64,000 bases of DNA. Origin: Octopus sinensis (taxonomy: Eukaryota). The stretch is taken from positions 28,272,001 to 28,336,000 of the forward strand of contig NC_043004.1 in assembly GCF_006345805.1 (NCBI RefSeq), in the 5' to 3' direction. Every line of letters starts with the position of its first letter. Position 1 is the first letter of the stretch. Positions 1 to 64,000 of this stretch are shown here, in pieces. Position numbers and translations under genes: made by a program. The notes under the pieces are model-generated. The model worked only from the letters and a program-made list of their open reading frames with translations, was not told the DNA's origin and did no database searches.

Positions 1-524
1 ATTTATATTTATATTTTATACACAATTTTGTAAAACGCAACTCACACCCTCTTTCTTTGTTCTTTTGTTTTCCTGTGCTTTTTTTATTTTTTCGCTCTTG
101 TAGCAGCAAATAAAGATGCAACACATCACCCACCACCACCACCACCAGCACCAGAACCACCACCGATATTCTCCTCTCCTCCTCTTCCTCATTATCATCT
201 TGTTTCACCCTGCTGCTGTTTATATCTATCAACTCACACCCCCTCCTTCTCAGGCATAAATCATTCTTGTGCTGCATGAACTTCCCTTCTCTCTCATTCA
301 CTCCCACATAGCTTCCTTTCTCTTACATACATTTTCTGATATTTCCTTTTATAGTTGTCGTTGTTGTTGTTATTATTATTATCATTATTATTATTATCAT
401 TATTATTGCTGCTGCTCTCTTGCATCCTTCATAATAACACATTCAATGTCTTTTGTTTATTACGTGATCAATAAAACGGCTATGCGTCCTCCCTCTCAAC
501 ACCACTAGGCTGAGGCAATCATAA

Positions 525-985
525 TGATCATGGTGATGATGATGATGATGATAATAAATCCTTTTGTCTCTATCTCTGACCTCCCTCTTTCTCTCGCTCT
601 CTTTTTTTTATCTTTCTCCCTTAATAAGATATCTCAAAACCAACAATGTGCAGAACGATATTGAAGAAACATTTAATATTCACATATTACAGAGGTACAA
701 ACAATAACAAGTGTTAAAGGTAACAACTACAATAACAACAATATTGGTGTTGTTTATAACAATGATAGTGATGGTGATGACGAAGATGTCTATAATGAGG
801 GGATGATGCTGATGTTTGTGATTGTGAAGAGGATGATATTGTTCTTTATAAGATTTATGATGGAAATGATGATGACGATAATGGTGATCATTAGAAGGAT
901 GGTGATGTTCTTGATCTGATGAAGAGGTGAGCTGGTGATGTTTATGATACTGATGGTAATGATGTTGCTATTTATGAAGTTGATA
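525..985. repeat. degenerate (GAT/GGT)n low-complexity tract
   Basis: recurring gatgatgat/ggtgatg units, no sustained ORF. Confidence 0.7.
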
Positions 986-1643
986 AAAGGTCACAAACGT
1001 GTAGGGAAAGAGGTATGATCGTTGGGAAATAAAAAAACAAAAGTGATCCTAGTGAAATTTGAACTCAGAACTCCATGGTACACAACTAAATTTTGCTACT
1101 GAAAGACTTTCTACCCACATAAAATTAAGGGTTTCTTGTGAATTTGTTTTGACGACAGTGGGATAGAATATCATAGTCACCATCTCGGCCTTACAGCCAT
1201 TGAAAACTTGATCTTTAAGGAGGCTATATTCGTTAAAAGTCAACACGAAAGAAATATTGGCTAACAGAACATTACTAATCTGCACATGCTACAATCATAC
1301 CCACAGCCCATCCTCACACATCTGTACCGATCAAAGCTGAACTCAATCTCCACTTAAGATTTTGCAAAGCCGAAGTATTGAAGTATAAGGCAAAAGTGTA
1401 AATGTTTTACTTTTCAGCTTTTGTAAAATAGTTTAGAAGCGGTGCCACAATATGACACCTACTCACGGTTTGGGTTCATATTATTAATGAGTACGATAGT
1501 ATTTGCATGCAGCCTGAGCAATGTTCAAAAACTTGTGTCGAAAGAATAAGTTAACTCCATCATATCTAATGAGAATTTTGGGCCCAATTGTGTATTCAAA
1601 TGCGTGTAAGTGATGTTTATGTTAGTTTAGTGGTGTTTATTTA

Positions 1644-1652
1644 TGTGTGTGC

Positions 1653-1728
<76 letters not shown>

Positions 1729-1775
1729 TGTGTGAGTGTGTGTGTGCGTGTGAGTGTGTGTGTGCGTGTGTGTGT
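1644..1775. repeat. (TG)n microsatellite
   Basis: direct sequence. Confidence 0.95.
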
Positions 1776-2099
1776 TTCAAAGGAAATACCCAAATAATGC
1801 GAAAGTGACCTTCCGACATCAATTGTCTTTCAGGCAACTTTAACTCAGAATTGTTTTAGTCACCCTGTTCCTGAGATCATATTGAGGATTTAGTGACGGA
1901 AGAAAGGAGTACGAAGAATACCATAGAGTGCAGAAGCAAATAGAATAGCTTTGTATACTGAGAGTAGCGAGTAATGGAGTTGATTAAGCGTCTTCTAAGA
2001 AACATTATATATTTCCTAATGAAGTTGTTTGTAAGGCGATACATAAATTATTGAGCAACAACGACAGAACTATAAGCTACCAGTAGGAGAGAGCCTAAA

Positions 2100-2120
2100 T
2101 ATGTATATATATATATAAAC

Positions 2121-2208
<88 letters not shown>

Positions 2209-2304
2209 TATATATATATCCATATATATATACACATATACACATATATGCATATATATGTGCATATATATATATATATGTATATATATGCATATATATA
2301 TATG

Positions 2305-2352
<48 letters not shown>

Positions 2353-2385
2353 CATACATACATGAACACACATACATTCATATAT
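2100..2385. repeat. compound (TA)n/(TG)n microsatellite
   Basis: direct sequence. Confidence 0.95.
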
Positions 2386-4807
2386 CTAGAGAGAAGGAGA
2401 GAGAGAAAGTGAGTCATTGACAGATATATAATAATTTCCTTCCTTAAACTACACGTTTTCGTAAGTGACTAGCTATTTAGTATGAAGAGACTTAAAACAG
2501 CAACTGGATTTGTTGTAAATGAGATGTTAAATTATATGACGTTTGATTAATGAGTTAAAACTACCTTCACGCCAGTTTAGGTGAAGAACAAATGCTTCTG
2601 GCAAACGTAAATAAATAGAAAATTTTAAATGTCGGTTACATATTCAAATACCATGCTTTTGTATTCTCTTTTATTTTCATTTGTTTCTATAGACTCTAAG
2701 GCATAATATTTGAACATCGTAGTCTTTTAGATATTTTCAAAATGGCTCTTATCACTTCAAAGAAATTAATATATTTTAATTTTTTCACTTCAAAGGCATT
2801 TTGTTAGTACATGACAATTCATTGACTAGTTAGAGAGTCTGTTATCACATTTAAATCATCTGTTTATCAGAAATTTAATTTCCTAGAAGCCAAAATACGT
2901 TTCTAAAACCAAATCAAACTTGGAAATCAGTAAATCGATAATTATTTTTACTAGCAACTTCAGATGTCGGTCTGTGATCGGCGTATTTAATGTATAGTTG
3001 TCGTTATAGCAATGTGATACTGTTCGCTTCGTTTCTTACAACTGTGTAGATTACACATTACAACAGTAAATCATACCATTCTGTCTAGTAGGCGCCATGG
3101 TACATGATAGCATAATGTCATTGGTTACCCTGCTAAATCATATCTGTCATTTGATGCTCTCTTAGAACATATTGTGCCATTCTGCATTATACTATAACGT
3201 GGCATTTGGTATAATATCAGTCCATATAAGATAACATACAAGATAACACCACCATAGCAATCTATTATGATGATGTTATTTAAGACGATAATAAATAGTG
3301 TGTGAAGGCACCTAATAAATAAAATTATGAGCCTAGAGTATCCGGAATGCGTTAGCATGATAGCTAAATTGATATTTTCTTCTGGTGAGGTTTTCCTAAG
3401 CATTATCTTTACCACGGTAACTATATTAATGCATGAAATTGAGTGCACATTTCTCCTTCTCACAACCTGGCTAGCTTTTCTGTAGCTTCTTCCCTAACAA
3501 ACAGAGAGTATATGAATCCCATTGCTATACATGCTCGATCATGCATAGTATTCAATTGATGTTAAATGTGTTCTCTCCCAGTCGAAAACCAGTGAACTGA
3601 CGAAATGTAAATAGACAACAGAAAATGATGCTACCACCAACGATAAAAATGGCTGAATTTGTTTTTTCAGAGAAAAAAAAAAGCTGGGGTAAGAAAGAAA
3701 ATAAAAGAAGACGTAAAACAGGAGATTCAACTGCATATAGTGACATTTTAACGGTGTCAAATAATTTTGTTATTTTGGGAGCTGATTTTAAAATAAGTTT
3801 GCCATAAAAGAATTTTTTTCTCTCCAACTGATCTGAAAGGTTGTGAAAATGGAAACTCTATTTTTAAGAATTTGCTGAGAAACTTAGGAACTTATTACGT
3901 AGACTGTAATAGATATGCCATAAGAGATATATGCCTATTAGGCTACACGAATTTAGAATATATTGTAAAATACCTATTAGTGTTGAGTATGTAATAAGTT
4001 ATTACTAGCCTGATAAATAGTTAGTCCTCAAACGGTAGCGGTTTGCTCTTCAAGGCATAATTCCTTATGTAGGTGTAAAATTCAGGATTTCATGAGTATA
4101 TTCTGTAGTTTACAATTTATGTTTAGTTTTAATTTCCTCATTCTAGAATATTAATTCAAATGAGTAGGTTAGAACTTATTTATAACTGCAAAATTGTTGT
4201 GTTAATAATTTCGTTTTATAACCTTATGATTCCGAGTTCGATCGCACTGCGTGTCAGCTTGGGCAAGTGTTATCAATTATAGCATTCGGGTAGTCAATAT
4301 CTTAAAAGAGACATACAGTAAAGTGGAACTGTACGGATTTTACCCGTATGTACACCTACATATATGTGTGAGTGCATGTGCATGTAAACAACAGTCATTT
4401 ATGTACAATACAACGAAAATTAGAAGAACTGAGATAAATTTAAATACTATAAGGCCCCACTGTGAGTTAAATACGAATCTAAACATTTTTATATGCTATT
4501 GATATGCGGGGAGAGAGGGGACGATTTTCCTGATTTGTTGACTACTCTTCACAGAAATATACCCGACTTCCTTCTCCAGTCAGTGGCAGAGATTAGATAC
4601 ATATAAAATGGTCATGCATTAAGCTAGCTTCAGAGCCTAATAGCAAATTAGGCAATCCATTGCGTAGATATAAAAACAGGACGGTGTTTTATCGCACTAC
4701 TTTAGATTCCGTGTAGATTTTTGTAATTTTTTGAAATTTAATTCATCTATGTGTATATACTGTATAACTTCTTTCACCCCATTTCTTCTCATTCTTTGCA
4801 TAAACTA

Positions 4808-4925
4808 TCTTTCGGGGTCGATGAAATAGATACCAGTTACGCACTGGGGTCGATATAATCGTCTAGCCCCCCCCCCCCCCCGCTTCCCCCAAAATTTTCA
4901 AGGCCTTGTGCCTCGAGTAGAAAAT
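4808..4925 (+). mobile_element. SINE family B 3' fragment (tail type 2)
   Basis: ctttcggggtcgat...taccagttacgcactggggtcgatataatc...aggccttgtgcctcgagtagaaa matches the copy at 13187-13352. Confidence 0.75.
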
Positions 4926-4944
4926 AATAATAATAATAATAATA

Positions 4945-5018
<74 letters not shown>
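4923..5018. repeat. (AAT)n switching to (ATT)n microsatellite
   Basis: direct sequence; likely two retroelement tails meeting tail-to-tail. Confidence 0.9.
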
Positions 5019-5019
<1 letters not shown>

Positions 5020-5235
5020 TTATATTTGACTTTTACTTTGCATTTGTACAAGTTGACTCCAAGAGACCTCAAGAGACAAGTTAGAAGTTCATGTTGGTGT
5101 TATGCCTAGGGTGCCATATATTTGGTTTTGTACATAGTGTTGTTCTAGAGAATGTTTAAGAAATCGTAAGAAAATTGTTTGTTTTGGGCAGAAGAAAAAA
5201 CTCATAGAATATCTTCAGACTTAGACTCCTTAGAG
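5019..5235 (-). mobile_element. putative 3' UTR of an R4/Dong-type LINE ending in (AAT)n
   Basis: minus strand reads ...cttgaggtctcttggagtcaacttgtac...caaatat(AAT)n and abuts an R4/Dong-like RT fragment; assignment is by context. Confidence 0.4.
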
Positions 5236-5262
5236 GATCAAAAATAGGAGGGTGTCAAGGTA

Positions 5263-5605
5263 GAGGATTTAAGATCTGCTCTCAGGAGGTCAAACAAATG
5301 GAAGTCTCCAGGAAAGGATAAAATTCGTAACTTCTGGTTGACCTCCTTCCCAGAGAGCCATGAACTACTAACAAAACTTTACAACGATACTTTGCAACAT
5401 ACAAGTATGATCCCCTCTTGGCTAGTTAATGGTTTAACATTCCTCATTTCAAAAAATGCAGAAACAAATGAACCAAAAAATGATCGACTCATAACCTGCT
5501 TAACAACAATGTATAAAATGCTAACATCTATCCTGACTGAATATACTTATAATATTTTTAATAGAAAGTAGAATATTCCCTAATGAGCAAAAAGGATGTA
5601 AACGT
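5263..5605 (+). mobile_element. R4/Dong-like (RLE clade) non-LTR retrotransposon, decayed N-terminal RT fragment
   Basis: translation EDLRSALRRSNKWKSPGKDKIRNFWL...WLVNGLTFLISK...RLITCLTTMYKMLTSIL, then IFPNEQKGCKR after a frameshift; resembles RT domains 0-2 (KSPGxD, RPITCL, EQKG). Confidence 0.85.
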
Positions 5606-5615
5606 GAATCTTATG

Positions 5616-5893
5616 CAGTTCTATATTTAAGAGATGAGGAATTACGTACATTATTTACATTATTTACATTCGACGGATATTTGTCCTCATCTTGTTTGTT
5701 GTTAACACAATGTTTCGGCTGATATACCCTCCAGGTGTCTTGGGGAAGTTCCGAACCTGGGTTCTTATTCCTAAGGTATTTTTGTTGCTGTTATTATTAT
5801 TATTATTATTATTCAGGTCAGTGCGTTGAATCGAACTCGGAATCTTGGGGTTAGTAGCCCGCGCTCTTAACCACTACGCCATATGCGTGGGCA
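5616..5893 (-). mobile_element. tRNA-like/(AAT)n/hammerhead non-coding element, single copy with hammerhead core deleted
   Basis: colinear with both arms of the 26700-27464 palindrome; A box TGGCGTAGTGG, B box GAGTTCGATTC; shared 3' end catctcttaaatatagaactg. Confidence 0.8.
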
Positions 5894-6074
5894 ATTATGG
5901 AGTGAATTTTAGGGCTTATAAATCTAATATTCTCCTATCCTTCCTTAATACCGGTTCCCATATGCTGCTCATATCTACACTCGGTCTGCTTAGGAGGTTG
6001 TTGTTTTTTGTCTTGCAGTGTAGATGGAAAATACACAGGAGTATTCAATCATTAGTCACGTCATAGACGAAACT

Positions 6075-6430
6075 TAGATAATAATTTTCTTTAAATGTGC
6101 GCAGTACTTAGCAAGACTGCTTTATGCATGATACCGGTTTTCCGTAGTATTCCCAACCACATTACGAAATCTTGAAGTTTCAGTGGCTTCTACCCTAATG
6201 CCTTAATCACAACTGGTATCACAGGAATTCAAAATAGTCTTAACATTTTCACTCTCAATTCGGAGTACTTGGTGATATTTTCAACCTCTTTATTCGCAGC
6301 ATACATGTCATTTGGCATGGCTACGTCAATGACCTGACAGTACTTGTCTTTCTTGTTCAATACGACCATATCCGGTGGGCGATGCTCAATTACTCTATCA
6401 GTCGGAAAATCATAATCCGAGAAATTTCGA
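6075..6430 (-). mobile_element. R4/Dong-like LINE C-terminal restriction-like endonuclease fragment
   Basis: DFPTDRVIEHRPPDMVV...CQVIDVAMPND...KEVENITKYSEL, then VIPVVIKALG and KAVLLSTAHI, matching the RLE PD..D motif and C-terminus. Confidence 0.85.
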
Positions 6431-6997
6431 CCGTTTCCCATCTTCCTGCATTGCTTTACGAGCCAAAAGCTCATACCAATTCTTTGTTATTTTGTATTGG
6501 TATTTACGATATAAAAGCCAATGAAGATACAAACGGAGGATGTTTATTAGTGCCCAGGCTCACATAACATAACAAATAGGAATACAGAATCGTCAAGATA
6601 AAGTCTTATGTTTAGCCAACGCAGTCTCAGACTTTGAGTTGAATCAGCTTTTGTTGAGGCAAAACTTCAAACAAGAAATAATAGTTACTGAGGTACGTGG
6701 AGTAGAGGGATCGAAATCACTGGGGCAACAACCTACATAATTTACAGTATTTATACATTTCCCATCTTTAAACAAGGAATATATCAGATTCACTGTTAAC
6801 GGTGTGATACTAATTTCTTTTGTCAATAGTTTTGTGTGATGTAAAATTCGTAGTTAGAAATTAATCAGACATTTTTATCAGAATGTGTGACTAAACTCTG
6901 CAGAATGGACCGAATAATAATTCGAGTAGACTAAAACAAAAAGGTGAAGGCACTTTTGAGAAGTCGGCTGAGCTTTTCTTCAGGTTCTTCTACAACA

Positions 6998-7278
6998 GTG
7001 GAGGCACATGGCCTAGTGGTTAGAAGAGTGGACTCGCGGTCGAGGGGTCACGGGTTTGAATCTCAGGCTAGGCGATGTATATGTGAAACATCTAAGCTCC
7101 ACGCGGCTCCGACAGAAGGTAGACTCTTTCGTTGCAACTTTCTCTCACTCTTTCCTCCTGTATCTAGCAACTCACCTGCGACGGACCGGTATCCCGTCCA
7201 GGTGGCAACCTATATGCCAATGAAACTAGGAAACCGGCCCTTATGAGCCAGGCATGGCTCGAGAAGGAACAAACAACA
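6998..7278 (+). mobile_element. tRNA-derived SINE (family C, MetaSINE-like central domain)
   Basis: head tggcctagtggttag...gggtttgaatc (A/B boxes); cctgcgacggaccggtatcccgtccagg resembles the Meta-domain core; short (aac) tail. Confidence 0.65.
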
Positions 7279-7502
7279 TCAATTTCTACAATAACTACCG
7301 TGGTTAAAACACAAGGTCATTTAATACAGCGAGATTAATTGTATGGTCATTAGACATGTGCAGCACACAATACTCTAATACATACATATATACATACATA
7401 CATACCCTGTTGTTGATGCTGAAATCTAATGAAGGGGCCTTGGATCTACGTTACAAACCGGTTCTTTCTCTATTGGCAAGAAATCTTGAAATAAACTGAA
7501 TG

Positions 7503-7599
<97 letters not shown>

Positions 7600-7601
7600 T
7601 A

Positions 7602-7648
<47 letters not shown>

Positions 7649-7786
7649 ATATATAACTAAATCGGTGTAGCTTCCTTCTGACGATGGGCTTTTACGCTTG
7701 AAATATTGTTTTTTTGTAAAACTTACTGCATTTTTAGAAGCGTTCTATATTTTCCTTTTCCTTTTTCTTGCTCCCCCTTCTCTCTC

Positions 7787-7830
<44 letters not shown>

Positions 7831-7933
7831 TGTGTGTGTCTGTGTCTGCATACATAAATATATATAAACATACATTTATATATACATATATATTATGTAG
7901 ATATGTACATACACACACACAAACGCATACATA

Positions 7934-8400
7934 TGCAGTATCTCAGAGAAGTGTGTACAGCCCTAAAAAATTTCAGTAAAATTGCCATTACCCTGATAAT
8001 ATCGAAGGAAATCAGACGAAATTTATACTGAATAAAATATATTATGCATGCAAACGTTATACAAATTTGGAACACAGAACAATAAACATTTTCAAAGATA
8101 TGAACGAAATGTTAATTTTCAAATGATACAAAAATATTTATACCCGAAAGGAAATTTGCTATATTCAATATTTTATCTTTTTTTTTTTTTTTTTACTGAA
8201 TTCAGATATTGCTGATAATTTCAATTCTAATAAATTATTTCTTCTGACATTTTTGCACCGGTCGTTGCTATTGCATCTGCAGGAACTTTGATTTATACAC
8301 CGTGGTGAAAATCTTCATTGTGATTAAAATGGCATCGAAAGGGAAAGAATTGTCTGAAAATTTGAAGAAAATTATTTTTAATTTGCACAGTTTGGATCGG
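7934..8400 (+). mobile_element. Tc1-like transposon 5' fragment
   Basis: begins near CAGT; ATG at 8329 gives MASKGKELSENLKKIIFNLH, resembling a Tc1 transposase N-terminal HTH; truncated by a LINE fragment. Confidence 0.6.
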
Positions 8401-8402
8401 TA

Positions 8403-8632
8403 TAAAGCCTCTGCCACCTTGTTTTCGTTTTCGGTAGAGTCGGTCTACTTCACTGTTGATATGGAAATTATGTGTATCTTACAGGTTTTCAAATCAATGG
8501 CTCGGATTCCATCAAGCGTCCGGTCAAGTAGCCCATATGTTGGTATGAGTACTGGCACTGCAAACACATTGTGGGTCACTGTTTTATTGAATGCAGGTAG
8601 TGAGATCCTGGTTCAGCAGTTCCAAAGTTTTT
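8403..8632 (-). mobile_element. R4/Dong-like LINE fragment (post-RT region)
   Basis: minus translation LPAFNKTVTHNVFAVPVLIPTYGLLDRTLDGIRAIDLKT...NFHINSEVDRLYRKRKQGGRG (DRLY..RK.GGRGL motif). Confidence 0.8.
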
Positions 8633-9393
8633 GAGAGTCTGAAGCAACGTCTTACCTACTATTGTTCCCAAGTCTACCCGGAGTTGACCCGGAGCAGAAA
8701 CACCTGTCAGGGTTCCAGCTATTGTTTAATTAGAATAACTCTAAAACCACCGGGAGCGAGAGACCCCTAGCTGTTGTAAAACCCGCGACTTCACATCACT
8801 ACAGGTCATTATGCTTTGGCTTGTCACTAATTACTAATGACGGAGACTTAAAGAGATTATAATCCTATGATGCCATTGTGTGGTGACCCCGTTTGCTAAC
8901 CCATCTATTGAAAACCCTTTTCAGAAACAACGTAACTCTTAGCCGCCTGAACGTACTAGCAGGGATGGTTGAGTTGGTGTGTGCTTATTTCTGCTAGTGA
9001 TGGACGTAGTTGAAATGTTTTATATTGCTTATGACAGCCCTTTATTGTTTCTTCGCGACTGAAGATAGTTCTGTTCAAAGTTATTCCAGATTTGGCCGAA
9101 TTGTTTTTTATTCGACATATCTAGAGTTGCCTCGTCCGACCTATCATTTCTTTTCGAAATGGTAGTGTGTGGTTTAAGGCTGTTATTCACAGAAATCGAG
9201 CGGTCGAGAAGATACTTTCTCGTTGACATCTGTAATCTATATATCCTACCACCACCACCACCGCCACAACCAAAATCAGCAGCATCATCACCACCATTAC
9301 CGCCCCTCCCTGTACCACGCACACACACACACATCATCACCCCCACCCCATCCAGCACTATTACATCCTCCATTCCCGCATCTCCACCCCCCC

Positions 9394-9394
9394 T

Positions 9395-9443
<49 letters not shown>

Positions 9444-9450
9444 CACTACT
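9394..9450. repeat. (CTA)n microsatellite
   Basis: direct sequence. Confidence 0.9.
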
Positions 9451-11062
9451 ATTGTTATCTCACGATCACTAATGTCAACATGTATGTTGCTACCCTTGCC
9501 TGTCCAAGATCACTTCCTCTTTCTGGTAGGACGGAAACCTCCATTTGATATTGCTTTAGTAGCTATAAATAGCTGTCAAGCTGAATATTTAAAATTCCTC
9601 GACAAGAAGAGATTCTATTTCCGAGTCGTTTCTCTTTTTCTCTCTAATTCTATTATTTTCTCCAGTAGAAGAAACTACTATTGACATGTTATCTCTGTTC
9701 CTTTAAGCCATAATTATTAGAAGAACGTCTTTTTTTTGTTCATGGAAGAAGGAAAGCAACTCTAACCTTTAGAGCATTTTAGAGCGATAGATGGAAGCGA
9801 GGGAAGAAGTTTGACTTAGGCCAGATATCTAACTCGAATAATGTCCACTGAAAAAGAAAACTAGAAAACTAGAGAAGAGATCATGGTGGGGGTGTTGGTG
9901 GTGGATGCTGCTGTTATTAATTTTTAGCCTCCAAGAACCGGAACGGTACTGGCAATGGGTTCCTGTACAGTTTCTGAATACAATTATCAACGATAAGTCT
10001 TTGGTTGATATGATACTTCTTCAAGGAAGAAGACCATGTTTTCAATCTATATAACCAAAAATGGTTTTCTATATACGATTACATCTTTTAGCTAGGCATA
10101 ATGCATCTTGGACGTCACTATGCAATCTACACTTTATTTAGAGAAGGGAGTAATTTGAGGAAGATTTGATTATTGTTAATAGTTAGTCGATTGACTATGT
10201 AGAGGTTAATTTGTCATAACAAATACTACCGCGTGGCACAAGTTCTCATTAGATGAAAAGTAAAGTGGTAAAGTTGACTTCGGCATGATTTGTGTATAGC
10301 AATGTTAATGAAATATCGCATAGAATTTTCTCTGATCTACTAATTTTGCTAAACATTGACCACGAATTAAAAAGATATGTAACGTTGCTGTTACCGTAAG
10401 AGGAAGCCAATCGATTCTAGTTAAGAAAAATAGAAAAAATTAAGAGACCCCATAAAAAAAAAAACTGTCGGAAATTTTTAGAAAGTGTTGGATGAAGCTT
10501 CCTTTAATAAAATATTACCACTCAGTCATAAGACGAGTTAGATTAGAGGTGAAGTGGAGGGAGCTGGATAAGTGTGTAGGGAGGAGACAAATAGGAAGAT
10601 GTAGAGATAAAATAACATTACCAAATAATAAGAACAGAAATGTAACGCGGAGAAAGTTTGCAATAAAATTTGATAGAGGTAAACATTAGGATAAAAGACA
10701 TAAAAAAAAAGCGTGAAAAGAGCGTAAAAGAGCAACTGTAAGACAGTGAAATAATAGGGGGCCGCAATTTATTCATACGCAGCATCTTTCAGAGCTTGTC
10801 GCTATTTCAGCTCTCAGCCAAATTGAAAACTTAACAATTTTGAACTGGATTGGCCCCTAGCTACATTTTGGCATAAAAAAAAAAATTGAGATTTGGTCCA
10901 GTAGAAAAAAGTTTCGATTAAGATTTGTGGCAACGTTTTGGAGAGTAAGTAACGTCTCAAATCAGGTTTAGATCTAAATAGCCTTTTTATCTTAAAAGGA
11001 AAATATATGTATCTTAACTTCAATGATAGAAGAAAGCATGAGGAATTTCATAGTTTTGGTCT

Positions 11063-11190
11063 TATCCTTTCAGGGTCGATCAGATAAGTTCCAGTTACGC
11101 ACTGGGGTCGATGTAATCGACTTAATCCCTTTGTCTGTCCTTGTATGCCCCCTCTAAGTTTAGCCCCTTAAGGGTAATAAATAAATAAAT
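11063..11190 (+). mobile_element. SINE family B 3' part (tail type 1)
   Basis: cagttacgcactggggtcgatgtaatcgacttaatccctttgtctgtcc...tagcccct matches 12958-13186 and 59948-60118. Confidence 0.75.
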
Positions 11191-12957
11191 ATAAGGGAGT
11201 GATTAATCAATTAAATCGACCCCAGTACTTGACAAGTATTTTAATTTATCCACACCAGTAATTGCCTGCTACTTAATTATCGGCGCTAGTACTTGTTTGG
11301 TACTTTATTTTCATGACTTCCAGTGCTTGATTTGTACTTCATCTTATCGACCCAAGAACTAGAATGGTATTTTATTTTGTCGTCTCAGGATAGATGAAAA
11401 GAGATATTGATCATGGTAGTATCTGAACTCAGAGTGTAAAGACTTCCCACTAAAGACCGTAAGGCATTTTGTCCGACGCTCTAACGTTTCTCTTAAATAA
11501 TTTTTTCCTTATCATTGACACAAGAAAGGTTGATATACGGCCAAGTTGCAAAAAGTATAATCGAACGAATGAAATCTTGGTTGCAATCGCTTTGTAATAT
11601 AGGAGCGTACTGTTTAAAAAGCTGTCCCTTTTCCCTTCTTGCACTCTTTACACTGAATTAAGTTCTATTTAAGCTGATCCGGAAGCTGGTTATGGCTCTT
11701 TAATTGCTAGGGGAGTGAAAGGCAAGCAGTATCTAGCTCGGGGCTCTTCGTTGAACTCCCTGCTACCATTATAAATTAGGTATCGACCATGGAACCAGCT
11801 GCGCAGACAATTGATGCGACGGCCTTAGCTTCCTGCAAATTTAAGGTCACTTAAAGACTTTTTGTTATATAATATATTTTTTCCAGGACGATAGGTGTTT
11901 GTGAGGGGGGACGGGATAATCCACCTCCTCTCTTTCACTCTCTTTATCCTGTTCTTCAAGAACTTTATATTTTTCAATAATACTCCCTCTTGATCTTATG
12001 CTATGCATTTCTCACATTGCACACACACAAATACACACAAGCACACAAGCACACACATACACACACATACATAGTGTCGTAATATGAGTGCGCACATATC
12101 TATGTATGTGTATATATGTATATATACATATGTATGTTTATAATATATATATATATATATATATACCCCACACTCCACACGCACACACTCATACACACAC
12201 TGACTGAGTATCCCGTCGTTACTGGGCAATTCTCACAATAGAATGCCTTAACAGACTTTCGGAATAACACGCAAACATTGTCTGGATTTTCTCCGTTTCG
12301 ACGGGGACTTTTCAAACTTTTTCCCCACACCTTTGCCATTGATGAAGTGAAGCATTTTATGAAAAGGTTTTTGAAAATTAATAATTCCTCCACTTCTAGA
12401 CCGATTTTGTCCTTTTCTTTTTCTTTCTTTCTTTCTTTTTTTTTTTTTTTTTTTGTACTATGCACTGAGAGACGATTATACGGTTCAAAAACAAAAATTT
12501 GGAAACTTATGATTTTTTTCAAACTTACCTTCTTCGGTCAGAAACGATTTTGACTAATTTCTTTCTTTCTTTCCTTCCTTCCTTCTTTCTTTCTTTCTTC
12601 TTGTACTACACACTTAAAAACAATGGGAGAAGCCTTGAACGTTAAAAAAAAAAAAAAAAGAAATTTTTGGAAAATCGGCGATCCCCTTTGCACTTCGTTT
12701 GTTTTCAAAAAGCAAATGAAACAATAGCGAAAATTCTATAATTTCTTCATTACACCTAGCCCCAACCTCATAGATAAAAAAATTTCGGCATTTTTTCGAA
12801 AAAATTTTAACAGTCTGAATTGGCAATTTGTTTGTATTTATAATTTCAAAATAATTTTCAGATAAAAGGATGTGTTTTATGGGTGAATCAGCTGTTATTT
12901 TTAGCATATCTTTCTCACTCTGACAGTATTGATGTTTTTCAATAGTTTTCTCTCCAT

Positions 12958-13186
12958 AAGGCGAGCTGGCAGAAATTTACCACGCCGGGCGAAATGCTTA
13001 GTGGTATTTCGTCTGCCGCTACGTTCTGAGTTCAAATTCCGCCGAGGTCGACTTTGCCTTTCATCCTTTCGGGGTCGATTAAATAAGTACCAGTTACGGA
13101 TTGGGGTCGATATAATCGACTTAATCCGTTTGTCTGTCTTTGTTTGTCCTCTCTGTGTTTAGCCCCTTGTGGGTAGTAAAGAAATA
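12958..13186 (+). mobile_element. SINE family B, tail type 1
   Basis: ggcgagctggcagaa...gagttcaaattccgccgaggtcgactttgcctttcatcctttcggggtcga (A/B-box-like head); many copies in the window. Confidence 0.85.
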
Positions 13187-13352
13187 GGTATTTCGTCTGC
13201 CCTTACGTTCTGATTTCAAATTTCACCGAGGTCGACTTTGCCCTTCATCCTTTCGGGGTCGATAAATTAAGTACTTGTTGCGTACTGGGGTCGATCTAAT
13301 CGACTGGCCCCTCCCCCAAAATTGCGGGCCCTGTGCCTAGAGTAGAAAGCAT
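13187..13352 (+). mobile_element. SINE family B, tail type 2
   Basis: repeats the body of the preceding copy, then a different tail ggcccctcccccaaaattgcgggccctgtgcctagagtagaaa. Confidence 0.8.
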
Positions 13353-14359
13353 TATATTTTTCTCCCCACAAACACACTCTATGGAGTGATAATGCTGGAA
13401 TAACGGTTTTATTTAGCTCAAATTTGGTCAGTTGCTGGGATTTAAGCAACAACAGAAAAGTTGAAATTCAAATCTTTAACGACTACTGTACATGTCTCTG
13501 TGTCCGTTTGTGTGTGTGTGTGTGTGTGTGTGTAAGAAAAAACATTTACTAACAGAAAAGTTTGCTATTAAATTATCTTTAACATATTTTAAAATCATTC
13601 TATCACCCTAAAGAAATTCCTTACGCTCATACATACACATACACACACGCACACATACAGTCAGTGTGAGCGATATACATCTACGGCGAGTGAGACAAAG
13701 TATGGTAAATATATATAGAAAGGGGAAAAGTTTAACACGAGGAAAGCGGAAAATGCAAAAGAGACAGACAGAGAGAGCTTGCCTGTTGCTGTCACAGATT
13801 AAAAAAATTTTAAATTAAGTGAATACACTAATGTACTTTTCACGCTGAATAAGATTTAGTGATTCATCTATTTCAGAAAAATTTTAGAAAAATGCAGCAG
13901 AGGTTTACACTTTGATAAGAAAACAGGATTTGGAAGCTACCATTTCGTGAGTGACAGCTGTGAAAGTAAGCATTACGAGACGAAGTTTTAAATAAAATGA
14001 AAGAAATTGTCTCATACGAAGAAATAGGGAGAATGGGAGAGACAGCATGTTTGAGAGATAATAAATATACAAAGATAGAGATACAAAGATAGCGATACAA
14101 ATATAAAAGTGTGGTAAATATATGTAGAGAGGAGAAGGCGTAAAAGAGAGAGTGTGTGTGCTAGTGATAGAGAGTGAGAAGTTTGTGTTGAGTTATTGCT
14201 CGCAGAAAATTACATATTTTGATTATTATTTACGGACAGCCTTCACTTCGGGTCGCAAATTTCCCAAATCAAACTTGTTTTCTTTTTTTTGTCTTTTTTT
14301 TCTTTTCTTTTTTTTTGTGGAAGCACCGTTTCAGGAATTCGCATACACGCTCAATTATA

Positions 14360-14429
<70 letters not shown>

Positions 14430-15633
14430 CATACATACATACATACATACATACATACATACATACACACACATATATATATATATATATATGTGTATAT
14501 ATATATATATATCACGTGATCACGTGACCGACCAGACCATCAGATGTTGTTACACATCGCTGGTCACAATGCGTTCGCATTGTTTTAGCCTTCGAATGAC
14601 GCCACCCCGTTTGTGTGTGTGTGTTTTAAAGCATCATCTTGATATGAAATAAATTTTGGGATCGAGCCCCACCCTATCCCAGTTTGTCGATTAAATACCA
14701 AAAAACTAAAAAGAATAAAAAAAAAACGTAGGTATTAAAAGCCAACACGGTTCGATATCCATGGTGCCTCCACAACCTTGCCTGTTATGAGACTCATCAC
14801 AAATATCTTTTTGTAACCTTTATCTCAAAGAATCCATATTGCTTTTCCTGCACCCAACTGCCCTTTTCACTCTCTCACCCTCTCTCTCTCTCCCTCTCCC
14901 TATCTCTCTCTCTTCTCTTTCTTTCTCCTTCATCTTCCTTTCTCTTTCTCTTTCTCTTTGTTTCTTCACCCCTATCTCTGAAACTTAGTTTCTGTCCTTT
15001 AATACTTCAGAATATTTGTTTGTGTTTTTTCCTCGTCATTTTTCTTTTATATTTCTCCCCCATTCCGCCCCCAGTGACCATGCTGCGACAGGCGTACTTC
15101 GTTATAAAGAACTTAATTATTACTCTGACGTAGCTATTACGTAGTTCAGTTTTATTGGTCTGCTTCGTTTCTTTTTATAATGGGCAGTCATTCAGACAAT
15201 TGAAATGACTTGATGACCTTTTTCCCCTTCCCTTCCTCACACATTACATTCTCTATTCTCTTAGCCCCTATTAGCCAGTATTATAGAAATCACAAAGTAT
15301 TTATTTGCTCGCTTATTTATTGAATCCCTTATACAATCATGTTTCATTGTTCTTTTTCTTAAACTAAAATATGTCTCCTATTTACACCACTTCTTTTTCT
15401 CCCGCTCCCATTTCATTTTTTCTTCTTGCTCGGCATTTTTAGAATCTTTTAACTATCACACACGCGCGCAAGCACACATACATCCACTTTATATCTTTTG
15501 TCTTCTCTTTCTCTTTCATTCTTCACATCCCAACCATTGCTCTCCTTTCCCTCTCATTCTTCCTCTCTTCTTGAACCCCTATTATATCTCGTTTCTTGTA
15601 AGTCATATATCTCCCACTTGGCTCTCTTTCACT

Positions 15634-15664
<31 letters not shown>

Positions 15665-17386
15665 AGTTCTTCTAACCTCGTTTCTCTCTTTCTTCTGTTT
15701 TATCTGTATCCTTGCTTTTCTTAATTACTTCATGAAAAAACCCAAAAGGTTAGTGTTATTGTTGGCCATATATTATTATTTGATGGTCAATGTAGCCAGT
15801 GTTTCTGTAGTATTCATTTGTTTATGGGGACGATCTCCCTCGGAGACAAAATAGTGAAGTGAAAAGGATGGGCTGAGATTTCTAGTCCTACTGCCGGTTA
15901 TTTTCCTTCGTTTACGACCTCGTGCCTAATAACTTTGAACATGGAAACAACTTAACAGTTTTAAATCTATTGCCCTTTAGAAATGATACCTTTATGTGTC
16001 TGTCAGGAATAAAACTTTTATTTGTTGCGAGGTCAGTAGAGATGGGTAAAACATCGCTAATAAAAATAGTGATGGAGGGTACGTAAGGCATTCCACTGAT
16101 TTTAGCTCACGGAGGCAGAATGCCTTATAGTGTCTAGTCCCACAGTCTCAGCTTTTGTATGCCGGGCTTTGGCATCTCGCTTGTTTTAATTATAATTTCC
16201 ATCAGTGGGAATGGTAAAATACTCTATTAGATGCTTTCCATTCAATACAAAATATATACTGAAGAAGTATACCATGAATAATGTGAAACTGAGCCGAAAC
16301 AACGCTTTTGGTTTGGGCACTTTGTTACAAACCAAATTAGAGTTTCTGGACACGAACGTCTGGACTTTATCGCACAATGCACTAACTTAAACCACTTTGT
16401 TTCTCTATGTTCCTTTCAATTCATCTTAGATATGCTGTTTTATGATGTGTTGTTGATTTTTAGTTCTAATGTAAACATATAAGGCGAGATATATAATTCT
16501 TCCGTGACTATCCTGTCTATACTTCAGATAATTTATTTAGTACAATAGTATTTAATATATCCTTTCTTTGTAAGAGAGTAGAGGGTTATTTTGAGGAATA
16601 ATCTGCTATAATTTCATTAGGTTGGGCGACAATGCTCAACTTCATGTTCAATACTTTGAGTTTTCGCTGTTCGAAGTTTGTCTGGATCGATTTACGTTGG
16701 TATCCTTCTGAAATCGAAAAGGAACAAGAAGTAACCAGTTTTGATTGGATAAATTGATAAAGGACTGAGTGTGGTCGACAAAGGTGTGATTGTAATTAGT
16801 AAACTGCAATTTATGAACTGAAATATTCATTTGTTTAATGTTGTGTATTTTTGTTCCAGTCAATTTACTTGAGATCGAAGTTAAAGAAACCTAATACAAT
16901 CCGAAAAGATTTTCAAGAGGATTAATGCCAAAAATAAAGCTAAATATCTTATAATCTATATCGAGTTGCATACTGAATCAGTTTCACAGCAATGCCGGAC
17001 AGTTAGTGGTCTGGAGTAAAGTCAACTCTTTACATATTCCGTTCATGGCCCCGCCACCTCTGATGTTTACCCAAGTAGCATAGTTTCTTCCACGAATTCT
17101 TCCATGACTAAAATGTCTTACAAACAGCTCATAAACGCTATTCTTCCTCTCAATACTTAGCTATAGAAATTGGAAAAATCAAATGAAAATAATAAAACGG
17201 GAAACAAATGACTGAGGCCTTGAATCTCTTGGAAGATGCACAAAATAACCTGAATAATTACTTCTTTCAGACAACAGCATTTAAGGTCTTTTATATATAA
17301 CAGCAACCGAGAGTACATCCAGAACTTTAGTCGCCTATTAAATTTGCGAAATTGGATCTTTCTGTTAATTCAGCCCGGGTCCTGCT

Positions 17387-17830
17387 ATCGATATCTATGA
17401 TCAACACTACCGATATCTGTGAGCAACACCATCGATACCTGTGATCAATGCATCGATATCTGTGATCAATACATCGATATCTATGATCACTAACATTGAT
17501 ATCTATAAACAATACCAACGATATTTATATTCAATACCATCGATACCTTTCATTCAATACTATCGATGTTTATGAATAATACAATCAATAATTATGATTA
17601 ATTGCTTCGATATTTATGATCAATACCATCGATATCAATTATCAATATCATCGGAATCTGTGATTAGCATTATCGATATCTGTATCATTGCCATCGATAT
17701 CTATAATCAATGCCATAGATATATGTAATAAATATCATCGATATCTATGATGATAACCGATACCTATGATCAGTACCTCAATATCTATGATCAATATCGT
17801 TGATATCTATGATCAACCTCATTGATATCA
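17387..17830. repeat. ~22 bp minisatellite, ~20 diverged units, consensus ATCGATATCTATGATCAATACC
   Basis: direct periodicity of atcgatatc...tgatcaa. Confidence 0.9.
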
Positions 17831-18210
17831 GTGACTATTGAAACATCCTCTACACGCTCGATCTCTAAGAACTAGCAAATTTCCACAAATCTGTTCCAGC
17901 CAGTTACTAAGCCCAATGGTATCGCCTGCCCTCCTCACCGCAAACATTGTTGCCAATAATGCCAAATTTATACTCATTTATTAAAAGAGCGGATTGGCAA
18001 GATCTCAGAGAGTCGGGAAAATGTTTTATGGTATTTCCATCACGTATTTCTGTTCTGGTTTCAAGTTTCGGCGATATCAACGGTTTTATCGACCTCGGCT
18101 TCATGAAAGTTAAATTGTAAAACACTGGGGTCGACGGTACCGGCTGATCCCGTTTCCTCTAAACTACTGGCCTTGTGCTTAAATACGAAATTATTATTAT
18201 AATTATTATT

Positions 18211-18742
18211 GAGTGAGGGGGCAGTGCATGCCATCAAAGTGACACTGGAGTGAAATATACGAAGCCCAGTATACCCATCATGACCACCCGTCTGATAAGG
18301 GTACACTAGGCACATGCATCACGACCATATGTGCGCGACATGGCGATCTCATATCAAGATAACCAGCACATGAAATTTCTTCTGGTCGAGTAGCCCATCC
18401 CGCTCAAAAGGTCTCTGAATAAAGATTGTTTAAGGATGTTGACCGAACCACCAATGTTTCCAAAGGTGAATTATACAAACCCCAAAGAATCCCTCTCAAC
18501 ACATGTCTATGATGCTCCCCAACTACTTCTGCTCGCGATCAGAGATGCACATATCGTCAGCCACTAAGGAACATGCACAACTGGTTAAGGTCAAACAACT
18601 GACAAGCAAATCTGTGGTATTCAGTAGAATATTTGCTGTAGCCCATCTTTTATACCAAGACCAAACAATGTACATGATAACACTTCCAATCAGTTAAGAT
18701 CAGAAGCCATGAGAGCCACTGTCTGGTACTGCATCAGAGCAT
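18211..18742. mobile_element. unclassified ~530 bp retroelement-like segment embedded in (TTA)n
   Basis: relatively GC-rich block flanked by tta repeats on both sides (18191-18210 and 18743-18827); no recognisable protein motif. Confidence 0.4.
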
Positions 18743-18754
18743 TTATTATTATTA

Positions 18755-18830
<76 letters not shown>

Positions 18831-19109
18831 AGTAGCATTAGTAGTAGTAGATAGTTTATAGATACTATTTACACTTAGCATGTATAGATATTGGGTAGAT
18901 ACCATTTACAATATGTACACTGTACAGATATCATTTATAGTATATCTCGCTCGCTCTATATATTTTATAAAGCGCTATAATTGAGATATATTAGGTATTT
19001 TTATTTCAAAGCTCGTTAAGCTTAATGGCTCTACAACCTTCTCCGCCGCCTATATATCAACTGCTGCCGATGTATTCCTTTCCTTCCTTTATCTCCTACT
19101 GGTCCTTTA

Positions 19110-19298
19110 TACTATAAGCAAAAGACCTGAAACTATTGGGAGGGGACAAGTCGATTGCATTGATCCTAGTGCTTGACTGGTACCTTTTATTTTTTCAACC
19201 CCGAAAGGATGAAAGTTAAAGTCGACGTCAGCAGAATTTGAACCCAGAAGTTAAAGACGGACGAAATACCGCTAATAATTCTACCAGCTCGCCGCCTT
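19110..19298 (-). mobile_element. SINE family B
   Basis: ccccgaaaggatgaaagttaaagtcgacgtcagcagaatttgaacccag...ccagctcgccgcc is the reverse complement of family B. Confidence 0.75.
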
Positions 19299-20882
19299 CT
19301 ATCTCCTACTAATACGTGATATCATATCTAATAATCGTGTCAAAAGAAATGTGAAAAGGAAGAGAACGTAATAAGCCTTCTGAGGAATTGGAGAGTATGC
19401 ATGTTTAAATCCTGGAGAATCTTGACTAACAGAGAGATAACCTCTAAATGGTCAATAGAGTCCAATTTTCTCTCAAACTACACCCTGCTTTTAAGAAGAA
19501 AGAAAGAATAGAGTGGATAAATAAAGAAAGATCATGTCTCAGTAAGAAAGGGATTGTAGCTGTAGAGTTGGTTCTTTCGGTGTAGAAATAAGAGAAGGAC
19601 CTAATGATTTAGGCTGGTTTGTTCTCTCTGCACACAAGTTTTGTATTTTGTCAACTTTTCTGAAATGAGTTCCCCATCCTCACCCCCACCCGACACAATC
19701 CACAATAGTTTCCTACATGTTTAACCATGTTATAGTGAATAGGTAGAGCGATGAGTTGTGAAAGTAAGACATATATAAATCTATTGTGCATCTATCTTAC
19801 GTGGCTTTTCACTCCTGTTTACAATCGTTTCATTTCTTTTATGGTGCAAATATTCTTAGACGAAGCATAGAAATCACAACCATTACTTTCTATTTATTTT
19901 TGTTGAAGTCAATAGAGTTAATCATTCATTGATGAATACTTCTAATCCCCAAAGGTCAACCAACTGGATCTGTTAGGCAAACTTATGCTTCATAGATGAA
20001 TATTGATTTTGCTTATATTTTGTCCTCACAAAAAACTCAAATGTTTATGGACGAAAAACGTTTATGCCATTCTCATCGACGACGAACTAATTACAATCAA
20101 GAATTGAAGTGGTGTCACGCATCTTGTACGACTGGGTCTTGGTACTTTCCTCAGCTTTTTGTTATGGCATTGACGAATATTGATCTATTGCAGATTCTTT
20201 ATTATAGTCTCTTTCTCTCCCCACCTCTCTCATTGAGTATCAAACACTTGAAGCTGTCTTTACACGCACACACACACACACACACACACATACACACACA
20301 TTCATAAAGTGCATTCCAATTTTAGTTACATAATTGTATTTCTAAATTCCAGAAAATATCGTTTAAAACAATGAGTTCCTTTCAAGTTTCATATGACATT
20401 TGATGTTCCTCTCACATTGTCATCTATACATCATGAAAACACTTATTTCCTCTCAGGTCAAAATTCACTGATTTGGTCAGTAAGAAGTAAACTGATACGG
20501 ATTAAATGTCAATAAGCTACTCTTCACCTTAACTGCCCAACTATTTTCTGAATTCCAGAGTGTAGTATCAACAATAAAATAAATGGCCATGTATATCATA
20601 CATGCAATAACCTAAATATTGTCTGAGTGGTTGAAAACTGAAACACTAAATGATAAAACAAACAATCAAAAAAGCAAAAAAAGAGCAAGAAGAACGACAA
20701 ACAAAAGGTTCATTTTCTGCCCAACAATCTCTTTTACTGTATCAACAAATTGATTTTACTATAAAAAGTGACAGAAATAAAACCAATAAAGCGTGCTTGC
20801 ATTCGAGTGTGTGTTGTGGGGTTGAGTGTATGAGACTGTGTGCTTGTGTGTAAATCTGTATGTGCACGCGCACGTGTGTATG

Positions 20883-20916
<34 letters not shown>

Positions 20917-21894
20917 ACTCGCGTGCACATGTGTGTATCCATTTCTAAGATGAAACTTGAAAGAGCTGATTGAATCTAACAATAAAATCGTTGAAAGGCG
21001 TTACAGATTTATTGTGTTTTACGATACAATTTTAGATTCTTTTGAAAATAGTGTCTTCTCACCCCAAGTTCATGCCAGTGTTATACAGAAAATTTCTAAG
21101 TGGCAAAAGTTTTTAAAAAATTAAAGCATTAATTTTACTTTATATCTTTTTATTTTCTCATTTGATTCTTTAATCTCATTAAAATTGTGCGTAGCTCATT
21201 GATTTGTCATGAAACAATTATTTCAAGGGATATCGATAAGACCAAGAAAAATATTGAACTACTGAATCTATTAACTTAGAAGTTTAGCAATGAAAACCCA
21301 TCGAAGATATTTCAGAATGTATTTTGTCGGTGCATTTATATCTATATTGTCAAGTTTACAAAATTATTTTAAGGGGTTCTATCATCTAGGAATCTTACAT
21401 CAAATTGACAGACGTCCTGTCCTGTGCACGTGTATGAAAACAGAGAAGGAAAAATAAAGAAGAGGGGATGGGAGAGAGGGGGAGAAAGGGAAATAAAGGC
21501 AAAGAAAGAGGGATATGTTACTCTCTTTTCTACTTTATTCCATGAAACTAGAGTTAAATATTGGCCACGATTTACCTCTTTCGAAAACATTATTTACTGT
21601 TCGAAAACATTATTTACTCTCGTATAATTACGAACTGCCTCTTATTCCATCAATAAGCCAATTTTTCAGATAAATGACCTTACGTTTCTTTGGCCAGGGA
21701 TTATAATCGTGATCTCCGGTCAAAGAAGGATTAATCAAGTTCTAAATGAATTTCAACAAACTTGTCTTCTAAGAACTATTGCATGAAAGGATGTGAAGGG
21801 TAGTGGAGTGACAGAATCAACAGATATTCCAAATGAAGTTAAGAAATTTGTTAATATGCACATAAGCACACATATGCACAATATTTTTATTACA

Positions 21895-23082
21895 TACGAA
21901 GGTAGGCTCACTATAAAGGCTGACTATAAAGGAATAATGCTAGAATTCTGAAATCTTGTATGCATTAATTTCAACTCTTCAACAGCATTGTTTTTTTCTT
22001 CCCAGGTAAACTGTCATCTCACTATTTATAGAAGACTTCAAAAGTAACTAATAGCGACTTCTCTTGAAAAGGGATAAAATCTGGCATCTTGGTGTTATCA
22101 AGTACCCGCAGAAAATGCGCTTATTTTCCAAGGACATTCATGCTGGCATAGTTGCTTCATTAGAGAGTGACTCTCCAGCTTTATCAATAATACAAAAGTG
22201 GGCAGCTATATTTAGGAGAGGAAGGGAGAGTCTTGAAGATGATTCAAGGTTTGGACATCTTCTAACTGCTACCACTGACGAAAACATTGATCGTATTCAT
22301 CATAGTGATGGATGACAGGCGATTGATTATACATCAGATAGCCAATGCTAATAGCATATCCCGTGAGAGAGATGGGAATATTATACACAACGAAGTTGGC
22401 AAGACAAAGGATTCTGCTCGGTGGATGCTACGTCTTCTGACACCTGATCAAAAGCGCGCCAGGCTGATCACACATCACGAGAAACTCTGACTTTGTTTCA
22501 GGCAGATCCAGCAGGTTTCTTTAAATATTTTTTAAGCTAGGTCGAGTGTTGGGTTTATCACTTGGAGCCAGAAAAAAGGGGCAATCCATGCAGTGGAAAC
22601 GTCCCTCCTCAGCTGCTCCAAAGAAGGCCTAGGTCGTTTTATCTGCAGGGCAAGTGATGGTGTCAGTTTTTTGGCATGTAAATGGCATTGTGTTTATTGA
22701 CCATCTTGAAAAGGGCTACACCATCAATGGCATTTGTTTTATGTCAACTTGCTGAGGCAGGTACGAAAGACTATCAAGACAAAACGCTCAGAAAAACTGA
22801 CGAAAGGAGTCTTGATCATCCAGCGCATAAATCCTTGGTTTCAATTGCTGCTGTACGTGAGTGGCTTTCAACTGGTTGATCGATCTCCCCTTTCTCCTGA
22901 GTTGGCCCCATTTGACTATCCCATCAAGATAAAACATTTGGCTGGGAACCAGTATCGTAGTGATGAAGACGTCATATTTGCTGTTGATGACATTTTGTCC
23001 AATAGAATGAAAGCTACTCCCCCAATGGGATCCAAGTTCTATGATCTTGGTCAGCCTATGAACTTTTCAGTCGACCCGCGTA
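21895..23082 (+). mobile_element. full-length decayed mariner DNA transposon
   Basis: TA-flanked imperfect TIRs (tacgaaggtaggct..aggctgac / gtcagcctatgaacttttcagtcgacccgcgta); transposase remnants KWAAIFRRGRESLEDD, ARWMLRLLTPDQK (WVPRxL), SPLSPELAPFDY (YSPDLAPxD); stops and frameshifts. Confidence 0.9.
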
Positions 23083-23421
23083 TGACTGTGCTGAACTTTA
23101 TCTCTCTTATTATTTCATTTCTTTCTCTCTTTTTTTTTTTTTGCCTTTTGTATTTCTGTATTTCACCTTCGTAAAGCTTCTTGGTCCATCGATATTTGTG
23201 TGAGAAAATGGCGCTTAATGGCTTTAGTCATTGCTGCTGTATAAGAAGACAGCGGTCGCGACAAAGATGCAGTAATAACGATGTTCTAGACTTGAGTATC
23301 TTCTACCGTTTACTTCTTTTTTTCTTTCGAAAATCAGAAACAAATTCTTTGTATATAATTAATATGCGTAATCGGACGTTAATACTTTTTTGTGTGTAAT
23401 TTTGCTTCCAATATAACTACC

Positions 23422-23765
23422 TTTTATCTTTTATCTTTTACTTGTTTCAGTCATTTGACTGCGGCCATGCTGGGGCACCACCTTCAGGAGTTTTAGTCCG
23501 TACAAGTTGGCCTCGGGGCTAATATTTTAAAGCCTAGTATTTATTCTATTGGTCTTTTTGTCGAACCGTTAAGTTATGGGGGATGTAAACACACCAACAC
23601 CGGTTGTCAAATATACACACACACATACATATATATATATATAAATAAATATATATATATATATGACAGGCTTCTTTCAGTTTCCGTCTACCAAATCCAC
23701 TCACAAGGCTTCAGTCAGCCCGAGGCTACAGTAGAAGACACCTACGCAGTGGGACTGAACCTGGA
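23422..23765 (-). mobile_element. SINE family A (tRNA-derived, CORE-like), internally deleted
   Basis: cttgtttcagtcatttgactgcggccatgctgg...ctttcagtttccgtctaccaaatccactcacaagg matches 31852-32252 in reverse. Confidence 0.85.
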
Positions 23766-24737
23766 AACTAACATTTTGCCTTCTATAAAGGGACAGTTCT
23801 ATCTATGTAGAATAGTTGTGTTATCAACTGATATCCTTTAATGCCTAGATGATTTTTTTACTGCTAGTGTTGTATAATGTAATGATGGTGTAGTTGCGGT
23901 TGTTTGAAGGAAAATTTGAGTTAACGGTCAAACATTTCAAAGCCAAACTTTACAATAACAACATTGATGCACCACAGCATTATTCGCAAAAATTCCTATT
24001 AATTACAAAGCTTGGACAAACAACATCTCTAAGACCGGAATAAAATAAGACCGGAAATTCTGGAATAGTTGATACGTACAGTAACTTAACTATTCCAAAC
24101 AAAATATGAAGTATAAGAAGGAACGTATGAAATATCTTTATTAAAAGAGATAAGAAGAGATAAGTTCATTCACTAATGAAACACATATACACTCAAACAC
24201 AGAAACACACATGCACTCACACACTCTCTCTCCCCCCTCTCTCTCTCTCTATATATATATATATCTGCCATTACATACATACACACATTGACAGGCATGC
24301 ACGTATCTACATACGCACGAACTCAGAAGCAAGCAGTACACTCAGTATACTGAGAACGGTTCGTGCGTGTAGCAGACACAAGAACAAGGAAGCTATTGAG
24401 AGAGGGGAAAGAAAAAGACAACTAGAGACAGGAAGTGACTGATTGAGACAGAGAGAGACAGACAGACAGACAGATACAGAGACAGAGAGCGGATGAGGAA
24501 ATAGAGTGAAGAGAGAGAGAAGATAGAGAAGAAGAGAGAGAGAGAGAGAGAGAGAAGCGATCAAGAAATAAGGTACAAAAATAGGGACAAAGAGGCTGGA
24601 GGGTGAGTGAAATGGGGCGAACAGCGTTTTTATGTTGGATTTCAAACTGAAATAACAGAGGGAAATAAACAGGATGGGAGGAGAGGAAATGTTTTGTCGC
24701 TTTTATTATATTGTCTCGTTATTTCATTCTCTCGCGT

Positions 24738-24781
<44 letters not shown>

Positions 24782-24788
24782 ACACACA

Positions 24789-24833
<45 letters not shown>

Positions 24834-25068
24834 AACACACACACACACACAGACTCACCCCCTCCCCACTACAAACACACTGACACACGTATATGAAAAG
24901 GCTGTTTTGATGCTATTGTATATATTCAAATAATATAGTCCTGCCACCGCCATGAGCATTTATGCATGAGCATATGATATACGAATCATATTTATGTGTG
25001 TGCTTGTGTGTTTGCATGTGTATCTCTCTCTCTCTCTCTCTCTCTATCTCTATTATATATATAATATA

Positions 25069-25114
<46 letters not shown>

Positions 25115-25224
25115 TTATATATATATGGGGGTGTATACACATATATGTATGAGTATGTATATTACAGGAACATACATACGAGTGTGTGTGTGCAAGCTCA
25201 GTAATTGGGGGAAAGTAAGAATAA

Positions 25225-25249
<25 letters not shown>

Positions 25250-25273
<24 letters not shown>

Positions 25274-25402
25274 GTGTGTGTGTGTATGTGTGTGTGTGCG
25301 TGTGTGTGTGTGTGCGGTGTGTGTGTGTGTGTGTGTGTATGGGTGTGTGTGTGTGTGGTGTGTGTGGTGTGTGTGTGTGGTGTGTGTGTGTGTGTATGTG
25401 TG

Positions 25403-25440
<38 letters not shown>
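25250..25440. repeat. (TG)n microsatellite
   Basis: direct sequence. Confidence 0.95.
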
Positions 25441-25442
<2 letters not shown>

Positions 25443-25932
25443 CATACACATACACAAGCACACAACACACACACACACATCTTACATATATATATAAGGT
25501 GGATATTAATAATAGCACGAGCATGAGTGCATAAAGTAATTGAGGCATGAAAACATAGATTACTTGTACTGATACGATAGAGATGGGTGTTTGTAAAATA
25601 AAAGGAATATATAAAAAGCATAATGCAAGTACGTAAGTTGTAAACATTACATGTGAAATAAAATGGCGTTGTATACAAAAAGCTGCCGTTTCATTCCACT
25701 ACTCTTTTTAAAATCTATTCTTACCTTTTGCTAACGAAACTGATATTGAAAATTACTGCTTTATTATGTGTCTCACCAATCTGTCTGTCGTTTGTGCAGT
25801 TCATAAGTTAATTTAATCGGTGCAAGGCAATGATCATAACTCACGATCCTTGAGTCATTTATGTAACTTCCCTGTCTAATCCATACATACAGAAAGACAT
25901 AGTGAGAAAGAGAAGAGGAGAAAGAGAGAGAC

Positions 25933-25965
<33 letters not shown>

Positions 25966-25983
25966 TAGACAGACAGAGTGACT

Positions 25984-26078
<95 letters not shown>

Positions 26079-26099
26079 GGATGGATAGATAGATAAATT

Positions 26100-26176
<77 letters not shown>
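25984..26176. repeat. (AGAT)n microsatellite
   Basis: direct sequence. Confidence 0.95.
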
Positions 26177-26177
26177 T

Positions 26178-26420
26178 GCCCTCAATGCACATGTTGTAGT
26201 GCTCCAGCCAACTACTTCGTGAAATCCCCAAACAAGTCCTCCCAAGTGAAGATGTCCGGGACCCCGACACCACCTTCTTCATCTTCAAAATGAGCCAAAA
26301 GTCACGGGATACAAGGTGTAGACTGTAGGAAGGGTGAGTGACAGTTTTGATGTCCATCTCTGTCAAGTAGTTGGTTACCAGGATGCTCGTCACAAGTTTG
26401 CATAAAATTTTGCACATGCT
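26178..26420 (-). mobile_element. mariner transposase C-terminal fragment
   Basis: SILVTNYLTEMDIKTVTHPSYSLHLVSRDFWLILKMKK resembles HPPYSPDLAPCDFWLFPKLK. Confidence 0.75.
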
Positions 26421-26756
26421 CAGACTTTCAGTGTTATTCTGTATACATTTGTAATGCCATCTCCAAATTTTATGCTTTTTGTCTTTATTGACACACGATG
26501 GGCTTCATCCAGAAAATTGCGAATCTTCTCAATCAGCTCCGATATTGTGACATTTTTCTCTTACTTCCTCTCTACTGTCCTTGAACCTCTCGTGCCAGCG
26601 AAAAAGTTAATCCATTTACAGTCTGGAACATTTTATAACCTTCTCTAGCGTGTTGTACCCACTTTATTACGAAACTTTATTGCATAACGAGTTTCCAGAT
26701 ACATTATTTACATTATTTACAAGTGACGGGTATTTGCCCTCATCTTGTTTGTTGTT

Positions 26757-26802
26757 AACACAACGTTTCGGCTGATATACTCTCCAGCCTTCATTAGGTG
26801 TC
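26757..26802 (-). ncRNA. minimal type I hammerhead ribozyme motif (core CUAAUGA, G5>A)
   Basis: GACAC-CUAAUGA-A-GGCUG(loop)CAGCC-GAAA-CG-UU-GUGUU: stem I, stem II and palindromic AACGUU stem III region. Confidence 0.65.
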
Positions 26803-26890
26803 TTGGGCAAATTTCGAACCTGGGTTCTCATTCCTAAGGTATTTTTCGATGTTGTTGTTGTTGTTGTTATTGTTATTGTTGTTGTTGGTG

Positions 26891-26982
<92 letters not shown>

Positions 26983-27095
26983 TTTATTTTTATAATTATT
27001 ATTATTATTATTATTATTCAGATCACTGCCTGGAATCGAACTCGGAATCTTGGGGTTAGTAGGCCGCATTCTTAACCATTACGCACTATGCCCTC

Positions 27096-27169
27096 GGGCA
27101 TATTGCGTAGTGCTTAGGAGCGCGGGCTACTAACCCAAAATTCCGTTTTCGACTCCAGGCAGTGACCTG
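27096..27169 (+). other. tRNA-derived segment (Pol III A/B boxes, ACT anticodon-like loop); not a functional tRNA
   Basis: gcgtagtgcttaggagcgcggg-ctactaa-ccc...ttcgactccaggc; poor acceptor stem. Confidence 0.65.
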
Positions 27170-27249
<80 letters not shown>

Positions 27250-27330
27250 TGACAATAACAATAACAACAACAGCAATAACAACATGAAAAATGCCTTAGT
27301 AATGAGAACCCATGTTCGAAATTTCCCCAA

Positions 27331-27376
27331 GACACCTAATGAATGCTGGAGAGTATATCAGCCGAAACGTTGTGTT
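27331..27376 (+). ncRNA. minimal type I hammerhead ribozyme motif (core CUAAUGA)
   Basis: gacac-ctaatga-a-tgctg gagagtatat cagcc-gaaa-cg-tt-gtgtt. Confidence 0.6.
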
Positions 27377-28781
27377 AACAACAAACAAGATGGGGACAAA
27401 TATCCGTCAATAGTAAATAATGTAAATATTGTACATATTTGTTCATCTCTTAAATATAGAACTGGAGTTTCCAGATGTGTATGTTTGTATGTATGTATGT
27501 ATGTATGTATGTATGTATGTGTGTATATATGTATGTTTGTGCGTATGTATGTATTAAATTCCGTGCATCCATACGTCCTCTGCTTTGTTCTTCCCGACTG
27601 TTGAAGTGTCAGAGAGCTCAGAGAACACAACCACAGCTATGTCTGAAATTAAGAATTTCACATGTTGGAATTTCACATGTTGGAATTTGTGTTGCATTGT
27701 AATTTCACTTTTTATTGCTTATTCAGTTTCTTTGCGATAGAAAAAGAATATTGAAAGAAATTGTTTTTTTTTCTTTCTCATTTATTAAATATAAATAAAA
27801 TAGCGAGTTTTGTTTTAATATTAAATTTAATTTTGTTTCTTCTACAATATTTACGCCCTTAGCGTTTTTAGACGTGATTGCGTATCATCGGAACAAACCA
27901 ATTAGGGGCACCTTAATTACATTACGTTTGGCAAAAACTGAAAAAGGAGAAAACCGAAAATTGATAGACATGGAAATATCTGACGTAAAGATATTTTCAT
28001 AACAATTAAGTGGGCCTTAGCTTATGTAATTTCAATACACACACACACACACAAAACCTCATTTATTTTATGACTTAGTGTACTTTAGAACACTATGCAT
28101 GAAGAGAATAAAGGATCCAGTACTGTCTGTATCAGTGTCAAATTACTATTCATTACTAATAGCGACTCTTTACTTGGTAGTTATGACAATACTGGTTTCC
28201 CACAGAGATTCTTGAATGGAGCCAATGTCTGCATGTCGAATAATTGCGTAGTCTCTTACAAGATTACTGAATGACTAAAGCCATACTGTCCAGTTTTCTA
28301 TTAAATAATTTCGCTGTCGATACATAGCAGATATCTTGGCGTTAAGTGTACAGTGCGTAGCCTTGGCGTTACTGTACATCGGATATTTTACAGTTTTCTC
28401 TTTGCTATCTAAGATTGTCATAAGACTGCCAACTTTCTTAATTCGACAATTTTTTACGAGAATTGAAATTGAGAAACATTTACCTTGCAATTATTTATCT
28501 TGCAATTACTCTCTTGATCTCTGATTACATTTAGGCAGCACTTCGATCAATAAGTATTAACTTTTTCGAGAAAAAAATGTCTGATGTAACGCGAGTTTAT
28601 TGCTTATACTGTCACCGTTTGAATAAGCTGTTAAAGATGAGGCTTGGACTCCCAGTCTAATCAAAAGTATCAATAAATTTCATTCTAATTATTGTATAAA
28701 TGTGCTACTTTTCAGCAAGTTAATAAGCAATACAGAATAATACACACACACGGACGCACACACACAGATATATATACATAC

Positions 28782-28844
<63 letters not shown>

Positions 28845-29464
28845 TATCTACATGTATACATACATATGTATATGTGTATACATATACATATATACATATA
28901 TATATACACACATGTATATGCACCTGGGCGTATGCACACATTCATGGATGATCACATATACGTATATGGTTATTTATAATTTATGCGCTTCCATGTTTCT
29001 GGTGCGTCTTGTACATGATCAGTATTGGTTATAATGTAGATTAAATGAAATCGAATTATACAGTGTTCAGTCATCTTTAATCAGAACAATCTATCCGCAA
29101 ATAAATTTCAGCAGACACGACATTCTTGTGCGAAATATAAGTTAATAAATTCTGTTTTATATCCAGAAACATTGCAATAACAATAAAATCGTGTTTGTAT
29201 ATCAATAAAAACGTATCCACAGAACACAGCACTCTTTCTAACAAATTGATTTTAAAATGACAAAGCCATTATAATAATGTGTAATTGGTAAATTAGTTGT
29301 AGTTATATGCAGAATGACAGTTGCCTCGTAGATATACAATACAGTATACATACTCTAGTTTACTGTCTTCTATGCAATAAACTGGAAATTTATAAATTTT
29401 GAGTATCTCAGTAGAAGTGTGTAAACCGTTGTAATGTATCAACCTTTACGCGGTGCTGTTTGCG

Positions 29465-30462
29465 ACCCCCACTAATATTTTCGTTAAGAGTAAGTAATTT
29501 CAGGTTGTTGATTGTTTCATCTACCTCGGAAGCCCTGTACAAAATTATGGAAATCTGGACACAGAAATACATCTGCAAATTCAAAGGGCACCACAAGCAT
29601 TTGGTGGTTTGGAGTCACGCGTTTGGCTCCAACGGCATATAAATAACAACACAAAAGCGTTTGTCTTAACGTTCCAGTTGTATTTTTCTGAAACATGGAC
29701 GTGTTATGAAAGACATTTCTAGACATTGAATGCTTTCTTTTTTTTTCACTCCAGACACAGATGTCTTTGAGTCTGCAGGCATCACTTCAATTAATTCAAT
29801 GATTCTGAAAAACCAAATGAGATGGTTTCGCCATATTGTTCGAATTGTAGATGAACGCACACCGATACAGCTATTTTATGGCAAGTTTGCAATCAGTGTA
29901 AACATAAAAAGAGGCTTAAGGACGGTATTAGGAGTACTATGAAGTCACTTGGAATGGATCCAAAGGCCCTTGCTTCGGATCGAGTTGGATGGTGAAGAAA
30001 AGTGTGGAGTGGAATGAAAGGTTTTGAGGAGACCAGGATGACGCAGGCAAGATCCAGGAGAGATTTCAAAAAGAATGTTGCGATCGAGAAGTTGAATTTC
30101 AGTGACCTTTTTTGTGTCCAAGGTTTGTAACAGACCGTGTCTTACTTTTGAAGGGCTCAAATCTCATTTGCGGACCCATTAACAATGAACCTTCCCCCAA
30201 CTACTCTGCCTAAATATCTGCGCACGCATTTCAATGCCGTGTATGCCATACGGTCTGCAAATCTAACGGAGGCCTCAAAAGACATTGTAAGATCCACAAA
30301 GATTAGAACTTAACTGCAGCTCTTGGTGGTCCATATGCAATCTTTGTGGAAGTCTTTTCAATACATTGTCTGGTTTAAAAAGTCACATCAGACGCCATGA
30401 TGAATCTAAGGTGTAAATACAAGAGGTGCTCAGTCTCTGCCTAAGGAGTAGACAACCACCAT
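29465..30462 (+). mobile_element. RTE-clade LINE 3' portion, decayed, with three C2H2 zinc fingers
   Basis: VVDCFIYLGS...LDTEIHLQIQRAPQAFGGLESRVW; AGITSINSMILKNQMRWFRHIVRIVDERTPIQLFYG; fingers at 30117-30179, 30235-30297 and 30336-30398. Confidence 0.85.
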
Positions 30463-31368
30463 CTATATGTACATATGTATATATATATATATATATATAT
30501 ACATGTACAAAGTAAAAGTAAACTGATCATACCTATTATACCTATTATACTCTGATCTTGCCCCCATTTATGGCAAACTGGAATATACTAATATCCACAA
30601 CTGGGAATATTCCCTCTTTTTTACATCTCTCTGATGACGATTTACTCAATTAATGGAATCCTTACTCCTTATAATGATCCACATGCTTGGCTGCTTTAGA
30701 AACAACTGTAAAAGACTATGTTTATATTCTCTATCTAAATTAAATGTGCTTTAAATGCCGAAAGTTCAACTGGTAATGTCACTTTTGTTGTAAACCAACA
30801 GTACATCAACGCAATAATATTACTAATTTTCTCTCTTCCACAATCTCAGACAAAGGGAAAACACCATGAAAATAATCACTTTCCACGACACAGCTATTCA
30901 AACGGTTTTCTCAGAACCTTCGGTGGGATAATAGTCGCTTACACAGACCGTCACCAGTTTTATTTCATCCGACATTTGTGCTTGCTTTCTACAATAGTAA
31001 ACTGGAAATTTTTAAATATGCTATCCTAAGAAAAACTTCCTTTAGCGTCAAGTAATAGAAATTAAAAGCTAGGAAAACTGCAGTCCAGTATAAAACGAAG
31101 AAATCCGAATAACGTTTTGTTAGCATCAACTTCTGCAAAAAATAGAATTTTAACCACGATATCTGTGCTTACTCCAATATTATGCCCCCACCTTAAAGTG
31201 GACGTACGGAAACGATCTCTTCTTCTTTCTCTTGTCCCCTTTCCCTCCTGCCTATTGCTCACATGTGACTATAGGCCAGATAGACGGTCGTCATTTCTCT
31301 CGCCTCTCGATATCTTTTATCTCTCCTATTTTTTCTCTTCTATTTATTTATGATTATTATATATATAA

Positions 31369-31538
31369 GCTCAGGAGTGGGTGTGTGGTAAGTAGCTTGC
31401 TTACCAGCCACATGGTTCCGGATTCAGTACCACTGCGTGGCACCTTGGGCAAGTGTCTTCTACTATAGGTGCTCGGGCCGACCAAAGCCTTGTGAATTTA
31501 TTTCATAGACGGAGACGGAGAGAAACCTGTCGTATATA

Positions 31539-31581
<43 letters not shown>

Positions 31582-31810
31582 GAGAGAGAGTTTGTGTGTC
31601 TGTGATTGTCTCCCACCATCGTTTGACATCTGATGGTGGCGTGTCTACGTCCCCGTAACATAGCGGTTCGTCAAAGGAGATCGATAGAATAAGTACTAGG
31701 CTTACAAAGAATAACTCCTGGGTGGGTGGGTGGGGGAAATTTGTTCGACTAAAGGCGTTGCTCTAGTATGAGCGCAGTCAAATGACTGAATCAAATAAAA
31801 GAATAAAAGA
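31369..31810 (+). mobile_element. SINE family A (tRNA-derived, CORE-like)
   Basis: caggagtgggtgtgtggtaagtagc...ggattcagtaccactgcgtggcaccttgggcaagtg...aatgactgaa; internal microsatellite. Confidence 0.9.
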
Positions 31811-31851
31811 AAATATACTTGTAACCTCTTTATAAAAGTAATAGGCATGCA

Positions 31852-32252
31852 GGAGTGGATGTGTGGTAAGTAGCTTGCTAACCAACCGCATGGTTCCGGG
31901 TTCAGTCCCACTGCGTGGCATCTTGGGCGAGTGTCTTCTACTATAGCCCCGGGCCGACCAATGCCTTGTGAGTGGATTTGGTAGACAGAAACTGAAAGAA
32001 GCCTGTCGTATATATGTATATATATATGTATGTGTGTGTGTTTGTATGTCTGTGTTTGTTCCCCTAGCATTGCTTGACAACCGATGCTGGTGTGTTTACG
32101 TCCCCGTCACTTAGCGGTTCGACAAAAAGAGACCGATAGAATAAGTACTGGGCTTACAAAAAGAATAAGTTCCGGGGTCGAGTTGCTCGACTAAAGGCGG
32201 TGCTCCAGCATGGCCGCAGTCAAATGACTGAAACAAGTAAAAAAAAAAGAGT
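31852..32252 (+). mobile_element. SINE family A, young copy flanked by a 72 bp direct duplication
   Basis: full family A sequence; 31780-31851 equals 32253-32324 with one mismatch. Confidence 0.9.
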
Positions 32253-33098
32253 AAATGACTGAATCAAATAAAAGAATAAAAGAAAATATACTTGTAACCT
32301 CTTTATAAAAGTAATAGACATGCAAGTATGTACCGGAAACGTGTAATGTGAAACTCTTAGTGAGGGCTAGTGAAGATTTTAGCCTGTTTTAAATAGGATA
32401 TTACTCTCCGAACTGTACCGAATACTCCCTGTTTACTGAATTCTTTTTCACTAGAACATGCATGAACTCACGCAATCATGCAATCATGCAATCACGCACA
32501 CACGCATACATACACAAGAACAGAAACATATCACCATCGAAAGGTTATCTATCAAACGTTTATTATCATAAATCAGCGGCCTTCAAATACACATGAAGTA
32601 TCGTTAATACGACGACCTGTTGGTTATTGTTTTCTTAAACATTCCATCCCAATGTGATTATTATAAGCATCTTCTCCACTGTATGTGCTTATTCGTGTGT
32701 CACTACGTCTCTCAATCGCTCCTGCTCTCTTCATGCATTAAAGATCGATTGGCCAACATATCCACCAATCACATGCCAGTGGTTTGTTTGTTTGTTTATT
32801 TATTTATTTATTTCACTTGAGTTCATTTTATTTTCTTTGTTCTTCCCACTGCCAGTTTCTGCTCCTAATGCTACTCACTGATTGATACATAATTACTTTC
32901 TAATATTCTTTTCATTTATGTATCTATTTATATGTATTCATGTTGTTGTTTTTGTTTTTTTCGTTGTTTGTTCAAATTGTGGTGGTGGTGGTGGATTGTA
33001 CCCGTCCCACCTCTATACCCTCGTGGCTCAGCAGCAGATTCATTTTCCTTCTAAATTTTCCAGATTATCATCATTATCAACATCATCATCTTCACCAC

Positions 33099-33143
<45 letters not shown>

Positions 33144-33904
33144 TATCGTGATCCTCGTCGTCGTTGTTATCGTTAAAATACGGTAGGTTGCAGAAATACA
33201 AGTGTGTCAAACTATGTCACAAAGCATTGTTTTATTGTTTTGGTGTTGAGTTCAGTTCCCACCCCACCAGTGTTGACCTTAACTCCGAGAATCGTTAAAT
33301 TAAATTGATTCTAAATTAGTCGAGTGACCACAGATTTTTCTGATAATTCTAAATTTTCCTGTATATTTGTAGATTTATAGTTTACTGCCCCGTTAAGGTA
33401 AGACCAACAGAAAAGCATTCCATCCAGGGAGAGATAAATAATCATTTTAATGTACGCTGTATTAAAATAAGAGCTACTAACAGTTTTTTGCCATTTGGGC
33501 ACGTGGTTAGGCAAATTTTTGTAACGTGCCTTATTCCTCCAAGCGATCTTCTATTTGAAAATTAGGACGCTGGTACATGAAAACCACGAGAATAACGAGA
33601 AGATTGGGGTATAAGGAGGAATGAGAAGACAAAAGAAGAACAAAAACGGGAAAAGAAAGGAAACAAAAGAAAATTAAAGTTACGTTTATTTTGATTATAG
33701 AAGTGATGATTAAATTAGTTGAAGAATAATTCAACGGAGAGGAGTTCAAAGTCTGCGAGACAACCGCTCAGTCAGGAAAGGGTGATATCCTCCAGTTTGC
33801 GAACAAAGATTTGTACATATGCGTGTATTTGCTGGAAATTTTCGAATCTGTAATTAAGTAAGGTGATGCTGACCTTTTGAAATACATGTACTACTCATTT
33901 GTTC

Positions 33905-34028
33905 CTGCTGAGTGGACTGGAGCAATGTGAAATAAAGAGTCTTGTTCAAGTACACAACGCGGCACTGAATATCCTACTCATGACCTTACGATCGTTAGCC
34001 GAATACTTTAACCATTTCAACATGTCCC
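33905..34028 (-). mobile_element. tRNA-derived SINE head (family D), decayed
   Basis: reverse complement gcgttgtgtacttgaacaagactctttatttcacattgctccagtccactcagc; related pieces at ~35570-35675 (+) and ~57270-57345 (-). Confidence 0.55.
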
Positions 34029-34199
34029 TTCACTATACATATATAGTTATACACTATAGTTATATTTACATATATATATATATGTATGTATGCATGTATG
34101 TATGTATGTATGTATGTATGTATGTATGTATGTATGTATGTATGTATGTATGTATGTATGTATATATGTATGTATATATGCATGTATGTATATGTATAT

Positions 34200-34355
34200 T
34201 ACTCTTTACTCTTTTACTCTTTTACTTGTTTCAGTCATTTGACTGCGGCCATGCTGGAGCACCGCCTTTAGTCGAGCAAATCGACCCCGGGACTTATTCT
34301 TTGTAAGCCCAGTACTTATTCATCGGTCTCTTTTGCCGAACCGCTAAGTAACGGA
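34200..34355 (-). mobile_element. SINE family A 3' fragment
   Basis: near-identical to the reverse complement of the 3' half of 31852-32252. Confidence 0.9.
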
Positions 34356-34359
34356 TATA

Positions 34360-34425
<66 letters not shown>

Positions 34426-36289
34426 AGAGAGTGCCTCGGGGGGTAACTTTCTAAGTGCAATCCTAGGGTCGTTCATGACAGAAGGGTGGCGCGCTGAGGC
34501 TCCCTGACAACTACATTAATGTTACACGTGTCTAGCGTCCACAGTTCTTTTCTGTTGATCAGGTCAAGTAGAACTCTCGTCGTCGTAACCGAAAGAGTAA
34601 CGTGCGCACGCACACACACACACACATACACACACACTCACACACATCAATACAAATACGGAAACATAAAGTGTGTCAATATTTAGATTAATTAACTGGA
34701 TTAAAAAAAAGTTTCTTATTAGCTACACTGATTCTAAAATTTCTATAAATATATTTCGGGAGCTGTGACCAGTACGGTTATTCTTGGGGCTATAATTCTG
34801 GGAAAATGAGTACAGACAAAGAATAAATTGTTGGTCGAATATTCGGTTGAAAGTAAAACTCTTTCATGGTGTTTACTTTACTAATTACTAATCTCTAATG
34901 GCCTCTAGAAAACAACATCCGTTAAACGATAAAATTATGTAACGGGGATTCAAATATGAATACGCTTGCAAATGAGACACCAATCCGAATTTAATTCAAG
35001 ATAATCTTGAAATTATACCAGGTGTTACATTCAAAACTTCTATTGATAAGTACATCACGTTTACATTATAGAACTATTTAGAAGAATGTTAAAACTTTTT
35101 CCTTTTTTTTTTATATCCCTCGAGGCTTTGGCAATATTATAAACAATTACTCTCTGTTTAAGCAGATGTTTGAACTTCCTTAGCCATGCGATGGCTAATA
35201 GTATATATTCGGGAAATTATTCAGCGTATCATGGCACTGAAATTTTGTTGAGATATTTAAAAACAATTCACGCACACGGACATATCTGTCTCTGTATACA
35301 GACATATATATATAGGTGCGTGTGTGCATATGTGCATGTATGAGTGTGTGTGTGTTGTGTGTGTGTGTGTGTGTATAGAAAGTGAAACTGGAGTTTACAA
35401 TTTCATTGCAAAACATTACAAAGATGTGAATATATTTTTAATTGTTCAATGAAACATAAAGACAACTAATCTTATGTTTCACAGTTCCTTGGTCGCTCTC
35501 CCTCTCTCTCTCTCTCACGCGCGCGCGTGCACACACACATACAAATGTCGTACCCTGGATGTTAGTAAGAGCTGGATCGTAAGGTTGTGGGTTCGATTTC
35601 TGGACCTGGTACAAACATCGTGTCTTTGAGCAATTAATTCATTTCACGCTGCTTCAGGGTCATTTAACTGAAAATTAATTACAACCGATTACTCATACTT
35701 CCCTTTCATTTCTCTATGATCCACGGGGACAAGAGTGGGAAAACAGAAGGGGTGTTCATATATAGTCACCACTACATAGGGATAACCTAAAACAATTACA
35801 GAAAGCATGGTACATATTACCAACTCAAATTTTCAGGTATCGGCTATGGTTTATACTTACGAAAGTGGGAGACATTATTATTTTTCATATTCTTTGATAT
35901 TAGCAAAGTGAGAGGATGTAATAGAAGGGTGCTTTTAAATTTCTCCCCTCCGTCATAATTGTTAACGTTACAAATGACGAATTTACATTCATTTTTCTTT
36001 TCCAGAAATTTATAAGATCCTTCGTTGACATACCGAAAGTTACAAATTGTCGTTTTCCATGTAAATAGCATTAATAATATTGTAGTTACCCACAGTAAGA
36101 AAATGAAAACATTACGATTCATTAAAATACTTTTCTTCTTAAATGAAAAGAAATTAATGAAAAAGAAAGAAAAATCATTACGAAGACGGAAAAATTTTTT
36201 AATTCAATTAAAATGTTATGCAACCTCAAACAGTTTTTCGGTTAAATAAGAAGTAAACAAGTCAAAATCAACGAAATTGTACTATGCAT

Positions 36290-36720
36290 TCAGGGAACTT
36301 TTCTAACAACACCCTTTTCTTACTTGCAGTGCCATATGAACTCGCAGAGATAAGAGTCTACTGTAGCATAATCAGTGTCACAGCACAGTTATATTTCCTC
36401 ACTTGGGACAGAGCCAAGTGCTTTCCATTTGTTGAGTGTGGTTCTATCTTGTGCGTTGACAAACTCAACACCGCAGTCCACCTTTCTGTGCAGTGATTGA
36501 TAGCCTGGTATCTCTGGACTGAGCGAATATTCTTGCCACAGGTCACTGTATATCAATATTCCCGGTAGACTCAATGGTCGAATGCCTTCTTCCATTATCA
36601 CGCGATTCCGAGAAAGCACAGTGTAAAGAAATAACTCTGGTATCACGCGACACTCATCGTTGTCGAAATCCCACTGATCAGACAACATACTACTTTGGTT
36701 ATATTTTGTCATACTTTGCG
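36290..36720 (-). mobile_element. Merlin-superfamily (IS1016/IS1595-like DDE) transposase relic
   Basis: KYNQSSMLSDQWDFD...LFLYTV...LPGILIYSDLWQEY...GYQSLHRKVD.GVEFV, then in another frame HTQQMESTW and VDSYLCEFIW; matches Merlin motifs QWVFG, SD.W..Y, HTQ.IES.W, YL.EF.WR. Confidence 0.8.
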
Positions 36721-37696
36721 CAGATCTGCTGGGCCATTTCCTACGTCTTTATACTCTTCAACAAAGTCATGAAATTCACCGTTGATGAATCCGTTTGATG
36801 GAAAAAGAAAATCAATCATGTATTTAAGACAAGAATAAATGCTGTTTACTGCTTTCAGGCTAGAAATACGTGGATAAGAACAATAATGGTGATCCTGATG
36901 CCCTGGAAGAAAACAATTATTATTTTTGGTATACCGGCAATGGAGGCTTCAGATTGAATACTTTTATTATTGTTTTCTAGAGAAAATGAATCAGAATACA
37001 AAACCACATTAGTGTAGAAAATTTGAATAAATTATGACGAAGGGAAGAAAAGATCCTAATAAAATCGTCCCGAAGCTCTACAAAGACACCTATTGACAAT
37101 TATATAAAGCATCTGTTATCTGCCATTGACTATTATCTAAAGCATTGAAAGTATTGATTCTTAAAATTTTGATTGTAATCCTTCATTTAGCGGCTAAATT
37201 GGAAGGCAAAAACACGTTTTCTTCTACCCTGTACAGAATATGAGAAAAAATTTGAAATATACCCTAAAAACCAAATAAATGGAAAAATTCCATACTTTCT
37301 AATAATTATTTGACCGACTTTACGATGAATATTATTAAATTGTATCTCCTTGTACGCTAAAAGCTATTTATCAGATCTTCACTATAGCCTGATTTATTGA
37401 GCAGAGGTAAGCTGTTGTTTATATGTGCTGTTTAGCTACTAATTGCCCCTCCCAAAACCTGCCAGTAGAAAATACAACAAATACTACACTTACACATTTA
37501 ATTAGTCTCTCCCCCCTCTCTCTCTCTCACTATCTTTCTTTCTTTTTTTTTCTCTTTTGTATGTGTGTGAGAGACAGACAAGGAGCGAGGGAGAAGAGAG
37601 AGACCGAGTGAGCAAGTGAGCGAGAGAGGCAGAGAGAGAGAGAGAGTGTGTGCGTGTGCGTGTGTGTGTGTATGTTTGTGTGTGTGTGTGTGTGTT

Positions 37697-37755
<59 letters not shown>

Positions 37756-38559
37756 TAGCTTTTTCTTTTTATTCCACACCACATTAAGCTGAATACATGG
37801 AATAAATAGCAGGTAAGACATGTATGAAACGAAGTCGGTTAATCCTCATTATATCATTCCTAAATTTATTGCTCAACTTTTGTTTTATCTTCATGACCAA
37901 CAGATTGCTAATCAGACTCGTTAAGTATGAAGGAGTAAAGCTTCATTTGTGTGTGTGTGTGTGTGTGCGTGCGTATAGGAGAAATTGTGTGCGCGTGTGT
38001 GTGCTATGCAACATAATGCTATTTAAAGATAACACACACACGCATACACACACACACACGTATACCCACACACACACACACACAGGTTGAATAAATTGAG
38101 TCAAACATCTGATCTGTGTGCTGTCTTTGATTAAAGCTAACCGTATCGTAAAAGGACTTATTTACTTGATTAGACTCAGGATAAATAACATCTATTTATT
38201 TAAACACACACACACACACACACACAAGCATATGCATATATGTACGCGTGCGTGTATATGTACACACATATACACATGTAGATATATCAATCTCTAGATT
38301 TCGACTTCGCAAGCTTTTTTTTTTTCTGTTTTGTATCTATCCAGTCGGGTAACTGCGCGAATTTAATTGCATTTAGTTATATTGTTAACCCACACATTCA
38401 TACGCACACACATAGATATTCGTTTGCATGTGTGTGTGTGTGCGCACGTATGTACTAAGATCAACTGGAACCCTAATTGTCATAACAGAGTAGAAGGGAC
38501 AAAATAGATACATAGATAAATAGACAGACAGACAGAAAGACAGGCAGACAGAGAGACAT

Positions 38560-38590
38560 ACTGATAGATAGAGAGATAGATAGATAGATG

Positions 38591-38668
<78 letters not shown>

Positions 38669-38670
38669 GA
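38560..38670. repeat. (AGAT)n microsatellite
   Basis: direct sequence. Confidence 0.95.
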
Positions 38671-40177
38671 GAGAGATACACACACACATTTTTATATACA
38701 TCCATACACCAATATTTATACACTCAGCCGTAATACACGTATATATCTTGCATCGTGGGACATAGCTTATATCACATGCTAGCTGCAAATTCTAATGACT
38801 TCGGCACGTTCTGACATTATCGCCCACTCTGCTGGTACCATTGCAGAGCATCTAGGATTTTTAGGAGACAGTGACACGTTTTTGTCTTCCATGCAACATA
38901 ACAGCAACCGTTTCCTTAAACTTTGCCTTTTGCTCTTAGCTTTCATCTTTCTCTTTCATACTTCTGCCCTATTCACCACTGAATCATTTTCTGCTTCCCT
39001 CTCTATCTCACGAATACCTGATCTGTCTTCCCTCCTGCGTCCCGTAGAACATTGTGGATTTTTGACTAAACTCCATCTTATTGTCTCACGCGGTTTCTTA
39101 ATCATTATGCTTCTATTCCACATCACCCTCTCAAGGCACTGAGAGCTTAACAACGAAAATATTCTACTTTATTTTCCTTTCTCCGCTTATTGTATATAAG
39201 ACCATCCCATAAGGTTAGGGGTTGCATTTTTATTTCAGTATGACTTGAGAAAACGAGCGATTTTGTTAAATTCACCTGCATTTTCCAGTGATAAATAGTG
39301 AAATGTCTCCTCGGCTTTCTCTCCGCCCTGATGAGAAAAAGTCGAAAATAAATAAAAAATGATAAAACAGAGTGCCATTTCGTGTTGATTCTTCTCACAT
39401 AAATGTTGCTGCATTGTTGTTTCAGTGTGCTACTCAAAGGTATCACCTGTCATATTCTATTATAGATGACTTGCGTACTGCCAGAATATGCTCGAACGGT
39501 AGATAAGCACAGCACTGATGACGATCAAAAATTTCACTCCAATCACACCGTGTAATATTGGTCGGGTATTGCAGCGGTTCATACACTGCTCTCAACAAAT
39601 CGCCATTGATTGGCTCTATTTCCACAACATGCTTCAGGAAATCTTCCTTTGCTGAGCTGTCTCGCATGTTACTAAAGCACATCGAATTCTAAAGCCCGAT
39701 TTAGTTAACACACTGCTCTTTTTCAAGATGGAGAATTCCTTTGATAACATCTCACTTGCCTTTATAATTCTGGCAAGATATCTCCCCTTGTAACTGCTGG
39801 TCTTGTGCTTAAATTAGAAACCCTTATATCCGAGGATGAACCTCAGTAGTATTTTAAGGTGTATATGTGTGTTTGTTGTTGAATCACAGCCTAAATTATT
39901 AAAGTGGGGTATATACAAGGCAGGGAAATAAATATAAATTAATTCAACCCTACCTTAGCTATTTGTTGAAAGCATCGTGATGTGACTAACTGTTGACTCT
40001 TAACCTAAATAACCTCTAATAACAGATTCTGCTATAGTAAAACAACTGGTGTATATAGGAAAACAGGGCTTGGGTTATAGACACAACACACATCTCATCA
40101 CAGAAACTTATGATTTGTTGCTGTCATTTAGCCCAAGGTGAGGTGTGTGGTGACTGAGCAGATCTATGATGAAAGAC

Positions 40178-40182
<5 letters not shown>

Positions 40183-40229
<47 letters not shown>

Positions 40230-40355
40230 GTGTGTATGTATGTATGTATGTATGTATGTATGTATATATGTATGTATGTATGAATGTATGTATGTATGTA
40301 TGTGTGTATGTATGTATGTATGTATGTATGTATGTATGTATGTATGTATGTATGT
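40183..40355. repeat. (TATG)n microsatellite
   Basis: direct sequence. Confidence 0.95.
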
Positions 40356-42122
40356 GTGTGCGTATCAGGGATTATATTTCCGAATGGGTGCTTCTTTTTG
40401 TCATTTCCTCTAGGTTGAGTGAATACGTAGAAGCTTTCTTGTGATCCCATGAATTGGAACTCCCATGCCTTACACTACTACAAATTCTCAGTAAATTTCT
40501 TATACATTTACACTACAGATGTATTTTGTTTTTGTATTTGGTTCGCAAGATTCTTAAAGTGAACTCGCATGTTGAAGCATTTTTTGTTGTATCTGGGGCG
40601 GTTCATTATGCCAATAATAAACACACATTGGTTTTTCTTTCACCTGTCAATTGCTTAACTATTCAACTAATCGGTTGATTGATTAATGTCTATATTTGTG
40701 GTCATGCTTGCGTTTATACGATTGTGTAAGTATATGTGTGTGTATATGTGTGCATATGTCTGTACATGTACGCGTGTGTGTATGTGCAGGTGTGAAATGT
40801 TTTTGCTTTATTCATATTGCTTAACCCTAGTTCAGTCTGATGTAGTTCATCCATATTCACCAAGTTATAGCGATGATTATCCTGGTTTATCCTTCTCAAA
40901 CTTGCTATGTCTAAAACCAGATTATCCCATGTATTTTAAAAGAGTAGAATGTTTTTGAGAGAGATTTAGCTGCCACTTCTTGCAGATTTATTATCTACAT
41001 ATTTGTTGGCACGAAACCTATTCCATTATTTACACATTTGTGTGTGTGCAAACATGTCAGTGTATGATGTTTACTTTGTTATGTATAAATGTACACATCC
41101 AGTGTGTAAATGTTACTAATCGTTTCTGCAAAAGCCATTGAATTCCTTTGAAAAAAACTGTTTCTCCATACTTGCCATTGTTTTTCCAGCATTCTCCAAT
41201 TCTATCGTACGCGATACATATTGTCTAGTTTGCTACCATTGTTAATATAATCAATTCAATATGCAGATTACATTCACGTAATAACTTAGATTTTATTTCT
41301 ACTAGACAGAATTTTTTTTTATCTGTTTTCTAATTTATCGTCTTTCGCTGCATTTTCGTGTGCGAAAAAATATTTTTCTTATGTATTTAAAATACATATG
41401 GAACAAGAAAAGAATGATAGTAAACATAAAACAGATAAAACGAAGAAAGAATGGAAGAATGAAACTAAAGAAACTAATAAAGTCATGATTCCCGATTGTT
41501 TCACCCCCTTTCACAGGTGTAGTAACATATTGAGTGCCTGACTCAATTTAAAAATGATTACATTTGGTGTTGATTGTTGTCAGTCAAACTTCTGATGCCT
41601 CAATGTCTTACTGTACTTTTCAATTCCCAAGTCATCCCAAGTTAACTGCTTGAAAATTAATAATTTTAAATATTCAATTTTTTGCGCGTTTAACCACCAG
41701 GGTCCAAAAGCGTGCAATAGTACTGTCCTCAAATAGATCTAATAACTACTGCCAGTCTATAACATTCCTTTTTATCGTAACTCTTACTTTATTCGATACG
41801 ATATCCATTAATACATCAGTATACACGATCATTTTATGTATGATAACTTCGGAAATATCTTGAATGCAATTTTACCAATTTTATGAAGTAAAAGTAAATT
41901 ATGCTAAATTGAGATCTTTTAAATGAACAAGCTATTGTTATCCTTTAATACATATCGTATTTATAATATGTGTGTTTGTAATTCATTATTCAAAATATCT
42001 TCTATAATTTACTGTAGCCACAGACATGAAGGCATAAATAGAAAGTTTGCATCCTATCAAAAGAAAAATTATTGAAATTGAATTAAATTTTTGTTAATCT
42101 GCTACAAGTTAACTGCACGCTG

Positions 42123-42183
<61 letters not shown>

Positions 42184-42608
42184 GAAGGTGTAAAAGTTAA
42201 TATAATAGGTGAAAGGCCATATATGTATTTGTATAGACACACCTGTATATATGTACGCGCATAGTAATGCCTAACGGTATATATGAGAGGCTTTCTGGAC
42301 ATTTAAACAGTCTACATAAATAACAATGTGTATTTGTGTGTGTGAGAGAGAAAGAGAGAGAGAGAGAGAGAGTGAGTGAGTGAAAGAGGGAGGGATATAA
42401 TCGAGAGATAGATAGTTTTTAATACATAACGAAAGGAACATATAGGTGGGATCAGAGTATCTATTGAGCCAGTATCGATAGTTCATTTTTATCTCTATTT
42501 TGGAATTAGCAATTTATTAATTGCGTTGACCTGAAACTGATATAGATCGGTAGAAAATAGTTTTAGCGATTAGTCACGTTCGTTCACCCTTACGCACACA
42601 CATATACA

Positions 42609-42644
<36 letters not shown>

Positions 42645-42708
42645 ACACACACGCACGCACACTCACGAATGAGTGTGTGTATATTTACACACACACACAC
42701 ACACACAT

Positions 42709-42747
<39 letters not shown>

Positions 42748-42901
42748 GATCAATAAATGGTGGGGTTGTGTTGACCGCACGTGGAGAAATGATAAGTAAG
42801 GAAATTTTTTTTTTTTTTTTTTTTTTTTTTAAATGCAGAATGCTCAAATGAAAGAAAATTTTAATAAAATGAGAAATTGATAAAATATATAAATATATAT
42901 T

Positions 42902-42942
42902 TATTCAACCGGTTTTCGTCATTGTATGACTTGTCAAGAATA
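42902..42942 (-). ncRNA. hammerhead-like motif in the inverted pLTR (U3-A8 variant)
   Basis: reverse complement of 45294-45334. Confidence 0.55.
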
Positions 42943-43776
42943 TTTATGTTTTAAGAAGTTTTTTTTTAAATTAGAAAGGGGAAAAAAAGAAAATTGCATT
43001 GTTTTTTGTAAAAGAATAATGATAAAAATGTACAAAAATTAAAAAATAAGTTCTCCGATACATTGTGAGTTCGTTGTGTATCTTGAGTTTTATGGTTGTT
43101 TACGAAAAAATTACCTTGAGGTGTTAAGATCCAAAGGGATTAAGAGCATGTGTTGTGTTGTGTTGTTAAATTCAGCATGTTTGCAGGACAGGAAGTAGTA
43201 GTAATTGTGGTCCTGGTTCTTCAGTTCCTGTGTTGTGAGTAAGGGGAGACAACTCTTTTGAGTTCTTCAATAAAACCCAAATTATAAAACTATCATTTTA
43301 GCTTCATTTGCATTATCTTTTTTATATAATTGCTTGTTAACTTAACTTTCAGATTTTAACACTTTATTTATATTATTTTCTAATAATATAAATCTGCATA
43401 GACAATTGCATTTCAAATTGTCATATCATTTATAATAAAAATGATAGTAATAACAACAATAGTAAAAATGATATTTAAAGAATATAAGTTTTAGCTTGAA
43501 GTGATGAATGCATGGTATCTTTATATATTTTTGTTAGTCCATCCATGAAGAGTGAGGTAGAGAAAGGAAGTTTGATCAACGAGGAGTTTGCATATTAAGT
43601 TGTGTTTGGAATTTTTCAATAAAGAGAATCTCCTTGTTAATTCTCTCCTGTGTGGTGATCCCGTCTTTACATTGGTAGAAGGGGAATATATAGAATTTGG
43701 GGTTTAAGTCTTTAGCACATGAGTCTAAGTGGTCACTCAGTGGAATTTGTCGGTATTCCGGGAGATTTATTTGTTC

Positions 43777-44661
43777 AAACCTACAGACTCACAACAATAC
43801 CTCCTCTTTAATTCATGCCACCCAAAACACACCAAAACAAATATCCCTTTCAATTTAGCTAAAAGGGTATGCACCATTGTCTCGGATCCAAAAACACGAG
43901 AAATACGCCTTCAAGACCTCAAAAAAACACTATTACAACGTCAATATCCCTCCACCCTTATAGAGTATGGAATAAAACGCGCCAAAGAACTAGACAACAC
44001 TACACTGAAAACCACCCAACCTAACACCACACACAACCTCAAAATACTTCCATACATTTCCACCCACAACCCCAAAAATATCGAAGCATACACCACAATC
44101 AAACAAAACCTCAGTCTACTGTCAACAGACCCAAAAATGAAAAACATTATAAATACACACAAAATCCTCAAATGCAAAAGGCAACACAAATCTTTAAAAA
44201 AACTCTTGACAAATGCCAAACTTCACACACCACATCCACCCCCAACAGTAAAAAAATGTGCACGCTCAAACTGTGGTACCTGCCCCTTTCTACTTGAAGG
44301 CTCTGAATTTACCTTCAAACAAGGTACGAAGTTTAAAATCAAGACTAACTTCTCCTGTTCCTCCGAGAACCTTATCTACGTTCTCACATGCGCTGGTTGC
44401 CAACATAATTATGTTGGACAAACGAGTCTCCCGTTACGTAAACGAGTAACGGTGCATAAAGAACAAATAAATCTCCCGGAATACCGACAAATTCCACTGA
44501 GTGACCACTTAGACTCATGTGCTAAAGACTTAAACCCCAAATTCTATATATTCCCCTTCTACCAATGTAAAGACGGGATCACCACACAGGAGAGAATTAA
44601 CAAGGAGATTCTCTTTATTGAAAAATTCCAAACACAACTTAATATGCAAACTCCTCATTGA
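43777..44661 (+). CDS. Penelope-like polyprotein C-terminal part: RT thumb/linker, Cys-rich linker and GIY-YIG endonuclease (5'-truncated, frame uninterrupted)
   Basis: KPTDSQQYLLFNSCHPKH (PLE RT end), CARSNCGTC linker, NLIYVLTCAGCQHNYVGQTSLPLRKRVTVH (GIY-YIG), C-terminal E...I...LN; the first 16 codons of track ORF 43729 come from the inverted pLTR. Confidence 0.9.
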   Translation, partial: KPTDSQQYLLFNSCHPKHTKTNIPFNLAKRVCTIVSDPKTREIRLQDLKKTLLQRQYPSTLIEYGIKRAKELDNTTLKTTQPNTTHNLKILPYISTHNPKNIEAYTTIKQNLSLLSTDPKMKNIINTHKILKCKRQHKSLKKLLTNAKLHTPHPPPTVKKCARSNCGTCPFLLEGSEFTFKQGTKFKIKTNFSCSSENLIYVLTCAGCQHNYVGQTSLPLRKRVTVHKEQINLPEYRQIPLSDHLDSCAKDLNPKFYIFPFYQCKDGITTQERINKEILFIEKFQTQLNMQTPH

Positions 44662-45293
44662 TCAAACTTCCTTTCTCTACCTCACTCTTCATGGATGGAC
44701 TAACACAAATATATAAAGATACCATGCATTCATCACTTCAAGCTAAAACTTATATTCTTTAAATATCATTTTTACTATTGTTGTTATTACTATCATTTTT
44801 ATTATAAATGATATGACAATTTGAAATGCAATTGTCTATGCAGATTTATATTATTAGAAAATAATATAAATAAAGTGTTAAAATCTGAAAGTTAAGTTAA
44901 CAAGCAATTATATAAAAAGATAATGCAAATGAAGCTAAAATGATAGTTTTATAATTTGGGTTTTATTGAAGAACTCAAAAGAGTTGTCTCCCCTTACTCA
45001 CAACACAGGAACTGAAGAACCAGGACCACAATTACTACTACTTCCTGTCCTGCAAACATGCTGAATTTAACAACACAACACAACACATGCTCTTAATCCC
45101 TTTGGATCTTAACACCTCAAGGTAATTTTTTCGTAAACAACCATAAAACTCAAGATACACAACGAACTCACAATGTATCGGAGAACTTATTTTTTAATTT
45201 TTGTACATTTTTATCATTATTCTTTTACAAAAAACAATGCAATTTTCTTTTTTTCCCCTTTCTAATTTAAAAAAAAACTTCTTAAAACATAAA

Positions 45294-45334
45294 TATTCTT
45301 GACAAGTCATACAATGACGAAAACCGGTTGAATA
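45294..45334 (+). ncRNA. hammerhead-like motif in the Penelope pLTR (U3-A8 variant)
   Basis: TATTC-TTGACAA-GTCAT aca ATGAC-GAAAA-CCGG-TT-GAATA: 5 bp stem I, 5 bp stem II, palindromic AACCGGTT; one extra A in the GAAA box. Confidence 0.6.
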
Positions 45335-45498
45335 AATATATATTTATATATTTTATCAATTTCTCATTTTATTAAAATTTTCTTTCATTTGAGCATTCTG
45401 CATTTAAAAAATAAAAAAAAAAAAAAAATTTCCTTACTTATATATATATATATACTTTATTAAAAGCAGCAGAAATATAACAAAAGCTGTTATATATA

Positions 45499-45561
<63 letters not shown>

Positions 45562-45647
45562 AGAATTCACAAAAAATAAAAATACGAAGACAGGTGGTGT
45601 AGACAACAAACAGATGTATTAGTTTAACGCTCGGGAAGTGAAAAAGT

Positions 45648-45683
45648 CTTTAACGTTTCGAGCCTACGCTCTTCCTCAGAAAG
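45648..45683 (-). ncRNA. minimal type I hammerhead ribozyme motif, canonical core
   Basis: minus strand CUUU-CUGAGGA-A-GAGC GUAG GCUC-GAAA-CG-UU-AAAG. Confidence 0.7.
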
Positions 45684-46597
45684 GAACACAGACAGAAACA
45701 AGGAGAGAAAATAAAGAATGTGTAGGGGCTAGCGATCTATCATGGCGAATGCCAGACTTATATACATACATGGAATTATTCGTATATGTTTGTAAGAACA
45801 TGTCTGCATAATCACGTGCACTTTTACGCAAGCATTGTACCCTGTTCATATGTATATATGTAGATACATAGATACGCCGAGTTACACCACAAAGTAATGG
45901 TTTGGCTATAGCCCAACTGGGTGAAACCAAGTAGAGCGTGCGCTTGTGTAGACACAGACCTGCATGTGTACTTATACACACACATGCACATATATTGTGA
46001 TAATATATCTGCAGCAATAATTGACAGTATAATTGACATATACTAGACATATATAACTCATTAATGACTAAGCAAAAGTACGGGATTGTTTTCTGGCAAA
46101 GTGGGGTTTCTTTTGTTTGTTTGTTTTTTTCCTTTTAATCCATTCAGTCAATATTTTAGCAAGTATTAACCCAAGTGACGACACTAGTCCGCGATTTCAT
46201 TAAGTTCTTTGAACTACTTTTCACTTTTGCATAATTTTTTTAAAGGTATTTAAAGGTTTCAAATGTATTTTTCTATAGATTTCATCTTTCGAAGATGTTT
46301 CACTTGATGCTTACAGTAGTACCGTATTCTTTAAGTCCAGATATAATTAAATAGTTTTTATACCTACCCATTTTTGTTTTTGCTATTTCCGAAGGAAAAA
46401 GTATGGCTAATGTACTTCTGACTTTTTATACCTTCCATCATACCAACACACTTTTTACGCCTGATATTAATACTTAGTTTCGTGCGAGTGACTTCTGCTT
46501 CATAGATGATAATATTCCAATTAAATTACTGATTTGAAAAGATATGCATTTGTATTTCTGAAAGTGCAATTAACCTCGATTATTTTTGCAGGATAGT

Positions 46598-46810
46598 GCG
46601 ACGAGCTGACCGAGCCGAACAATCTACTAAGCAACATTTCAAAGCTTTTACGTTCGAAGCTCAAATTTCGCCGTGGTCGATTTTTGCCTTTCATCCTTTC
46701 ATCCTTTCGAGGTCGATAGAATAACTATCAGTCAAGTACTAGGGTCGATGTAATCAACTCTCTCACTTCAAAAATAACTGTCTTCGTGCCAAAATTTGAA
46801 ACCATTATTT
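46598..46810 (+). mobile_element. SINE family B, decayed
   Basis: gcgacgagctgac...ctcaaatttcgccgtggtcga...cctttcatcctttcgaggtcgat. Confidence 0.7.
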
Positions 46811-47596
46811 CAGTAGAATGATAGTTATTAAAGTTTTCATGTTGTTGGTGCAGCATTAGGTATAACATGAGATCTAACATGAGTGACATAACACATAACA
46901 ATTTGCCCGAAGTAACCGTATACTATATCTTCCTCGTCAGTGTTAGCCATGTATCGCTGTAAATGGAGTAAGTACTGACTAGCTTCTATTAGCATTCAGT
47001 CGAGCTATGGATATTTTCGTACGTTTTGGATCATTACGCAATAGATAAAAAACGAATTCATTCCGTATACATCTTTCTCGGATAAGGCATTTCAAAATAT
47101 GAACGACACAATAGAATTCACCCTTGTCTACTATAAAAAGCAGGTAATCGCCATTGGGATATCATTAACGTCTGTCTGATCAGGTTTGAACTGACAAGAG
47201 AGATTGAAAATGCGGAAATGGATTGCAAAGAGTTGAGTGAGAAAGAGAGAAAGACCTGATTTCTCATCAGCACATTGCATCTATTGAAATATACATGCAC
47301 TCTCACAATCATGTAGGCATGCACGTGCACGCATATTAAGTGCATAAATACACACACTTGCGCACACATACAGACTAAAAATGACGAGGATAGGTATGTG
47401 GTTTTCTTACTCCGTCTCTGTTTGTCTCTTGTCTCTCAGTTTCTCCTCCTCTTTCTTTCTTTCTTTCTTTCTTTCCCCCTCTCTCGCGCGTGTGTGCATA
47501 TATATGTACGAGCGGTTTGCTGAAAAGTTCCTGGCTTAAAAGATATCGAATGGGTAGAGCTGTTACCTATGCCGATCATATGTTATATGTGTTTAT

Positions 47597-47677
<81 letters not shown>

Positions 47678-47752
47678 TGCATACATCATACATACACACA
47701 TGCATTCATACATAAATACACACATGCATTCATACATACATACATACATACA

Positions 47753-48035
47753 TGCTGGTAATTGCTTCATCTTTACAGATGGTTGCCGTCTCCCCATGTA
47801 CCATCATCAGCTCCAAACATCCGTCCAGCATTAGATTTGCACGGTCTGCAGCAAATGTGACAGAGATAAAGATGTGCCCTCTACTGGATTTATTGGGTGA
47901 ACTTGTAGGATGTAATCCTTATGTACCCTCATATGCATTTTGACACCAGATATTGATTTGCAGATCTTTTTGCACACCACACATGTCTCACCTAGCATTG
48001 GGGGGATAGAGCTGCAAACAGTTGGCTTTTTATAA
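47753..48035 (-). mobile_element. RTE-type LINE 3' end with C2H2 zinc fingers
   Basis: minus strand CVVCKKICKSISGVKMHMRVH (47921-47983) and a partial CHICCRPCKSNAG; ends at a (TATG)n tract like the 29465-30462 copy. Confidence 0.7.
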
Positions 48036-48071
48036 GATTCAAAATGAGTGATATACTCCGATTAAGATATA

Positions 48072-49297
48072 TGTTAGGTTGTTCGGAAAGTTCTGGGCAT
48101 TCTTTGATATGGAAAAAGGGATATAATTAATTGATCTTTCAATAAATTTATTCCATGAAATAATTTCCATTATTTTTCATAACCTTTGCTCATACGTCAG
48201 GCAATTCAAATATTTAATCAGCATAAAACTTCACTGGTTTTGAAGAAAAAATGTTATATAGACGCACTTTGACTCCGGCTAAATCGTAGCAGTCGGATGG
48301 CGCAATATCTGGAGAATATGGTAGATGTGGTAAGAGATCCTGCCCAAGTTCATGTAGTCAAAGACACATGTGGTCGGGCACTGCCTTGTTGGAACACTAC
48401 TCTTTCCTCTTGGCAATCTCTGGCTTCAGTTCTTTGATTTTGGGGATTCAAATTAGTCAGCTGATGACAGAATTAATGGTCTGGTTTTGTGGGAGAAGCT
48501 CATAATAAGTAACGTATTTTTGATCCCACCAAACACAACGCATAACTGTTTTTTGGCATGGTTATTCGCCTTTGGTTGTTATTTTGGGAGATCATTACGC
48601 AAACTCCAGGATCTCTTTTCCACTATGTTTTCGTACATAATCCATTTTCCGTCTCCACTCACAAGTTGTTTCACAAAAGGCATGCTTTCATTCCGTTTCA
48701 AAAGCATATTACAAACGGAATGCTAGTCCAAGCAATTGTTTTCTGAGGGTTTTTGAGGGCCCCATACATTATAGCGAGAAATCTATCCTAGCTTCACTAG
48801 GTGTTCACGAGTCATACTTTTAGAAACATCCAACTACTCTGCAAGTTCTCTAGTCATGATATTTGAGTTTCCTTCGATTTTTGCCTTCAAAACATCTTCA
48901 TCCAATTCTGAAGGTTTCCCACTGCAACTGTCATCTCCCAAGCTAAACTCTCCAGCTTTAAATTTTGCAAACCACCTTCGACCAATTGATTCACCTACAG
49001 CATCATCACCATAAACTTCACAAATGTATTTGCAAGTCTTTGCGGCATTTTCTTCTTTTTTTTTAAAAAAAGAAAAGCATTGCAACGGGAATATGAAATT
49101 TTTGGTTATCCATTTCAAATGTCAATAAAGGGTGATCAGAATCAAAGCTAAATCTATTTTTAGTCAGGATCAAAGAATAGATGCCCTACCACTTCAAGCA
49201 ACGCCAAAATTTTAACTCTGTTACGTTCCTAGTGTGTTCAATTAAGCATTAAAAGATTTAGCTTAAAAACGCTCAGAACTTCCCGGCAAACCTAATA
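48072..49297 (-). mobile_element. full-length decayed mariner DNA transposon
   Basis: TIRs tgttaggttgttcggaaagttctgggc / gctcagaacttcccggcaaacctaata; HTH NAAKTCKYICEVYGDDAVGESIGRRWFAKFKAGEFSLGD; LPHLPYSPDIAPSD. Confidence 0.92.
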
Positions 49298-49312
49298 TAT
49301 ACATATACATAT

Positions 49313-49347
<35 letters not shown>

Positions 49348-49352
49348 ATATA

Positions 49353-49399
<47 letters not shown>

Positions 49400-49919
49400 C
49401 GGCAAATGTCAGTCGTGGAATCACTAAATATGTATGTGCCAAGGATTTTGAATTATTTTAAATGTTCTTGATTATAAAATTCATGTATTCATCTGAAGAA
49501 AAAAAAAACGGTTATTTCATAATGATATGATGTACTCATTAATCAATTAAAAAAAATTCGTTAGCAATGTCTGTAATGAATTGATACCTGTCCATCAATT
49601 GTTACTTATTTATTTTTAATCCAGTTATCTCGGAATATACCCCTTGCGTATTCCGGAGTATATTATAGATTGTATGTTCAATAAAATCTACATGTCTGAA
49701 TAGCTCAAGAACGGATTATACACTCAATTGGGTCCAGTTTAACTGCATGCATTACCCGAATATCATTCTGCCAGTACTTCTGTACTAAGGTTGGTATTCG
49801 TCTATAACTGGTGTATGTGCATTTTATTCCGACCTAACTAATGGAAAGTCGTCTGGAAACGATCGTATATAAATGCGGTAGCAGTTTCCTGCTGATCAGG
49901 TTATGTGAACTCTTGTCCT

Positions 49920-51575
49920 TAATCTAGGAATCAGGATCAGTCCCACAGGAGTTTCAAGTCGCTTCTATTGTCCATCTTTATAAGAACAAAGGCAACAAAA
50001 TGTGAACGTGACAACCATAGATGTATCTCCCTTTTGTGTATTGTTGGAATGATCCTTGGAAGGGTTATCTCAAACAGACTAAATCATACCCTTGCCAGTT
50101 TAGTGTTGCTTGAATCTCAGTGTGGATCTCGAGCTGGTAGAGGCACAGTGGATATGATATTTAGCCCAAGGCAGCCGCAGGAAAAAGCTCTTGAGCACAA
50201 TCGAGACCTTTTTTGTCACTTTTGTAGATCTAACAAAAACCTTGCAACGCCGTATCTAGGGTTGCCTTTTGGCTTGTCCTTAGGAAGGTAGGTCTTTTCG
50301 AAAAGATGCTCAAAGTCATCATTTCTTTCCATCAAGGGATGATGGTTTTTGTCAGATCAAGCGAGGAAATGTCCATTTCATTTACAGTCTCAACTGGGAC
50401 AAAACAAAGCTGTGTTCCTGCATCGCTTTTATTTGCTCTGTATTTTTCTTTCATGTTGGAAACAACGTTCGAGGGTGTCAACAACGGAGTAAAGTTTGAT
50501 TATAGAACTGGTGATAGCTTGTTCAACCAACAGAACTTCGAAGCAAAAACTAAGACTTTGGTACAAACAGTTCGAGATTTGCTCTTCGCAGACGATTGTG
50601 CACTTGTAGCACACACTCATGAGGAGATTCAATGGATTCTAAACAACTTCTCGCATACATCGAAGGCTTTTGTTCTGATATCAGCATCAAGGAAACAGAT
50701 TGTCCATCAACCCATTCGTGACCATCTTCCCGCTGTTGCTTCTTCTGTATATATTGATGGTGAAAGCATTAAAAACATGTTTCTTTCTTTACTTATCTTG
50801 GTTTCATTGTGTCAAGTGTTGCTAAGATGGATAAAGAAATTAAGTCCAGAATCAGGAACATTAGCTCTGCTTTCGGTAAGCTTTATCACAGGCTTTGGAA
50901 CAGTCCCGAAGGTGATGCATACAAGTCGGTGGTCTTGACATCATTGCTTTATGGTGCTCTGAATTCCGGATTCTGTACCGAAAGCATACCTACAAGCTTA
51001 ATGCTTTACATGTGCGATGCTTCCGTACCATCTCCAACATAAAAACCGAGTGACCATATTCATAACAGTGAGGCACTAACAAAAGACAACATATCAGGCA
51101 TTGAAGCCATTCTCATCAAAATGTAGCTTAGATGGTCAGGTCATCTCTCAGAAGCAACTCCTCTTTGGCCAACCCCCAGCAGGAAGATCAGTTGGGAGGC
51201 TACTCTTAGGCTTCTAAGACAAACTAAAAGACAATCTGAAGCGATGCAACATTCCCTTTTCTTCCTGGGAAAACAAGGCATCAAAATGCAGGATCTGGCA
51301 CAAGTCCTGCTTCTCCTCAGTTCAAAGATTTGAGCTAAGTCCTACATCAGGACCAACTCTATGCAAGCATGAAGGCACGCTGGCAAAACGCTACCCTAAA
51401 TGGAAACCTTACCTGTACGAAGCAAAGCATGCCTTGCCGTCCACTCAATAAAACATAGTGAATGATCCACAAGCACTCAAGCAAACTGAGTACTCAACAT
51501 GTTCCATTTGCTAAAAGGTCTGGAAGACACCAGCAGGTCTCAAGAGAAACATTCGTGTCCATAAAACATGATTAA
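49920..51575 (+). mobile_element. RTE/BovB-like LINE, 5'-truncated and frameshifted RT to 3' end
   Basis: NHRCISLL, ESQCGSRAGRGTVDMIF, GTKQSCVPASLLF, DLLFADDCAL, LRWSGHL; degenerate C2H2 finger at 51500-51562. Confidence 0.92.
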
Positions 51576-51764
51576 TGTTTTATTTTACTGAACCGTCATT
51601 TGTCGTTCACGACAAGAGAATCCATCATATATATAGATATATATATTCCTTCATTCTTTTTTGCCAAACCAGGGACGTAAAGACACCAAAATCGATTTTC
51701 AAGCGCTGGTGGAAGGATTATCACAGACACACAAACATATACACTTACACACACACACATATAT

Positions 51765-51822
<58 letters not shown>

Positions 51823-51889
51823 GCGCACACACACACATACACACACACACACACATACACACACACACGCAATCATCCTAGGCTTGATT

Positions 51890-52130
51890 TTTAAGGCGTG
51901 GTACTTATTCTATCGGTGATTTTTACCGAACTGCTAAGTTAAGAGGATAGGGGACAATCACAGACACAAAGACACACACACACACACACAAACATTTCTG
52001 CATACTAAATCTACTCATTATTTTGATTGGTCCAAGGTTAGAAGCCACTTTCCCCAGGTGTTGTGCAGAAGGACTGAAACCCGGAAACATGTGGTTGAGA
52101 GGCAAGCTTCTTACCACACAGCCATATTCC
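51890..52130 (-). mobile_element. SINE family A, decayed
   Basis: gtacttattctatcggt...ggactgaaacccggaaacatgtggttg...ttaccacacagcca. Confidence 0.7.
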
Positions 52131-52169
52131 TATGTATTTTTCTCTTTCTTTCTTTCCTTCTATTTTCTT

Positions 52170-52209
<40 letters not shown>

Positions 52210-52751
52210 TTTCACACAATGTCTTTCCTTTCTCTCCTTCTCTACCCCACTAAATTACTCTCTGTAACTAATAAGAGAGAACTGGTGCACTGTGGTTTTG
52301 GAAAGCATTCCTTATTGAACTCTCACTCCTTCTCTCTCAATCCCCTACTATCTGCCTTCTACATCTCTTACCCGCTCTCCCTCCTCCTACTTTGTCTTCT
52401 ACCCAAACTCTTCCTAATCCATCGACCGGAAAAAAAGTTTTTAAAAAAAGTGAAAAAGACAATGAAATATCAAAATATCAAGCATCAAATGGGAAAATGA
52501 GAATGAGTAAGAGGAAAACACCACCTCCACCAACAGCATCAACAACAATCACTACTGCAGCTGCTACCCTTGTACTATTGCTACCAATACTACACGGCTA
52601 CTACCGCTTTATTACCACCAACAGCACCACCACCTCGACCACCTCCACAAGTATTACTATTCGTACGACTACAAAGCTAAAAGCCGGCCTTTCACCGACT
52701 TTGCTGCCAATCATAAAACTAGATCAGTCAGCATCCTGGCAGCCAGAGATA

Positions 52752-52792
<41 letters not shown>

Positions 52793-52897
52793 GACAGGCA
52801 GACAGATATGGAAAGGAAGAAGGAGAGGGAAAAGAGAGAGGGCGAGAGAGACAGAGACAAAGACAGAAACATCCAGAGATTATATCACACACACACA

Positions 52898-52938
<41 letters not shown>

Positions 52939-53248
52939 CACACACACATGCACGCACACATCGTAGCTTGTAGGAATGTACTGCTAACAGGTTGCTGTGT
53001 ATCGATCACACGTTCTGCCAATCTACATTACATTCTTTTGTCGAATTTATTTCCAATCTTTCTTTTCTTTGTTTCGTTCTTGCTCTTGTTTGATTTTGAA
53101 ATTACTTTTGTAAAGAAATCGTTATCATTATTGCTATTATTATACTATGCATATGCCCCTTCTTTTTCAGATTATACAGTGTATACTTTTTTTTAATCAT
53201 TTCGTTATATATAACCACCCCCACACACACATACAAACTATATGTCTG

Positions 53249-53288
<40 letters not shown>

Positions 53289-54044
53289 CTTTCGATATAC
53301 CTCGCTATCCGATTTTCACTCTCTCTCTCTCTCTCTCTTCCCCCCTCTCTCTCTCTCGTGTGTGTGTCTGTATGTGTGTACGTGCTTGAGTCTTGACCCT
53401 CAATTTCCAGTGGGACACCATCGTGACATATTGGACTGTAATTTCAGCCATCTTCCCCGCTTGTGCGCTATATATAGATCGGGTGTCTGTATACACGCGC
53501 GCGCACTCACACACACACATACACACTCACACACACACGCACGCGCGCGCGCACAAGGTCATTATCGAAGTGAAAATTGCTTCACCTTGAAATTAAAACC
53601 GTATTGCTTGTCCGCTACCTCTTGCCACGAGTTAAAATGTCTCGCTGAATCTAGATATCTATCTTGATATATTGATTTCAAATCATGGTGAAGTCAACTT
53701 CGTGTTCTTACACACACCACCTTTTCTGGAGATTGGTAATTGAAGTACCAGTTGTATATTGGTAGCCTGATTCTATCGTCCCATTGTCTCGCCTCCAACT
53801 TTTATTTCGTGTGTCATTGTAAGAATACATTACTGTTACATGACAAATGTGATGGAATGTGGAAAATACAATATGTTGTTAAGTACTTTTCACTTCTGAG
53901 TTCACATGTGTTCATGGGTCAAAAAACAGAATAATGAAAACCAGTGATTACGGAGATTCATTCAACTATATTCATCTCCTCATCCATTACTGTCTGGCTC
54001 GGTGACAAAACTAGAAATTATTATAAGCTTTCCGTAGCCGTAAG

Positions 54045-54260
54045 ACGGCGAATTGTCAGCATGCCGGAAAAAATGCTTTGCAGTATCTTTTCCAAAACTG
54101 AGCCTTCAGAGTTCAAATTTCGCTGATGTCTTTTTCCTTTTTCATCTTTTCGGGTGTAGGGAAAGATAAAGTACCAGTCAAGTAGTGGGGTAAATGGTAT
54201 CGACTACATCGCCTCTCCTCAAAATTTTTGGTAGTGCATAAATTAGAAAGTGTCATCATT
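54045..54260 (+). mobile_element. SINE family B, decayed
   Basis: gcatgccggaaaaaatgctt...gagttcaaatttcgctg...gtaccagtcaagtagtgggg. Confidence 0.6.
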
Positions 54261-55176
54261 ATAAGTAATAGTTTGTATTAGTTTGCGATATGCTTTCGAT
54301 CGCCCGAAGAGTTGTTGCATCTATAACTGACTTCGTCGTTGCTTTAAGACAGTTCATACGTCACGCTCACAATGTAATTTTTATCATATGTAGTACATAG
54401 GAAAGCAATCACTCAGTTTTTAGTTATATCATAATTATTTATCTCTGACTTTAGTAATAAAGAAGAATCTCAAATAATTTTTGCCCTCTTTAATCGCTAT
54501 TGACCCAGTCCAATTGGTCGTAATTTATTGTTTTTGTTGTAGTCTCAAATTAGACACAGTCAAGCAAAGCTATGATTAAAAGGTTTCCCTGTCAAAAACG
54601 AATCCAGATTTTTGTCTTAGCTACATTGTTCAGTGTGCCCCTTCGCTTGCGTGACAGCATGATATAATTTCACTAAGATTGGTTGTAGTAAAACATCCAT
54701 AGCGATCATCACCAAAGGCTCGTACAGGCAGTCTTAAAAAAAATGATTGTAAAAAACACTGATGAAGAACCTGTTGATATTTCAAGAGGATCTGATCAAA
54801 TATTTAGTTGTCAATATCTACAGATCGAGATGCGTACATATATACATACATGAGCATGTATACAATACATGCACATACATTGATGCACGTGTAAAAAATG
54901 AACAGATTTTTACACAGTATGCATATGTTTAACCACACACATGTATAATTCCAGGACTGATAAAAACTACTGATTTAAATATTTGCACACGTGAACACCC
55001 AGACACGCACACATCACACCATCCATATATATAACTTCTCACTCATGCACACACAAACATAGATACTCATGCCGAGGAATGTACATATACACTCAGAGAT
55101 TTGTGCACGCACGCGCTACACACGCATACACACATATACATACATACATACATACATACATACATACATACATACA

Positions 55177-55209
<33 letters not shown>

Positions 55210-56387
55210 GTAAGTGTGTGTATGTGTATGTATTCTTACACATACAAATTTCATGAACTCAAACCTACAAATGTATGTACATGCATAAATTGTTGTGTAC
55301 AGATATATAGACAAATACAAGTATATGCACGCATACATATATCGACATATATTGTTTACAAAGGGAAAGTCAGCAGTTTCTGTACTTGAAGTTGAATTCG
55401 GGTTGGATGTTAAGAAGTAACTCTTTTTCACAGAATTGCTTTGACTTTCCTTAACTGATATGCAACAATAGAGAGACTGGTGCTACAATCTGTGATGGTC
55501 TCTGTGTGGTGAGAAAGCGTAGTGGCTAGTTTTGTTAATGCTTCTGAAAGTACCAGCTGAGCACTGGGCTTGATGTAATCGACTTACTCCACCCTCAAAA
55601 TTACTGGCCTTCAATGATTGTGGGTACTGGTTGAATTACTTTCAACTTGTTTGAAGTTAGGCCTGTGAAAAGTCCAGCCAAGAAATTTGTTAGCTTATCC
55701 GAGTAATCCGTGCAGTTATGCAAGCTACAAATGATGCAATTACGTTTAGTCGTGCATAGATATGTGCTGTATGCGTTGAGTGGCTTGCAGGTTTAGAAAG
55801 TGTATTTGTATTGAAGATGAAGTGAAATTTGTGCAAAGGCAACAAGTGGTTTCTGGTTCATTTTAATAAGCACTTTCCAAAGTTTTTATCATTTAGAAGT
55901 TAAAATTTTGGGTGAATTAAGTCTGGTGCCTGATGATGTTTCATTTTTTATTCTTAATTTTGGAGTTGCTGTCATTTATGTTGCGTTTGTTTTTTCTTTA
56001 GTGCCACCGCTCAGTGTCAAAGCGTTGTTGTATATACGAACATTGTTTATGAAGTATGTTTTATTGTGACACTTTGAAGAGCCTAACTGCGTTTTCCAAG
56101 GGCCACCATGGAAGACGAAGCCACTAGCAACTGTGAAACACTGAACTTCTCAATAGCTTCAATAAAACCATTGCTCTACAAAAATATCCGGTTCTCCCTC
56201 TTTCAGGCAGTTGTTATGTAATTCATTGTATTAAAAAGTTTATAAACCAGTTTCTTAAATGTACAATACTGATATCCAAACAGTTTGTTCTGTTTATGAC
56301 TCAATGTTTATCTTGATATTATTCAGAGACAAAAAAAGATAATTAGGTATCATATTGATTTAGACTGTAATGTGTTGGCCTTGTTTT

Positions 56388-56738
56388 GTTAGCTTGCTTC
56401 CCAACCACATGTTCCCGGGTTCAGTCCCACTGCATGGCATCTTGGCAACTGTCCTCTACTATAGCCTTGGGCCGACCAAAGCCTTGAGAGTGGATTTGGT
56501 TGAAGGAAACTGAAAGAAGCTCGTTGTATATATATGTCTGTGTGTGTTTGTACCCCCAACATCGCTTGGCAACCGATGCTGGTATGTTTACGCCCCCGTA
56601 ACTTAGTAGTTCGGTGAAAGAGAGCGATAGAATAAGTACTAGGCTTACAAAGAATAAGTCCTGGGGTCGATTTGCTCGACTAAAGGCGGTGCTCCAGCAT
56701 AGCCTCAGCCAAATGATTGAAACAAGTAAAAGAATAAA
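56388..56738 (+). mobile_element. SINE family A
   Basis: agcttgcttcccaaccacatgttcccgggttcagtcccactg...gaaacaagtaaaagaataaa. Confidence 0.9.
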
Positions 56739-58248
56739 ATTTAGATAAATTTTAAAACATGGTAATGATGTTGTTTAGTCGAAGATCATTGATAATCTAC
56801 CGGACATCTGGTTAAAAGCTTTCCGTGAGTCCAGTCGTTTTGTAAATAGAGAAGCAGAACCGTTCAATGTTTCATATATATTTTACATAAATGTGGAACA
56901 ATCCCACCACACCCTTTGGACATCCGAAATTATTTAAAGCTAGTGTGGGGCAACGACCTAGATCAAATGCTTATAACAGTGGAGTCTGCTAAAGGGACAC
57001 GAGGATCAAGTGGTGGTATTAAATCAGATGAGTGACCAAATTTAGTTTAAGACAAAAGAATGAGATTTAAATGAGATTTGGATATTATTTCTATCAGTTC
57101 GAGCAACATTAGCTGGATATAGTTGTGATGATGACTATGATGATAATCTCTCATAGTCCGGTTCTGCAATTTCTTGCTGAACAGCCTGCACAAATTATTT
57201 GTTTATAATGATCAAACCGACGTTGCCTGAAGAGGTGCTCGGTGTACCAAAACATCAGGTGTCGAAGTGATCGCGGAGCGACGTGAAATGAAGTGCTTTG
57301 CTCAGGAACACAACTCACCACCCGGTCCAGTCGGCCATGCGCCGTCGATGATGACTATTACATAATGCTTAGTAAACCATGTACATTTAACGATCGCAAT
57401 GATGAGTTAGTGTTCCAAAGAAATCAAGGTCTACTTATATAAATTCAGTGTGCAACTGGTGCCTTGTATACTGATGTATTTCTGAATATACGTGTGCAAG
57501 TACTATTTGCATATATATATTATTTTTTCATTTGTTTCAGCCCTAAGGTCATATATATATATATATATATATAGGTTTATTATATGCATTTTACACACAC
57601 ATACAATTCCACGCACACACATTTCCACACGCACGCGCGCACATATACATTATATATTTCTCAAGTGTTTAACAGATGCTCATTCCTCGGCTTGAAAATA
57701 ATTTTTTTTTTTCGTATAGCCAACAAATAGCTTGTTTCAGTAAACTTTCGATCAAAGATTTTCGAGCTGAGACCATCCGGTTGTACATTGGGCATTCTTG
57801 CAACTGTAGTATGTTCTAAAGAGATATTTAGTTGTTATTTCTTACAAGTCGTGTGACAGCGTAGAGCGATGCTTTTTTGGGGATTTTTTTCTAAATATCA
57901 CTCCTTTTATTTTACTAACATTTTCGGCACCTCTTCATACCTACCAACATACTCTCTTAATTTAATGTATGTAATCTAGTCCTGAGTTAATCCTCCCTTC
58001 TATTAGTGAATGCTGTAAACCTAGGTTGTATATATTCACTTTTGTTTGTTTACTAATTCACATTTTGAAGTGTATTATTATTGTCGATGTGGTTGTGATG
58101 AAGATAACAAGCAGTTTATCATCGAGACAAAAACTGCACTAATGCATCCATCACCCCTCCTAACAGCACCCATATAAAATTTTCTGGAATCCATTTTGAG
58201 ACGCAGTAATTTAGAGTCTTTCCTTGGCCTCTATACCTCTGATGCACT

Positions 58249-58655
58249 CTCTCTCTTTTACTCCTTTACTTGTTTCAGTCATTTGACTGTGGCCATGCTG
58301 GAGCACCGCCTTTAGTCGAGCAAATCGACCCCGGGTCTTATTCTTTTGTAAGCCCAGTACTTATTCTATCGGTCTCTTTTGCCGAACCGCTAAGTAACGG
58401 GGACATAAACACACCAGCATCGGTTGTCAAGCAATGCTAGGGGGACAAACACAGACAAACAAACACACACACGTATACATATATATATATATATATATAT
58501 ACAACAGGCTTCTTTCAGTTTCCGTCTACCAAATCCACTCACAAGGCATTGGTCGGTCCGGGGCTATATCAGAAGACACTTGCCCAAGATGCCACGCAGT
58601 GGGACTGAACCCAGAACCATATGGTTGGTTAGCAAGCTACTTACCACACAGCCAC
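58249..58655 (-). mobile_element. SINE family A flanked by a ~166 bp direct duplication
   Basis: family A reverse complement; 58055-58248 matches 58656-58821. Confidence 0.9.
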
Positions 58656-59309
58656 AATTCACATTTTGAAGTGTATTATTATTGTCGATGTTGTTGTAAT
58701 GAAGATAACAAGCAGTTTGTCATCGAGACAAAAACTGCACACCCATTTACAATTTTCTGGAATCCATTTTGAGACGTAGTAATTTAGAGTCTTTCCTTGG
58801 CCTCTATACCTCTGATGCACTATATCCCTCTGCTAAGTTGCTGACAAATACGTCTTTTCATCGAATATTGAGTATAAACCAATATGTGATTATTTTTTGA
58901 GACGGTTTCAGTTTCAGAGGTGGTACCTAATTTTGTCGCTTGTTGACTGGCAACATAACAATATGGTGCAAGGGAATCCTATAAACTGTAAGGATGGTAA
59001 CGACTTCAATGAATACGTCGTTTTTTTTAATGAAGAGTATCTCTGCAAAGTGCACACTCAAGGGAGGCCTTGAACTTTGCTGTTCATCCCTTTGGTATCA
59101 ATAAAATACTTATCTATAATAATCGACTAGAATATCACCCCCACCACCACCACCTCCACGGTTACGAATGATAGCGTTGTGATTAGGCAACAGTAATCAA
59201 TATTTCTTCTGGGAATTATATCGATTAGGAAATTATTAGACGTAAATTTAACAATACCCAAGAGAAATTCCAATCCAATTTCTGCCCATGTTTGTGTGTT
59301 CATACATTC

Positions 59310-59379
<70 letters not shown>

Positions 59380-59947
59380 CTGCGCGCGCGTGTGTCTATG
59401 TATATATATATGTGTGTGTGTGTGTGTGATTGTATGTATGTGAGTACGTACGTGTATGCGTGAATGTGAGTACAGTACACTTTTGTTAGCATGGAATTGT
59501 GATTGATATGCGATTGTATGTGTGCGTGTTTGTGTGTGTGTGTGTATGTGTGTGTGTGTGTGTGTACATGCAAATGCATACATATACGTCTATGTAGACA
59601 ATGATTTGAGTCCATAGTCGATCTATTAACAATTATCATAAATTACACAATCTATTTATACACTCGGTTTAAACACTCTTTCTGTGGTTCCTGACAAACT
59701 AAGTTTGTTATTCTACCTTCAAAAGAATTCTTGCCGAACTGTTTTTAAAAAAAAAATGACTCTGTTGTATTACGTATGTTGTAATATTTTCAATTTAGTT
59801 CCTCTAGGCACAACTTCAAACATTTGAGCGGAGTATAGTTAAATAAAAATGGTTAAATAAATAGAGCTCAAAATTTAGCTAATACTCTATTTTGTCAACC
59901 GATGAAAAATTAAAGAGGAGGTTGTCCTTGTTGCGATGGTATTAGGG

Positions 59948-60118
59948 CCGTTACGTTCTGGGTTCAAATTCCGCCGAGGTCGACTTTGCATTTTATCCTT
60001 TCGGGGTCGATGAATTATGTACCAGTTACGCACTGGAGTCGATATAATCGACTTAATCCGTTTGTCTGTCCTTGTTTGTCCTCTCTGTGTTTAGCCCCTT
60101 GTGGGTAGTAAAGAAATA
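59948..60118 (+). mobile_element. SINE family B, tail type 1, 5'-truncated, with ggtatta flanking duplication
   Basis: near-identical to the 3' part of 12958-13186. Confidence 0.85.
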
Positions 60119-60807
60119 GGTATTAAGAACGTAAATGGTCAAAGGGAAATGCCCGAAGGAATTTAGTCTACTGCCTTAATGTTCTGTCAATGCATTCCAT
60201 TCCAATAGCATTTGAATAATACCTAAGACATAAACTCAGTAAAGTATAAAACTCAGTAGTAGATATCCGACCAAAATATGTGATGTTGCAATCTTTAAAA
60301 TTCGTAGTTCATATCTTGCAAAAGTTAGTATTGCCTTTCATCCGTCCAGAGTCCATCAGTATGTACCGCTCCATCACTGGGACCGTTTTGTACCTATGAT
60401 AAATACGTGATCAAACAGATTTATGATTTGTAGTAAAGCTGTAACCATCCGGTGTCTTCTGAATAGCATGGAGAATATTATCCTAAGTTCTCTCTTTTAT
60501 AGTAGGAAGAAGTGATTACAGTTTTTAAATACTATTTTCTAATTGATCGATTGATAACTAAAAAGTTCTCTTGTTCTTTCGCCAGGACAGATTGTTACTC
60601 CTTACAACCAGTGTGACAACATATAAACTCTGTGTGTGTGTGTTCGCGCGCGCGCATCCACACACAATTTTGATTACGCACAATATAAGAAGTGGTAAGA
60701 GATGTGATCGTACCTGACGGTATTCTAGAGCTGTGAAGGAAATAAACCAAAACCTGAGGTTTAGAAAAATAGCCTACTTCAAGGATACTATTATCAAATT
60801 TGATCTT

Positions 60808-61020
60808 AAGGCGGAAAGCAGCCAGAATCGGTAGCACGACGGACTAAATGCTATGTGACATTTCAGCTGTTTTCACGCTTTGCGTACAAATTCTGCTGAG
60901 GTCGACTTAGTCTTTCATTATTTCGGTGTTGATGAAATAAGTACTTCTTGTTGACTGGGGTCAATGTAATTGACACTTAGCATCTTCCACGAAATTCTTG
61001 GCTTCGTGCAGAAATTTAAA
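60808..61020 (+). mobile_element. SINE family B, decayed
   Basis: aaggcggaaagcagccagaatcggtagcacgacggactaaatgct...tgaggtcgacttag...gactggggtcaatgtaattgac. Confidence 0.65.
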
Positions 61021-62019
61021 ATCTGAAACTAGTATCAAATCTGATTTTCATAATAGACGATGTATAGTTTCTTATATCGTACGTCAGCACCTGACCTTTC
61101 AGTGTCCCTAATATGTGAACGGAAATGTAGTAGTAGTGGGTGGCAGCAGTAGCAGCAGCAGCAGCAGTAGTAGTTATCATGTATTTGCTCCCAACTCAAT
61201 GAGGCATGTTCTTTCTTTTTTAGCTTTTCATATGGAAATGTATACTTTGAAGTAGCTTTGGCTGTTTTTCTAGCAAGCTGAGCGACTACTTAGCGGACAG
61301 TTCTTTGTCTAGAAGTAGTACTACGTAATACTGTTCTTACTGTTAAATTTCCAATGTAATTTCTTAGCAACGGAAGCCATCAGTATTATGTGCTGTCCCT
61401 ATGTTATATTATTTTCAGACATGCAATAAGAAGTGGGCCATCTCTGGTTATTGACCACACTACTAAGAGTTGTTCAATAGTTTATGGATAATCAGTTCTT
61501 TCAAAACCCTAACTGCTGTGCATTTGTTGTCATAATCTAACCAAATTAATCTGATTAAATCTTCCCTCCTTTCAATCTGCTCATCAATGAGCAGTAATTA
61601 TGCTATTTAAGTCTTCTTATCGGACCGAGAAACATCCTTTCTCTTCTTGAGCTCTTAATGTTTTAAATGATCTAGTATATTATCTCAGTACATGTATTAC
61701 ATACACATATACACATATGTATAATGTGTGTGTGTGTAAACTCAGAAGTTTTGTAACAACGGCCAGAATAAACATAATTCATTCGTGATACAGTTTTATA
61801 TAATATACACTTTTGAAAATCAAACATGAAACCGGTCAAGTATATTTCTGTATTTTGAAATATTAAATTCTAATTAATTCTGATATATTCTCTGCGCATT
61901 TTCGAATTTTCGATTTCGTTTCTTCCATCCCTCCACTTGTTTGGAATAACAACAACAACAACAACACCAACAATAATAATAATATATACATATGTATATA
62001 TATGTATGTGTGTATATAT

Positions 62020-62076
<57 letters not shown>

Positions 62077-62370
62077 AGGTAGGTTGGTAGAGATGTAGGT
62101 GAACACAATTAGACATGACACACACACACGTATTTATATATATATTTATATATACATTTACATATATTTAGATACACATAGATACATAAATCTATATATA
62201 TCCAAAAAAATAAACACATACACATAGGTATATATGTAAATAAACACACGCACACACTCACACACGCACAAATATAATTACATAAAATTATAGATATGTG
62301 TGTGTGCGTGTATAAATATATAAATTTTTATGCTGACATTTCCTACATGCACTCGACATACTTTTGTAAA

Positions 62371-62401
<31 letters not shown>

Positions 62402-64000
62402 TGTGTGTGTGTGTGCGTATTATTTCGCATAATTCTTTACCCTCTCTACAAATAATAATCGTCAGCCTTCAAATCAAAGATGGCATTACAATTGAACGCC
62501 TGCTTTGCCTATAAAAGACAGCGTTTCTACAGATTTACTCCTGCAATGACTACCATGAACAGTGCCGCGGGCAGAAGAGTAATTGATTTTTTTTTTTTTG
62601 AACACATGTTCTTCCATTCTTAAAATTTATCTTTTTTTTTATTATGTTGTATAATACTTGACTATTTTATAATCCAGTTATTTTTATTTCTTTCTTCCTC
62701 AATCTCTTTTTCTATGTGAAATGACGGATAATCTTACGTGAAAGCATGAGTTACACATGTTTTCTTTTTACTTTATTTCTTCTTTAAACTTACCCAGTAA
62801 CACACATTCATAACCAACAAAAGTACGAGCCTTCCTGTTTTGTTTTATTATTATTATCTTTTTTTGTATCCTAAGTTGTAGAATATTAACAACAATTTCA
62901 TTTTATTTTCTTCATTAATATTTTTCGATATTTTGTGTGTTAAGTGTTAATTCTTTTTTTATTTCTATAAATAAAAGATATTTATAAATCCACCAAAGTA
63001 TCTACAGTTTTCAATCTATGTGTCTCAAAACTTTGCTCGACTAAAAACACGAAACCTATTAAATCCACTGAGAACCTGCCACCTGTTAAAGTATGCTACT
63101 CAGTCTTTTGTCGTTTCAGCCCACTCGGCTTATTCCACTTATGCTAGTCTACTAAATACATCGAGGTTATTGACCTTATGTTCTTACCAAATACTAATAC
63201 TTTATGCATGAACAACTGTAATTCAATGATTTTATATGACCTCGTCTAATGAAAATAACGAACAGTCACACTTTATGCTTCATAAAACTTACCCATTGGA
63301 CATTCTTCTACCTCCTTCTCTCATATTTCTTATTTAACGAATCAAATTTCAATCCTATAATTGGATAAAAGAAAAAGAAGCCTCCTGAAAATGGCGGTAT
63401 AGTTCTGCTTGTAGCCTTCCCTGTAAAACTTAAGAGAATTTAGATATGCAGAATTTATGAATACGGTGAAAGCGTACAAGTTAAACTGATGTTGCAGTTC
63501 ACTGAAACTTCAAACCAAATTCACAACACTGAGTGAGACATGTGGAATTTATGCGAAGCTGAAGTGATATCGATTGGCTTTTTTTTTATGAATTTCATAT
63601 AATTTGGTTCCTGACGTTCATGTACAGGTAATTCTTATTTCACTCAGGTGCACCGTCTTCGTCTAAAACCTGCAACCGAGCCAATACGAAGTTTCCATGG
63701 AGTTGGACAACATACTAAAAATAACTTAGACCTTACAACATGCACAGCACCTTGAAATATGACAGGATGGTTACGACTAGCACAGTTATAATCATAGTAT
63801 AGATTTTCTGCTCACTCATCTTTTATGCTATTCATTATTCCAAAAATCAAACTTTCGCATTCATCCCTGGATTTTGGTTTGGTGAACGCTCAACCGATTA
63901 TACTTAACATTTATTGGTTATAACATTATACAAAACAGCAGCTAACAAAAATTAAAATATAGCATTTTTATAGCAGGGACATGGAAATATAGGCAATATA

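Follow-up and report, generated by a model that had tools for sequence, protein, structure and literature searches.

The window analysed here is a 64,000-nucleotide stretch of the Octopus sinensis genome, and at 26700-27464 it holds an inverted repeat whose arms read outward from a common centre. Each arm opens with a tRNA-like head in which boxes A and B can be recognised, continues with an (AAT/AAC)n spacer and then shows the layout of a minimal type I hammerhead. The arms are 93% complementary between 26700-26847 and 27286-27433 and 85% complementary between 26896-27054 and 27134-27292, and BLAST aligns them at 91% identity over 268 nt (E 5e-105). An earlier sequence-only reading of the window had described both the inverted repeat and this arm anatomy, and both are borne out, as is its observation that the right arm runs beyond the left one, by ~31 nt, to a defined 3' end at 27464. 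The whole is a single insertion, composed of two head-to-head copies of the pseudo-LTR (pLTR) of an octopus Penelope/Poseidon-type retrotransposon and bounded by a 12-bp target site duplication (TSD; 26689-26700 and 27465-27476). Its parts, and two other features of the window, are the following:

26689..26700, plus strand: left copy of the TSD (12 bp); the same 12-mer is found at 27465-27476
26701..27093, minus strand: left arm, an inverted pLTR copy without tail, with the head +1 at 27093, the AAT run, the ORF start and the hammerhead; it stops at the inner 3' end site
26757..26802, minus strand: minimal type I hammerhead of the left arm, with intact stems I and II and a G5A change in the core, likely inactive
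27087..27102, no strand: palindromic head-to-head junction, corresponding to the 5' end of the element, with 7-bp arms and a 2-nt centre
27096..27169, plus strand: tRNA-Arg(ACG)-like head of the right arm, with box A at 27103-27113 and box B at ~27147-27155
27170..27283, plus strand: pLTR spacer of (AAT/AAC)n, variable in length
27302..27464, plus strand: first ~54 codons of the Penelope ORF, with the ATG at 27302; in full-length copies the frame continues into the polyprotein
27331..27376, plus strand: minimal type I hammerhead of the right arm, with the core at 27336-27342 (G5A), GAAA at 27364-27367 and the predicted cut after 27371
27434..27464, plus strand: PLE 'tail' of ~31 nt, present in the right arm only
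27465..27476, plus strand: right copy of the TSD
5614..6004, minus strand: third copy, a 5'-truncated Penelope-like element (PLE)
42792..45441: second, unrelated PLE, with a weak GIY-YIG match and a Cys-rich linker suggesting the Neptune type

Box B of the right arm is mutated (~27147-27155), giving a run of four Ts (T4) at 27146-27149. The two arms share 3 of 14 variants, G5A among these, and we infer that this pair may be a true fold-back.

The third copy exists and has the same end, as had been reported, but the limits assigned to it (5616-5893) were too short, the true ones including the end of the ORF. It comprises the last ~30 codons (stop codon at 5916-5918), the head, a short AAT run, a partly deleted hammerhead and the tail, and extends upstream past the head for 117 nt, into the final codons of the ORF. 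It appears to have been inserted into one of the decayed LINE-like RT fragments that can be read from the translation at 5300-6200 and 49923-50935; a Pfam search of 50234-50935 was negative.

The sequence-only reading had pointed to an autonomous-type PLE in the same window. The PLE at 42792-45441 belongs to another family, and we rejected it as mobiliser of the palindromic unit in view of its lack of DNA similarity to the unit, its Cys-rich linker and its much younger copies. It is 5'-truncated and contains a ~970-bp near-perfect inverted repeat. Its best 40 matches, itself included, show ~99% identity, and the 39 others share a single breakpoint, so that the truncated, RT-less inverted unit of this PLE appears to have been multiplying recently in this fixed form, as a non-autonomous element. 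The window also bears a dispersed repeat family of ~400-480 bp (31372-32324, 58055-58829, 23411-23768, 34196-34354 and 56390-56739), the first of these being a head-to-tail pair.

The coding Penelope-like element

The sequence-only reading had asked whether the tail might match the pLTR of an element with an RT and an endonuclease, and a search of the 2.72-Gb assembly found this match in a full-length Penelope/Poseidon-type element of the same genome. At a locus picked by its tail (L026), an endonuclease-like C-terminus lies upstream, and among 30 loci retrieved by a DNA search the head stands directly behind the endonuclease C-terminus in 24 of 29, L026's own being left out. Longer copies contain a PLE-type RT and, upstream, the same tail continuing straight into the ORF, and in one natural copy (L109) the frame stays open over 391 aa, starting at the ATG equivalent to window position 27302 and crossing hammerhead and tail; head, (AAT)n, hammerhead and tail are therefore the pLTR of a ~2.6-kb element. 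The ORF stop is followed, after ~30 nt, by the tRNA-like head, then by (AAT)n, the ATG, the hammerhead, the tail and the remaining ORF. Both the hammerhead and the 'defined 3' end' lie within the first ~54 codons of the ORF, the latter at ORF nucleotide 163. Full-length copies were found at L091, L228, L243 and L257, and a tandem copy at L229. Since the entire unit, head included, is the pLTR of an autonomous-type element, the proposal of a chimera between a SINE head and a PLE tail, or of a new class, is abandoned. The tail is not derived from a LINE either, the 3' end being the start of the PLE ORF.

This element is shown to be a member of the PLEs. As in EN+ PLEs, a single ORF carries an RT together with, at its C-terminus, an endonuclease of the GIY-YIG type, the pLTRs lie in tandem or partial tandem and overlap the ORF start, and an inverted 5'-truncated copy is joined to a 30-40-nt tail at one end. 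The RT domain is recognised by Pfam (RVT_1, E 3e-10), and at L231 the natural frame is open for 551 aa, spanning RT and endonuclease. Pfam returned no GIY-YIG match on the endonuclease, which was recognised by its motif and by 24-62% BLAST identity to the C-termini of homologues. The protein homologues carry PLE-type domain sets, the nearest named one being from Octopus sinensis (84%), and further relatives having 60-72% identity. Neptune and Nematis, as described in PMC8557442, have a further Zn-finger linker that separates RT from endonuclease, and L049, L052 and L231 lack it; this linker trait points to Penelope/Poseidon as the probable clade, with Hydra as a less probable one.

The family is abundant: a first look gave 3006 candidates for the tail, and one 26-mer of the head has 1358 exact matches. 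At ~90% agreement per site, the latter figure suggests, as a rough estimate, ~2 x 10^4 heads in the genome. Its copies radiate from near-identical masters. They show a mean identity of 92% to the majority sequence (maximum 97%), and all the full-length copies that were read are broken, so that the family is probably no longer active. A scan of metagenomes returned 9 relatives (30-55% identity), with no convincing tRNA-like head after the ORF, though their distance and fragmentary state leave them uninformative on this point. Within the family, the (AAT)n spacer is often broken by other repeats (L285, L301, L303, L060, L288, L308, L309 and L324), one of these repeats three or four times, which suggests that AAT-targeting elements nest in these pLTRs.

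The tRNA-derived head, the hammerhead and the ends of the copies

The start of the pLTR is shown to be tRNA-derived. The head aligns without gaps to the host tRNA-Arg(ACG) at 46 of 67 positions (score 71), while the best of 27 other host tRNA sequences scores 60 and shuffles compared with these 27 do not exceed 44; the comparison set covered a few isotypes, and tRNA-Arg(ACG) was located by a directed pattern. Boxes A and B of the head majority fit the consensus, and the T stem is broken, leaving no tRNA fold. ARAGORN found nothing relevant in the window, with no tRNA at the insertion, nor in L114, and Rfam found neither hammerhead nor tRNA in these two sequences; the labels tRNA and hammerhead therefore rest on the alignment with the host tRNA gene and on the family majority. 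The tRNA origin of the head and its nearly constant association with the tail agree with the sequence-only reading. Like a SINE2 element, the unit has a tRNA-related head with both boxes at a defined 5' end. It does not form an independent lineage distinct from its partner outside the 3' tail, being collinear with the partner's pLTR, and it ends neither in a LINE-derived tail nor in a simple repeat but in the start of the PLE ORF. On contig C2 (~3.12-3.16 Mb, L155-L158) a tandem array was noticed in which ~90 units of the tRNA-Arg(ACG) type recur every ~206 bp, and the units checked are tRNA-Arg by ARAGORN.

For the 5' ends we used the first 60 loci (63 arms) on contig C1 among the 1358 exact matches to the internal 26-mer, a sample not chosen for 5' ends. 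Relative to tRNA +1, 52 of the 63 arms begin within -14..+13, with peaks at -7 and +1 (exactly +1 in 12 of the 52), and the other 11 are scattered from -44 to beyond -500, running into the ORF. Of the arms that end at -8..-1 or at +1, many have no mirrored partner. An inverted partner is present in 40 of the 63 arms; the copies examined are single or head-to-head, which answers the question of copy orientation raised with the original observation, and short tandem arrays of the head-to-tail kind typical of retrozymes were seen in none of them. Hammerhead-region sequence was scored within 520 nt in 46 of the 63 arms. The 17 scored without it mostly stop in (AAT)n, often at another inserted repeat, and have no common second body. 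Seven distinct copies reach the ORF start: two begin at -13 (L228) and -1 (L257), four are truncated within the pLTR or the ORF start, and one is tandem.

Duplicated loci were removed before pairs, 3' ends, flanks and cores were counted. The tail is found on exactly one arm in 43 of 46 inverted pairs, on neither arm in 3 and on both in 0. Two clusters ~35 nt apart account for 141 of 162 3' ends. The flanks match over 9-13 bp in 21 of 41 pairs, among them the window locus and a few lying in simple repeats; of mismatched controls, 7 of 1636 do so. TSDs, whose possible absence had been raised, are thus present at the window insertion and in the family. One-arm tails, two 3' end clusters, TSDs and inverted pairs support the earlier proposal of Penelope mobilisation, and the head-to-head arms, the ~31-nt one-arm tail and the 12-bp TSD are standard Penelope traits, matching the PLE structure published in PMC3846280 and PMC8557442 as far as described there. 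The two 3' end clusters likewise agree with the pair of internal positions at which RT starts in the anole element PAc (PMC11167929).

PLE minimal hammerheads have been characterised by an extra base after A9, G10.1-C11.1 and a palindromic 15.2-16.2 (PMC4209133), and the family shows these traits of a minimal type I hammerhead. As had been foreseen, the majority core is CUGAUGA, present in 65 of 123 arms; CUGAAGA (15) and CUAAUGA (11) follow, and both core halves are intact in 43 of the 123. The hammerheads of the insertion, correctly recognised by their layout, do not carry this core: both arms have CUAAUGA (G5A), the right arm is also changed at G10.1, and the third copy lacks most of the core. 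The hammerhead of L002 folds into stems I and II, and MFE z-scores are unremarkable, as expected. Arm 5' ends number 8 in the 10 nt after the predicted cut and 19 in the surrounding 78 nt, a weak, post-hoc hint of a footprint of hammerhead cleavage.

The short hairpin at the junction is found in the autonomous pLTR too, at -7..+5. Between the arms of one insertion, 37 of 531 variant sites are shared, against 2.8% between loci, and the polymorphic core position N7 differs in 9 of 36 scored pairs. Many inverted pairs therefore likely come from two templates, which would fit priming on both strands by a dimer as predicted for PAc, the PLE of Anolis carolinensis.

The sense strand of the 2369-nt majority sequence contains 0 TTTT against 4.9 expected when third bases are redrawn (P ~0.002), and the same null applied to 15 other RT ORFs of the assembly gives 116 T4 observed against 106 expected. 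Under stricter nulls, P is 0.075 (codon shuffle) and 0.11 (first-order Markov). The unrelated PLE of the window has 0 T4 in 883 coding nt against 2.4 expected (P 0.05), and 14 in its 3' region. Other Poseidon-type families of the same genome were sought as a control for T4, and none was among the 30 loci returned by an outside Poseidon-type query, all of which belong to the tRNA-headed family.

Transcription and mobilisation, and relation to known elements

In view of its kept boxes, the 5' ends clustered at it and the lack of T4 on the sense strand, the tRNA-Arg-derived head probably acts, as the sequence-only reading had supposed, as an internal Pol III promoter that sets the 5' end of the element. 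This role is likely for the short copies and doubtful for full-length RNA. In a bolder and less likely reading, an autonomous, protein-coding element captured a tRNA-Arg-derived promoter in its pLTR and purged Pol III terminators from its ~2.6-kb unit; Pol III would then supply the templates of both full-length and SINE-like copies, the coding element acting as its own SINE, and schistosome-type repeats could be orphaned equivalents. The head itself probably goes back to a tRNA or a SINE that inserted into the pLTR of an ancestor.

Pol III would start a few nucleotides upstream of tRNA +1 in the upstream pLTR of a master copy. The element protein would bind near the ORF start and nick both target strands ~12 nt apart, and reverse transcription would begin internally at two sites, ~ORF nt 119-133 and 161-170; an internal start at two sites has been reported in vitro for PAc (PMC11167929). 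Used in the upstream pLTR, these sites would yield SINE-like copies of 250-400 nt, and used in the downstream pLTR, long, 5'-truncated ones. At the 5' hairpin, which is self-complementary, the 3' ends of the cDNA would come together and produce the palindrome, either through fold-back or because two cDNAs anneal. Hammerhead cleavage is probably unnecessary. The promoter of Drosophila Penelope, the one PLE promoter described as dissected, is LINE-like, TATA-less and internal (PMC2377424).

The clustering of 5' ends could also reflect hairpin priming, since the pLTRs of rotifer PLEs have a defined, palindromic 5' end, and no tRNA is reported in their description (PMC3846280). The same PLE pLTR may accordingly be mobilised with a head that is no promoter, Pol II or read-through RNA being cut at the tRNA-like +1 in the manner of RNase P, or the RT stalling and folding back at the -7..+5 hairpin. 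We consider this unlikely, although one 5' peak sits exactly at +1, many junctions are built on the hairpin, inverted-junction palindromes of PLEs have been read as self-priming (PMC3846280), and the tandem copy L229 required RNA starting further upstream. Both promoter boxes have been kept while the T stem and cloverleaf are degraded and ARAGORN is negative, the arms that end near +1 without a mirrored partner are many, and T4 avoidance would need a separate cause.

The model of the sequence-only reading makes the short unit a Pol III SINE lineage in its own right, which propagates itself with borrowed PLE machinery; we hold this to be improbable. Short copies with their own boxes A and B do prevail (52 of 63), and their (AAT)n is longer (median ~50 nt against 22 nt in ORF-linked pLTRs). 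No separate short-copy lineage was found, however: nothing fixed and diagnostic sets 58 ORF-linked arms apart from 57 short ones, with tail identities to the majority of 0.943 and 0.942, and spacer length and CpG decay, the sole differences between arms, are explicable by the selection of hits. Moreover, the head belongs to the autonomous element, and, if PAc is taken as a guide, part of the cis signal may be missing from short copies ending at ~+163, since PAc is reported to need ORF RNA to +172, past its start sites (PMC11167929). Very improbable, and already largely refuted, is a chance nesting of an unrelated tRNA SINE in one PLE copy or in (AAT)n. The (AAT)n runs of the family do attract other repeats, but the head lies at a fixed distance from the stop codon throughout the family, in both pLTRs of full-length copies, and coincides with the 5' end of the element, and the arms without hammerhead region reveal no second body sequence.

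Apart from its tRNA-derived start, which is the unusual part, the anatomy is that of known PLEs, and there is no new class. As described for PAc (PMC11167929) and Adineta Pen2a (PMC3846280), the element has a single ORF with RT and C-terminal endonuclease, a pLTR overlapping the ORF start, a minimal pLTR hammerhead, an inverted 5'-truncated copy, a 30-40-nt one-arm tail, two 3' end sites, an 8-13-bp TSD, a palindromic junction and solo pLTRs. Unlike these two as described, the octopus pLTR opens with a tRNA-derived box A/box B segment and (AAT)n, and most copies begin there. The succession of a Pol III promoter and a hammerhead in a short, SINE-like repeat was already known from schistosome SM-alpha and Sj-alpha (PMC6765202); these are tandem and, in that description, without a named autonomous partner, whereas the octopus unit belongs, as pLTR, to a coding element of its own, and its copies are dispersed, single or head-to-head.

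Non-autonomous hammerhead elements derived from PLE pLTRs have likewise been described (bioRxiv 10.64898/2026.07.22.740005). The family resembles metazoan non-LTR retrozymes, whose short type I hammerhead units have ties to PLE pLTRs and are presumed to be mobilised by PLEs (PMC7761336; bioRxiv 10.64898/2026.07.22.740005), for which these accounts describe head-to-tail tandem arrays, circular RNAs and no evident promoters. In contrast, the octopus family shows inverted pairs with TSD and tail, and a tRNA-like head. A small-RNA-derived Pol III promoter inside a terminal repeat is reported for the TRIMp3 elements Helenus, Ajax and Cassandra (PMC10886601); these are non-autonomous and of the LTR type, and their autonomous partners are argued there to use Pol II, whereas the octopus tRNA-like sequence sits in the repeat of a coding element, a PLE.

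A literature search, mostly of open papers, returned no description of a tRNA-derived pLTR or of the octopus family, which is probably present in repeat libraries as Penelope or as an unclassified SINE. Ohshima and Okada (1994) reportedly described the octopus tRNA SINEs OR1, OR2 and OK, of tRNA-Arg origin; compared here by name, these are said to be tRNA-derived and possibly to share the same parent tRNA. OR2 is listed as a CORE SINE (PMC4758252). A tRNA-derived promoter in a PLE's own terminal repeat would be a route to SINE-like repeats without a separate SINE lineage, and part of the octopus SINE fraction, reported to be large and mostly unclassified (PMC13282606), could be PLE pLTRs. The family also offers a large set of natural products on which the model of internal initiation at two sites in PLE transposition can be tested. 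Should Pol III read through the ORF, the family would depart from the view that coding retroelements need Pol II, and the question would arise of how the RNA is translated.

Among the RT matches in the assembly, the best RVT_1 matches, as well as many of the top tRNA genes, lie on unplaced contigs (L184-L213) with near-identical intact LINE-like ORFs; these contigs may represent a young family or the DNA of another organism.
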